Assembly: GCA_012026655.1 (NCBI GenBank)
Contig: JAAILG010001214.1
Span: 1-64,000 of the forward strand
Source: Hydrolagus affinis
Lineage: Eukaryota
DNA length: 64,000 nucleotides
Reading direction: 5' to 3'
Made by a program: the position numbers and the translations under genes
The notes under the pieces: model-generated
Database searches by the model: none
Told to the model about the DNA's origin: nothing
Seen by the model: only the letters and a program-made list of their open reading frames with translations
In this document: in pieces, positions 1-64,000 of the stretch
How the letters are laid out: each line of letters begins with the position of its first letter
Numbering within the stretch: position 1 is the first letter of the stretch

Positions 1-120
1 GAAGGGAGAGAGAGAGACGGCTGAGGGGGGTGGGGGACGGCGGGGTGGGGGAGAGAGACGGCTGGGGGGGGTGGGGTGGGAGAGAGACAGCGGAGGTGGG
101 GGTGGGGGGAGAGACTGGGT
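1..120 (+). repeat. G-rich minisatellite, units resembling GGAGAGAGACGGCTGGGGGGGTGGGG
   Basis: About 3-4 degenerate units of GA runs plus G tracts, seen directly. Confidence 0.75.
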
Positions 121-254
121 GGATGTGATAATATACAGATAGATAGAAATGGGGGGGATGTGAGAGAGACACAGAGACACAGACAGAAAAACACAGAGAT
201 GGAGAGAGTCAGAGACACAGGGAGAGAAAGATATTTACCTCCTGAGGAGATAGG

Positions 255-339
255 CCCCGAATGCGCGCGCACCCGGAATGCGCGTGCACCCGGAACGCGC
301 GCGCACCCCGAATGCGCGCGCACTCCGAATGCGCACGCT
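255..339 (+). repeat. CpG-rich 17-bp tandem repeat, 5 copies (CCCCGAATGCGCGCGCA)
   Basis: Units start at 255, 272, 289, 306 and 323, with 0-3 mismatches each. Confidence 0.95.
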
Positions 340-3300
340 GCGCGCGCATGCGCAGTACGAAAAACCCGAAAATATCGATACTTCAGTATATCTTGATATG
401 AGCCCATCGATATATCTAAATCGGAAAATTTCCATATCGACGGACCCTAATGCTAACCTATAAGTGGATGGCTGTGTTAATGCAGCATTAGATCCAACAG
501 GATCAGATAACCCCATTGGGTGATCTGCAGCTTCTAAGTTCAAAGGCAAAGTATTAATTAGAGAACGCAGAGGCCAACAGGTGGTGGACCCCATTGCTGG
601 CAGTGATCACATCTCCCTGAGGAAGCAACTATCAGGATGGTTGACAGGGAGATAGTTGACTGCATGAGCAAGGCTGCATAGGAGCAAAGCAAAGACCAAT
701 TCTCAGTTAAAAACCAATAAAAAAACCCTACATTTTTTATTCTAAAAACGTGGCAATATTAAGCACAAGATTGTAAGCCTAGGTATAATAACAGAAGTGT
801 AAATTTTTCCATTTATTTCAACATTTTCTAATCTTCTTGAAATTTGCCTTTTTTCAGTTGAGTATACTTAACCTTGACTACCCTTTTCCCTTATCTTTTC
901 TGTAATCCTAGCTGTGTGAAGCACATTGAAACATCCTCCCAATGTGTGAATGATGCAATATAAAGGTAAATTGCTGTTCTTAATATTGAATTCAGCTTTA
1001 CTATGGATACTGTTCCTCAAATTTTCCTCTAATTTCAGATTTCCTTCATTTACAGCTGATAAGATGCACCTTAGAATACCCTGCCAAAGTGACAGGTGCA
1101 ATAAAAGTGTAAATTTATATTGTATTTCAAGGAAATAATATGTTCTCTCCATTTTGACCATTCTACTCTTCTTCATTCTAGTCTATCTTTATATATTTTA
1201 AATCGAAGGACCCTTTTTATTTAGTTATTCTGCAGCTTTCTAAATTGCCTGCAGATTCCATTCTCTATTCTTTTCCCATTAATCATGTGCAAACCTAATA
1301 AAGTGGCAGTTCCCTTATTTCTCCGGCTACATGACACAACAATCCATGTAAAACTGCTTGTTTGGCCACTTTCTCTGGGGACAGTGTAAAGCTCCTTGAA
1401 CTCATTCAGACACCTGAAATCTCTCCACCAACAACATATATTCTACAGTAATCCTGGTCACATAATAATTTCTGTCAAGTTAAAACTGATTGTGTGATGA
1501 GTTAGGAACACAGAAAAAGAACAAGTGGGGACTATGCAGCTATTTCTATTAGTTTATTAGATATTAGAAGATTATTTTAAATTCCACTGTCTTGTCATTT
1601 CACCCTACTCCTTTATACTTCTACTAACCAACAAATTAAAATTATGTCAAAAACTAAATGGATTCACTCAGCTGCCCCATTTTCCCACTGTTTTTCTTCC
1701 CGGCTCCATCTCTATGGCTCTGTGTTTACCCGGTTTCAATTTTACATGCCCTAAAATCTTCACTTCACCTTCTCCATCTTCTTCCCATCCCCACAGATTG
1801 TGTCATTTCTCAGGGCTTTATCTTCAGTCCTCTCTTCATCACCATCTATTAAAAGGGATCCTAAAAAGTGTGGGCAATGAGCAGGAAAGCAAAATAAGAC
1901 GAGCTGGCTCATGTGGTGTAAATCACCTACACTGTTGGGTTGATTGGCCTGTTTCTGTGCTGTAACATGCTATGATTCAGCGATTCAACATATTTATTGG
2001 CAAAGAATGATTTGCTAAATCTAATTGTTTGGAGCTTGCTGCGGGTTTTCCCAACCAACACATTTATCACAGTTAATAACTACAGTAAAGGTACTTATTG
2101 TTGCAGTAAAACAGAGCAGTCATTATATTTGATTGCTGTGACAGACACTGACAGTGCTGGAAATCATTTCATATCTGATTAAGTATGAAAATAAATTGAC
2201 ATCCAACTACACAGCAGAAGATAATTGAGTTATTCTCCCATGACATTACACATAAGCATTTGTATTCTAAAAGATTTACAGCAAAACAAATCTAATAACA
2301 GCCTTCAATACATTGAATTTCTGTGCAAGTAATGTTTCTCCATTTAATAATTATAAATAATGCTTTGTTTCACATTGGGATTCTTTGGTGTAGATGTGTA
2401 CAAATGAATACAACAACAACAGATTACATTTTATTATTATATAGTGAATAATGTATCATCATTGGTCTCATCATTGGTCTAATATGTAATGATTTCTAAG
2501 AGATTTTTAAAAATAATAATAGAGTAAGTCACCCTACACAAGGGAGCTCTACATTTAGAAAATTCACTTTCGGAGCATGGTTCCCATGAATCAGCTTGAC
2601 TTACTTCCATTGCTATCAGTTTTGTTATTAAAGAATACCATCAGAAAACGTTACATGTTAGACCTCATTCCCAATGAGCAATAAATTTTGGTCCATCAAT
2701 CCACTTTTTGAGAAAGAAGAAATTCTGTTGTGGATTGCACCCACCTTAGATTTCCAGAGTTATGTGGTGAACTTTTCTTTTCTTTCAGTCATAACATCAT
2801 TAAATATCGTAAACCAGTTTTGACGGTTGTTTTCTGGCTTGTCAGTTGCCTTGTAATTTTAGATGCACAATGAAATAAAATAATTAAATGGCAAATAACA
2901 CGCTTGACTTCTGTTAGAGCAAAGTCACTTTCATTTCAAAGAGCTGGTGTTTGTTACTTCACACGTGCTAAATACATCATGACCCCCGTATTTTGACTTG
3001 AATTCCACACTGCTTGGCTTTCTGCAAGTCCAAATTTAGAGGTGAAATAGTATCTCCTGTGAGTCATAGCCTGAGAGATTGCTGTTGCTCTGCACATTCT
3101 CCTGGAGCCTGGACCTTAATTTTATGCTACTCCACAGGCAGAGTTGAGGGATAAAGAAGGCCATGTTGTCCTACCCTGCAGTGGTAGATGTCAACAACAG
3201 TGCCAGGTGAAGATTAAAGTGAACAAGTGAACATCTGCTTGAGAAACATGAGTGCAAATGAGATTTTTGCATGTTAAGCCCCAAATAGCTTGAGGTACGA

Positions 3301-3509
3301 AGGCTAAGTTCCTAACAGACGAGAGCCCTCTGCCAGCAGCTATATATCCAGACCATCTGTCTGTATGTCTGCCTCCACTGGTAGGGTGAAGGAAGCAAAA
3401 GAGCCGAGAAAACAGAGGCCCTCTATTATTTCTGTAACTTCCCTGGAGAGGAAAGCAACAACACAAGAGCAAGGTGCCTGAAAGTGAAACCAAGCCAGGG
3501 TTTGAATGT

Positions 3510-3933
3510 TCCCCTCCCCATCTGATAATTCACGGATAATAAGGCCATTCACAGCTTTACCCCCACCTATCTCTCTAACCCACTATCGCCCGCCCATCCC
3601 CTCCTTTCAGCAGACTCAGGCCTGCTCCGCGTCCACTGCCCTACCCTCCCAACCATCAGCGGCGGGCTTTCAGCCGCTCTGCTCCCATACTGTGGAACTC
3701 TACCCTCCGCCTTGCTTCCTCCCTTTCCTCCTTCAAAGCCAGTCTCAAGACCTTCCTCTTCGACCGCACCTTCGGCTACCCCACTAACTCTTCCCCCTCT
3801 CCCACTTTCCTTCCCCTTCCCCCTACCCCGACCCTCCCCTGTCCGCTCGGGTCCCGACCTGACTGTTCATCACTTTGGGACGTCCTCCCGACGTGAAAGG
3901 TACTATATAAGTGCAATTTTGTTGTTGTTGTTG
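3510..3933 (+). mobile_element. L2 LINE 3' fragment
   Basis: Contains the TGTGGAACTCT motif and a C-rich 3'UTR; terminates GGGACGTCCTCCCGACGTGAAAGG...(TTG)n. Homologous to 8866-9735. Confidence 0.9.
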
Positions 3934-4689
3934 ATAAGCAAGATGATTACTTACCCTACCCTGGCTTGTATAAAAAAATTCAGGCATCAGCCAGGAGCTG
4001 TTCGGCGAAAAATGATCACATCTGACTGAGAGGAAATTTGAAAAGAAGCAGATTGGTGAACGTAAATTTAACCTGAATCAGATTTGACTGACATGTCAAA
4101 GCAATAACATCCACAGTATCATAATTCAGCATCATAGAGTGTTACAACACAGAAACATATCTTTCAGTCCATCAAGCCCTAATTGGAATTTTCTCCACAA
4201 GGCAATGGAGGGAGAGGGATGGGAAGGGAAGAGATAATGGCTGGTTGTTTTGTTCAATATATGAAGGGAACAGACTTGATGAGGAGACAGTGGCTGATTG
4301 GTTGTGTGCAAGCTTTGAAGAGAGTGGACTTCTCCAAAAGTTCTCGCCATTTACTGATGCAAACTGTGCTGCATTTGTATAATCTCTGCTCATAATACTT
4401 CATTCATCAGACTATTTTCATATTTCTTTGTGGGAGATGTTTTCTTTTCAGAAATGTAAGATTTAGAAAGCAAACAAATAGATTTTGCACAGCCAATACT
4501 ATAACAGCAAGAGGATAGCCTATAAAGGAGATAACCCAATGGGCCCAATGGGGGGGTGAAGATGAGATCAAGCTAAAGACAGCAAGCATATTAAAAGACT
4601 AGGTGTCATTTAAGGTTGTTACCATAGGGGATGCTAACAATATGCTGTCCAATATTGGTGCACATTATCAGAACTCTGACACTTGGCTA

Positions 4690-4950
4690 GTAGTGAAATA
4701 GGAGTTCCAGATAAGCTAAAGGGGCTGAAACCAATAAATCCCCAGGACAGATGAGCTATACCCCAGGATACTTGGAAAGAAAAAGGAAAAGATTTATGTG
4801 GCACCAACAGTCATTTTGAGGGTGGTTAGTGATTACAGGGGAGTTTCCAACAGTCGGAACCCAGGCATATGCATCAGAACCATATCGGCCAACTCAAGTC
4901 CCACTGGCCAGGCTTCAATAATTGGAAATCTCATGGAATCAATAATCCAA
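4690..4950 (+). mobile_element. Degenerate CR1 LINE ORF2 fragment
   Basis: Frameshifted KLKGLK-NKSPG-DELYPRIL and SIIGNLMESII, which resemble the CR1 pre-RT motifs. Confidence 0.65.
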
Positions 4951-4959
4951 ACAAAGGAA

Positions 4960-5180
4960 TCAAGGTCTCATCTGCCTGTTGAGGTGGATGCTAAAGTTCC
5001 CAGGGCATTATTTGAAAAGAAGGGAGTTCCTCCTCGTGCCCCAGATATTAAAAAAAAGTCATTCACTTCATCGCTAATTCTGTGTGCAAATTAGTATGTT
5101 GCATTGTTTGCATTAAAATGCACAGTAACTGCATGTTACTGTGATTCCTGTGAAGCACTTTCCTATTGTGAAAGATACAA
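4960..5180 (+). mobile_element. Deu-domain SINE fragment
   Basis: CATCTGCCTGTTGAGGTGGATGCTAAAGTTCCCAGGGCATTATTTG matches the other copies, e.g. 47327-47580. Confidence 0.6.
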
Positions 5181-5799
5181 CAACAACTTACATTTATATA
5201 GCGCTTTTCATGCGGGTATTGTCCCGGAGTGCTTTATAACAAATACAGGGATTATTTTTACTTAATTATAAAATAACATCAGAAGTAATAGTGAATATTC
5301 AGCCCCAACCATGCCCTGCAATGCTCAGGTCCTGATCCTGGCCTTTCAATGTCTTGGGCATCCTCCCGACATGAAAGATGCTCTACAAATATAATTTTGT
5401 TGTTGTATTCAAAGTCTTTCTTTTCTGTTTTTCCTAAATTACATCTGGCTCTTCAAATCATTCAGCTTGACCTGATCAAATAAATCAAGAAATGTCTCAT
5501 TTAAAACAATAATTAATCGCTAAGTAACCAAATCTTCCTCATAACCATTCTTCCAGACGTTTGTGGGATCGTACAAGATCATCTGTTCAGGAACAGTTAG
5601 CTATTCCTGGATTGTTTCTAGATAGTTTTCTCACACTCAATTTGCTGTGTCTGTTTGCTGTTTAAACTTAAATTTTCGTCTAAGTTTAGTCCTTAGACGA
5701 AACTAAGGATTACAGTTCTCATGCATCCTCCTCAAATTAGAACAATTTCTTCTCTTCAATAAAAACTTAATGTGAACTGATATCTCACTACTTTCAGCA

Positions 5800-6070
5800 G
5801 ATGATTGAAAATGCATGATTGAAGGGGTACACCTTGAAAAGTGCTTTGAATGAGGGGAGGGAGAGAGTGAGAGGGATTCTGAGGTAGTGTTCCAGAGAGG
5901 AGGGCTGAAATCCCACCCAGTGATAGGGAGAACAGGCTGGTGTTTGCTGAATGAAAAGGGGTCATGTTGATAGGTTGGACAGTGTCACCGAAGCTGGGGC
6001 AAAACCGTAAAGAAACTTGGAAGTGAGAATGAAGATCTTAAATTTGATTTGCTACGGGTTAGGGAACCAT
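5800..6070 (-). mobile_element. Old L2 LINE fragment
   Basis: Purine-rich antisense match to the L2 ORF2 C-terminal region of the other copies. Confidence 0.55.
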
Positions 6071-6339
6071 ATCAATGAGAAATCAATAAGAAATTAGATT
6101 GTGTATTCTTATATTAGAAACATTTATGCCACAAGTTAGGGCCGAGAGGATGGCCGTCAAGAGGACAGACACTGTGTGTTTACACATGTTAATTGCTCAA
6201 TTCAAGCACTTTGTTTTTTGATTCTACAAGTGTAGAATCCTTCCACCATACTGTGGTGTATACTAACCACACTGAGTGCTACACATATACACATATGCTT
6301 GGCACCTACATATGTGTCATATAGAATAACATAATTATT

Positions 6340-6790
6340 TATGCAGACAGATCCAGGGCATTTGCCCAACTTGCCCATGCGATGGTATACTCCATACAGA
6401 CTTCTGTGGACTTTCACCTTAGAGGAATGCGCCCTGCTTAGCTCAATCTGGAAAGTATTAAGCGCAGGTTGGCAAGATCCAAGGCTTCGGAATCCAAAAT
6501 ATAATGGAATACTGCTGAAATTTAACCAACCCAAACAATCTTGCCATTGAGGATACTCTGGCATGCTTCCTGCTTTATCAACTAAGATGACTCTACCCAT
6601 TGAAACTTTGACATACAGGGAAAACTAAAGCCAAGTGATGAGAAGTCTCCTTCCCCAATGATTATTGATGAGGCTGGCTGGTCTGTCATCAACATTGCCG
6701 CAGAGTACTGCAGGTCAACATAGCTCGAGGACTTGACCACCAGAGAGGATCCAGTCAATTCCAATACTCCTTTACCAAGTGCCTCACGTT
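6340..6790 (+). mobile_element. Old unclassified repeat, copy 1 (possibly an L1/Tx1-clade 3' fragment)
   Basis: TGGCTGGTCTGTCATCAACA at 6675 and the block at 6443-6486 match the reverse complement of segments near 60680-60701 and 48133-48177. A CPTC..G.LH-like peptide is present. Confidence 0.45.
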
Positions 6791-8239
6791 GGAGCTAGCC
6801 AATACCCTAGGACTCCCCGCTTACCTCCCACATTTGAATTAGCAAATCTAAAGCCTTTCATAAAAGGTGGTTGCCTTTACCTCAGATTTGGTTTCTCTAG
6901 ATTTTTAAGATGTTCTGCAAAAGAAAAAAAAAATAAGTAAGCTTTAATTGAGAAACAAATCCTCATTTAAAGCCCCAAAAGCTTATGGAAGTAATAGAGG
7001 AAGCAAATTGGTGGTATAAAACTAATTTCCACCATTCGTAGGTATAAGAATTGGCTGTGCCTGATTAGATATCGGTTAACATGGGTCAGGTTTGAGCTGA
7101 ATCTCGAATGGAGCTCATCAGCTGATATTGTAACAATTTAAGTTGGAAATGACAGAAAAAATAGCCAAATGCTTAAAATACTTGTGTGAAATGTACAGTA
7201 GTTGCAAAGATCTTCGAAGGTTATAAAAAAATTGCTAGGGTCATAAACGGTTCAATATAAACTGTTGATTTTAATCCACTTTTTCATGGTTCTCTGCTTA
7301 TAGCAATTTTGTGGGCATCAACAGTGATGTATTTGAAAAGCAGAACTGTCAGTAGTCAATTTTGTGGCATTATGATGGCTTCCACAATCTATAGGTTTTA
7401 TTCTGCAGTAAACTCAGTTTACACTGGAAATTAATTTTAAGGCAGAATGTTTACTACCCTGGTATGAATACGGAATTGGAATTGAAATTTTTATATCAAT
7501 AATAGACTAACTGTACGGGCCAAAAATGATCTAAATTCTAAAATACTGAAGGGATACAAGAATGAATAACAAATCTACACACCAATTCTCCCAATGTTTT
7601 TCGAGCTGAGGTTACTCAGTTCAATTCATAAGTAACGGAAAATTAAAATTATCTTCAGGATTGAATAAATGCTAGCTCCACTAGAAATCAGTGACTCTAC
7701 TTTCAGAGAGCCAACTGTAAAATCAATTTAAAGAGTTTGTGTTAAGCACATATAGGCCCAAACATTCAAAATTCCAATCCAGTGTATATTTTAGCTTATC
7801 GCAGCAGCAATTTAAAGCATTATTCATATTTGTCAATGTAAAAAGCAATACAGATTACAAGATGGAAGTAAAACTGACATGTAAATATCATTAAGATGTA
7901 TGGATGTTAGTTTAAACATTTTCTTAAATTCAACATCTATTTAGAAATTCATAGGCTATGGATCCCTCTATTCCATTATTACTCAGGTATACATCAGTTT
8001 TCTCTTAAATATTCCAATGCTTTTTCTCTTCAAAAAATTATCATTTATAATGATATAAAACATGTTAGTCTTGACCTGTGACCTGGTCAACAAACCTCCA
8101 AATTTAATATCATTCACTTCATGGCTATTTCTAGGGCATTGCTATGCACAAATTGGTTGCCACAAAACATAAAGTCACTGCACTTTACAGTATGAAATGC
8201 TTTAGGATGTCCTCCCAACTTGAAAAGCACTCTACCAAA

Positions 8240-8483
8240 TAATAATAATAATCCTTGCATTTGATTCAGTGCTTTTCATGTCTTCTAGACATCTCAAAGT
8301 GCTTCACAGAATATATTGTGAAGTGAATTGACTGTATATAATTATGTAGGAGAAACGCAGCAGCCAATTGCGCACAGCAGTGTCCCACAACCAGTTGTGG
8401 ATTGAAATTACTAACTTATTATTGTTTCTTTTATTAGGGATTATTATCAGGCATGTAGAACAAGGAAACTTGCCTAAGGTTTC
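8240..8483 (-). mobile_element. tRNA-derived SINE, head truncated
   Basis: (TAA)n followed by TCCTTGCATTTGAT...GTGTCCCACAA...GGAAACTTGCC, antisense to the 27909 copy. Confidence 0.88.
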
Positions 8484-8865
8484 ATAAGAACATAAGAAAT
8501 GCTAGACGAAAAAAGACTAAGGTCCATCTAGTTCACCTTCCGCCAAGTCACATGTATACATACACCAAACTACTTATGTACTCTATCCTATAATGTTATG
8601 GGCCTCATGAAACTTTACTAAAAATTACAACCATTAGCTACATTTATGCAGCGCTCTTCACCTTAGGCAGTGTCTAGGAACACTTAACAAATGCGGAGCC
8701 TGACAACGAGCTGGGTGAGGAGTCAGTGTAATAATCCTTCCTTTTGTCACCCTGTTAATATCAAGTAGGACATCTAAATGGTCAGTGCCTTGGGATGTTT
8801 ATAAATGTAATTTTGTTGTTTAAAGTATTTCACTGGATTTTCTATAAAGGCACTGTGTGTTGTCA

Positions 8866-9735
8866 GATGGAAGCCCTCCTGATTGGCTCACGTCAGCGCC
8901 TCCGCACCTCAGGCGCTGACAACATCAGTGTTCAAGGCTGCTCTCTCCACCTCTCAAAGCCAATCAGAATCTGGGCGTCTTGTTTGACCCCGAACTATCC
9001 TTCCTCCCCCACATCCGCTCCATGACCGGCACAGCTTCCATCACCTCCGTAATATTGCCAGACTCCGCCACTACCCCCCCACCACGCTGTCAAAACTCTC
9101 ATCCATGCCTTTATCACTTCCAGGTTCGACTACTGGAACTCTCTCCTCGTCGGCCTCCCCAGCTCCTCCCTTCACAGGCTGCAGACCATTCAGAATTCTG
9201 CAACTCGTGTACTCTCCCGCACCAGGCTTCGCAATCGCATCAGTCCCACCCTCGCCCGTCTCCACTGGCTCCCCGTCACCCAGAGGATCGAATTCAAGAG
9301 CCTTGTTCTCACTTTCAAGGCCATTCATGACCTTGCATCTATCTCTCTGACCTACTGTCCCCCTATCAGCCTGCCCTCACCCTCCTTTCAGCAGGCTTAG
9401 GCCTGCTCCGCATCCACCGCCCTAACCGCCCAATCATTGGCGGCCAGGCTTTTAGCTGCTCTGCTTCCATACTGTGGAACTACACTCCGCAGCCCCTCCG
9501 CCTCCTTCCTCCCTTTCCTCCTTCAAGGCCGGTCTCAAGACCTTTGTCTTCGACCGCGCCTTCAGCTGCCCCACCAACTCTTCCCCCTCTCCCACTCTCC
9601 TTCCCCTCCTACCTACTCTGACCCACCACCCCCCCCCCACCCCCCGCTCGGATCCCGACCTGACTGTTCAGCACTTTGGGCCGTCCTCCCGACATGAAAA
9701 GCACTATATAAGTGCACTTTTGTTATTGTTGTTGT
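8866..9735 (+). mobile_element. L2 LINE 3' fragment of about 870 bp with ORF2 C-terminus, 3'UTR and tail
   Basis: Frameshifted translation EALLIGS...LGVLFDPELSFLPHI...KTLIHAFITSRFDYWNSLLVGLP...LQTIQNSA...LARLHWLPVTQRIEFK, the L2 ORF2 signature; (TTG)n tail. Confidence 0.95.
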
Positions 9736-10527
9736 TTAGTGATTGAGTGCCACCTAAAGTGCCACAAACAGCCACAAAGTGTGGGCAGTTAATCTGAAGG
9801 ATTTTTGGTCAGGACACTGGGTCGAAAACATGGGGTAGTGTCTAGGAGCGCTTGACAGCTGGTGTGAATAGAGTGTGCATTGTCTCTCACACTTAACTCA
9901 GTCGCTCTCTCATACAGGACAATAGCTCAGCAGCTGAATTTGTCTCTTTTGGAACATCATCAACTAACAGAGGAGTCTAGTGAGTGAGTGACGGGGTGAG
10001 GAAGGTGGGAGAAGAGAACTAAATTTAGTTTTTATATTAAAAAAACTTCTCCCACATTTTGTGCACTCCCACCCCGCAAAAAAAAACAAAGTACTGTACA
10101 TTTGAATGCATTAGTGACCCACATAGAACCAGTTCACAATGAGAAAGTTAACTAGAAACTGACCTGGGAAAGTGTTACACAACTAAACACACCTGCAGTT
10201 CAGACCCAGGTTTAAGACACACACACAGAGAAAAGTTACAACAAAAATCTTAAACTCTCTGTTCGTAAAGTTGTGGTTTTTATAAGAACAATTTGATAAT
10301 GAGATTGAAAGGGAGTCAGCGCCCACAGCCCTCGCCTTGTTAATGTTAATGTCCCAGCGCAATGATACCGCAGAACATTTGAAACCAATTTAAGGTTCGC
10401 AAAGTTTGTAAGTGTTATTATTATTGTTGTCAATATGAGAGGAGAGTAGAGATGTTGTTGATGATCTTGGGTTCTCCGATGAAAAGGGTGTGTACATGTG
10501 TGTACATGAGATGTTGACAGTCCTTGT

Positions 10528-10838
10528 GAGTCTTGTAGTTCAGTGGTTAGAGCACTCACTGTAAAACTGAAATACCAGGGTTTGATTCGTGGCAGGATGA
10601 AACCTTGGGCGAGGTTTTCTACTCCACACACTTGATAATAATCTCTCACCAAAAAAAATAATATATTGGTCATTTCAGTCCACGACTGTTTGTGGGACAC
10701 TGCTGTGCACAATTGGCTGCCACATTTTGTCCATAAATATACAGACAATTCACTTTACAGTGTATTCGGTGAAGCACTTTGAGACATCTAGAAGACGTGA
10801 AAAGTGCTATATTAAACACAAGAATTATTATTATTAAT
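10528..10838 (+). mobile_element. tRNA-derived SINE, short form, full length
   Basis: A-box TAGTTCAGTGG, B-box GGTTTGATTCG, L2-like 3' end and (TTA)n tail. Confidence 0.9.
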
Positions 10839-13800
10839 CTCTGTATTTTTCATTGAGAAAGAAAAAGTGAGCTGCATCAATCTATCCTGTTGTTGTGCAT
10901 CTTCTGATAATTACAATGGTAATAAACCTCGCAATTGACAGGACACCTTATCTATTGAGAAGATGCTTCAAACTGCTTCACAGGAATATACTGTATGTTG
11001 TAAAGTGTGATTTTTGGGGTGTATCTGGTAACCAAATCGCACACAGCAAGGTCCCACAGTGGCCATAATGTGAATGACCAATTCTTTTCTCACTGAAGAA
11101 TCATTTCAGTGGTAGCATCTGAGAATCTGCACCATTCACCATTTCAGATCTTCCTCCTTAAATTCTCAAGAGAACCATCTAAACGTGACAGAAATATTTT
11201 AGTGTTCACTTAGAATGTATCATGGAACAAGCACTACTACAGTAATGGCTAATTGATCATTTGTCAGGAGCCTGGAGTCATAGCTATAGCAGTCAAAATA
11301 AAACATTTCAATTATTTATGCTAAAGATAAAAAACTCATTTGAAATTTATATGATAAGTATTGCAGCAATTAAATCTCCCAGTTGCATTATTCAGCTATC
11401 AGGATGTAAAAACTCTGTATTATTGTCATCAATTAACTGACAAGCATGTGACATTTAATCAATTAATCCATGTAATATTTATATTAGGGACACCATTATG
11501 ACAAATTTTCATAACCGATTAATCTTGAATCAGAATTGATCACAGGGTCGACACGTAGATTTTTCTTCATAATGATTGTGACTTTTAAAGCTTGTGTTCA
11601 CTCCTCCCTCATCTATATGTTGGAAGAAGATCTTTATTTTATTATTATTTAAGAAGATCCATATTTTTATCATTAAAGCTTCTCAAATGTTTGCAACAGA
11701 TATAGAGGCTCTGTAACATGGAAAGTTGAATATTTATCTACAAGAGAAGCAAAAAGACAGCATTACATCTGAGAGACACAAAGACAGAGGTTACAATATG
11801 AAACATTGACTGAAACATTACAATATGAAACGACTTGGGACTTACTCCCGGCTTGAAAGTTGCTATAGAAATATAATTTTGTGTTATGTGTTGCGTGTAA
11901 AAATGTAATATTTCTTAACAGATTGGGTAGTATGTTTGATGTGTTATGCGAAGTCATATTTTACATCCCCTGCGTGTTTGTGACCCAGTGCAGTATTTCC
12001 TGTGTATTCTGTATTTGTAGCATAGCTAAATAAGTGTATGGAGCATTAAATAATAACAGGGTGGTATTTCTACCCAAATTTCTTAATAAGAAATGCTTAG
12101 TTATCAAAAATCTAAAACAACAACTGTGCTGAAGAATGCCATCTCAAACGGATTTGATGTTTGAGAAATTTGCTGATTCCACATTTTTATTAAGAAATGT
12201 TCTCATCTTTAGTTAGATTCACATTTCAAAAGTTCTGCAAGTTTACAAACAGGTGATAACAACAACAACAACAATACAGTTACATTTGTATAGCGCCTTT
12301 CACATCGGGAGGCAATAAAGGTGTAATGAAGAAACAATACAAAAGTCAATGACCTTAGGTAGCACTTACTTAGACTTGTTTAATCACTATGAGTGGAACT
12401 GTAGACAGCCTTTGATTAAGATCAGCTCACTGATCAATAAAGTCCTTGAACTTGCGTGAGTCACTGTTTGCTACTTTCTATATTACTAAGCTTCAATGTT
12501 TTATTCATTGAAGTCTTCAGACAGAAACACTGCTACCACCACACAGGTAGACAGGCATTACTGTATGATGGATCTTGCCTGAATTCAGCCAGAGAGTCTT
12601 TATATCTGACCAAAATGCTCTCAAGTCTTGACTTTGCTAAGTCTAAATGAAAAACTTTTGGTTTCTCTTCTTAACTGTTAGCTGTACAGAAAAAAAAACA
12701 TATTTGTTGGTATGTCAGTCTGAAGGTGGAAAGCAGGGTCTCATCAGATCTTGTGAGATGCTTGACAGTTCAGTAATGTACATTTGCTTCCTTCTTAGCC
12801 TTGATGAATGAATCCAAGTTCACTGAGATGTAAGGTCAGGGCAGTGGCACAGTGCTTCAAAAACCTCAAGATTTCATTGATATGAGACTTAAACAAACAA
12901 GAAATTACTTTCATTGATTAAATGTAGATTGAATTAGCTGAAAAAATGATGAGTCCTGGTAGGGTTATGTCCTTCAGTCATTGTTTAACTCGGCTTGACA
13001 GATTCAATCTGCTGAACCCAAAGGAAGGCCAAAGATGTCATTCATGGGTTTTGTACAATATAAGATTCTTTGAGAAACAAAATCGAAAAGTTGCACTTTA
13101 TCAACTCGCAGCCTGAAGCTACTGCTCTCATTTGGTCTTGTGTTACCGGAACAATACTATTACAGCAGGCATAAGGCTGCTCCGAATAATTATTATAGGT
13201 ATCCCACAGGCACAGCTATTGTTGCTTTTAAGACTTGACAGAATGCATCTTGTCTGCATGACCTAGCAGATGGGTGATTTGTCTTTCATCTTTCTGAAGA
13301 ATCATAGAGGGAAACGAATGAAGCGCTTCTTGATGAAGAATATTTTCTTCCATAGGATTTGCTTGATTACTGCAGGTTGTTCTTTTTGTTCTTCTCAACA
13401 ATACTCAGCACCTTAAGAAGGCATGAAAGTCAAAGGCACTGGGGAAGCGCTGTGACTAGAGTCAGCAAATGATAGAGGACAGACTCTGCTCCACATGCTG
13501 CTAATTTGTGTCACACAGTGCACAGTGTTACGTATTGACGGTGGGAAAAAATGAAGCAGAAAATTTAGTTTGAAAGGGATTTTGTCCTGCTGTCAGTCTG
13601 CTGAACATTTAGCTAAGCTTTCTAGATGTAAAGTGGCATTGGTCCTTTTGTTGTATAAAGTCTTTTATATTATCCATATTGTCCATGTCTTATCAAATAC
13701 TGTTCAGTCAAATCAATACGGTTTGCGAGGCTATCATATCACAATCATTGACTGATAGCTTTATTTCCTGGTATTCCCTGACTTAATTCACCTGTTTTTT

Positions 13801-14724
13801 TTGCTGAGAGTAACCTCTAATTACATCTGAAAAATATTTTTTAGGTGAAAGTAACCTGGTTAAATTGTGTAAGATCCAGATTTAAGAAAGGGAAAAGGGT
13901 ATCCAAATATATTTTACAGTATATTCTGCGAAGCACTTTGAAATGTCTAAACAATGCGATAAGGTGCTATATCAAATGAAGGATTATTATTATATTTTTC
14001 TAACCAGTGTCACTGATGCATTCTTGATAACCCTATGTAATATATATAAGGGGTAGGAGTTAAGAGTGAACCAAGAGAGTTTCCATCAATGTGCTTAAAC
14101 GGTTGAAAAAAGCAAGCAAAAAGCACGCCACTAGAGAGCAACATCTCAAAATGTTCACATAATAATCCAGCAAATTCATAATTCCATTCAAGCTCTATTA
14201 CGCATGTGGCTATCTCTATAGAGTCATGTGAATTTCAATACAAATCTGGGTTCTAGTTACATTGTGCAACACAATTCATTTTGCAGGAGAAAATGGTTTT
14301 AATATTTATTGTATCATTATACATTATTTTCATTAAGTTACACTGAATATCTTGGCAATTAGTATGATAATAATCATTCTCGCATTTCTGCCTTTATGTT
14401 GGGTCAACATTTCAAAGTGGTTCCATAGATGTACTGAAAAGGAGTAGTTAGTGACTGTGTAGTTTACAGGTGTACCTGGCTGTGCTGCCAATTTGTGCAT
14501 ACAAATGTCCCACATTATACTTTTCACCCATGTTTCGTTGAACATTTTTTCCCTGAAGAAAACAGCTTTAAATTAGATACAATTCCACAGGTGCTTTGCT
14601 TCCATTAAATTATCAATTCTTCATGCAGTATCGCAGTGTTGGAAGGCTATTCATCCTCTTGAACATTGAAGCCAAGTTCTATCCTATTTTAATCTGACAT
14701 TGAGATAAAGCTATTTTCGAGCTT

Positions 14725-14935
14725 CAATCCAGGGTTAGTGATCAGGAGTAGAAATTACAATTGATTGTTACTCTTCCTTAGCCCAAGGGTTTGGAAACCA
14801 TCCTTGGCCCTGACAGCTGCCCTAGTGGAGATCAGTCAGCTCAGTACAGACCAGGAATTGAACCTGCGACCTTCTGCCCTGTATCACTTAGCACTGCATT
14901 GAGCAATGCTTTTATCAACAGAGGCATTGGGGAGC
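14725..14935 (-). mobile_element. Ancient tRNA-headed SINE, AmnSINE2-like
   Basis: Minus strand has a B-box GGTTCAATTCC followed by TGGTCTGTACTGAGCTGACTGATCTC; family assigned from a recalled consensus only. Confidence 0.4.
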
Positions 14936-15331
14936 TTCTGTATCATTCAATTAAAAAAAACTTGAAAGAAAGGGCTTAAATAATAATATTCCTTACGTTT
15001 AATTTAGTGCCTTTCGTATCAGGAGGACATCTCACAGGATATTCTGTGCAAAAATATAGAGACTACATAGATCTATAATCTATACAAGCAAGCTGTATTT
15101 TTATTGTGGGGTAGCATATTGAAACCCACTCAAAATTTCCAGTCGATTCACTTTACAGTTTATTCTGTAAGCGCTTTAAGATGTCTCGAAGACGTGATAA
15201 GGCACAATATAAAATGCCTCAAAATGTTTCACAGCAATTATTGTCCAGTGTATTGATCCTTTTGTAGTCAAGAAAAGTTTGTTAAACATCTTTAAATTAG
15301 AGGGGTTCTTAACTGTTAAAAATGTATCTAA

Positions 15332-15772
15332 TAATAACAATAATAATCCTTGCATTTGTTACAGCACCTTATCACATTGTCGGGACATCTCAAAACTCTT
15401 CACAAAATATACTGTAAAGTGTTTTGAGTTTATGTTTTGTGGGCGAAATGTGAAGGCCAGGGTGTGCACAGCATGTCCCAGAAACATCCACCTAATGATT
15501 GACCAATTTTATTGGGGGGATTTGTTGGCCAAGTCATCGGGAGAAACTCCCTACTCTTTGGGAATAGTACCATGGGAACTTTGAAACCACCTGAATACGA
15601 AGACGGGACCTCAGATTATCCTTATCTCATCTATCCTCCAACAATGCAGCACACTCTCGAACTGCATTGGAGAGATATCTTAAACTATGTGATTTAAAAT
15701 CCCAACATGGGATATAAACTCACAACCTTATGACTCGGAAGTGAGAGTGCGACCATTGTGCCAGGCTGACAC
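15332..15772 (-). mobile_element. Deu-domain SINE (SacSINE1/AmnSINE1-like), near full length
   Basis: Head GTGTCAGCCTGG...GAGTCATAAGGTTGTGAG, central GAGGTCCCGTC...CAGGTGG...CCCATGG, L2-like tail. Confidence 0.8.
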
Positions 15773-16050
15773 AACTTTCACTTTTTATTTATTTTTACAC
15801 ATACATTTGCACACATTTTATTAGTATAAAAGTTGAAAATGTTCCAAATGAATGTAGGTCATTTGGCATCTGAAAGAGAAGCAGTATTCGAGTTATTGGA
15901 TTTCTGGTGTAACACACAAGTACTGAACAACAACAACAACAAAATTACACTTATAGAGTGCTTTCATGTCGGGAGCACGTCCCAAGGCGCTGAAGTAAGT
16001 ATTAAAGGAAATGTTCTGGTATCATTAGCAGGTTTATTATAAAAACCTAT

Positions 16051-16230
16051 AATAAATTGGTCATTTCAAATCACGACTGTTTGTGGGACACTGCTGTGCT
16101 CAATTGGCTGCCGCGTTTCGCCCACAAATATACAGTCAATTCACTTTACAGTATATTCTGTGAAGTGCTTTGAGACATCTAGAAGACATGAGAAGTGCTA
16201 TATCAAATGCAAGGATTAATATTAGTATTA
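16051..16230 (+). mobile_element. tRNA-SINE 3' half
   Basis: Near-identical to the 3' half of 27909-28229. Confidence 0.88.
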
Positions 16231-16828
16231 GGGTGAATAGCAAAGTTAATACCTTCATTACAGATTATGGCATGTCTTCAAGTGATTCACTGGAAAATAC
16301 CCGACAGTTGATTCTCAGGCTATGTTATGGATACAAAAGTATTTTTAACTGAAAACAAAATTGTATTGACATCAACTGGTTCATGTTCCCTAAAGAGCCA
16401 TTTAAAGACTTTAAAAGAAAGGGCTTTCTATCATTTGAGTCAGATAAAATTTGAACAGCTGACAAAATTATTTGGGTGTTACACCATGCATTGCCGAAGA
16501 ACTTGTGAGAAGCCATGTATCAGACAAAAAACATACTGGATAATATACAATGTCACAGATTTCATTTGAAAATTCTTTAACCTTTTAGATACTCACATAC
16601 CTGTTATATCGTGTAAAAAAAGCCTAGAATTAATTTGTCATTTTTCTCCCCACAATTGTGGTCACATTGGTCTATTCTTTGCTGAAACAGTATGAGTCTC
16701 CTGACAGTATCATAAAAGAAATAATACTCAGCAGTAATAATCAACATCATCCTTGCATTTCATATAATAATATATTGTACCTTATCACATCATTAAGATG
16801 TATTAAAGCTCTTCACAGAATATAATGT

Positions 16829-17180
16829 TATTAATAATCCTTGCATTTGATAGAGTGCCTTTTCACATCTTCAAAATTTCAAAGCACTTCACAGAATATA
16901 CTGTAAAGTGAATTCTATATACAGTATATTGTGGGTGAAACACAATTGCGCACAGCAGTGTCCCACAAACAGTTGTGGATTGACTGACCAAATTTATTTT
17001 CAGGAATTATTACCACCCAGAAAGCAATCCACCAATTGACTAACAACCGTGATCCTACTTGCTACTGGGTAAACAGGCAGAGTAGGGAAATTTGTCTAAT
17101 GTATCACTGTGCCTGGAAAATGAACCCATGTCCTCTCGTTTGTGAGGCGAGTGCTCTAACCAATATACTACAGGACTCCA
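16829..17180 (-). mobile_element. tRNA-derived SINE, long form with extra CORE-like segment
   Basis: Head at the 17180 end; contains CCAATTGACTAACAACC...GGTAAACAG, which the short copies lack. Confidence 0.85.
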
Positions 17181-18567
17181 TTAAAAACAGTTTTAATGGA
17201 TGAAGAAAATGTGTAGAATATGGAACAAAAATAAATGCTGTGTCTACTCTGGGAATACGCTACACAATAGACAGCCATCATAAGGTCTGAGTTCAGATAT
17301 ACAGATAATGTTCTGTATGTACAAGGCTTGTTAAATCAGTTAATTTAAATATGAATTGGTTCAAACTTTTCCCACAAATGCAAAAATGATCAATAAAACC
17401 ACTCTCAAGCCTATTCGGAAGGCAATTATATGCCACTTCAAATTGAACAACTTCTTGTGTTTAGATTCAGGAATTATTATATTTTCCTTCACAATACAGT
17501 GCAATAGCTGCAGGTCAATGTCACTGCATGCAGCATTCATATTTATAAAAACACATTTAACTGATTGCATCACATAGATGACTGTCAATCTGATTAAAAA
17601 TAGATTCCTTTCCACTTTCAGATAACCAGACAAACAAGTGGCAGAATTGAACTGACAGTTAAAAGATTTCACTACAATATGATATTTTCTTCAGTTGAAC
17701 ATTGAAATAATTTCATAACATCAAATGTCAGTCATGTATGTCCTGCAATTTTTTTTGGGTGGAGGGGTCTTTGAATATATTACCTGCTTATCAAGAGAGC
17801 ATTAAATTGACTGGTACAACAAAAAGAAGGTACACTCGATGTATTTACAGTGTATATGTACATGGGATTTACAATAAAAGGGAAATGTCAGCTACGTATT
17901 GATGTACATATTGTCCCACCCTACCTCTGCGACCTGCTGCAATCCTATTGCCAGTGACAATTTCTCTGCTCAGCAAACACTGGTCCACTTCACATCATCC
18001 CCTTGATCCTCCCCACAACATGAGTAGGTGATCTTACATTGTGGCAGTGCTCTCTGGAACTCCATCCTGGAGTGCGTCTGCCATACTGCTTTCTTCCCTG
18101 CCACAAGTGTGGCTTTTTGACTGGCTTTCAAGTCACCAGAGAGAAATGTTCTGTGATATTCTTCTAACAAGAAAGGTGTTGCATAAATGTCATTTTTTGT
18201 TTGTTTTTACTATCCATATTATGGCACCGTGATGACTGATTTTTCTTTGGATAGATTACGACATGTCGCTGAAAGACCCCAAATTTGCTCTTTGTATGGA
18301 AAAAAAACTTGAAAGGCACTGTACAAATAAGATAATAATAAAAAAACATTGCATTTCATACAGAGCGTTTCACATCGGATTTTACTGCACCTGTGCAGTG
18401 ACTTTACTTTGCAGGCAAAATGTTAATGATGATCCTAGTGTCCCAATCCAACAATTTCCCTGGGTAGACTTTTCATCTCGTTCTTCGCCGTTTTGGGACA
18501 TTATTGTGCAGACATTAGCTGCCGCATTCGTCTGCAAAATACACAATCCTAATGCTTTACAGTAAAT

Positions 18568-18870
18568 CCAGTAAAGTGGGTAGAGCACTTGTCTTACAAG
18601 CGAGACACCTGGGTTCAATTCCAGACAGGTCAGGGCAAAACCTTGGTCAAGTTTCCTTACTTCACACACACGCCTAATAATAATCCCTCAAAAAAATTTT
18701 GGTAATTTCAATCTACGGTTGTTTGTGGGATACTGTTGTGTGCAATTGGTTTCTGGTTTCGCCCACAAATATACAGTCAATTCACTTTATATATTCACAT
18801 ATTCTGTGAAGCGCTTTGAAATGTCTAGAAGATGTGAAAAGTGCTATATCAAATGCAAGTATTATTATTT
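18568..18870 (+). mobile_element. tRNA-derived SINE, short form, apparently inserted in an older SINE tail (18480-18945)
   Basis: GTAGAGCACTTG...GGGTTCAATTCC head and (TTA)n tail; the two flanks join into a second SINE 3' end. Confidence 0.85.
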
Positions 18871-20647
18871 TAAACTGCTTTGAGATGTTTCAATAGTGTG
18901 ATAATATGCTATATCAAATACAAATATGACAGGATTATTATTACATTTACAATAGCAATCCATTTATTACTGTTCCTGAAAGATTCCTATCAATGTGCCT
19001 GTAGTAACTGTATTTATACCATAATTGACTTGCCAAACAATTAATGTGAATAGCAGCTGGCTAATAGCAGCTGAAAGGGAAGTAAATAATAGAGAAAAAT
19101 AATTTTCCACATGCCAACTTTTCTGTACTTCTTTTCTGTACTCTATACATGTTTTATCATAAAATACGTGATGTCTTTGTTGGCAAGTGTCACATTCAAG
19201 CTTATCAAAAAGGCTGAATGAAGGTGCACATCTATTTACAGACAGAACGCCAGCTGGTGGAAGCCTTAATATCAAACCTCCAAAAGTTTATTTGTTCAGA
19301 ACAGGCTGTGCCTAACAACACTTCATTGATTGCTATAATCAGTCTCACATTTTCCAGTGAACGTAGATTCTGTTAAATAATATAAAACACCTTTCTTTAT
19401 ATTCTTTAAATAGCGCCATAATTAGGAGTTTTTTTTATGTGTCCATTCTCGTGTTTAGCTGAGGAGAACAAGCTAGCTAAATTAGCACTTAGATCAGAGC
19501 ACAATGGCCCATAATATGCCCCCCTTCATCCCAAATAAGGCTTTAGTTGTCATTTGTCACAGTTTGACGAACCTAACGTTCCTCTTGAAAGTGACAGGTG
19601 GTTCACTTGTCCAATTGTAGACTAAGAGAAAACAGCTTCCTTGTTATTTGCGGGCTCAGTCAACAGCCCAATGATTTCATATTGAGCTCTATCCCTCGTA
19701 TTTCTTCCAAGGTTTTAGTTTAATTCAGCATCAGGCTGCTCTCATACCGTTTCTTTTCTGAGGACTGCATTACATCAACTGAATTCTATTCAGCCTTTTT
19801 TTTATCATAAGGCAGGTGAAGTTTAGTATGTTTCAATAAATCTCAACATTCCACGTTAAGGATCAATAACCCTTCCTTCTCTTTTGGGTTATTAAATTGC
19901 ATCTGTAACATTAGCCTCCTCTGTCTAATTGATTGCCTTCCACTGAGATAAGAAAATCAATAGCAATCAATAGCGCTGACCTGTTTTTCCCCAATAGATG
20001 TTTTCACTTAATTGGCTGCAGAGATGGTTTCACAAAACGCAGTGTTTTCAGAAGTCAAACAGTATGTTGCAGCCCTTGTAAACTATTTTACCTTGCTGGG
20101 GAAAAAATATTGATCTTATAATGAAATCTCAAAAAGAAAATCAATAGCAATCAGGGATATAGATTATGGTTTTCAGGTATGTCACAGAAGAGAAGAATCT
20201 CACTTTGCTAGCAATCCTAGATGTTATCAAATTGAACATGTGCTAAAGTGTGTCTACTGATGTTGATTTAAGTCAAACTGTCATGGTGTTTCTAAAGGAA
20301 CAAATCCTACTGTGATAATTCTGTGATAACTTCACAGTGAGATTAACATTCAACATATGTATGGAGAGGAACCTCTCCTCATTATTCGGGGTGGGGGTGT
20401 GGGTGGAGCAGCACCCAGGTGCCTAACTCATACTTGAGGATTCAAACCAGACTGAGTCACTTACTTACAGGTGGAAATTTCCTTGTGTCTGGAATGCAGA
20501 CTCTTGGGTTATGGGATTAATAGGATCTGAATGGGAAGAATCCACCTTCTCAGATGAACATAACATTAGATACAGTACAGACATTGGATCTAAATGTTAC
20601 TTGAGTATGACAAGTATTAAGGTTAACAGAATTTTCACATTCTCTGG

Positions 20648-21275
20648 AACAACAACAGAATTACATTTATAGAGCACCTTTCACATTGGGAGGACATCCC
20701 AAGGCACTGAACAGTCAGGTCGGGACCCGAGCAAGTGGGAGGGGCAGGGGAGGAGGGAGAGGAAGGAGACAGTTGGGAGGGCGGCAGAAGGCACAATCAA
20801 AGAAAAGGGCCTTGAAGGAGGCAAGGGAGGAATCGAGGTGAAGGGACTGTGGGATGGAGTTCCAGAGTGTGGGGGCAGAGAGGCTGAAAGCCCATCCACC
20901 GATGATAGGGCGGGAGGGGGACATTGAGCAAACTGGAGCCCGCTGAACGGAGGAGGCAGACAGGTTGATAGGGAGTCAGCAGGTCGGAGAGATCCGAGGG
21001 CGCAAGGCCGTGAATGGCCTTGAAAGTGAGGACGTGGATGTTGAATTGGATCCTCTAGGGGATGGGTAGCCAATGGAGCTGGGCGAGGGTGGGAGTGATG
21101 TGGTCGCCGAGCCTGGTGTGGAAGAGGACACGAGCTGCAGAGTTCTGGATGATCTGCAGCTTGTGAAGGGAAAAGCCAGGAATACTGACGAGGAGGGAGT
21201 TTCCATAGTCGAGCCTTGATGTGACGAATGCATGGACGAGGGTTTAAGTAGCCTGAGGGGTGACGCAGTGGCAGA
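20648..21275 (-). mobile_element. L2 LINE 3' fragment
   Basis: (CAA)n at 20648; ORF track 20715-20924 gives IGGWAFSLSAPTLWNSIPQSL, the L2 C-terminal motif. Confidence 0.93.
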
Positions 21276-22989
21276 AACGTTAAATCCGATGATCTTCGTT
21301 ATTCAAAAGCTTTCTGAAGTTTGCCAGCATGCTTACAAATAAATGTATTTAGTTGTTGCTAACTGTGTCATTTGTTTATTTGCCTAAAACATACAGTCAC
21401 TCCACATGATAGTGAATCCTATCTTCACAGTGAACCCTGACTTTACTGGCTTCACAGTAAAGCATGTGAAGTGCTTTGAGATATCCTCCTGTAGTGAAAT
21501 ACACTACAATAATTATGGAAATTTCATGCCTTTCATAGCAGGAGGACCTCGCAATGTGCTTCACTGGATATACTGTAAAATGGAGTGACTATATTTTGTG
21601 GGTGTAGGGCTATATCAAATGCAATGATTCTTTTTCTTACTATTTTTAGTATTACTCTACTCCGTTCAATGTAATTTAATCTTGTGAAACACAGTTTAAA
21701 TTTAGGTGTGCTTTCTGAACCAATTTAAATGTTCGGTGTAATTACTATTTACAATACCAGTAGTATTTCAAGACTGCTATTAACTATTGTGATATTCCTT
21801 AAATTACAGCATTGATTGTGATTCACAAATGGATTTCTACTAACCTAATTGAAACATCTTTAACACGTTTTTAATATGCCTCCTCAAACCACTTTGCATC
21901 AAATCCAATATTGCTCACTCTATTTAAAGCTTCGAAAATAAGGGATAAAACACAGCTCACTGCTATTCATGTTACTTTGCTTCCAAGAGTAATTATGTGC
22001 TACATTTATGTGTGTATGAAGTTCCTGTGCACCTTCAACTGTGATGCAGGTCTAGTTTCAATGTTCACTGTATCACTTTATGCAGTATATAAATAGCATG
22101 ACCATTTATTTCCACAAGATGGTACAACATAAACAGCTTTCTCAGCAGGAGCAGGTCTCACCCACAGACTGAAGAAACCTGTGGGTAAAAATAACACAGA
22201 ATACTATAATGACTTTCAACATGTTTGGAAGACCTGCCAGTCTCTATAAAAGAATGTGCTCTTGAGTCATGAAGTCTCTGGCAGGCCTCACATCCCACTG
22301 GGCATCACAAGTCCTCCACAAGAAAACCATGGGAACCTTCCACGCCCGATGACAGAAAAGGATCTGGTGATTCTGAAAGGAAATGACCAAGGCTGACTCA
22401 GGGTCTGATATAGCTCAAAATGTTCCTGACCCATCCGAAAATAGCAACCAAAGTCCTGTATCTAATGCCCAGTTGCCTGTGTTGGGGACATGAGCTTCCT
22501 TTATTTGTTTGGATACGCCATAGCGCCTTGCATGGTTTGAATGTATCAAGTGCTTTAAATACCTGATTGTCATGAGCTCTACCCGTTTTGTTTTGTTTTC
22601 TTTGACAGCGAGCGTGGAGCAATGAGGAAAGGGGAAGCCTGGACATCAGGTATAATCGGTATAACAAACTCATAAGAAATCAAACTCAACAGTGGAACAT
22701 TTTGTTTGCTTTTTGTTGTCAAAACAGCAGAGGTTACAGGAATTGTTGGCACAATGGTTGTTTTTTCCTGATTTGCAATGAGTCGCTATCAATTATTTTG
22801 AAGGAACACAGTTCTTTTTTTGGCCTTTCATGTTGGAAGTGATTAAAGCACACAATGCAATGTGACAAAGATAGCGGCATGATCTTACTTGCCAGCCATT
22901 TTGCGGAGTTGTGTATGCCTTTATGCTTTTAATATAATTTGCACGTGGCTTGATATCTTTTGATAATGTGAACTCCTGTTACTTTGCCC

Positions 22990-23385
22990 CAGCTCATTCT
23001 TCCGGCTGGGAGAGAAGGTGTGGTTTCACATCCTGCTTTGAAGACTTTGAGCTCAGGGACTAGGCTGACATTCTAGTGCAGGGGAGGGAGAGTTCTGCAT
23101 TGTCAAAGGTGCTATCCTATAGATGAAATATTATATGAAGTTCTTGCCTAGCTCTTCAGATGGACGTTAAAGAGCCCCATGATAATATTCAAAAAAGAGA
23201 AGGGAAGTTTAAACTGGTGTCATGGCCAACAACCCTCCAGTTAAATTGATCATTCACCTCCTGGCTGTTTCTAGCCCTGTGCAAATTGGCTGTCACATTT
23301 TCCTACAAACATAGTCTCTAAGCAATAATACTGAAATGCTTTGAGATACTTTGAGGTAATAAGGCTTTATATAAAAAGCAACTAT
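22990..23385 (+). mobile_element. Deu-domain SINE, diverged
   Basis: GGCTGACATTCTAGTGCAG...CAGATGGACGTTAAAGAGCCCCATG...GGTGTCATGGCCAAC. Confidence 0.75.
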
Positions 23386-23790
23386 AATAATGCAGCAAAA
23401 CAGCGCTATTCAGTGATTAGAGGTTAGATTGATCTTTTGTTAAAAGAAAATAACGCATTCACCTCTGCAACTTAGTTTTGTGTCTGGCCCAGAGTATTGT
23501 ATAAAGAGTTGTTTCTCTGTTCACTGTAAGAGTTTATTTGAAATAATTAAAATTAATTTGTAACTTACCTATACTTTAAGACAGAATGAGACATTTATAA
23601 AATGGTCAGTCTTGGGGAACATGGTTACATTCTTTTGAAAAATTAGTTGTTTTGCTTTTCAATATTGACTCAAATAGCTTTAAGTCATGTTAAAAAAAAA
23701 TCATTTGCAGTCCAAATGAAAATATGAGTTTTATTGATTTTTTTAAAAAAAAACTAATGCTTTAAAGACCCATGAGGAAACATTGCTGTA

Positions 23791-23982
23791 TCTAGATTTA
23801 CTTTGTTTATGTAGCATTTTAGAGTGTCCAGAATTTGGCAAAATGTTGACCTCAATCATAAGTTTGAAACCGGTTTTCTATTAATACTTAATAACTTAAT
23901 AGAAAATTGGCTTCAGAGTTAAGGCTGTGTTTAAGAATTTGCCAAATTCTGACTCTGAAATACTACATAAATAGAGCAAATG
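23791..23982. mobile_element. Old palindromic MITE-like element, copy 1
   Basis: TTTATGTAG...CAGAATTTGGCAAA pairs with TTTGCCAAATTCTG...CTACATAAA; inner TTTTCTATTAA pairs with TTAATAGAAAA; homologous to 30005-30240. Confidence 0.65.
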
Positions 23983-24770
23983 AAAGGAAAAAGCTGCTCT
24001 TAGACACAACACCACATGAAAGGTGCTATATAAATGCAACGTGTTATAAATCTAGACCAAGATGGAATTTCTTCCCCTGATAACCCTCTAACAATCCCAA
24101 GACCTTTTGGAATCCCCATTCTAAGTAGCTAGGTTGTCTTATCTCACATTTGATCGCAGCAGCTCTTACATTATTTTTGTATATGTATTTTAAGTTCTGA
24201 CATTTAAAATTGTTAATAAAAGATAGCTCTTGCAATACTTTTGCATGAAATAAGTTGAAATCCTAAGGGATGTTGTGTGTCTAAGCTTATTTATTCTGCA
24301 TTGGTTTTCAGTTTCATAAAATCAGCTGAAACACATCTCAGTAAGAATAGAAAGAGGAAATTAACAGAGGCACAAGAGCCATTCGATGAAAAGTTGTGGA
24401 CTTCATTTTATTCATGATAGAAAGAAGTGCCAGAGTGCTAACAAGATCAATTCAATACTTTAATTAAATTAATTTTTGCAGGTCTTCAATTAACTGCAGG
24501 AGAACCACATAGGTTGTTAAGACTTTAGCCAAACATTGATGGTTGGGTCAGAACAACAATTCTGCTGTAACTGCAATGTTCTGCGTTTTCATGGTTTCCA
24601 AATCTACAAGGAGCAATTCTGCAATGCATAGACCTCTCTACAGTTGTCGCTCAGTTAAAGAGATGTCACACAGGTTTACAGTGTTATAGTGCAATTTTAT
24701 TTTTAAGATTAATTAATCAATGTAACATGCTTCTATAGTATTTGAAGATTGTAACCAGTTGTCACATGAT

Positions 24771-25195
24771 CAACAACAAATTGTATTTCTATGGTTCTTT
24801 CATGTCAGGATGAGGCCCTGTGAGTGGGGGCGAGAAGGTGAGTGAAGGTGTGGTCAAAAATTCTTGAGACAAATCTTGAACAAGATGAGGAAATGGATGA
24901 GGTGATGAGACTCTGAGATGGAATTCTAGAGAGTTGGGGCAGAAAGGCTGACTGCCCGACTGCCAATGGTGGGATGGGCAAGGATGGCGACATAAAGCAG
25001 GCCAGTGCGTGCCAAACAGATGGAGCAGATGAATTGTTAAGGTTTTAGAAAGTCACAGATGTAGGGTTGAGCATATTCATGGAGGGCTTTAAATGTGAGG
25101 ATGAGGATCTTGAACTCGATCCTCTGGGGAATGGAGAGTCAGTGAAGGCAGGTAAGGATGGTGGTGATAGGATCACAGAGCCTTGTGTGGGAACA
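24771..25195 (-). mobile_element. L2 LINE 3' fragment, diverged
   Basis: CAACAAC tail; antisense GAGGATCTTGAACTCGATCCTCTG encodes QRIEFKIL. Confidence 0.85.
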
Positions 25196-27142
25196 TCTGA
25201 CACATTGGCATCATGTTGAACAATTTCATCTCCTCTTCTGTACAATTGTAATCATACAATGACCTTTACATTAAAGAGATTACCTTTGCATATGGTTCTA
25301 TCCAATTTTTCTATTTATTTCCTCATCCATTCTTATATTGTGTTATTACGATTTTGGTCCTATCTGCCTTGTGATTCATGTGGGCATAAAGGGATCATGC
25401 AAACATTGCGCCTGTTCTACCAGTTTTAGATTTTATAGGATTGTTCAATCCCAATGCCCTGTCCTTCCGCCATATCCTTCGATATCTCTAGTACCCAAGT
25501 ACCGATTATCTCTCTTTTAAATATACCTGTTGATTCCATGTCTGCAGCTTTCTGAGACAAAACATTCTGCATCATCATACCCCTTTGTGTAAAGAAATAG
25601 TTCCTGACCTCAGATCTAACCTTGCTTTGATTTTTAGGCTATATCTTTTATTCATATGCCAGTTACAGTGTGCAGATTTTCTTCTAAAGTTTCTGACATA
25701 CTTTAACTACAAGTGAAAGATTTCACAACAACAACAAACAACAACAAAATTACATTTATAGAGTGCAGTTGTGTTAGTAGATTAATCAACATGCTATCTA
25801 TCCTACTGGAATGGATGTAGGTTGCTGGACAGCGATTTTATGTATTTGTGAAACTATATTCTACAGAAGACTTGAGAAATTGCTGCAAAAACTAATTAGG
25901 AAAAGACAAATGAAACAAAGCGGAAAAAATAAAATCAGCTATTTGGTCCTTAGTTAATCAGATGAGCAACCAACAAGGAACTGACTGGGGAGCATGGTTG
26001 TTTAACCCACTTTGACCTCTCGCTTCCTGGCCACCACCTGGGTTCAAATGCAACCCAGATTGATTATATTAAAGGTTATTTTGTCTGTGCCAGTAAAGGT
26101 TTGAAATAAAACGAATAGGGTTATTTTCAACCCTTATGTCTGGAATAAATTGTTAGTAACTTGGCAACTATAGAGTGGGGATCTTCAGTGTGTGAGATGG
26201 GAATTCATTCAGTGATATCGAAGAGAATCCTATTTTAACTCCTGGTGTTAAGGGCATATTGTTGGTACACAGTCGATTTAATTTGTATCTGGCCATGTTA
26301 TCACTGACCTGAGAGTAATCAATGCTGCAATGGGATTCCAAAGTGTGTGAGTGCCTCAGTCCCACCATAGACATCAACTCAAATTGAGCAACATGTATTT
26401 CCACAACATTGAAAATAACTATTATACATATCGTAATAATCCTTGCATTTAGTATAGTGTCATTAGTGTCGAGTGGGCATCTCAAATTGCCCACAGGATT
26501 TATTGCAGAATGATGAAGTGACCATTTGTTTTGTAGATGAACATTTACAAATTTATCCAGACTTTCCTTGTGGCCAACATATTGAATACCAAGCATAAAC
26601 GAAGTGCCATGAGATTCACTCACCGGAATATTAGCATGCAACAAAGTGGAAAAAATATTGAGTGCACATTTAATCAGAAAGTGGCATGGTTTTAATGCTG
26701 GCTTGACGAAAACAGAATATCTGCATACTCAGTTCAAGCAATTATTTAAATGTTCCATTATTGTGAAAAAGAAAAACATTCCTGCGTAACCGCAAAAATA
26801 CTTGAACATGTGAATCTGCAGCCACGAATGTAATGCAAAATTGTGTCCCTGAAATCAAAGGAGGCAATCATGAAAAACCTTTAGTTTTCAGGTCATTCTG
26901 AAATGAACTCCACAATCCTATATATTTGATTGAAGGCAAGAAAATTATTTACAAATGAACTGATTTTCACTCTCTTCCCTCTTTCAAGATCTGTTTCACC
27001 ACGTATATCTTTGATCGCAATTTCAGAAAACTATCCTCAATCTTTCCTTGCCTTCGCTCACAACCCCAGCTCGGTTACCCCGCCAGTGGTGTGAAAGAAT
27101 TTGAGATGGCTTCCCAACATGAAGTCACTATATAACTATATA

Positions 27143-27344
27143 CAATAAAAGCCCATTTATCCGGCACCCTCGGCACCTGGCCAATGTCGGTTAAAGCGCG
27201 TGCCGGATATTCGGCCGAAAACACACAAAAAAAAATACATTGTGCTGGATAAATTCCGGTTAATTGATTGCAGACCTTTTTTTTGTGGTGCCAGTTATAC
27301 GGAAGTTACGGTTGATCGGGTCATGGATAAATGGGCATTTACAG
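27143..27344. mobile_element. Tc1/mariner-pogo (Tigger-like) MITE, 202 bp
   Basis: Imperfect TIRs: CAATAAAAGCCCATTTATCC on the left and CTGTAAATGCCCATTTATCC as the reverse complement of the right end. Flanked by TA at 27141-27142 and 27345-27346. Confidence 0.8.
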
Positions 27345-27908
27345 TAATTGTATTCGCTAATATTAAAGACTAATACAATATAACACTAATACAACTTTTG
27401 AATTAATAAGTCTTGAACAGCAGAAGACTAATACTTGGTCGAGCTTATTGCAGGCAACATTTTATGTATAGATTTGCAACATATTTTCTCTATCTTTATT
27501 CCATCAATAATCCCATCAATTATCTTTGATTCTACTTATCGCAAGAATTGTCTTTGTAACCAAACAATCTAAAATCTTCCAACTCTCATTGGCTTGACAT
27601 AACAGTTTTAAGAATGCAGCCACATTGAATTAATTCCAATACAATGGATCTCACTTGTTTACAAGCAGTTCAGTCCATGAAATGAAGATATTATTTTAAT
27701 TTGCTGTTGCATTAGTGTAGAAGAATGTGAATCAACCAGCGACTTAAACACATCAGCCCGATTTTTATACACCTCAAATATAATGTGACTGAAAACTGGA
27801 TTCATTTGTATTCACGAGCAGATCTAAGCATTTAAAAGTAATCATAAAAAATATGAAAACATAAGTTGCAAATCATAGAAATATTACAATTACATTAATC
27901 ACATTGTG

Positions 27909-28229
27909 GAGTCGTGTAGCTCAGTGGTTAGAGCACTCGCCTTACAAGTGTGAGACCTGTGTTTTAATCCAGACATGTCAGGGCAAAATCTTGGACAAGT
28001 TTCCTTACTCCACACGCCTAATAATAATCCCTCCCCAAAAAACCACAATAATAAAAAAATTAGTCATTTCAATCCACGACTGTTTGTGGGAAACTGCTGT
28101 GTGCAATTGGCTGCCACATTTAGCCCACAGATATACATTCAATTCACTTTACAATACATTCTGTGAAGCGCTTTCAGACGTCTAGAAGATGTGAAAAGCG
28201 CTATATCAAAATGCAAGAATTATTATTAA
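27909..28229 (+). mobile_element. tRNA-derived SINE, short form, full length
   Basis: GAGTCGTGTAGCTCAGTGGTTAGAGCACTCGCC head, L2-like 3' end and TTA tail. Confidence 0.92.
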
Positions 28230-29161
28230 TGTTAATTATCCATTCTGCTTAAAAAAATATTCAGCAAAAAAGTGACCTTGAATCTGAGCATGTGGAGGAC
28301 TACAACCTTAAACGTATTGGTTTGAGCTCCCAAGTGGAGATTACTCTAATTCTTTCACTATCTCCAAGGTCCACTTCATTGAACAGGGAAGAAGATTACA
28401 GGAAAGCAATAGCATGAACGGCTGTTCCTGGTACCTGGTATTCCCTCATAGGAGAGTCAGTAATAACAGCACCTGACCCCCTTTAGCAGAACGAGGTCAG
28501 ATCCAAGCAGGGCAGAGAACTGACTGTGTGGCTGCCACGGTTTAATTGAAATGTTGTGATAAATTTAACTGCAGGGTCAGATGTTACTAGCTGAGAAAGC
28601 AGGGGTCACTGGGGTCTCCTAGTGCAACTGTTCTGATTTTAGTGTCCACTGATTTGTTCACAGAGGTTGATTTACCACAGACAGGACTTGATCTTCCTTT
28701 GACCCTAAAACTGCCAGGAACAGGTATAGATAAGTTCAATGCAGAAAGAGTGCTTTATTAAACTGGGTTTCATTTTATTAGTGGGGAAGTCCTGTCAGCT
28801 CAATGTGACAGGAAGCATTCACCTTATTACTTGAGACACTGGACCTACGGGTCACTCCACATGAAGAGAGAGTTCAGCAGTTAACCAAAACAACAATAAA
28901 TAACGCAAAGATTTTAAATTAACTGGCAAGAGTACTGCTGTTGCTTGTTACAAATAAGACATTAAACTAAACCTAAATAAAGGTCATGTATTTAAAGGGA
29001 GATAAACAAATTTCCTCATTGTTTATGTTCAATGTGGTTTTTCTTGCGATAGGTTCAAAATTGGTTGCAATTCTTCAGGAAAAGTCACTGGTGAATTGTG
29101 TTGTGAATAGAAATGTGATTTCATTGTCATCAGTAAAGTGGTATGAAAAGTGGTGGTGGTG

Positions 29162-29565
29162 GTGTCCTGTAGCTCAGTGAGTGAAGCACTCATCTTGCAA
29201 GCGAGAGACCTGGGTTCAATTCCCGGCAGGGCGAAAGCCTGGGCAAATTTCCTTACTTCACATGCCTCTGTTTACCTAGCAGTAAGTTGGAACCCGGTTG
29301 TTAGTCAATTGGTGAATTGCTTTTCCAGGGGTAATAATTCCTCAAAAATAAAATTTGTTCGCTCAATCTACGACTGTTTGGGGACACTGCGGTGTTCAAT
29401 GGGTTGTCGCACCTCACCTGCAAAATAAATACACTCAATTCACATCCTACTGTGCGCAATTGGCTGCATATATGCAATCAATTCACGTTATAGAATATTC
29501 TGTAAAGCGCTTAGAGATGTCTTAAAGATGTGATAAGGCGCTATATCAAATACAAGTATTATTAT
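29162..29565 (+). mobile_element. tRNA-derived SINE, long form with CORE-like segment
   Basis: A-box TAGCTCAGTGA, B-box GGTTCAATTCC, then CCTGGGCAAAT...GCCTCTGTTTACCTAGCAGTAAG and the tail. Confidence 0.9.
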
Positions 29566-30004
29566 ATACGTATAAAGAATATATTGCTGGTGTAAAAATA
29601 TAGTTAAAGAGCATCAATTACAATAATTATGCTGGATTGCATATAACATTTTAATTAAACACTGGCCAATGCTTCCATCCTGTCATAAGAGTCTTGAGAT
29701 GTGTGAAATAAACTGTTCATTTATTCTCATGTCAAAGAAGCGACAGTAAAAATACAGTGCACTTCTTTTAGATCTTCCAGTTAACTTTAAGTAAAGAGAT
29801 AAAAGGAAAGATTGTTAAAATTGTTCTGTTTTTCAGATACAGATTCTTCCTTTACTCAGACAGACGTTCTCCTTCTCTGAGTATATTTTGTGTGCTAAGA
29901 TCTGCATTGTTAGTACTGAATAATACTGAATGTATTATTCACTTTATTCACTTTAAATGCTTTTAGAATTCATGGATCTTTAGAAATATACTAATCACAC
30001 CAAT

Positions 30005-30240
30005 GGTGTTAAATTCCACCTGCCTCTAGGTTTACTCTATTAACGTAAAATTTTAAGATATAAAATAAATTTGCAAATTGTTGAATTCAATGTTAACTTT
30101 GAAGTCCGGTTTCCTATAGTTCTTAAAAAGAAATGGACAAAGAAACTGAAAGACAAAGGTATTGAAGAATGTAACAAATTCTGGATGTTCTAAAACGCTA
30201 CAAAAATAGAATAAATCTGCACCCAGGTGCGATTTCTACC
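30005..30240. mobile_element. Old palindromic MITE-like element, copy 2
   Basis: Outer arms AAATTCCACCTG and CAGGTGCGATTT; internal blocks align with 23791-23982. Confidence 0.6.
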
Positions 30241-30548
30241 GAAAGTGTGGTAAAAATTTAATTTCCTTCCATCAGATTTCTGTAAATAAATTGGTAAAGT
30301 GCACTTAAATATAATACTTTCTAAGCTCTGAAAAAATAAGGTTTAGTTTTTCAAAAACTTTTATTTTCTTTAAAAAGCCAACTTGCAATGCAACACAATT
30401 TATCTTGTTTGTGATCATTCCTGTAAATCTTTTAAATCTTACTCCCACTTTCTCTGTATTATACATCTGTTTCTAGAGATAGAGACAAGATAAGCTGCCT
30501 AATATTGTCCACTTGCATAATACATTACTTAGGTACAGCTGGACAGGG

Positions 30549-30635
30549 TTATCTGCCTGTTAGCATGGGGAAGGCATTCATAATTACTCAATAAGAGTAA
30601 TTATGAATGCCTTCCCCATGCTAACAGGCAGATAA
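30549..30635. repeat. Perfect inverted repeat with 41-bp arms and a 5-nt loop
   Basis: 30549-30589 is the exact reverse complement of 30595-30635; the loop is AATAA. Confidence 0.98.
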
Positions 30636-30779
30636 GAGTCTTATTAGGATTTCCTCAAAAGCAATAACATATGAACCAATATCTCTCTGCACGTCCCTTA
30701 CCCATAATATCAGCTTAGACAGATAACATTTGGAAATTACATATTGAGATATAAAATAACATATGTAATACATATTAGA

Positions 30780-31085
30780 TAATAATAATCTTTGCATTTG
30801 ATATAGTGCTTTTCACATCTTATCGACGTCTCAAAGCGCTTCACAGAATATACTGTAAAGTGAATTGACTGTATATTTGTGGGCAAATCGTGGGAGCCAA
30901 TTGCACACAGCAGTGTCCCCCTAAACAGTCGTGGATTGAAATGACCAATTTATTATGGAGGGATTATTATTAGACGTGTGTGTGGAGTAAGGAAACTTGC
31001 CCAAGGTTTCGCCCTGGCGTGCCTGGATTTGAACACAGGTCTCACACTTGTAAAGCGAATGCTCTAACCACTGAACGGCAGGACA
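30780..31085 (-). mobile_element. tRNA-derived SINE, short form, full length
   Basis: Antisense to the 27909 copy from the (TAA)n tail to GCTCTAACCACTGA. Confidence 0.92.
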
Positions 31086-32129
31086 ACTCAGAAATGGTAG
31101 ATGGCAGAAGATGGGGAGAGGGGTGGTGGGGGGAATGGACGGATGGACATTGAAGCACGCATATTACAAGAACAACAATGACTCACATTATATATAATGC
31201 TCTTCATGTTGGGTTGCATCCCAGAGTGCGTACCATATTGCCATATAGTACTTTATACAATAGGTATTCATATTATTTTCCAAGAACAATTGTGTCTTTA
31301 ATAACTTCAAATCCATTTTAGATACTGAATAAAATTTTATTTGGGAGCCCTTCACATTGTTTTTTTTTGGCAGCCAAATAAATATACTAGTGTACTTGTT
31401 CCTATGGATCTTATGGGTGAACCCATACAAAACTACTACTATGTCAACCCCATTTCATACAGATATCGCGTAGAAACCCATCCCCACGCTTAAGAGCCTC
31501 CAAATCAAACTGCAGAGAATTCCACAGATGCATGGTTTCCGTTTGTTTGGAATGCAGGTCACACTCTATCCCCAGAGAGACACAGCCTGTTCACCTAATG
31601 CTGGAATGTATTACCGTTGCAGTGAACGAACTTACTTCATAAACTGAGTGGTTTGGGATCAAATTTCATGGTTGCCCAACACTGAAATATACCAGCATTA
31701 CCAACATTGTCCTTTCCATCAGATTGAATTGTTAAGAATGGGCCTAGCTGTGAATTAATTTATTGACCCATCGTGTGATTCCATACAACACTACCACTGT
31801 TTCAACAGTTTACATTTACATGAGGTTAGGAGGATATGGCAATGCAGCTCACACAACTGACTTGACTCTGGACAGAGTGGGGCGGGATGGGGAGAGGAGA
31901 TTGATGAAAGGGCCTTGCTGGGTGGGATCTTACCAGTTTTGGCCAGGTTCCTCTGGCTCCCCATTACCAAATGGATCGACTTCAAGATCCTCACAATCGT
32001 GTTCATATCCACTCATTCCCTGGCACCTAGACATTATAAAGTATAGTATCTGTGCATTTTGTAGCTGAATGTGGCAAACAATTTGTGCACAGCAATGTCC
32101 CACAAACAGCTATGAAGTGAATGACAAAC

Positions 32130-33000
32130 TCCAACATTTATTTGTATAGCTCCTTTCATGTTGTGAGGATATCCCAAGGCGTTGGATAATCAGTGTCTCA
32201 GACCCAAGCTAGGGGCCTGGTCAGAGAGGTTGGATGGCAGGGGTTGAAGGAGGGTGATCGAAGGCATGGTCGAAGCGGAGCATCTTGAGATGGGTCTTCA
32301 AGAAGACATGGGATGGGGCGAGGCAGAGAAACTGTTAGATGGAGTTCCAGAGGGTGGGGCCAGAGTAGCAGAAGGCCCATCTGCCAATGGTGGGGTAGGC
32401 GAGGTGGGGGCGACCTGAAGCAGGCTGGAGACAACTGAGTAGAGTGAGCGGGCAGGTTGATAGGGAGTTAAGAGTTTGCAGTTGTATGAAAGAGCAACAA
32501 CAACAACAACAAAATTGCATTTATAGAGAGCCTTTCATGTCAGGAGGATGTCCCAAGGTATTGGGCCATGGAGGGCTTTGAAGGTGAGGACCAGGATCTT
32601 GAACTGTATCGACTGTGTGATGGGAAGCCAATGGAGTCAGGTGAGGTTCTCGGAGCTGGTGCGGGATAGGTCAGGAGCTGCAGAGTTCTGGAAGATCTGC
32701 AGCCTATGGAGGGAGGAGTTGGGAAGGCTGACAAGCAAGGAATTTGTATAGTCAAAACTGGATGTTATGAATCCACAGAGGAGGGTTTCATCAGCCTGCA
32801 GTGTGAGACAGTGGTGGAACCGGGTGATGTTGCAAGGTGGGGCAAGGTGGAGCAGATCATGGCATGAATATGGGGTAGAAAGGATAGTTGAAGGTCAAAA
32901 AAGAAGCAAAGTTTCCGGACTGGCTTTGTAAAGTGGATTGTGCATCCTTGGATGGTGATGCGGTCAGTGCCTGAGGTATAGAGGCACTGATGAGATACAA
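32130..33000 (-). mobile_element. L2 LINE 3' fragment carrying a short second L2 tail (about 32495-32558)
   Basis: ORF track 32335-32520 gives TIGRWAFCYSGPTLWNSI; internal (CAA)n tail block. Confidence 0.85.
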
Positions 33001-33034
33001 TCAGAAGGGCCAGACCAAATTATGTTTGACAAAT

Positions 33035-33245
33035 GACACCAGAACAGTGGGAGAAACTCCCTTCACTTTTCCAATAGTACTGGAGGATCTTTAACGTCCA
33101 CTGAACAAGCAGATGAGATCTCAGCTGAATATCTCAACCGATGTTTGGCACCTCAAACAATGCATCACACTCCTAGCACTGCAATAGAGTGTCAGCCGAG
33201 ATCATAAGAATTCATAGTCTCAACGTGGAGCTTGAACCCAGTACA
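33035..33245 (-). mobile_element. Deu-domain SINE fragment
   Basis: GGATCTTTAACGTCCAC...GAGTGTCAGCC...CTTGAACCCA. Confidence 0.75.
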
Positions 33246-33910
33246 TTTTGTTAAAATTATTTTGCAGAATTAATACGATTTTCCCCTTTCTCAAATCACG
33301 TGTTACCTTTGAATATTAGAGATAGCAACTTCCAAGAATCCTTGGATCAGAAGTATTGGCTGTGTGTTTTTTGTTCTGGAATATACATCAATATTATGCC
33401 AAACGTTTTTGTGTTGGAAAACTTCAAAAAGCTAGAAATAGTTGTGATTCCTATTAATCTGGTGCTGTTTTGTCTTCAATATGTAGGCAATGTTGGAAAC
33501 AGCATATTTAAATGGACAGGCACTTTTCTTATCATCAGTGATTATTCCTGTACCGTGCTGCATACTTGTCCATTTTTCACCTCATTTAAAACGAAATGTT
33601 ACATAGGAACAAGACGTGTTGCAGTTTGCACACAGATCGTCATGAAGATAAAGAATGTATGAAAAATGTACTAGGCAGCACACGACATTTTGAAAGTACA
33701 TTTGACAGTAACACTTTTAGTTGGCAAAGTAATACTGTACATGTATAATGCAAAACGACCAGTGTCCATGGTGAATACAGCTAATGTTTTGAATCACTCA
33801 AAACAAATTGCTGATAGAAAAAAAAGACGTTTTGTTGAAATTAACTTGGAAACATTTCCAGATGAACATATCTTACAAACCTGAGTCCAGATTTGGCCTT
33901 GTTTCCTGCC

Positions 33911-34462
33911 TAATAATAATAATAATAATAATCCTTGCATTTGATATAGTGTTTTTCACATCTTCTAGACATCTCAAAGCGCTTCACAGATTAAAAAACA
34001 ACAGCAAAATTACATTTGTATAGCACCTTTAACATTGGGAGGACATCCCAAAGAACCGACCAGTCAAGATTTCAGACCCAAGCTGGGGTCAGGTTTGGGG
34101 AGGTTAAGGAGGCTATTTGGAGTGACCAATCGGACCATTGAAGAGGAGGTCTTGAGGCGGGACTTGAAGGAGGCTAGGGAGGGGGCGAGGTGGAGGGACT
34201 AACAGCAGTTAGGGACAGAGTGACTTAAGGCTCGCCCGCCGATGGTGGGTTGGAGACTATAAAGTTAATTTACTGTACATATGTGGGTGAAATGCGGTCG
34301 CCAATTGTGCACCTCAATGTCCCATGAACAGTTGTGGATTGAAATGACCAATTTTTTTTTGGGGGGGATTATTATTAGGCTTGTGGAGTAAAGAAACTTG
34401 CCCAAGGTTTATCCGGCCTCTCATTTGTAAGGCGAGTGCTCTAACCACTGAGCGACAGGACT
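33911..34462 (-). mobile_element. tRNA-SINE interrupted by an L2 3' fragment (about 33992-34257)
   Basis: SINE breaks after GCGCTTCACAGA and resumes at TAAAGTTAATTTACTG; an L2 tail and 3'UTR lie between. Confidence 0.85.
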
Positions 34463-36496
34463 CCTACCTCTCTGATCTGCTGACCTCCTATCAACTGTCT
34501 GCTCCCTCTGTTCAGCAGGCTCTGGCCTGCTTCTTGCTTCCCGCCCAACCCTCCCTACCATTGGCAGCCGGGATTTCCATTCTTTTCACTCAACAGTACA
34601 TTAACACTATCACCTTCAATGGGTTTTACTCTGTAATATTTGGTTCCAACAGGTTTGAAAAAGTTCAAGGTCGCTAGAAATAATTTCCAGAATCCTAGTT
34701 CACAAAATATAATAATATTCATATAATAATGTAAGAAAAATAATTCTTGCACTTTTACAAAGCCTTTCCCATTGGGAAGAGATCTTCAAGTCCTTCACTG
34801 GATCTACTGTTAAGTGTAATGACTATGCATTTTGTCAGCAAATGTGACAGTCAACTTGTGCACAGCAAAGGCCCACAAACAGCGAAGAACTGAATGAACT
34901 ATTTTACCTGGGAGACGGATGGCCTGGACATCAGTAGAAATTTCCTTCTATTTTCAAATGTTAATGATAATAATAATAATACTTGCATTTGATACATCTT
35001 CAAGACATTTCAAAGCACTTCACAAAATATGCCGTAAAGTGAATTGACTGTAATTTTTGTATGGGTACCATAGGATCCTTCCACTTGAACAAGTGGCACC
35101 TCAGTTGGACAGATCCTCCAACAATGCAGTGCTTTCCCACTGGAGTGACAGCCCGGACTGTGATTTCAAAATCACACCAAAATCACTTGAATTGATGTAG
35201 CATCCTTCCACTTGAACAAGGATAACGTCTTAGAGCACCACAGAGTGTTAGGGTTGAATGCTGAGCAAGGGAGAGAGGAATGGGGAGTGGTGACCATGGT
35301 TGAAGAGGCAAGTTTTCAGGGGTATTTAAAAATAGATGAAGAGGGGCTGATGTGGACGGATTCAGGCAGGAATTTCAAGCTCTATAACCTCATCGACAGG
35401 GGACAGAGTTCTACCAACTAAACCAGGCTGCCACAAAAGCATAAACTTACTGTTCCAGCCGTTCTACATGTATATTTATGAATGTATCAGTTCAAATCAC
35501 AACCATAGAAATTCACGGCACAACATAAAGCCATTTGGCTCATTTTGTTGGCTCTTTGCAGCAATCCATGCAGTCCCTTTTACTCATTTTTGGACATCTA
35601 TCAAGTTCCTTTTTAAAAGCTAATTCAAGGATTATTATTACTGTAATAATTTGGATCCTACCCCCAACCGCAACACCTGAGTCTTTTATTTTTTGTTAAT
35701 ATGAGCTCCTACCAGTGTTTTGACCTTAATATGTTGCTTACAAGCTGGGGATAGCTGATCCATCCCTGTCCCTTCTGGAGGGAGGGCTTGCTGTGAGACC
35801 AGAAGCTCATTAATGTTACACCTGTTGTGGAAGCACTAGGACAAGCTTTAAAATATTGAACCTGAAGCCTACAGACTACGCTAGTTACTTAATCCTTTGA
35901 CAATCACTGTTAATGCTGCTCTTGTCTCTTTTGAAGACCCTCGAGTATCGGCAGAATCCTCGCCTGCAAATCATGGAACCTGACATTGCACAGCACCAGG
36001 GAGGCAGAGCAGGTGGTAGGTCTTCAAAGCACTGCTTGCTGCAGGACCAGCAGCTCATTAATGTTAAAAAGGCAGATGTCTGAATAAATGTCTACAATCA
36101 TAATTCAACTTCATTATTCATTATCTTTCCATCCTTTTCATAGGCAATAATGATGACGTAATGTTGATAGAACAGTTTGACCAGAGTATCCACTCCACTG
36201 ATCTAACTTGGAGGCATACACCTTGCAAGCTATTGTTCTTCATGCATTTATTGATATTGTGCCCTGGTTTTTCAATCCTAAAGATCTAACACTACTTCCA
36301 TATACAATACTTCAGGATATGACATGATATTTTATACCAGTGATGAACTTTGCATGTTTCTTGACAAATGATGCACGTGTCATTCTTGCAAGACTTTTAA
36401 ATTTAAATGAATTTTAAATAAATACCTTTTTATTTAAGTTTTATTTAAAACTTATGTTTACAGTATCTTATTGTAACACAATCTCACAACTGTTAT

Positions 36497-36972
36497 TAAT
36501 ACTATCCCGCACTAGGCTCCACAACCACATCATTCCCACTCTTGCCCGTCTCCACTGGCTTCCCATCCCCCAGAGAGTCGAATTCAAGATCCTCGTCCTC
36601 ACTTTCAAGGCCATTTACGGCCTTGCCCTCGCCTATCTCTCCGACCTGCTGTCTTCCTATCAGCCTGCCTGTCCCCTCCATTTAGCGGGCTCTGGCCTGC
36701 TCCATGTCCTCCGCCCGAACCACCTCACCATCGGCGGCTGGACTTTCAGCCTCTCTGCCCCCACACTCTGGAACTCCATCCTGCAATCCCTTCACCTTGC
36801 TTCCTCCCTTTCCTCGTTCAAGACCTTCCTCTTCGACCACGCCTTCTGCCCCCCTCCTAACTCTCCCCCCTCTCCTACTCTCCTTCCTCATACCACCCCA
36901 CCCCCCCACAGCTCGGGTCCCGACTTAACTGTTCAGCGTCTTTAAACTCTATAAATATAATTTTGTTGTTGT
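36497..36972 (+). mobile_element. L2 LINE 3' fragment with open ORF2 C-terminus
   Basis: ORF 36454-36945: HIIPTLARLHWLPIPQRVEFKILVLTFKAIYGLA...WTFSLSAPTLWNS; TTG tail. Confidence 0.95.
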
Positions 36973-37104
36973 AATGTCTTTCAATTAGTATTCTGTAATC
37001 CGTACCTTACACAGGTAAAGATATAGAAGTGTTTTTCAAGCAATCGAAACAACTAACACATTTAATTTCATCATATTGGCTTGTGGCTCTTGCAGTTATA
37101 ATAC

Positions 37105-37235
37105 CGAACTGAGAAACTTTGTTCTCTTTTCAAATAGTGCCATGAGGTTTTTAACATCCACCTGAAAAGTCAGACTGAACCCATAACCTTATGACTCGGA
37201 GGAGAGAATGCTACCACTGAGCCAGGCTGACACAC
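37105..37235 (-). mobile_element. Deu-domain SINE, internally deleted fragment
   Basis: AATAGTGCCATG...TTAACATCCACCTGA joined directly to the head GACTCGGA...GAGCCAGGCTGACAC. Confidence 0.7.
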
Positions 37236-39111
37236 ACTATAGTGTGGAGGACATGAAGCAGGCTGATGTTCGCTGAGCAAAAGGAGCAGTTGAATCAGGA
37301 AGGTTTGAAGCGGTCTCAAAAGTAGGGTACAGTGGGACCTCCGATTGATTTAAAAAAGAGAATGAGGATCTTGAACTTGGCATGGGTTTGTAATCGGTAG
37401 TACAGGTATTTATATTAGCTCTGAATGAATTGTGTTCTCTGCAGTTCTCCATTTTGCCACAAATATATGAAGTCAAATAACTTTACAGCATATTCTGTGA
37501 AGCGCTTTGAGATGTTTGGAAGACGTGAAAAGTGCTATATCAAATGCAAGGATTATTATTAGTAGTAGTTAATACCTTACACAATTACACCTTACAAAAG
37601 AGAATATCAAAACTGTCATGAGAAATTGTGCATGAAAGATATATACTATCAGGATTTGGATAATATACCTCTTATCATGGCGTACGCAAACCAAAATACA
37701 TTTTCATTCACATTAAATCAGATTAGCAGAATTTAGCAACCGAAAAGTGCAGCTACAGATTTACATCAGTGCTTCAGGGCATCAAAAGCTGCCTCATCTG
37801 GCACTTCACATCAAGTTTATGCTTTAAGATGAAAGCAATAAATAATTCAAAGTGGTAATTTGACAGATGACTTTGGCAGGATTCTCCTCCCATTACGACA
37901 ATCATTAGGCTGTAATATACAACAAAAAAGTCTGGAGCTATCCAAACAAATGGACCACACTATCTCATCCCCAAAGAGTTGTATTCTGCACAATTAGCTA
38001 ATGAAGCATCATGTACATTTTTGGGGGCTGAGCACTGAGCATGTTACAAGTCTAAGTTACAAGAAACAATGCAACCTATCTGAAAATGGGAATAGAATCA
38101 GCTACATCATGTAATTTCCAGCTCTTTGACAAGATTCTTCAGTGAAACCAGACTTAGTTTCTCAATTTCTGAATTCACTCCAATAACAACGTAGCCGTCC
38201 CTCATGTCAGTGTTGTGCACATCAGCCTCATGTTTATTGCATAGTGAAGGGCAAAAGAGAAGCAATTAAGCGTAGAATAGCCTGCTGTTGGTACATCTGA
38301 TGTCTGAGGCCACCAGGCTTGCAAGGATTCCACAACCTTCACCTCCTGAAATCTGTCCGAAGCCCATAGAAAAACAAGCATGGTCATTGCAAATTAACAA
38401 CAGTGTCATTATCTTTAATGACCTTGTTAAACAGAAACTGGTTGTTCCCCACGACAAAACCAAAACCCCCTATGGGGCAATGGATGCCATAAAGGAGTAC
38501 TTGATGTGACTTCAATTTCTTATTACCATTTAGACGTTCTCACTGCAGTGGAAGGTGATCATGAGCACTGAAAGTGTAATAGTACACTTAAGAAATTAGT
38601 TTACATAATATAGGTATCCTTATAGCCAAGTGCCTGCATCTTAGAAACAGGTACCATCTGTTACAGACAATGAGTTCCTTTTGGTGGAGTCTAAAAGAAC
38701 CATCCATAATACAGTTTCAATAATTGAGACTTTTCACTCAAAAAACACTACCTTTAGGATTGAAGTTTAGCAATGTTAAACAGTCCCCAAATGCCACTTA
38801 CTTCTAACAAGACCAGAATATATTTAAACAAAATTCAGCATCTGTGGCCAACTGTAACATAGAATCATCGAAATTCACAGAACAGAAGGATGTAATTTGG
38901 TCCATTGTGTCTGTACAGGCTCTCAGAAACAGCTATCCATTGGGTGAAATTAGAAACTGAGTTTGACCCATTGTCCGAGCCACCAGATTTTAAAAATCGT
39001 AATTTATGGACATTTATGGGATCTTGTTGGGTACAGATTGGTTGTATGTTCACCTATGAATGTGCAATCATTACACTTTACGGAAACAATGCCTACTTAG
39101 AAGATTAAGAT

Positions 39112-39457
39112 TAATAATAGTATTCCTTGCATTTGATTTGGGAGCTTATCAAGTACTTCACAGAATATGTCATAAAATGGATGAAATGTGTATTTTATGG
39201 GTGAAATGTGGTAGGCAATTGCATAGAGCAGTGTCCCAGAAACAGTTGTGGATTGAATGACCAATTTTTTTGGAGTGTTTATTACTTCCGTAAAGCGATC
39301 TGTGCCAATTGACTAACAACTGGGTTCCCACCTACTGCTCGGTCAACAAATATGTGTGGAAAAAGGAAATTTGCCTAAGGTTTCATCCTGCCCGAAATCG
39401 AACCCAGATTCTCCTGTGTGCGAGGCAAAGGTGCTAACCACTACACTAAGGTACTCC
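39112..39457 (-). mobile_element. tRNA-derived SINE, long form
   Basis: CCAATTGACTAACAACTGGGTTCC segment; antisense B-box AATCGAACCC. Confidence 0.85.
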
Positions 39458-40054
39458 ACTATTGAAGGAAACTTCCAACTTTGAGCAAATTATCTAGGGT
39501 ACCTAGTCACATATGGTTGTGAAGTGATCCCAGTGATATGACAATGACATTCTGTTTGCTGGCAGGTACTATTTGTCTGTTACATCTACTTGATGCAAAA
39601 CAGATCGCCACTAATTCCTACAGCTTTTAACATCTAGCTTGTAAATCTTTTTTTAAGAAGAAACTGAATTTTAAACCATAAATGGAAAACTTAAACCATC
39701 AATTCATGCTTATACCCATTGTAGAACTGTGTGCTGAAATGGAGGGATTATTAAAATAAGTGTCTAAATGTATCATAACTATATGCAGAATACCTAAATC
39801 CTGTCAGTCAATAGTCTATAGAGACACTTTACCTTTTGTATAGACAAGTCTGCACTGCAACTTATCCTAATAGCAGGAGAGGAATTGAAATTGCTAAACG
39901 AAGGAGCTTTCTTACAGGATGTGCTAAGAAGTTTATGCGCTATGGTATTCCCTCATGATATTTTTGCAGTTAAATGATATGTCTTGCTCATGCCATGTGC
40001 AATACATTTGAGAATACATTGCATAGCATAAAACATATTGAAATCTAACCTAAG

Positions 40055-40250
40055 ACTGGATTTTTAACATCCATGTGAATAAGCAGATGGGCCTTGATTT
40101 AACATTTCATTCAAAGGTTGGGACCTCTAATAATGCAGCAGACCCCCAGCATTGCATTAGACTGTCAGCCTAAATTATAGTTCCAAGTCCTGATGTCGGG
40201 CTTGAATCATAACCTTCTGACTCAATGGCGAGACCAACTGAACCAGGCTG
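40055..40250 (-). mobile_element. Deu-domain SINE 5' part
   Basis: TTTTAACATCCA...CTGTCAGCC...AACCTTCTGACTC...CCAGGCTG. Confidence 0.7.
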
Positions 40251-40987
40251 AAGTATAGTAAAGTATATCTGTGGATCAGCATGACTGACTTCTGCTTACA
40301 GTCAGGAGTACCCTTTTCCAACCTCTGTTAGGAAAACTGAATTTTTAAACCCCGTAAGTCTGAAATTTTATTTAAACAAGTTAGATCACCTTAAATGAAA
40401 AGGAACAAAAGGATCCTCAAAATCCTATCTCAACTGTTACAATACACTAGGCAGGATCACCTCAACTTGTCCAAATCAATTTAATAATGCTTGGACAAAA
40501 GCACAATTCTCAACAGAGGTTTTGTTTAAAAATGTATGTATGGTTTTAAGATCACTAAACAACGCTGTCAGCTTTGTTCGATAATAATTTTGAAAATTGT
40601 CTGATTATTTATTATAATTCAATAACTTGTACTGTTTGGTGCATGTAAAGATACGTTGCGCAACAGATGCTCTTGAAAATAATTGAAACTGAAGTATCCT
40701 TTTTGTTTTGGAAACCATATTTCAGACCTATTGAATCTGTGTGACATCCCCTTCAACATTTGCTTCTGTGCTGCTCCAAAGAATATATTGTAGCTTGTAA
40801 AGCTGTAGCTTATTATCTTCTGAACTTGAATACTGAAGAACACTTGTGGCTAAAATACGGTGTTTCTTAACAAAAGGATGCTGTGCACTATACTTCTAGT
40901 AAAGCATTAGAAAAAAAACAATGGTCTGTCAGAAACCGACAAAACATTGAATACTACAGCTGAGTGTTACAGATTGACAGTATTACA

Positions 40988-41598
40988 CATTCATCACACC
41001 TAGGCTCGACTACAGGAACACTCTCCTTGTCGGCCTTCCCAGCTCCTCCCTTCACAAGCTGCAGATTATTCAGAACTCTGCAGCTCGTGTACTCTCCTAC
41101 ACTAAGCTCCGCAACCACATCACTCCCACCCTCGCTCATCTCCACCGGCTCCCCATCCCCCAGAGGGTCGAATTTAAGATCCTTGTCCTCACTTTCAAAA
41201 CCATTCATGGCCTTGCCCCCACCTATCTCTCCGACCTGCTGTCTCCCTATCAGGCTGCCCATCCCCTCCGTTCAGCAGGCTCTGGCCTGCTTCACGTCCC
41301 CCGCCCAAACTGCCCAGCATTGGCGGCCGGTCTTTCAGCTTCTCTGCCCCACAATCTGGAACTCCATCCCGCAATCCCTTCACCTCGCTTCCTCCCTTTC
41401 CTCCTTCAAGGCTGGTCTCAAGATCTTTGACTGTGCCTTCTGCTGCCCTCCTAACTCTCCCCCCTCTCCTACTCTCCTTCCCCCTACCCCGACGCCCCAC
41501 CGCTCACTGCTCGGGTCCTGACTTAGCTGTTCAGCGCCTTGGGACGTCCTCCTGACTTGAAAGGTGCTCTATAAATGTAATTTTGTTGTTGTTGTTAT
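40988..41598 (+). mobile_element. L2 LINE 3' fragment
   Basis: Highly similar to 9105-9735; (TTG)n tail. Confidence 0.94.
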
Positions 41599-41964
41599 TA
41601 GGAAGGATTAGATATCCGAAGAATGGCTAAAATCAGTTATTTTAGGTTTTTGTAAGTTTAGAAAGTAGATATACAGTACTTATGTTTATTTCTACATGCT
41701 TTAGACATGTATGGTATGTGCTGATCTAAGCTGTACCTAAATTTGTAATTACTTTGTAAGTCATTTCCAATTTGTTTCCAATTATGATTTAAACCCACTA
41801 GCAGAAGATGCGTAAGAAGAGGCAAGGGTTACTTTCCCACCTAGAAAAACATTGTATGATATTCTACTAATCCATGACCTATGCAATAAGATACACTAAT
41901 CTAGTAATAATGCTTTGTAAATTCACAAGCTTCCACTCACTTGGAAATAGCCTTATTATCAATA

Positions 41965-42147
41965 AGAAAAAAAAATGTGATCATTCATTCCATGACTGTT
42001 TGTGGGACACTGCTGTGCACAATTGGCTGCTGAGTTTTGCCCACAAATATACAGTCAATTCACTTTACAGTATATTCTCAGAAGCGCTTTGAGATGTCTA
42101 GCAGATGTGAAAAGCGCTAAATCAAATGCAATTATTATTATTATTAC
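41965..42147 (+). mobile_element. tRNA-SINE 3' half
   Basis: TGTTTGTGGGACACTGCTGTGCACAATTGGC...(TTA)n. Confidence 0.85.
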
Positions 42148-42339
42148 CTGTTTCTTTACTGACAAGGGGGGAAGACCGTTTAAGTTCAGAGATAATAACT
42201 AAGTTTCATTTATTTCCATATACAACAACAGTTTGCACTTAAATAAACACCCTCCATGCCGAGTGATGTCTCCGAGTGTTTATAGTGACGAAGCCTGACT
42301 CTGAACTGGAGGGGGGGTATTCTTTTCAATATATTGCAC

Positions 42340-42742
42340 CCAGCTCCAATGGCTCCCCATCCTCTAGAGGGTTAAATTCAAGATATTCATCCTCCCTTTC
42401 AAGGCCATCCCTGCCTATTTCTCCGACTTGCTGACTCCCTACCAACCTGCCCACCTACTCCATTCAGCAAGCTCCGGTCTGCTCTATGTCTCCCACCTGA
42501 CCTGCCCTACCATCAATGGCTGGGCTTTTAGATTCTCTGCCCCCACAGTCTGGAATTCCATCCCACAATCTCTTTGCCTTGCTTCCTCCCTTGCCTCATT
42601 CACGGCTGGTCTCAAAATGCTCCTTTTCAATTGTGCCTTCTGCCGCCCTCCCACATCTCTCCTCTCCCACCTATCCTGCCCCTCCCCCATGCTCAGATGC
42701 CGATCTCTGACTGTTCGGCGGTCAATGTGAAAGGTGCCTTAT
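42340..42742 (+). mobile_element. L2 LINE 3' fragment; the rest of its tail is at about 43355-43377
   Basis: ORF 42428-42730: TINGWAFRFSAPTVWNSIPQSL. Confidence 0.88.
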
Positions 42743-43352
42743 ATCGCACCCCAAAAGCCGCAGAGACGCTGGTCCATGCCTTTGTCACCTCTCGGTTGGA
42801 CTATTCAAATGCCCTCCTCGCCGGTCTCCCCTCTGCTACCATTCATAAAATCCAGGTCATCCAGAATTCTGCCGTCCATATTCTCACCCGTACCAAACTC
42901 CTCTCCCCGATTACCCCAGTCCTTGCCAGACTGCACTGGCTGGCTGTCCTGGAGAGGATCAATTTCAAGATCCTCACTCTTGCTTTCAAATCCCTCCACT
43001 CCTCTGCATCCCCCAACCTCTCTGACCTTCTCTCTCCTCACAATAGTACCCGTTTCACTACAATGGGTCTGGCCTCCTCCTTGTCCCCCGAATCCTCTGC
43101 TCCACCATCGGCGGCCGTGCCTTCAGCCACTACACCCCGAGGCTCTGGAACTCCCTTCCTCACTCACTTCGTCTCGCCCCCTCTCTTCCAATTTTCAGGT
43201 CTTGGCTGAAGACCTTTCTTTTCGACCACGCTTTCAGTCACCTTCTTCCCCCTCCCCCTGGGTCGGCCCCGGGATCTGTTATTGGGAACCGCTCTGAAAT
43301 GCCGTCCTGCGTGGGGGCTGCTATATAAATCCAAGTTGTTGTTGTTATTGTT
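42743..43352 (+). mobile_element. Second, distinct L2 family 3' fragment nested in the tail of the preceding L2
   Basis: AAETLVHAFVTSRLDYSNALLAGLP...LARLHWLAVLERINFKIL; different 3' end GCTCTGAAATGCCGTCCTGCGTGGGGCTGCTATATAAATCCAAG(TTG)n. Confidence 0.9.
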
Positions 43353-44479
43353 GCTGTAAATGTAATTTTGTTGTTGTATATGTATATATAAATGTGTATA
43401 TATAATAATAATAATCCTTACATTTATACTGTATAGCACTTTCCATGTCTTTTACACATATATAAACATAAACAGGTTAGAGGTAAAATATTGGTAGAAA
43501 AGGAGACTAAGGGTGAACTCAAGGAAATAACAGAAAAATGAAGAGGACTAAAGTTCTCAAAAAAGCCTGAGGTCTCAATAGCAGACATTGTACAGCTGTC
43601 ACTTGGGGATAACATAAAATCAACAAAGTACGCCCTGAACAAGCTTCTTATGGTGATTTCTTGTTGTTGTGCAATGAACAATACAATCAATGCTCTCTTA
43701 TTGCCCTCATTCATGCATAAGCCATTTGGCTTTCAAACAGATAGATTTCTGTTACATGTGCCCCCCAGTGATGCTATTGTTAGTTCACAGCAAGCGTCTG
43801 ACTTGTTTGGCCTGATCCTACAAGAGGAAGTCCAGCTAAATTCAATTTGTGTCTGTTCCATTGGTTATCAACCACTATCCATCTGAGCAAACCCAAACTA
43901 ATGTGGAACAGATGGACACATTTTTCTTTAATTAGATTCAAGACAGCTTGTTGTCTAGTTACAATGTGCAAAGATTTAAGGATTTCACAGTTATTTAAAA
44001 GCAGCAGGAGAGGTAAAACACACAATAAGAATTCAAATGTGCAGTATGAAGTAACTGATCTCATTCTAATCACATATGTAGTTGTAATAGTCTAATGGTG
44101 CCTTCTATATCTAGTCAACTGCTCCTGTGTGTTCCCCAAACATCACTTAACTGGGACTCGGAAATCCTTGCATGTGGGAAATACCATGAACTTAAAATTC
44201 AAATGGTTGTACACAATGCTTTCTTATTTCTACCATCCTATTACTGTAAGGGTAAATATTTTTGTAGCAAATGCTCCCTTTGTCAGTGTTTTATCAGTTA
44301 CGCTTGTGTATTTTGCCCAGAAAATATACAATTCACTTTACAGTGTATTATGTGAAGCACATTGAAATGTCTCAAAGATATGATAAGGTGCTATATCAAA
44401 TGCAAGCATAATTACTATCATGATTATTACTACCTGTCAATTTATGCCTAAAATTATACAATTACACCTGTAATTGTCA

Positions 44480-44890
44480 GTGTCAGCCTGGCTTAATGGT
44501 AGCACACTCGCCTCTGAGTCAGAAGGCTGTGGGTTTAAGCCTTATGTCAGGATTTTGAATCACAGAGTCTAAGATGACACTTCAATGAGGTTATAATATT
44601 GCTTTGTTATAATGTCAGAAATGCCATCCTAGGATGAGAAGTTAAACTGAAGTTCCCATCTGCCAGTTTAGATCAGCACGGAAAAGAAGAGTTTCCCCTG
44701 GTGTCCTGACCAACGATCCCACAGATAAAATTGTTCATAGCTGTTTGGACATGACTATGTGCATTTATCAGACGTTTTTCTCCCTTAAAATGCTAAGTCA
44801 ATCCACGTTACAGCATATTCTGTGACGCTTTGAGATGTCCATCCAAATGAAAGGCGCTACATCAAATGTAAGTACTGTAATATTATTATC
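44480..44890 (+). mobile_element. Deu-domain SINE, near full length
   Basis: GTGTCAGCCTGGCTTAATGGTAGCACACTCGCCTCTGAGTCAGAAGG head; GGTGTCCTGACCAAC; L2-like tail. Confidence 0.82.
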
Positions 44891-47326
44891 AATAGGGAGA
44901 ACAATAATTTCTCATTGTATATATAAACCACATTTATTTTAGTTGACTTCTCTGCTAAACACTTACCCTGAATAAATAGATTTGTCTCCAAACAAATCAA
45001 AACTTAGTTATATTTTCGAGTCCTTATATTTAACATGGAGGACAAAACCATGCATTCTCCCCATCGGAGCTAATTCACACATGTCACTAAACCAACTAAT
45101 TCAATGCCTGTATTATTTGTACTTTGCTTCTCTCACTCCCCTTTTTTTTATAATTTTGTGAACCTAATGAGGCACAAGTAAGATTCTTTATTTGGTCTGA
45201 CCTTAGGTCAGTTGACAATTTATCAACGTGTCCAATAGAATTGAAAAAGTACTCTGGGGAGGTGAGACACTATTGTACAAATCTGACAATAAATAATGTG
45301 TCATGAACATGAATTGTTACACTTAAAACAAATGGTTTGTAAATATTTAATCCATAACAGGATTCCAAGACCACATGAACTCTTACAGGTAATAAAGCCT
45401 ACTCGGATGGAATTCTCAATACTGCTCTCTGGGTAAACTGTGCCCAATTTCAATAAATCTAGCTAATTATTCACTCACTTTCGTGGGTTTGAAGAGGCCA
45501 ATGGTCGCTTAGCCAGGGCTGATTGGCTCCCCCACTATATTTTACCACTGATTGATGGTACTAAGGAGCTGATGCCCTTCGACCAACCTGCAAATGAAAT
45601 GATTACCCTCAGTGTCTATTGGACTCCAATGACCTGCCTGGTTAGTACAGCAATGCTTCTCAGTTCTTCTTTTCCAAAGGTTAATTGGACTTGAACCCAG
45701 GCTACCCAAGAGGTTAAGAGCTGGGTCAGAATGACAGCAGGCGCCAGGCACAGTGTCACAAGCTATAGGGAGGGCGTTTTTGTTCCCCCCTCCCCGACAG
45801 TAATTTCCCAGCGGGGGCTCTTTCACACCTGGTGGAAGACACAAGGGGCAACTGAGCAGCTAATAACAGGCACAAAATGCTCACAAATCCATAGCTTCAG
45901 TCGTCATTCACACTGTTCAATATTCACAAGGTTTGTTATTGGGAGGTGGGTTTATTTTGAAAACTTGCAGATTATTACTACTGCTTAGAAAAATAAGGTG
46001 AACATTGCCTTTTTTTTAAAAAAGAGTGCAGCAATCATGAATTTTCCTAAATCTCCTAAAATGCTTTTATTGGGATTAATGAAACAAACATTTAGTTGCT
46101 ATTGCAGAAATTATTGTGAATTTTAACCACTTATTAAAAGTGGGTCTTTTCATTGGTTTTAACTTCTTTTGAATATATTGCGCGCAGAATATGTATTGGC
46201 AGTTGACGGTTTGTGTTGCAATTGGTTCAAAATTTAATCAAGCGTAAATAAGCACCAGCTCTTGTGCTAGATTTCGGGGTCAGTTTGATTTCTTTGTATG
46301 CTTTGTATGTGGATCATTGCCTGAATCTTTCTGGTAACTGTAAAACAGACTGTTTTTTTTGCTGGTGAATGCCACTGTTTTATGCTGTTGCATCATTAAA
46401 ATAGTCAGGGAGGTTTGCTGGGAATGGTACCTTTTAAATCTGTACCTTCAGTTTCTTATTAAATTTTTCTGGTAATTGCCGATGAGGCAGACTGGTTTCT
46501 CTGTCATCAGTGGTGCCTTGAGTGCTGTGGCTCTGCTCCTGTTCAGGACCCACACCTGAAACAGCCACAGAAGGTTCAATCAATTATAATCACCAAATGT
46601 ATCACCTTGAAGCCAGCCAATCTCAAGTAATTTGACATCTGGTTCAAGCCCTGCACTGGGAGGACGGATCAGTTAAAAAATCCGCCACTTTTTTGTTGTA
46701 ATTTCGGCCGTTTTAAATGCAGTTAGAGAACATCACAACCATTTTAAACAGCAGAACTACAGACTGCTCCTTCACTCTGAGCAAATTGGCCACCAAGAAA
46801 ACATTGTGATGCATGTTGCGTTGCGTTACATTCATTGCTGATATTAACTGTGCACCATTGTACGGTTCAATGATTATCTGTGAGCACACAATTCGCACGT
46901 TGAGCCACTTATTGAGCATTGAATTCTGCAAAATCTTGACCGTTACATTTTTCATGTCATTTGCAGGACCTTGCATGGCAACAAAATGCCTACAATATGT
47001 TCATTGCATACGACAGTAATACTTGTTGAGTGCTTTGTCATTTTTTTGTGCATTAAATATGTGCACTTAATCTCCACATCAATTAATAAAATAATTCTGC
47101 TGCTCCCATGGTTGCACTATTTTCACTTTCTTACATAGAAAAGTTTTAATTCACCAGAACAGCTTTTACTCCAAGAATTTTCAATACAATCATGGTGTGA
47201 TGATTTCTGGAGGGAAAAAGCAGGTAAGATAATGTTGAAAAATGCCTACAAAATATTAATTGCGCCCAAAAGTATGACTTGTGGAGCGCTTTGTGATTTT
47301 TGTGTCCACTTGGTGCAGTAGTACAT

Positions 47327-48510
47327 GTCAGCCTCCCTTAGTGGTAGCACTCTTGCCTGTACCTTAGAAAGTTGTGGGTTCAAACCCCATGTCTGGATTT
47401 GGAATCACATGATCTAAGAAGACACTCCAATGCAGTGCTGGGGGAGTTGCGTTGTCCGAGGTGCCATCCTTTGGATAGAAGTTAAACGGAGATTCCGTCT
47501 GCCTGTTCAGGTAGCTGTTAAAAATCCCATGACACTATTGTAAGAGGAAAGGAATTTCACCTGGTGTTCTGGTCGAACCTCCAATTGGTAGAACGATTGC
47601 TCAATGGGAAGGAATGTGTGCCTTAGCTGCAGATATGAAGACAGTGGCATTGCTCTCACACATTTCTTACTGAAATGCATTGCCCCCTAGGAAGGAAGAT
47701 CCTTGTACCTATGATCCACCTAGTAAGGGCTCAAATCAGTGCTTCTCAGTGGTCAAACGACTCACTAGTGACTATCTTCCTTTCGGGTAAGCAGGCTCTC
47801 CTTGGAGTACAACTTTCTTAAAGGTGGCATGCCTGGCAATGAAATGTGGCAGTCTTGGAAGTTGGGTTCCTGAGCCAGGTTAGTATTCCAGGGAACTGCT
47901 GATGACAGCACAGCCAGTCTAGCCCATCAGAAGGACCTGGAAGGACAGACCAGTCACTGGAGACAGGGAGTCATCAACTCCTGTTAACCATGCTTGCCTA
48001 AGCTGTAAAGGATAGGGTGGTCCCAGCTAGAGAAGCAATGGGAAGCTTGCTGGGCGGCAATATCAATGGCAAGTTATGTGGTTTTAGCTGGTTAGACTCC
48101 GACATGACCCCAACACACACTTTGGGGGACCCAAGCCTTGGCTCTTACCAAATTGTGTCTAATACTTTCCGGAATTAGGTAAGTAAGTTACGATTTCATT
48201 GTTTAACTGGATGCATGGAAATCTCAGCTTGGTTTGGATAATCTTAAGCACGGTAATGCATTTCTACATGTGTCAGACACCCGTGACCTCCCCCATCACC
48301 ACCCCCAGAAAACTCCAGGCCAACAATCCCCCAAATAAAATTAGTCATTCATTTCATGGCTGTTGGTGGGTCATTGCTGTGTGCAATTGTGCTGCTGAGT
48401 TTACCAACAAATACACGGTCACTCCATTTTGCAATAATTCCTTTGAAGCGCTTTGAGACATGTCAGCAACATGATCAGGTGCTATACCAATTGCAAGGAA
48501 TATTATTATT
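47327..48510 (+). mobile_element. Deu-domain SINE split into 47327-47580 and 48310-48510 by an insertion
   Basis: Left part ends GGTGTTCTGGTC; right part resumes GGCCAACAATCCCCCAAATAAAATT. Confidence 0.78.
47600..48300 (-). mobile_element. Old unclassified repeat, copy 2
   Basis: Blocks at 47889, 48013 and 48266 align in order with 60674, 60799 and 61003. Confidence 0.55.
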
Positions 48511-49303
48511 TTTAAAAATGAGTGGAGTGTCAGTGTGGAAATGTTTTATTAATGCGTAGCATTAAGAGATGGCTGGTTAAAAAGGTTAGCTCAAGTACTG
48601 ATGCATGTAATTGTTATACTTTTCCCTCATTGAAATGCTTTATCAGATTTGAATGAATGTAGTGTAGTGCAGTTACTGTGTGAGTTTTATATAGGAATAC
48701 GATTTGATTGTCATTTATTTGTGCATTTGCTCTTTGACTGTCATCTGACAGCAAATGAACAGGTAAAAGATTGATGCTGCCTGGACTTCATCGTAAATTT
48801 GACCCTATCAATCATTGATGTGATCCTCACGCATGAAATACTATAGAAGGTGGGAGTGTTAATGTGTGGATGGTTCACACAGAAGATGTGCAATAGCTTG
48901 CTCTGAACCAGATGTGTATTGCGTGCTTTCATCCAGAATCAAACCCCGGGAAGGGAGTTAACTGTTAAGTGCAAGCCTTGACTTTACACATCTGGACATG
49001 GATGTTTCCCATTTGGGATTCTTAAGGGAAAAAATAAGCGACAAGCACAGATAACATAATGGAACTATCAAGGCTATGGTGTTGTAGCATTGGTTGTGAA
49101 AAGCCGGAGTTTTGCGTTAAAATAGTTATTATTGCCTTTCCACCACTTCTTCGGTGTTGCATTTTAATCCTTCAAGTTTGCAGCTGTTTTGATTCAAGGA
49201 CTATTGGTTCTCTTAGAGGCAAATTGTTTGTTTTTTGGATGCTGGTTTTGATTATGCATTTTCTGATTCTATACTAGTTTTGCCTTCTATATGGCCTTCT
49301 GTT

Positions 49304-49616
49304 GAGTCCTGCAGCTCAGTGGTTAGAGCACTTGCCTTTCAGGCGAGAGACCTAGGTGTGATTCCAGGCAGGGCGAAACCTTGGGCAAGTTTCCTTACTC
49401 CACTTGCCAAATAATAATCCCTTGAAAAAACCCAATAATAAATTGGTCATTTCAATTCACGTCTGTTCGTGGGACACTTCTGTGCGCAATTGGTCACCGC
49501 GTTTTACCCACATATAGTCAATCCATTTTACAGTACATTCTGTGAAGCACTTTGAGACATCTAGAAGATGTGAAAAGCACTACATCAAATGCAAGGATTA
49601 TTATTATTATTATTAT
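49304..49616 (+). mobile_element. tRNA-derived SINE, short form, full length
   Basis: GAGTCCTGCAGCTCAGTGGTTAGAGCAC head and long (TTA)n tail. Confidence 0.92.
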
Positions 49617-49944
49617 AAGGGCAGTTTGGGGTGATTGGCCGCCCTTGCAATTTTGACCATCTGCTGAATCTCTGATTATAGAGAAGAATCTATTGAGTTA
49701 TACTGTATGTTTCTGTTCTAAATAAATATCTGGGTCCTATCAATGCAAAATAACTTGGCTTGTTTGCATGCAAATATTAACATACTATTTAAATATGTTA
49801 ATTTATTTGCTAGCTATCAAACTTAGGAGCTCAAGATACTTATCTTTACATTTAGCTTTATGTCTTTGCTAATTGTGTAGAGCAGGGAACCAAGATAGAC
49901 CAGAGCCAATATTAAAGATGGAAAGATTGAAGGCGTTCCAGCAC

Positions 49945-50190
49945 AGCATTGCTCTGCAAACAGCCATGAAGTGACTGACTAATTTTATTGGGTGAATTGT
50001 CAGCCATCAGGATCAATTCCCTTCTCTCTTCCAATAGAGCCATGGGATCATTCAAGTCAACCTGTACAGGCAGTTGGGGTATCTCCAACAATGCAGCATT
50101 AGAGTGTCAGTCTAAACTTTATAAGTTCAATGTCCCAATGTGGGGCTTGAACCCACAACCTTCTCTACCAAATGAGCCAGACTGACACCT
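49945..50190 (-). mobile_element. Deu-domain SINE, diverged
   Basis: CCATGGGATC...GAGTGTCAGTC...GGCTTGAACCCACAACCTTCT. Confidence 0.7.
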
Positions 50191-51964
50191 GGATAAGTTT
50201 TTCTGGCTTAAGGTTCAGCTGTTCTAGGTGAGGTGGAGGAGTAAGGCACAATAAGATAGAGTTTGAAGAGGCGGAGGAGGCAGGCTGGAAATACTCAGAC
50301 ATCAAGAGTGTTTCTTGAATGAAACAGCATTCCTAACATGAAACACAGAATTGTAACTGGAGCTGAACAGTTTCAATTCAAGGACTTTGTCATTGATTTC
50401 CTCTGAATCTTTATTTTATTCATTTTTTTCAACCCATAAAATGCACAAATTTTACCCACAAAATAAACACTTTACATCAAATCCTGTGAAAAGCTTTGAG
50501 ATATTCCTCATGACGCAAATTGTGATATATCTAATGTAAAGATTTTTATTATAACTAAAATAATTAATTCCAACTTTTTGTTATTTTGTTAACTTGAAGA
50601 CATTTTTTTGGCCTTTTTTCCATTCCATGTGGCCCTTCCACTTTGCCAATCGAATGACACAGTTCTCAAGAATGATAAGGTTTCATGGTGGAGAACTGCT
50701 AGGGGTCATCTGACAGCAGCTGTCCACCATGCAGATGTTCCCCTCTCCTCCCCCACCCACAAACTCAAGCAGATGCCTTGCCTCTGGTTGGTATCATTTG
50801 GTTTGTGTCCTGCTGCTTAGTGCTGTTCACTAATGATTGGTGCACAGGATTAAAATTCTGTCTTCTCATTTCATAACTCTTTATATTGGCCATGAAGCTT
50901 GATTCACATAAAATTGTTAAAATAGGATTAGGGTCTAATGGCCTGTGATTGCTAAAACAAATCCCATCTTTTTAGCCAAGTTTATACAATAGATTTCTCA
51001 TACATCAGCTGCCACCCTTCTTATTTTCAGGAATAATCAGCTGGAAAACTATTATTTGTTCCCTGAGGGAGATTATTAGCTATTGTTTATCACAATAATT
51101 TTTGCCCACAAAAATATATGGTCAATTCCCTTCACAGTATTTCCTGGGAAGCGCTTTGAGGCTTCTTAAAAACATGATAAGGTACTATATAAAATGCAAG
51201 GATTATTATTATTATCCGATGGAATATTTTAAGCAATTTTATACAAATTTGTGAAGCAACACTTCATAAGCATTCAGTAGCATTGCTAGATGCTGATTTG
51301 TGTATATGAATGCAAAGAGAAAGTATAGGAATCACTGATGGAATCCTAACCCACAAGCTTGTACAAGTAGGAAGAAATCAGAGGCCTGAAATTAATTTAC
51401 CAATAATTTATGATCAGGAAACATTGTGATAATCGGGAAACATTTTCAATTCAGTCTTAACTTTGGTTATGTTTTATTTGCTATTTGTTTCCACAAAGAC
51501 TTTTTGATAGTTATGGGAAAGTGGCAAAGCTGATACTTGTTTGCTGAAAGCCTCAGGTTAATATACCTGCGGTATGTATTCTGGCATGATAAGGACATCA
51601 CAGAAAATGGCTGGGAAAAGAGTGCGACCTGCTTCTGTTTAGAAAGGAAATATAGTAGAAATAAAACTGCCCAGATTCTACCTTTTGTACTGTTAATTTT
51701 TTTTCAAACCTTGCAATTCTACACAGGTTATGATAGCTCTTGGAAAATGGATGGTGTGTGTGTGTGGGGTGGGGGGGGTGGGGTGTCAGAGAAATAGGGA
51801 GGTAGGTACAGTACTTTGAAAAAGGTTGTTAATTTTCACCTCAGATATTTCTTGATGAATGAGATCTAGAGTTCCAGCATTGGTTAATGTTTTAAGCTCC
51901 TGTTTGAATGCTGCACACTAGCCATAGGTTGTTCATAATCTCATCTACAAAAAATGAATTCAAT

Positions 51965-52385
51965 AAACAGGATAAATAGGATGCTGGGCTATATTGCAAA
52001 ATTACTTGAGTTCAGATCTCTACATGTCACACTCAAATTAGATTATCCTCTGGTCAGATCACAACTGGTTACCACAATATAAAAATAGTACAAATGAGAG
52101 CAATGAAACCGATCTCCAGTGACAGAGGAAAAGGCGAAGTACAATGATTGAACAAGCTATGGCTCTTCAACCTTAAGAGAAGACAACTCAGAGGACGTTA
52201 TTGAAGTATACAAATGAGATTGAAAAATTAAACCCGGAACAATACTTTAGCATGCACAATGATAGTAGAACTAGAAGACTTAGCTTTAGAGTTGCAAAGG
52301 GCAATTTCAGGATAGACAGCAGGAAGTCGTTTTTACCCATAAGCTAATTAATAGGTTGCAATTGTAGTTCACTGGATTCATTTAA
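51965..52385 (+). mobile_element. Old CR1 LINE 3' fragment
   Basis: Decayed INRMLGYIAK...LVRSQL and LRGxxIEVYK motifs. Confidence 0.7.
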
Positions 52386-52394
52386 CGTCTTCCA

Positions 52395-52990
52395 AGCATT
52401 TGTCACATCAAGGCTCGACTATAGAAACTCCCTCCTCCTCATTGGCCTTCCCGGCTCTTCCCTTCACAAGCTGTAGATCATCCAGAAATCTGTAGCTTGG
52501 GTCCTCTCCCGCATCAAGCTCTGTGACCACATCACTCCCACCCTAGCCCGGCTCCATTGGGTCCCATCCCCCAGAGGATAGAATTCAAGATTCTTGTTCT
52601 CACTTTCAAAGCTATTCATGGCCTTGCCCCCTCCTATCTCTCCAACCTGCTGATTCCTTATCAACCTGCTCGCTCCCTCCATTCAGCAGACTCCAGTTTG
52701 CTCCATGTCCCCCACCCGACCCGCACTACCATCGGTGGAAGGACCTTCAGTCTCTCTGCCCCCACACTCTGGAACTCCATCCCACAGTCCCTTCACCTCG
52801 CTCCCTCCCTTGCCTCCTTCAAGGCCGATCTCAAGACCCTCCTCTTTGATCGTGCCTTCTAGCACCCTCCCAATACTTTCCCACCCCTCCCCCCTGCTCT
52901 TCCCCTCCCCATTGCTCTGACTGTCCAGTGCTTTGGGAAGTCCTCCCGACGTGAAGGCATTCTATAACTTTAATTATGTTGTTATTGTAT
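52395..52990 (+). mobile_element. L2 LINE 3' fragment
   Basis: ORF 52557-52862: PIPQRIEFKILVLTFKAIHGLAPSYLSNLL...APTLWNSIP...KTLLFDRAF. Confidence 0.95.
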
Positions 52991-52994
52991 ATTG

Positions 52995-54455
52995 CCTCTT
53001 CTCATTCTTCCTCCCAAAATGCATCACTTTGCATTTCTCTATATTAAACGTCACGTTTCTGCCCATTTTACCAGTCTGTCTATGTCCTCTTGCAGTCTGC
53101 TACTATCCTCCTCACCATTTACCACTCTTCCTAGCACTATTGCAACTTGAAAATTGCACTAACCAAATCCAGGTCATATATATGAATCATAACAAGCAGT
53201 GAGCCCAATACTGACCCCACAGGGACATCACTGTACACTTCCCTCCAGTCAGAAAAACAACCCTTCACCATCACTCTCTGATTCCTGTCTCCCAGCCAGT
53301 TCTGTATCCATGCTGCTACTGTCCCTTTAACACTGTGGGCTTCTATTTTCCTTACAAGTCTCTTATGTCTCCTATGCACTTTATCAAACGCCTTTTGAAA
53401 ATCCATATAAACTACATTAACTGCACTACCGTCATCCAACCGCTCCATTACTTCACCAGGTTTGATAGATGCAATTTCCTTTTTTACAAAACCGCGTTGG
53501 CTGTACTTTATTATTTTATTAACCCATATTTTTCTGAGTGAAAATTTATTTTGTCCCAGATTGTAGTCTGCAGAAGTTTCCCCAGCCTGAAATTAGGCTG
53601 ACTGGCTGGTATTCTCCAGGTTTATCCTTCTGCCCCTTTTTGAAAAGGGGAGTAACATTTGCAACTTTCCAGTCCTTTGGCATTCCCCCAGGAGGATTGA
53701 AAGATTCCCTCAGTAACCTAGGATTTATCCGGTCTGGACTGGGTGACCTATCTGCTCTGCGCACCGTCAACCTTTTAGTACCTCTTCTCTGTTTATTCTT
53801 ATCCTATCCAGTTTCCCTACCCTCTCCTCTGATATTGTGGCATTGGATGCATCCTTTTGTGAAGACCAATGCAAAGTACTCATTTAGTACATCAACCATG
53901 TCCTTTGCCTCCACAAGAAGATTTCCACTTTGGTCCCTAATTACCACCCCACCCTCACCTTTGACTAACCTTTTATTCTTTATATGCTTATAAAATATCT
54001 TTAGGGTTCCCTTTTATGTTACACTCTAATCTTTTCTCATACAGTCTCTTTGACCCTCGTATTTCCCTTTTCAGTTCTCCTCTGTACTTTCCATATCCTA
54101 TTTGATTAAGTTCTGTATTTTGGACCTGACATCTATCATAAGCCTCCCTCTTCTATTTTATTTTAATCCGATTTCCTTAGTCATCCAGGGGGGTTTGGGT
54201 GCCCTACGTTTGTGGGAATGTATTTGTTCTGTCCCCGAACTATCACCTGCTTGAAGACTTCCCATTGTTTGTTAACAGTTTTTCCTGCTGTATTTCTTTC
54301 CATTCCACCTTGACTAGGTCTCTTTTTAACTAATGAAATTAGCCCTCTTCCAGTAGAGTATCTTCACCTTTGATTGTTCCTTGTCCCTTTCCATAAGTAT
54401 TCTAAGCCTAATGATGTTGTGATCACTGCAGTCCAGACACTCTCCTACTGAAACC
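52995..54455 (-). mobile_element. CR1 LINE ORF2 relic from the endonuclease end through the reverse transcriptase, with deletions and frameshifts
   Basis: ORF 53137-53448: VVYMDFQKAFDKV...WIQNWLGDRNQRV...VPVGSVLG. ORF 53546-53770: DWKVANVTPLFKKG. CSDHNII endonuclease motif near 54410-54430. Confidence 0.95.
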
Positions 54456-54581
54456 TTGCCCCACATTTCTAAAAATCTGTCAAAAATATTAAAATGTTAC
54501 CATGCTGTTTAACCACAGCAACGACATTGTGGTACATCATAGAAATAATCATATATGTCTAAATCTTTTTATTTCTCTAAT

Positions 54582-54656
54582 GAAAGTGCAGTTTAAACCA
54601 TTTTATTCAATATAGAAAGTGCAGTTTAAGCCATTATGTTCAATATAGAAAGTGCA
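54582..54656 (+). repeat. 33-bp tandem duplication, 2.3 copies
   Basis: GAAAGTGCAGTTTAAACCATTTTATTCAATATA units start at 54582, 54615 and 54648. Confidence 0.9.
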
Positions 54657-56519
54657 AGGCTACTGTGGGACACAAAATACAGCTGACAGCCTCCTGCTTA
54701 TCAGTAGCTGTAACATTCTCTATGAGACCTGTTTCTGTTTGAGTTTAAGCATGTTCTGTGCGGGTTAGAAGGGTGACAGCGGGGTCAGAGGATGCTTCTC
54801 TTCTCTTCTGTCCCCTCCAGTGCCATCTGCAATCAGATTGTTAGTGTGTCAAGTCAATCTGTCAGAAAACCCCTCACACTGCTCAGTCAACCATGAGGAT
54901 ATACCTTGTAGTAGCAGAGGATATCCTTTGCTACATCCAGTCAGTCTGTCTAAATGGGGCATCAGACAATACCTCCATACCGATGAATGCTAGCTGGGCT
55001 TCTCATTGACGTGTCTTGACCTACTAAGCAGATATATCAGAAGGACCAGGTAGAATAGCTTTGAGAGGCCTGTTTGTCAATTGACATAACCCACAAACCT
55101 TTGGCCTGTTAAACGAACAGACTATTAATCCACGTGTAAGATTCCACTCAATCATAAAATAATAAAATTGCTTTAGTTATTCTCGCTGTGTTGAAAGGAA
55201 TTTTTTGCTGTGTAGTGTGACAACCTAGCCACTAGATGACACCAAGAGATAGGAACTATTACCCATGATTTATTCTCACTATTCGTGACATTAACCACCA
55301 TGGAAGATGTCTATTATTGCTTAGATCATCATTAAGATCACTGAGGTAAGCAAATTAAGTGATCTGGTGTAAATTAACTCTACTAATATTCCAGTGTAAA
55401 TTATTACTGTCAGGGTGCAGCAAGTACAGAATTTATGGACATATTGGACTCTGCACCCGAAAATAATTTCTTTTGCCTGGTTCTAACATCACTGTGGGTT
55501 CTAATGGGTTATTATCTTAATGGACAGCTCACATTATTAATCTATCATACTGCAGAGGACCAGCTTTTGGAGCAGAGAGAGGACGAAAAATAAATGAGCT
55601 GACTTACATTCTAGGCTCTTGATAGAGTTATTATCTTGCATCTTATTTTGACATTACAGATGCAGAATTGAAGAGCGCATGCACTAACTATATTATTGCT
55701 GCACTTAAGTGGAGTGTTCCAAAGCATGTAATTACAGTGCAGTCTTATGGCCCTGAAGAGATGGGGATAGTGGAAGAGTGTATCCATAATTTGAGGGCTA
55801 TACACTGGTGATTATAGAGACAGTGCTCTTTGCATCTGTGGCTGGCCTTTTGTGTTGTGACCGTTACCATGACAAATAATTGGCCTGAATTTCAGCTATT
55901 TTCATCCAGGTGTGAAATTCATAATTTTGCACTTCTGGTTAATTTTGTACATGCCCTTTTAAACAATCTAAAAGGGTCTAAAGGAATTGGGTGGGGTTGC
56001 TAATAAAAAGAAAGTTGCAACCTACTGCAATGAAAGCTTCCTTATCTCCTGAGTGGCTCAGAGATCTCTCTCCAATCTCAGCTGCTGTACAGATGACCTT
56101 GTTGAGAGTTTTATTCATTCAAAACAACAAGAAAGGCCTTGTCCTCAGCATTTAAAGCATGAATTAACATACTACTGTATTAAAGAGCTGTGAAAGAAAG
56201 AGTGCATTATTTAGACCATTATTTCAAAAAACTGAGAAGCATATTCATATTTTCACCAGAAAATAATAGTTTTTTTTACTGCAACGGTCATCATGTATTT
56301 TTTAACTTTTTTTAAAAGTTGTTTTCTTGACCAGCTATGTGCATTTAAATTCTCCTTCTCTGTATTGCATAGTGTAATCTAGCCATTCAACCATATGAGG
56401 TGTGTGAGTTTGGGAAGGAAGGTGAAGCCTCTCTTGATGTTTTTAGACTGGTTTGGCAAGACTGGACATTTTGATTTTTTTCAGGTTAATGTGTAATATG
56501 TGTATATATGGGAGTGGAA

Positions 56520-57070
56520 CAAAAACAACTTGCATTCATATGTTGCATTTCACATAGTGTGATGGCTCAGAGTGCTTTAGAGAGATGGTGCCATCCATGG
56601 AGCAGAGAGTGGGTGTGACGGGAGGGGGGTGGGGGCACATGATAGTAGGCAAGGTTGAAGAAGATGGTGGGTTTGGAAGACATGTAGTAAGGGGGCAAGA
56701 TGGAGGGGTTGTGGGAGGGAGCACTAGAGAATGGTACCTGAACATTTAGCTGCTGATAGTGGAAAGAGTAATGAATGCTCAGGAGGTCTGAGTTTGTCAA
56801 GTAGAGCGGGCAAACTTTATGACTGATCACTAAGGTAGGGTGGTGTGAGGACATGAATGGATTTTTAGGTGAGGGTGAAGATGTTGAAGTAGATTTGCTG
56901 GGAAACAGAAGCAACAGTAAAGCCTGGAGTGAATGAGAGACATGGGAGGTTCTGTGTGGTAAGGGTATGAGAGGCACAGATGTGGATGGACTGAAGTTTA
57001 TTTGGTGGAGCTGGGAAGCCAAGCTGAGTTCATTGGAAGTCTAGCTTGGAGAAGACAAAGGTATGAATAA
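56520..57070 (-). mobile_element. Old L2 LINE 3' fragment
   Basis: CAAC tail and TTGCATTCATAT; decayed antisense ORF2 (SKLDF..AWLP..QLH). Confidence 0.6.
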
Positions 57071-59074
57071 TGGTTTGGCTAGACTGGGCAAGAGCTAATT
57101 GACAATGTGGAGATGATACAGGCATTCAGCTCTCATTGCTCCCTCAAGTTTAGTCATCGATAAGGATCACATTTCTGAAGGTGTTGGTCAGTGACTCGAT
57201 ATATAGGAGGGCTGAGGGTTGAGCCAACACCAAGGTCACATATTACTTCAAAGGTGTGAGGTATATGGTTTCCACATACATATGGATGCAGAATTGTCTA
57301 TTTAAATGGTAATTAAAATAATAATATTAATAATAATGATAATATTTATCATTGATATTCATGAATTGTAGAAAAATCTTAATAATAATCATCCTTGCAT
57401 TTGACATGGGAAGGACAGGATTCAATGTTAAGTGTAATGACTGTATTTTTGTAGGCCTAGATATCAGCCAATTTGCAGAAGCAATGTCCCACAAATAGCC
57501 TTACATTCATTATTAATTTGGAAACTAGTTCAGCAGTTCTTAAATAGCTTCCAAATTAAGGTTGAATTTAAGCATTTCACACAATTCTATGCAATCTTAA
57601 ATTTTAAAACAAACAGCCCTGTAAAACTAAATTCATCCGATTGTGTATGGAGGACACAGAGATTTAAATTGGAAATATGGCAGCAGTAACAGGATAAGTG
57701 AGTCCACAAAATATGCAGTCAATCCACTTACAGTATATACTTACAATATTTACATTTTACAGTAAGTTCCCTACTCCCTTTCTTGCTGGCTTGTTGTAAG
57801 ACTCTGCCACTGTGAAGTAGTCCAGGACATTTACCCTTGTGCTATGTCAGTGCAAGTTGTTATCCTGTGAAGAGCTTTGAGATGTCTCGACAACTTGATA
57901 AGGCGCTATATTAAATGTAAGGATTATTATGAAGGTGCATGATCCTGGAATTTGGTGTTGTGGTCTTCAGGTAAAGTTACTTAAAGCTTTTAAGATGTAC
58001 TGACAGGTTACATCAAAAATACCTCATCAGAGATACCCTAAGCAAGATTAGCAACAGCCCAGAGTCCCAGCTAGCAAACCCTGCCAATTTTTAGGTGGGT
58101 GGAAAAGCAATCATTCCAGTGACTAAGCATTGTTCTCAGTGTGGTCAGCAAAATTCAGAAAGAAGGTGTCTGAAATTCTTCCTTCCTCCATCTCATTGTC
58201 CGTAGAGTCGTTACCACAGCATCTCCGATCCCGCGCTGCAGAAGGGCTCCTGTGACAGAGATTGAATGTGACTTTTTCAGTGGCATAGCATGAAATGTAA
58301 ACAGACTCTGATTACTTTAGTTGTTTTTTAATGACATTAAACATCTCTGATCATAAACTGCTATATACATAATCAGGGCTAGATATGCTTCCAGATCCTT
58401 TGTTAACTTGAAACTTGCCATCTTACAAAGATTTCAACTTTGTCAACTGGGACTGTCAGCACCAATGTGGTTTCGCTAGCATGTGATGCACCATAATTTT
58501 TTAAATATCTTTTAATGCTGCTATGTCTGGTCCTTTTTGATGTCATTGAAATTCTATGTTATTGCTAACTGTGAGCAATTCATTTTCCACAGAAACTCAC
58601 ACGACCAAGATCTGTAAATGTATGGTCATTGGGAGAATTACCCATTGTCCCCCACCACCCCAATACAGTGAAGGACAATCAGTTCCCTGTAAATGCCACA
58701 AATATAAAAAGTGCTATATCCAATATAACTTGTTATTAATATTATTATTTCAATGCATCAATATTTGGTAGTCTGGTTTAAATGCAAGCATTATTGCCTC
58801 TGAATCAGAAGGTAGTAAGTTCAAGTTCACCCCTGAGACTTAAAACTTATATAGTCAAGGTTCAATGTTGGGTGTCCAGTACTATGTCTTTCCAATGTAA
58901 AAAGTACCAAATAATGTAAAATTGTACTTTTACATTGTCAGAGATGCTGTACAGAGATGAGGTATTGAACTGAGATACACATTTTCATTCAAGTGGAAAT
59001 TAAACATCCCATGGCACAACTCATAAAGAAAAGAGAGTTTCTCCCAGTGTCCTGGCCAACAATGTTCCAGATAA

Positions 59075-59278
59075 CAAAAACAAAAATTGCTGGGGAAACT
59101 CAGCAGGTCAAGCAGCATTCATGGAGAAAGGAAAAAGAGTCAACGTATTTCGGGTCTACAACCCTTCATCAGAACGGTTGACTCTTTTTCCTTTTTCCAT
59201 GGATGCTGCTTGACCTGCTGAGTTTCCCCAGCAACTTTTGTTTTTGTTTCAGATTCCCAGCATCTGGAATGTTTTGTT
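59075..59278. mobile_element. Penelope-like element terminal fragment (inverted repeat) with a 14-bp TSD
   Basis: AATGTTCCAGATAA at 59061-59074 and 59279-59292; inverted arms 59073-59144 and 59177-59248 (72 bp, about 3 mismatches). Confidence 0.75.
59140..59176 (-). ncRNA. Putative minimal hammerhead ribozyme core
   Basis: Minus strand reads CTGATGA-A-GGGT-TGTAG-ACCC-GAAA-TACG-TT: both conserved core boxes around a 4-bp stem II; stem III is minimal. Confidence 0.5.
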
Positions 59279-59619
59279 AATGTTCCAGATAAAATTGGCC
59301 ATACACTATATATATGTTTGTGAAACACTGCTGTGCTTAAAATGTCTGAATGCACAGTTAAAATACAGAAGTAACAACAAAGGACAAATTAAAGAATAAA
59401 TAATGCATTTTCCCATCATTTAGAGTTATCTTGTCTTTGTTGCTTTATCATGGTTAAAACAAATATATAATAAAACCATTTATACATTGGGATGAATTTA
59501 TTACTCCAATGAAACATGAAAGTAAATAAGATTTTAATGAGAATAAATAGACATTTTATTAATTTTCCCTAAGCTCTCCCTGTCATTTTATTTAATTTTC
59601 TTCACTCTGTTCTCTTAAC

Positions 59620-60125
59620 TTGGCATTGGAAAGAGTGCAGAGGAGATTTACCAGGATGGTTCCAGGAATGAGGGACTTTTGTTATGAGGAAAGGCTAGAG
59701 AGGCTAGGTTTATTCTCATTGGAGCAGAGAGGGTCACGAGGAGATCTAATAGAGGATTTCAAAATCATGAGGGGATTCGATAGGGTAAACAGGGAAAAAC
59801 TGTTCCTACTGGTGGGTATGTCAGTGATTTGAGGTCACAGATATAAAATAATTTCTAAAAGAAGCAGAGGGGAGGTGAGAGAAATCTTTTCAAGTAGTGA
59901 GTTGTTTGATTCTGGAATGCATTGCCTGAAAGGGTGGTGGAGGCTGATTCGATAACATCTTTTAAAAGAGAGGTGGGTGGTTATTTGGGGAGGACAAGTT
60001 TGTGAGGTTATGGGGAAAGAGCCGGGGAGTGGGATTGACTTTAAATAACTCTTTTCAAAGAGCCGGCACAGACACAATGGGCCGAATGGCCTCCTTTGGT
60101 GTTGTAAAATTCTATGATTCTATGA
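59620..60125 (+). mobile_element. CR1 LINE 3' end
   Basis: ORF 59620-59832: LERVQRRFTRMVPGMRDFCYEERLERLGLFSLE...RGDLIE; octamer tail (TTCTATGA)2. Confidence 0.95.
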
Positions 60126-60304
60126 ACTTATTGTGCTACAGTATTTTCAATTTAATCCACTCTGTTTGTTTCTGACCTAACTCAGCACTTACCTTTCTGA
60201 TTTTTTTTCTTTCAGTTCTCTGTCTCTGCCAATTTTATATGAAGGGAGCAACTTGACTTTAAAAGCCAATGAAAGCCTCAAAGATCAATGATTGCACTTG
60301 CCTC

Positions 60305-61390
60305 AATCAGCCAAGGCTCGGTTGGTCGCATTCTCAATTTTGAGTCAAAATGTTGTAGGTTCAAGCCGCACTTCAGAAATCTGAACTCACGTGCAGCTGA
60401 GCTGACTCCAAAGTAATGTGCTTGGCACAGAATGTTGAGTCATCTTTCCGTGGCTGTCTTGGTAATCCATTTCCTGAGCCAAGTACTGGGTCTGCAGTAC
60501 AGTAAACCTCACATAAGTCATTTCAGTTGGGTCCACACATTTAATATGATTTATTCAAAAGATGATTTACGTCAAATTTGCATAGAATATAAACACTTAA
60601 ACAGGACTTGGACAGATGTATGACTTATTATACAATTTATACAGAACAGGCTCAGGAGGATTTTACTGTACTCCAGGGCACCGTTGTTGACAGACCAGCC
60701 ACCTTGGCTCATCAGCAGGATTTTGAAATGGGAGATCATACAATGAGAACAAGGATTATTCCCACTCAGCTCCCGATCACTCAGTAAGACAAAGACCTTA
60801 GGGTGGTCCTAGCTGCACAAGCAGTAATAAATTTCAGGCACTGATCTCAATGGTAACGCTATCATCAATAGACGTCCAATACTCTGCAAAACTAGTTAAT
60901 TTTCTCAAGGAAAGGATGCACATTCCATTCTAGATATAGGGAAATTTCCATGTGTAACTTTCAGTCTGGTTCGGATACTCCTAAACATTGTGATGAGTTT
61001 CCACGTGTGTCAGACACCTGCTTGACGAACAAAAATAGTGTTGGAGAACACTATATTGTTGGAGGTGCCGTCTTTCAAATGAGACATTAAACTGAGGTTG
61101 TATCTTCCTGTTTAGATTGGCATTAAAGATCAAATGGCTCTATTCTATGGGAAACTCCCTTCTCTTTCTGAATAGTTCTATCAGTTCTTTAAGGCAAACA
61201 AGCCTCAAGAATCCCAAATAAAATTGGTCTTTCATTCCATGGCTGTTTCTGGGACATTACTGTGCGCAAATTGGCTGTAGTGTTTTCACCTACAAAATAT
61301 AATCACTACACTTTACATGATATGCTGTAAAGTGCTTTGAGAGATCTTGGTGATATAAGGCACTGTATCAAGTATTATTATTATTATTGC
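60305..61390 (+). mobile_element. Deu-domain SINE split into 60305-60420 and 61038-61390 by an insertion
   Basis: Head ends GCTGACTCC; resumes ATTGTTGGAGGTGCCGTCTTTCAAATGAGACATTAAACTGAGG and runs to the (TTA)n tail. Confidence 0.75.
60430..61030 (-). mobile_element. Old unclassified repeat, copy 3
   Basis: Collinear with 47600-48300 and antisense to 6340-6790. Confidence 0.55.
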
Positions 61391-62400
61391 ATTACAGTGT
61401 AAATCACTCTGGAGGGAGTTTCTAATTGTTTTCCAATGATGGGTCAGCCAGATCAATAATACTGCTACATTACATAGAAGTGGATGTTATTTTTAATAAC
61501 ATGTTTGAACTTTCTAAAATAGTTACTTTTGAGGGGGGTTGATATTTTGTTCAAGAAGTATTTTGTCATGTCATTTCTGAATAGTCTTATTAACAGTCCC
61601 AGTGACACTGATGATGACAGGAACCATATTTGTTTTATACTGCCACATATGTCTGCATTCAATTTGTAGATCGATAAAGATCCTGATATTCTCTAGTTCC
61701 TTATTTCTTGAGTTGTAATCACTTGGGATAACCACATCAATATTACTGTATGTACAATCTTTGTTTTAAATTATCTGATTTGTTACAGATATCTGTATAT
61801 ACTTGTGAGTCCAGATTATTGTGATTTTATTTTTTTATGTCACTTTTGCTGGTTAATGTTCATATCTTTACATTAATATCAAAGTGTTTACAAATTGTCC
61901 AGAGAATATTTTTAGCTACGTTTTAAATCAATTCAAATACTCTGTTTGTGCTAGGGCTGGACATGATGACTGTTTATGTGCTTGATCTCATACTTGGCAT
62001 TTTGGTCAATGTTTCTCTTGAAGATCTTATTTTCATAATAACACGTAATAATAGATTTGTCTTGTGCTGATATGAGAGCTTTTGTTTTCACTTTCAGATC
62101 CCCAGTCAACCAGTTGTAGCTTTAGGTCATTTCTAGGCCTTGTTCTTCTCTACGTTCTCTCCTTTGACATCATAGCTATGATGGATTCTTTCTCTAAAAT
62201 TGACCATGGATAATTTTCTTCTCCTGTACAATTTTTCGACAAAACATAGTCTGCATTATACAAATTTTAAGGAAAGTTTTCATTCAATGTGCTGTTTTTG
62301 TTAGTTTGTTAGCTGCTTTCTATTTTTATTTGTAAATGTTATACTCTTGTTTGATCTTGATTGCTTCTTTAATGAAAGAAATTTTCTTATTTTTAATGTT
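61390..62400 (-). mobile_element. R4/Dong (Rex6-like) non-LTR retrotransposon 3' relic with restriction-like endonuclease domain
   Basis: Frameshifted minus-strand peptides KKIIHGQF, ISAQDKSIITCYY, SSCPALAQTEY, VAKNILWTICK and IDVVIPSDYNSRNKELENIRIFIDLQIECRHMWQYKTNMVPVIISVTG, in the order typical of the R4 clade. Confidence 0.85.
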
Positions 62401-63272
62401 TTTCTATCATTTTTTATTTGGATGGTTGTTGGCCAGAACATCGAAAGAAACTCCATTCTCTTTTTGGCGAGTGCCATTGGATCTATACCATAAATTGCAC
62501 TTTATAGGAAAATGAACTTCCAAATTTGTCACAACTATACATGAAATTTCTGGAATACTTGCAAATACAGAGGGGAAATGTAAAGTACTGTGTATATCAT
62601 CACATCTGAATTGATTAAACCAGACATGCATGTTTTTCTTGTGTAAGTATGAATAAGTTATTCAGTCCTTCGGACATTAAACTGAGGTCGTGTTTTATCT
62701 GTTCAGGTGGACATTAAACATCCAATGTTTAATGTTCTATTTAAAAAGAAAAGGAAGATTCTTGCGATGTTCCGGCCAACAATCCCCCAAATAAAGTTTG
62801 GTCAATCACTTTATGGTTGTTTGAGGTATTGGAACAATTGCTACCGGGGCTAATCTTCTAAAGCTCACGCCAGGTTTATTTTACTAAATTTTAATATTCT
62901 GAGTTGATCTACATATGGTGCACCTTAATAAGAGTGAAACTACATCTGAATAATGTATTTATAAATAGGTAATTATTTGTTAGTTATAAATGGGAGACAA
63001 ATGAGTATTCATGTGCACATATTAGTAAATTGTCCTGGCAATCATCCCCTAGGAATCTGCAGTATATTACCTTGCGCAATTTGCTGCATGTTTGCTTAGA
63101 ATATACCAAGTCACTACACTTCTCTAAAGCATGCATGCCTTAGCTGACCAAAAAATGTACACTTTTCAGTAAATCCTGTGAGGCACTTTAAGACATCTCG
63201 ACAATATAAGACAACAACAACTACTCGCATTTATATAACACCCTACGTGTGTAGTAGCATCCTGTAGCTAAG

Positions 63273-63580
63273 AAACAACAACAAAATTATATACGTACAG
63301 TATAGCACCTTTTACATCGGGAGGACGTCCCAAGGTGCTGGACAGTCAATGTTTCAGACCCTAGCTGGCGTTGGGATCGAGGAGGGTGGAGGGAAAGGAT
63401 CGATTTGCGGTGACCGATAGGACCTCAAAGAGGAGGGTTGTGAAGCGGGATTTGAAGGAGGCTAGGGAGGGAGCAAGGCTGAGGAAATATGGGATGGAAT
63501 TCCAGAGGTTAGGGGCAGAGTAGCTGAAGGCTCGCCTGCCGAGGTTGGCGTGGGTGGGTCAGGGGACATTGAGCAGGCAT
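63273..63580 (-). mobile_element. L2 LINE 3' fragment
   Basis: (CAA)n tail, CGGGAGGACGTCCCAAGG and GGATGGAATTCCAGAG. Confidence 0.88.
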
Positions 63581-64000
63581 TTCAAAGGAGATTGTGTTTA
63601 GTGAGCAGTCTGCTCAGTGATAATATTCCTTTGCGTGGGGCTGAGACTTTTTAAATGACAGTATTTCTTGCCAGAGCCTGCTGAATGGTGGGGATGCACA
63701 GGATGATAGGGTTTAGGAGATCACAGAGGTAGAGGCAAGAAACTACATCAAATGCAATAATTATTTTAAAGTTGTGAGGTGTGGTCGCATTGCCATAGGG
63801 TGCAGTCCAAACGGCAGATACATTCTGGATTTTAGTAAAAGTTAAATACTGTACAGGGTTATGATTTAGTTAAGAATTACTTTTGAAAAAGGCAGTATTT
63901 TGTAACAACATGTTATTACTTACTAATTCCGTTGCTTTTAAGGGAAGTTTGCCTCACACGATGCAGTCAACATCCTTTTGTTTTGGACACACAACCCCAT

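Follow-up and report, generated by a model that had tools for sequence, protein, structure and literature searches.

The fold-back insertion which occupies positions 59075-59278 (204 bp) of the window, that is, of the whole stretch of 64,000 nucleotides of Hydrolagus affinis that was analysed, consists of two short 3'-terminal pieces of a Penelope-like retrotransposon set head to head, with a target-site duplication (TSD) on either side; it was likely stitched together once, at this place, from two copies whose synthesis had started separately. We are close to certain that the hairpin is a Penelope stub formed anew at its site. The overall explanation developed below, in which such a stub results from two nicks in the target and from run-off cDNAs, is held with good confidence. 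The copy of the window has likely been dead since its insertion.

The insertion and its host repeat

An earlier reading, made from the letters alone and called here the sequence-only reading, had reported an exact duplication of 14 bp, two complementary arms and a hammerhead ribozyme (HHR) string in the loop. All of these were recovered: the duplicated sequence, AATGTTCCAGATAA, is 100% identical on both sides; the arms (59073-59144 and 59177-59248) are 72 nt each and 96% complementary, with 3 mismatches in 72 nt, around a spacer of 32 nt; and the string stands on the minus strand at 59142-59172, exactly as it had been written. The minus strand of the hairpin folds at -137.3 kcal/mol (z = -20), a value which none of 200 shuffled sequences equalled. 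What had been overlooked is an unpaired tail of about 30 nt (59249-59278), borne by one arm only. The features are collected in Table 1, where positions in the element are counted from the first base past the predicted HHR cleavage site (+1), the working reference reaching -397.

Table 1. Features at the insertion site, in the coordinates of the window
Feature	Position	Strand	Remark
Host repeat, 5' part, SINE-like	58770..59060	+	paralogs align over the empty site
Left TSD copy, 14 bp	59061..59074		14 bp is the mode among fold-backs
Tail-less arm, Penelope terminus, element -31 to +69	59073..59175	-	its 2 final nt also belong to the TSD
Minimal type I hammerhead motif	59139..59175	-	helix I 3 bp; helix II 4 bp with 5-nt loop; core 59142-59172; predicted to be cut between 59142 and 59141
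2-nt insertion in hammerhead helix III, private to this copy	about 59145-59147	-	
1-nt filler at the head-to-head junction	59176..59176		
Inverted arm, element -2 to about +69	59177..59248	+	
One-sided tail, element about +70 to +104	59249..59278	+	last third altered relative to the family
Right TSD copy, 14 bp	59279..59292		
Host repeat, continuation beyond the insertion	59293..59350	+	

When the insert is removed, six paralogous copies of the host repeat in the window align continuously over the site, as the sequence-only reading had it. This repeat is SINE-like and may be a Deu-SINE; its segment near 58770-58860 reads like a tRNA-like head, and the read depth is at repeat level at 58770-58863 and 59005-59074. 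The insertion had also been called young. It is young with respect to the host repeat, whose paralogs are 70-80% alike, but of average age within its own Penelope family: the arm mismatches of the window copy equal the family mean divergence, and at 4.5% per site a 14-mer TSD should still be exact in about half of the cases. In contigs from organism A, with 8 differences over 400, and from organism B, with 6 over 419, the tail is joined to the unique right flank. This shows that the insertion is shared beyond the assembly. No joint skipping the insert, such as an empty allele would give, occurs among the 15 joints listed out of 44 in four DNA runs. A row covering 59061-59285 in DNA run X1, with 5 other letters, is taken for a paralogous SINE.

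At the end of the tail (59258-59292), a short replacement relative to the family produces an inverted repeat of 8 bp together with the right TSD, visible as a small hairpin in the fold. The contig of organism B has no listed difference there, so that the replacement probably dates from the insertion or shortly afterwards and came from a local template.

A crude exon scan found no trace of a host gene near the insertion site. A candidate intron of the minus strand spans 58250-60192 (its donor lies at 60192 and its acceptor at 58250, after which come 41 codons and a stop); were it genuine, the hairpin would lie in a pre-mRNA, with the HHR in sense orientation and 72 bp of dsRNA. The window also holds decayed LINE RT-like fragments (59596-60119 and 53137-53993) and several other dispersed repeat families.

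The parent element and a survey of its short copies

The arm is the terminus of a Penelope-like retrotransposon of about 3.2 kb, encoding a reverse transcriptase (RT) and a GIY-YIG endonuclease, in the genome of Hydrolagus affinis. The suspected origin from a Penelope-like element (PLE) and the link to its ORFs are thus borne out: the copies with ORFs terminate in this HHR and arm, an ending present in 24 of 26 aligned copies (one of the others is unrelated and one has the core deleted), and some copies extend upstream, by graded 5' truncation, into the 3' UTR, the GIY-YIG and the RT. Pfam recognises the GIY-YIG in copy L148 (PF01541, E 1.9e-5, above the cut-off) and the RT in copy L152 (PF00078, E 3e-6, 27.5 bits, under the cut-off of 29.6); it gives no match in two of four parent ORF fragments, nothing in three fragments of L119 and only E 0.1 in L123. 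The order, RT and then a C-terminal GIY-YIG, is that of EN+ PLEs, and the window copy, inverted, 5'-truncated, with a tail at one end and a TSD, has their form. In L157, L169 and further loci the arm and tail run on into the 5' body. Hence, we concluded that the terminus is a pseudo-LTR (pLTR) and that the unit measures about 3.2 kb. First-look searches gave 3139 candidates for the terminus, 1644 for the endonuclease region, 205 for the 5' RT and 200 for the 5' body, rough figures obtained with queries of different lengths.

Some further observations concern the parent. Pyrimidine-rich AG motifs stand at element +67..+73, at the +70 start site discussed below, and near L157:630, just before an ATG of the 5' body; they look like splice acceptors, and the element may, like other PLEs, have a 5' intron. 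Seven chimeric copies (L187, L189, L191, L194, L196, L197 and L203) consist of a 5' terminus, 140-1000 nt of body and a second terminus which starts at -32..-36 and is joined with microhomology or filler; they look like template jumps, yielding short elements with two pLTRs and without a full ORF. On one contig (G000:C7797), two stretches of 3.6 kb, L150 and L151, are 99.97% identical in opposite orientation, which is either a recent inverted duplication or an assembly artefact.

We searched the 1.11 Gb genome with the 204-bp insert and scored the best 40 of the 3139 first-look candidates. All 40 are full-length fold-backs with similar outer ends. This is what one would see if, as the sequence-only reading had supposed, a fixed, non-coding, retrozyme-like fold-back of about 200 bp were transcribed, cleaved itself as a dimer and were mobilised whole; the set of 40, however, is biased towards likeness to the query. 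We therefore relied on a sample blind to layout, built from an exact 33-mer of the arm (441 matches genome-wide; control, 0). The first 100 of the 441 matches fall in 90 sites, of which 87 were analysed, three fold-back sites being left out as already present among the best 40. This sample represents one subfamily, well-preserved copies and the longest contigs, and gives fold-backs two chances of being picked. It comprises 47 fold-backs, 39 solos and 1 complex site. TSDs were found in 44 of the 47 fold-backs, with a mode of 14 bp, and in 20 of the 39 solos; a duplication of at least 12 bp flanks 41 of the 47 fold-backs, against 5 of 200 random positions of the window searched as a control for chance.

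The centres of the fold-backs are different in all 47 cases (22 overlaps, 3 blunt joints, 22 with filler). This means that the hairpin is remade at each insertion and is not copied as a unit. The tail side, left in 24 and right in 22 of the fold-backs as listed, and the side of the spacer vary too, so that a 204-bp unit mobilised on its own is not supported. Random copy ends had been named as the mark of an ordinary truncated Penelope end: the centre is indeed variable, but the positions of the outer ends (+104 and about +70), and likewise of the inner end (about -32), are far from random. In two fold-backs the filler is long (52 nt in L106, 30 nt in L067); that of L106 looks like the terminal part of a repeat which is common locally, which suggests that another template was captured at the junction.

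Ends of the pieces and a model of their formation

The tail is present on exactly one arm in 46 of the 47 fold-backs and on both arms in none, whereas 23.5 would be expected under independent draws (P 3e-13). The 3' ends are bimodal, 72 of 135 arms ending at +101 to +104 and 55 at +56 to +77, and the solos use both sites (26 near +104, 13 at +67 to +77). In 4 of the 47 fold-backs, the inverted piece is made of the tail only and ends at +65 to +69, beside an arm which ends near +70; the interval from +26 to +64 contains no other 5' end. Microhomology at the +70 end does not clearly exceed that at the tail end (1.5 versus 1.0 nt, P 0.08), by a biased measure in which the extension past +104 is one base short.

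We propose that these ends arise as follows. The endonuclease would nick both target strands about 14 nt apart, the distance recorded in the TSD; nicking of both strands in vitro is described for an anole element (PMC11167929). The two 3' ends would then prime RT inside the element RNA, one at +104 and the other at about +70, where the pieces end, so that a tail of 30-35 nt is left on one arm only. The cDNA begun at +104 would usually displace the one begun at +70 and continue; sometimes it would stall at +65 to +69, where the four abutting copies have their junction. Both cDNAs would run towards one set position, about -32, where the HHR has its front edge, inner ends cluster and transcription would likely start. 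Their ends would finally be trimmed and joined head to head, as the variable centres with microhomology or filler suggest, and the HHR would for this reason fall in the loop. Two-nick priming appears fairly probable to us; we read the arms as made from two primers on a single RNA, mostly with displacement of one strand.

The same Penelope stub may also be obtained by self-priming (snap-back) of one strand, which would produce the inversion, followed by partial loss of the centre, a model already in print, proposed by Arkhipova et al. 2013 (PMC3846280). Such an origin agrees with the sharing of variants between the arms of one insertion: non-reference bases are shared about 7 times more often than in permuted pairs (17 in 1864 sites; 0 of 2000 permutations), both in the set of 47 sites and in 28 sites of the best-40 set. 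It also agrees with the several fold-backs that are near-perfect palindromes and with the inner 5' reach of the arms, which is equal or nearly so in 18 of 46 fold-backs. The tail-less arm, however, reaches further in another 18, including the window copy (from -31, against -2 for the tailed arm), and the tailed arm in 10; snap-back requires a later deletion to leave the tail-less arm longer. A snap-back palindrome that lost sequence asymmetrically at its centre could look as though its arms had been made unequal. The use of both 3' ends by solos and the four abutting cases at +65..+69 also speak against self-priming, as do the arms that differ at diagnostic sites: among 33 cases of diagnostic variants (three sites, both sets), the variant is in both arms in 20 and in one arm only in 13. 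We hold this origin to be unlikely. No later homogenisation of the arms is seen: they diverged independently, and their divergence (4.1%) matches the mismatch between TSD copies (4.5%, 28/622). The 13 one-arm variants exceed what is expected if both arms always came from one RNA, and leave room for two templates in a minority of insertions.

We now consider the inner end, where the two cDNAs of the proposed mechanism would stop. Of the 92 arms which reach -28, 68 stop within -36..-28, or 0.14 per nt as compared with 0.005-0.02 elsewhere; for solos alone the figure is 19 of 31. This zone is the 5' strand of helix I, at the front edge of the HHR. Arms extending beyond -36 (24 of 133) show that read-through templates exist. 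A search with the 5' body gave 42 matches, and 30 loci were fetched. Among five independent copies reading from tail to body past the cut site, three stop at -31..-34, one has a complex structure near -31 and one goes on to -156. Independent junctions from body to terminus start at -32..-36 in 7 of 13 cases, with the AG kept and none after a GT donor, as expected if RT runs off the end of the RNA and then jumps. The sequence at about -32 resembles an initiator. This position is likely the start of transcription and the 5' end of the ordinary transcript; in D. virilis, Penelope transcription starts inside the pLTR, from an internal promoter (PMC2377424). We lean slightly towards a run-off at this start. 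RNA reads on copy L210, from two runs of one sample, form no pile of molecule starts or ends; they lie on both strands, and 73% continue into unlike sequence.

Other origins of the -32 end were rejected. A splice acceptor, although an intron ending at helix I is known in D. virilis (PMC4209133), is contradicted by solos without a shared upstream exon (20 listed; in the 12 with a TSD found, it lies within 0-18 nt) and by body junctions which keep the AG and lack the GT. Stalling of RT on the folded HHR should stop it at the 3' edge, where the rate is only 0.005 per nt. If HHR-cleaved RNA were the template, ends should accumulate at the cut, and only 11 of 127 arms end within -8..+10, without excess.

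One may ask whether the mobile unit is instead the solo of 136 nt (-32 to +104), acting as a SINE-like secondary source with its own internal promoter and both RT start sites, the fold-backs being by-products. Its 5' and 3' ends are fixed (-36..-28 is the starting zone of 19 of 39 solos), termini are more numerous than the 5' body (3139 versus about 200 at first look, with queries of different lengths), the Penelope of D. virilis has an internal promoter (PMC2377424) and pLTRs suffice for mobilisation in trans (PMC3846280). Yet the commonest short-copy variants compared (+31, +30, +6, -29) are also found in ORF-bearing copies, an identical product is obtained by run-off from the full-length mRNA, no new source being needed, and the solo is devoid of the 55-60 nt past the RT start sites that the anole element needs (PMC11167929). 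Such a unit is, in our opinion, quite improbable.

Returning to two-nick priming with run-off, we put forward, tentatively, a wider reading of the stubs. They might record missing steps of Penelope replication: a dimeric enzyme priming at both nicks on the tail boundaries, strong-stop cDNAs running off where the mRNA has its 5' end, at the front edge of the HHR, and a jump from there onto another element RNA which would build pLTRs and partial tandems. If so, the transcript would begin with the hammerhead, as its first 35 nt, and every copy would carry it as a passenger.

The hammerhead and comparison with known systems

The HHR boxes, expected to recur across copies, are the norm of the family, the majority of 62 arms having a complete core. 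Helix I of the family has 4 bp, position -29 being U in 42 and C in 19, both of which pair with G+1; helix III is the palindrome ACGU, which fits the published dimer model (PMC4209133). Losses in the core are concentrated at CpG positions (G12 is kept in 49 of 62, G8 in 55 of 62), as in neutral decay, like any dead copy. The window motif has the core boxes, helices I and II and the extra base before helix II of the minimal type I HHR of PLEs; its helix III, AUACGU, is not palindromic. A reading of the string GAAA-UACG-UU as a designed motif is not supported: the string contains a 2-nt insertion present in 1 of 140 motif occurrences scanned, the window's own. According to folding energies, forming the HHR would cost +15.2 kcal/mol in the window copy, with a probability of 0.003 that the cut site is unpaired, as compared with +3.2 and +3.7 in two intact solos and +50 in the fold-back L099. 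As the inverted arm pairs with the cut site, the window HHR is predicted not to fold, and it is predicted to be inactive. The Rfam check that had been advised detects no hammerhead family at E up to 10; its 11 matches, all below the gathering score, are mostly models of miRNA hairpins, which fit any long stem, and were set aside. Copies continue past the cut site, which agrees with an uncleaved RNA as template (PMC11167929). We regard the HHR as a passenger of the parent's terminus. For the fixed, self-cleaving fold-back this means that the core intact by majority, a point in its favour, has to be set against the CpG decay, the arms that block the fold and the lack of any tandem array at the site; with the 47 different centres, that proposal is already largely refuted and seems to us extremely improbable.

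The closest relatives are EN+ PLE units such as Pen2a_Av and others, with an adjacent inverted pLTR, a one-sided tail of 30-40 bp and a TSD (PMC3846280); such units are described in general in PMC8557442, and form C of D. virilis in PMC2377424. The window family shares with them the head-to-head inverted 5'-truncated copy, the tail at one end, the TSD, a parent with RT and C-terminal GIY-YIG, and an HHR in the terminus. It differs in that the window unit is reduced to two pieces of about 100 nt without ORF, in the TSD mode of 14 bp, against 8-10 bp in the examples considered from A. vaga (PMC3846280), and in the inner ends piling up at the HHR front edge. With published minimal HHRs of PLEs the motif has in common the core boxes, the extra base before helix II, G10.1-C11.1, a short helix I and a palindromic 15.2-16.2. 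Those are mostly single motifs from truncated PLEs, with pairs 100-700 bp apart on opposite strands; the window copy differs by its non-palindromic 2-nt insertion in helix III and by a cut site sequestered by the second arm.

Poseidon of Anolis carolinensis in vitro (PMC11167929) likewise has two internal RT start sites which bound the tail, both strands are cut and extended, and the uncleaved RNA is the template. No strand difference in start site is reported for it, whereas the window family uses one site per arm (46/47), and no inverted products are reported in the parts of the paper at hand. Non-LTR retrozymes (bioRxiv 10.64898/2026.07.22.740005) are also non-coding, with a type I HHR, and derive from PLE pLTRs; they are defined as tandem repeats of at least two HHR units, unlike the single inverted pair with one complete motif found here. 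The window contains no second sense copy, two pieces in the same direction occur at 1 of 87 sites (L113), and no constant unit is copied whole, as the 47 differing centres show.

In L1 twin priming, the inverted 5' piece comes from a second primer on the other target strand. The four abutting copies carry this signature; in contrast to L1, the cDNAs of the window family usually overlap by 70-100 nt and are primed at two fixed internal sites.

Publications thus already describe the inverted pLTR with one-sided tail and TSD, minimal HHRs lying on opposite strands and a pair of RT start sites. A literature search, with most subscription papers outside its scope, returned no paper that treats twin priming or run-off cDNA for PLEs and none on such hairpins in cartilaginous fish; the origin of the inverted ends and one-sided tails of PLEs is called unresolved in PMC8557442. 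The single insertion of the window is an ordinary dead copy, and the statistics of its family matter a little more: the tail rule (46/47), the abutting copies and the stop at -32 yield sharp predictions for the in vitro system of PMC11167929.
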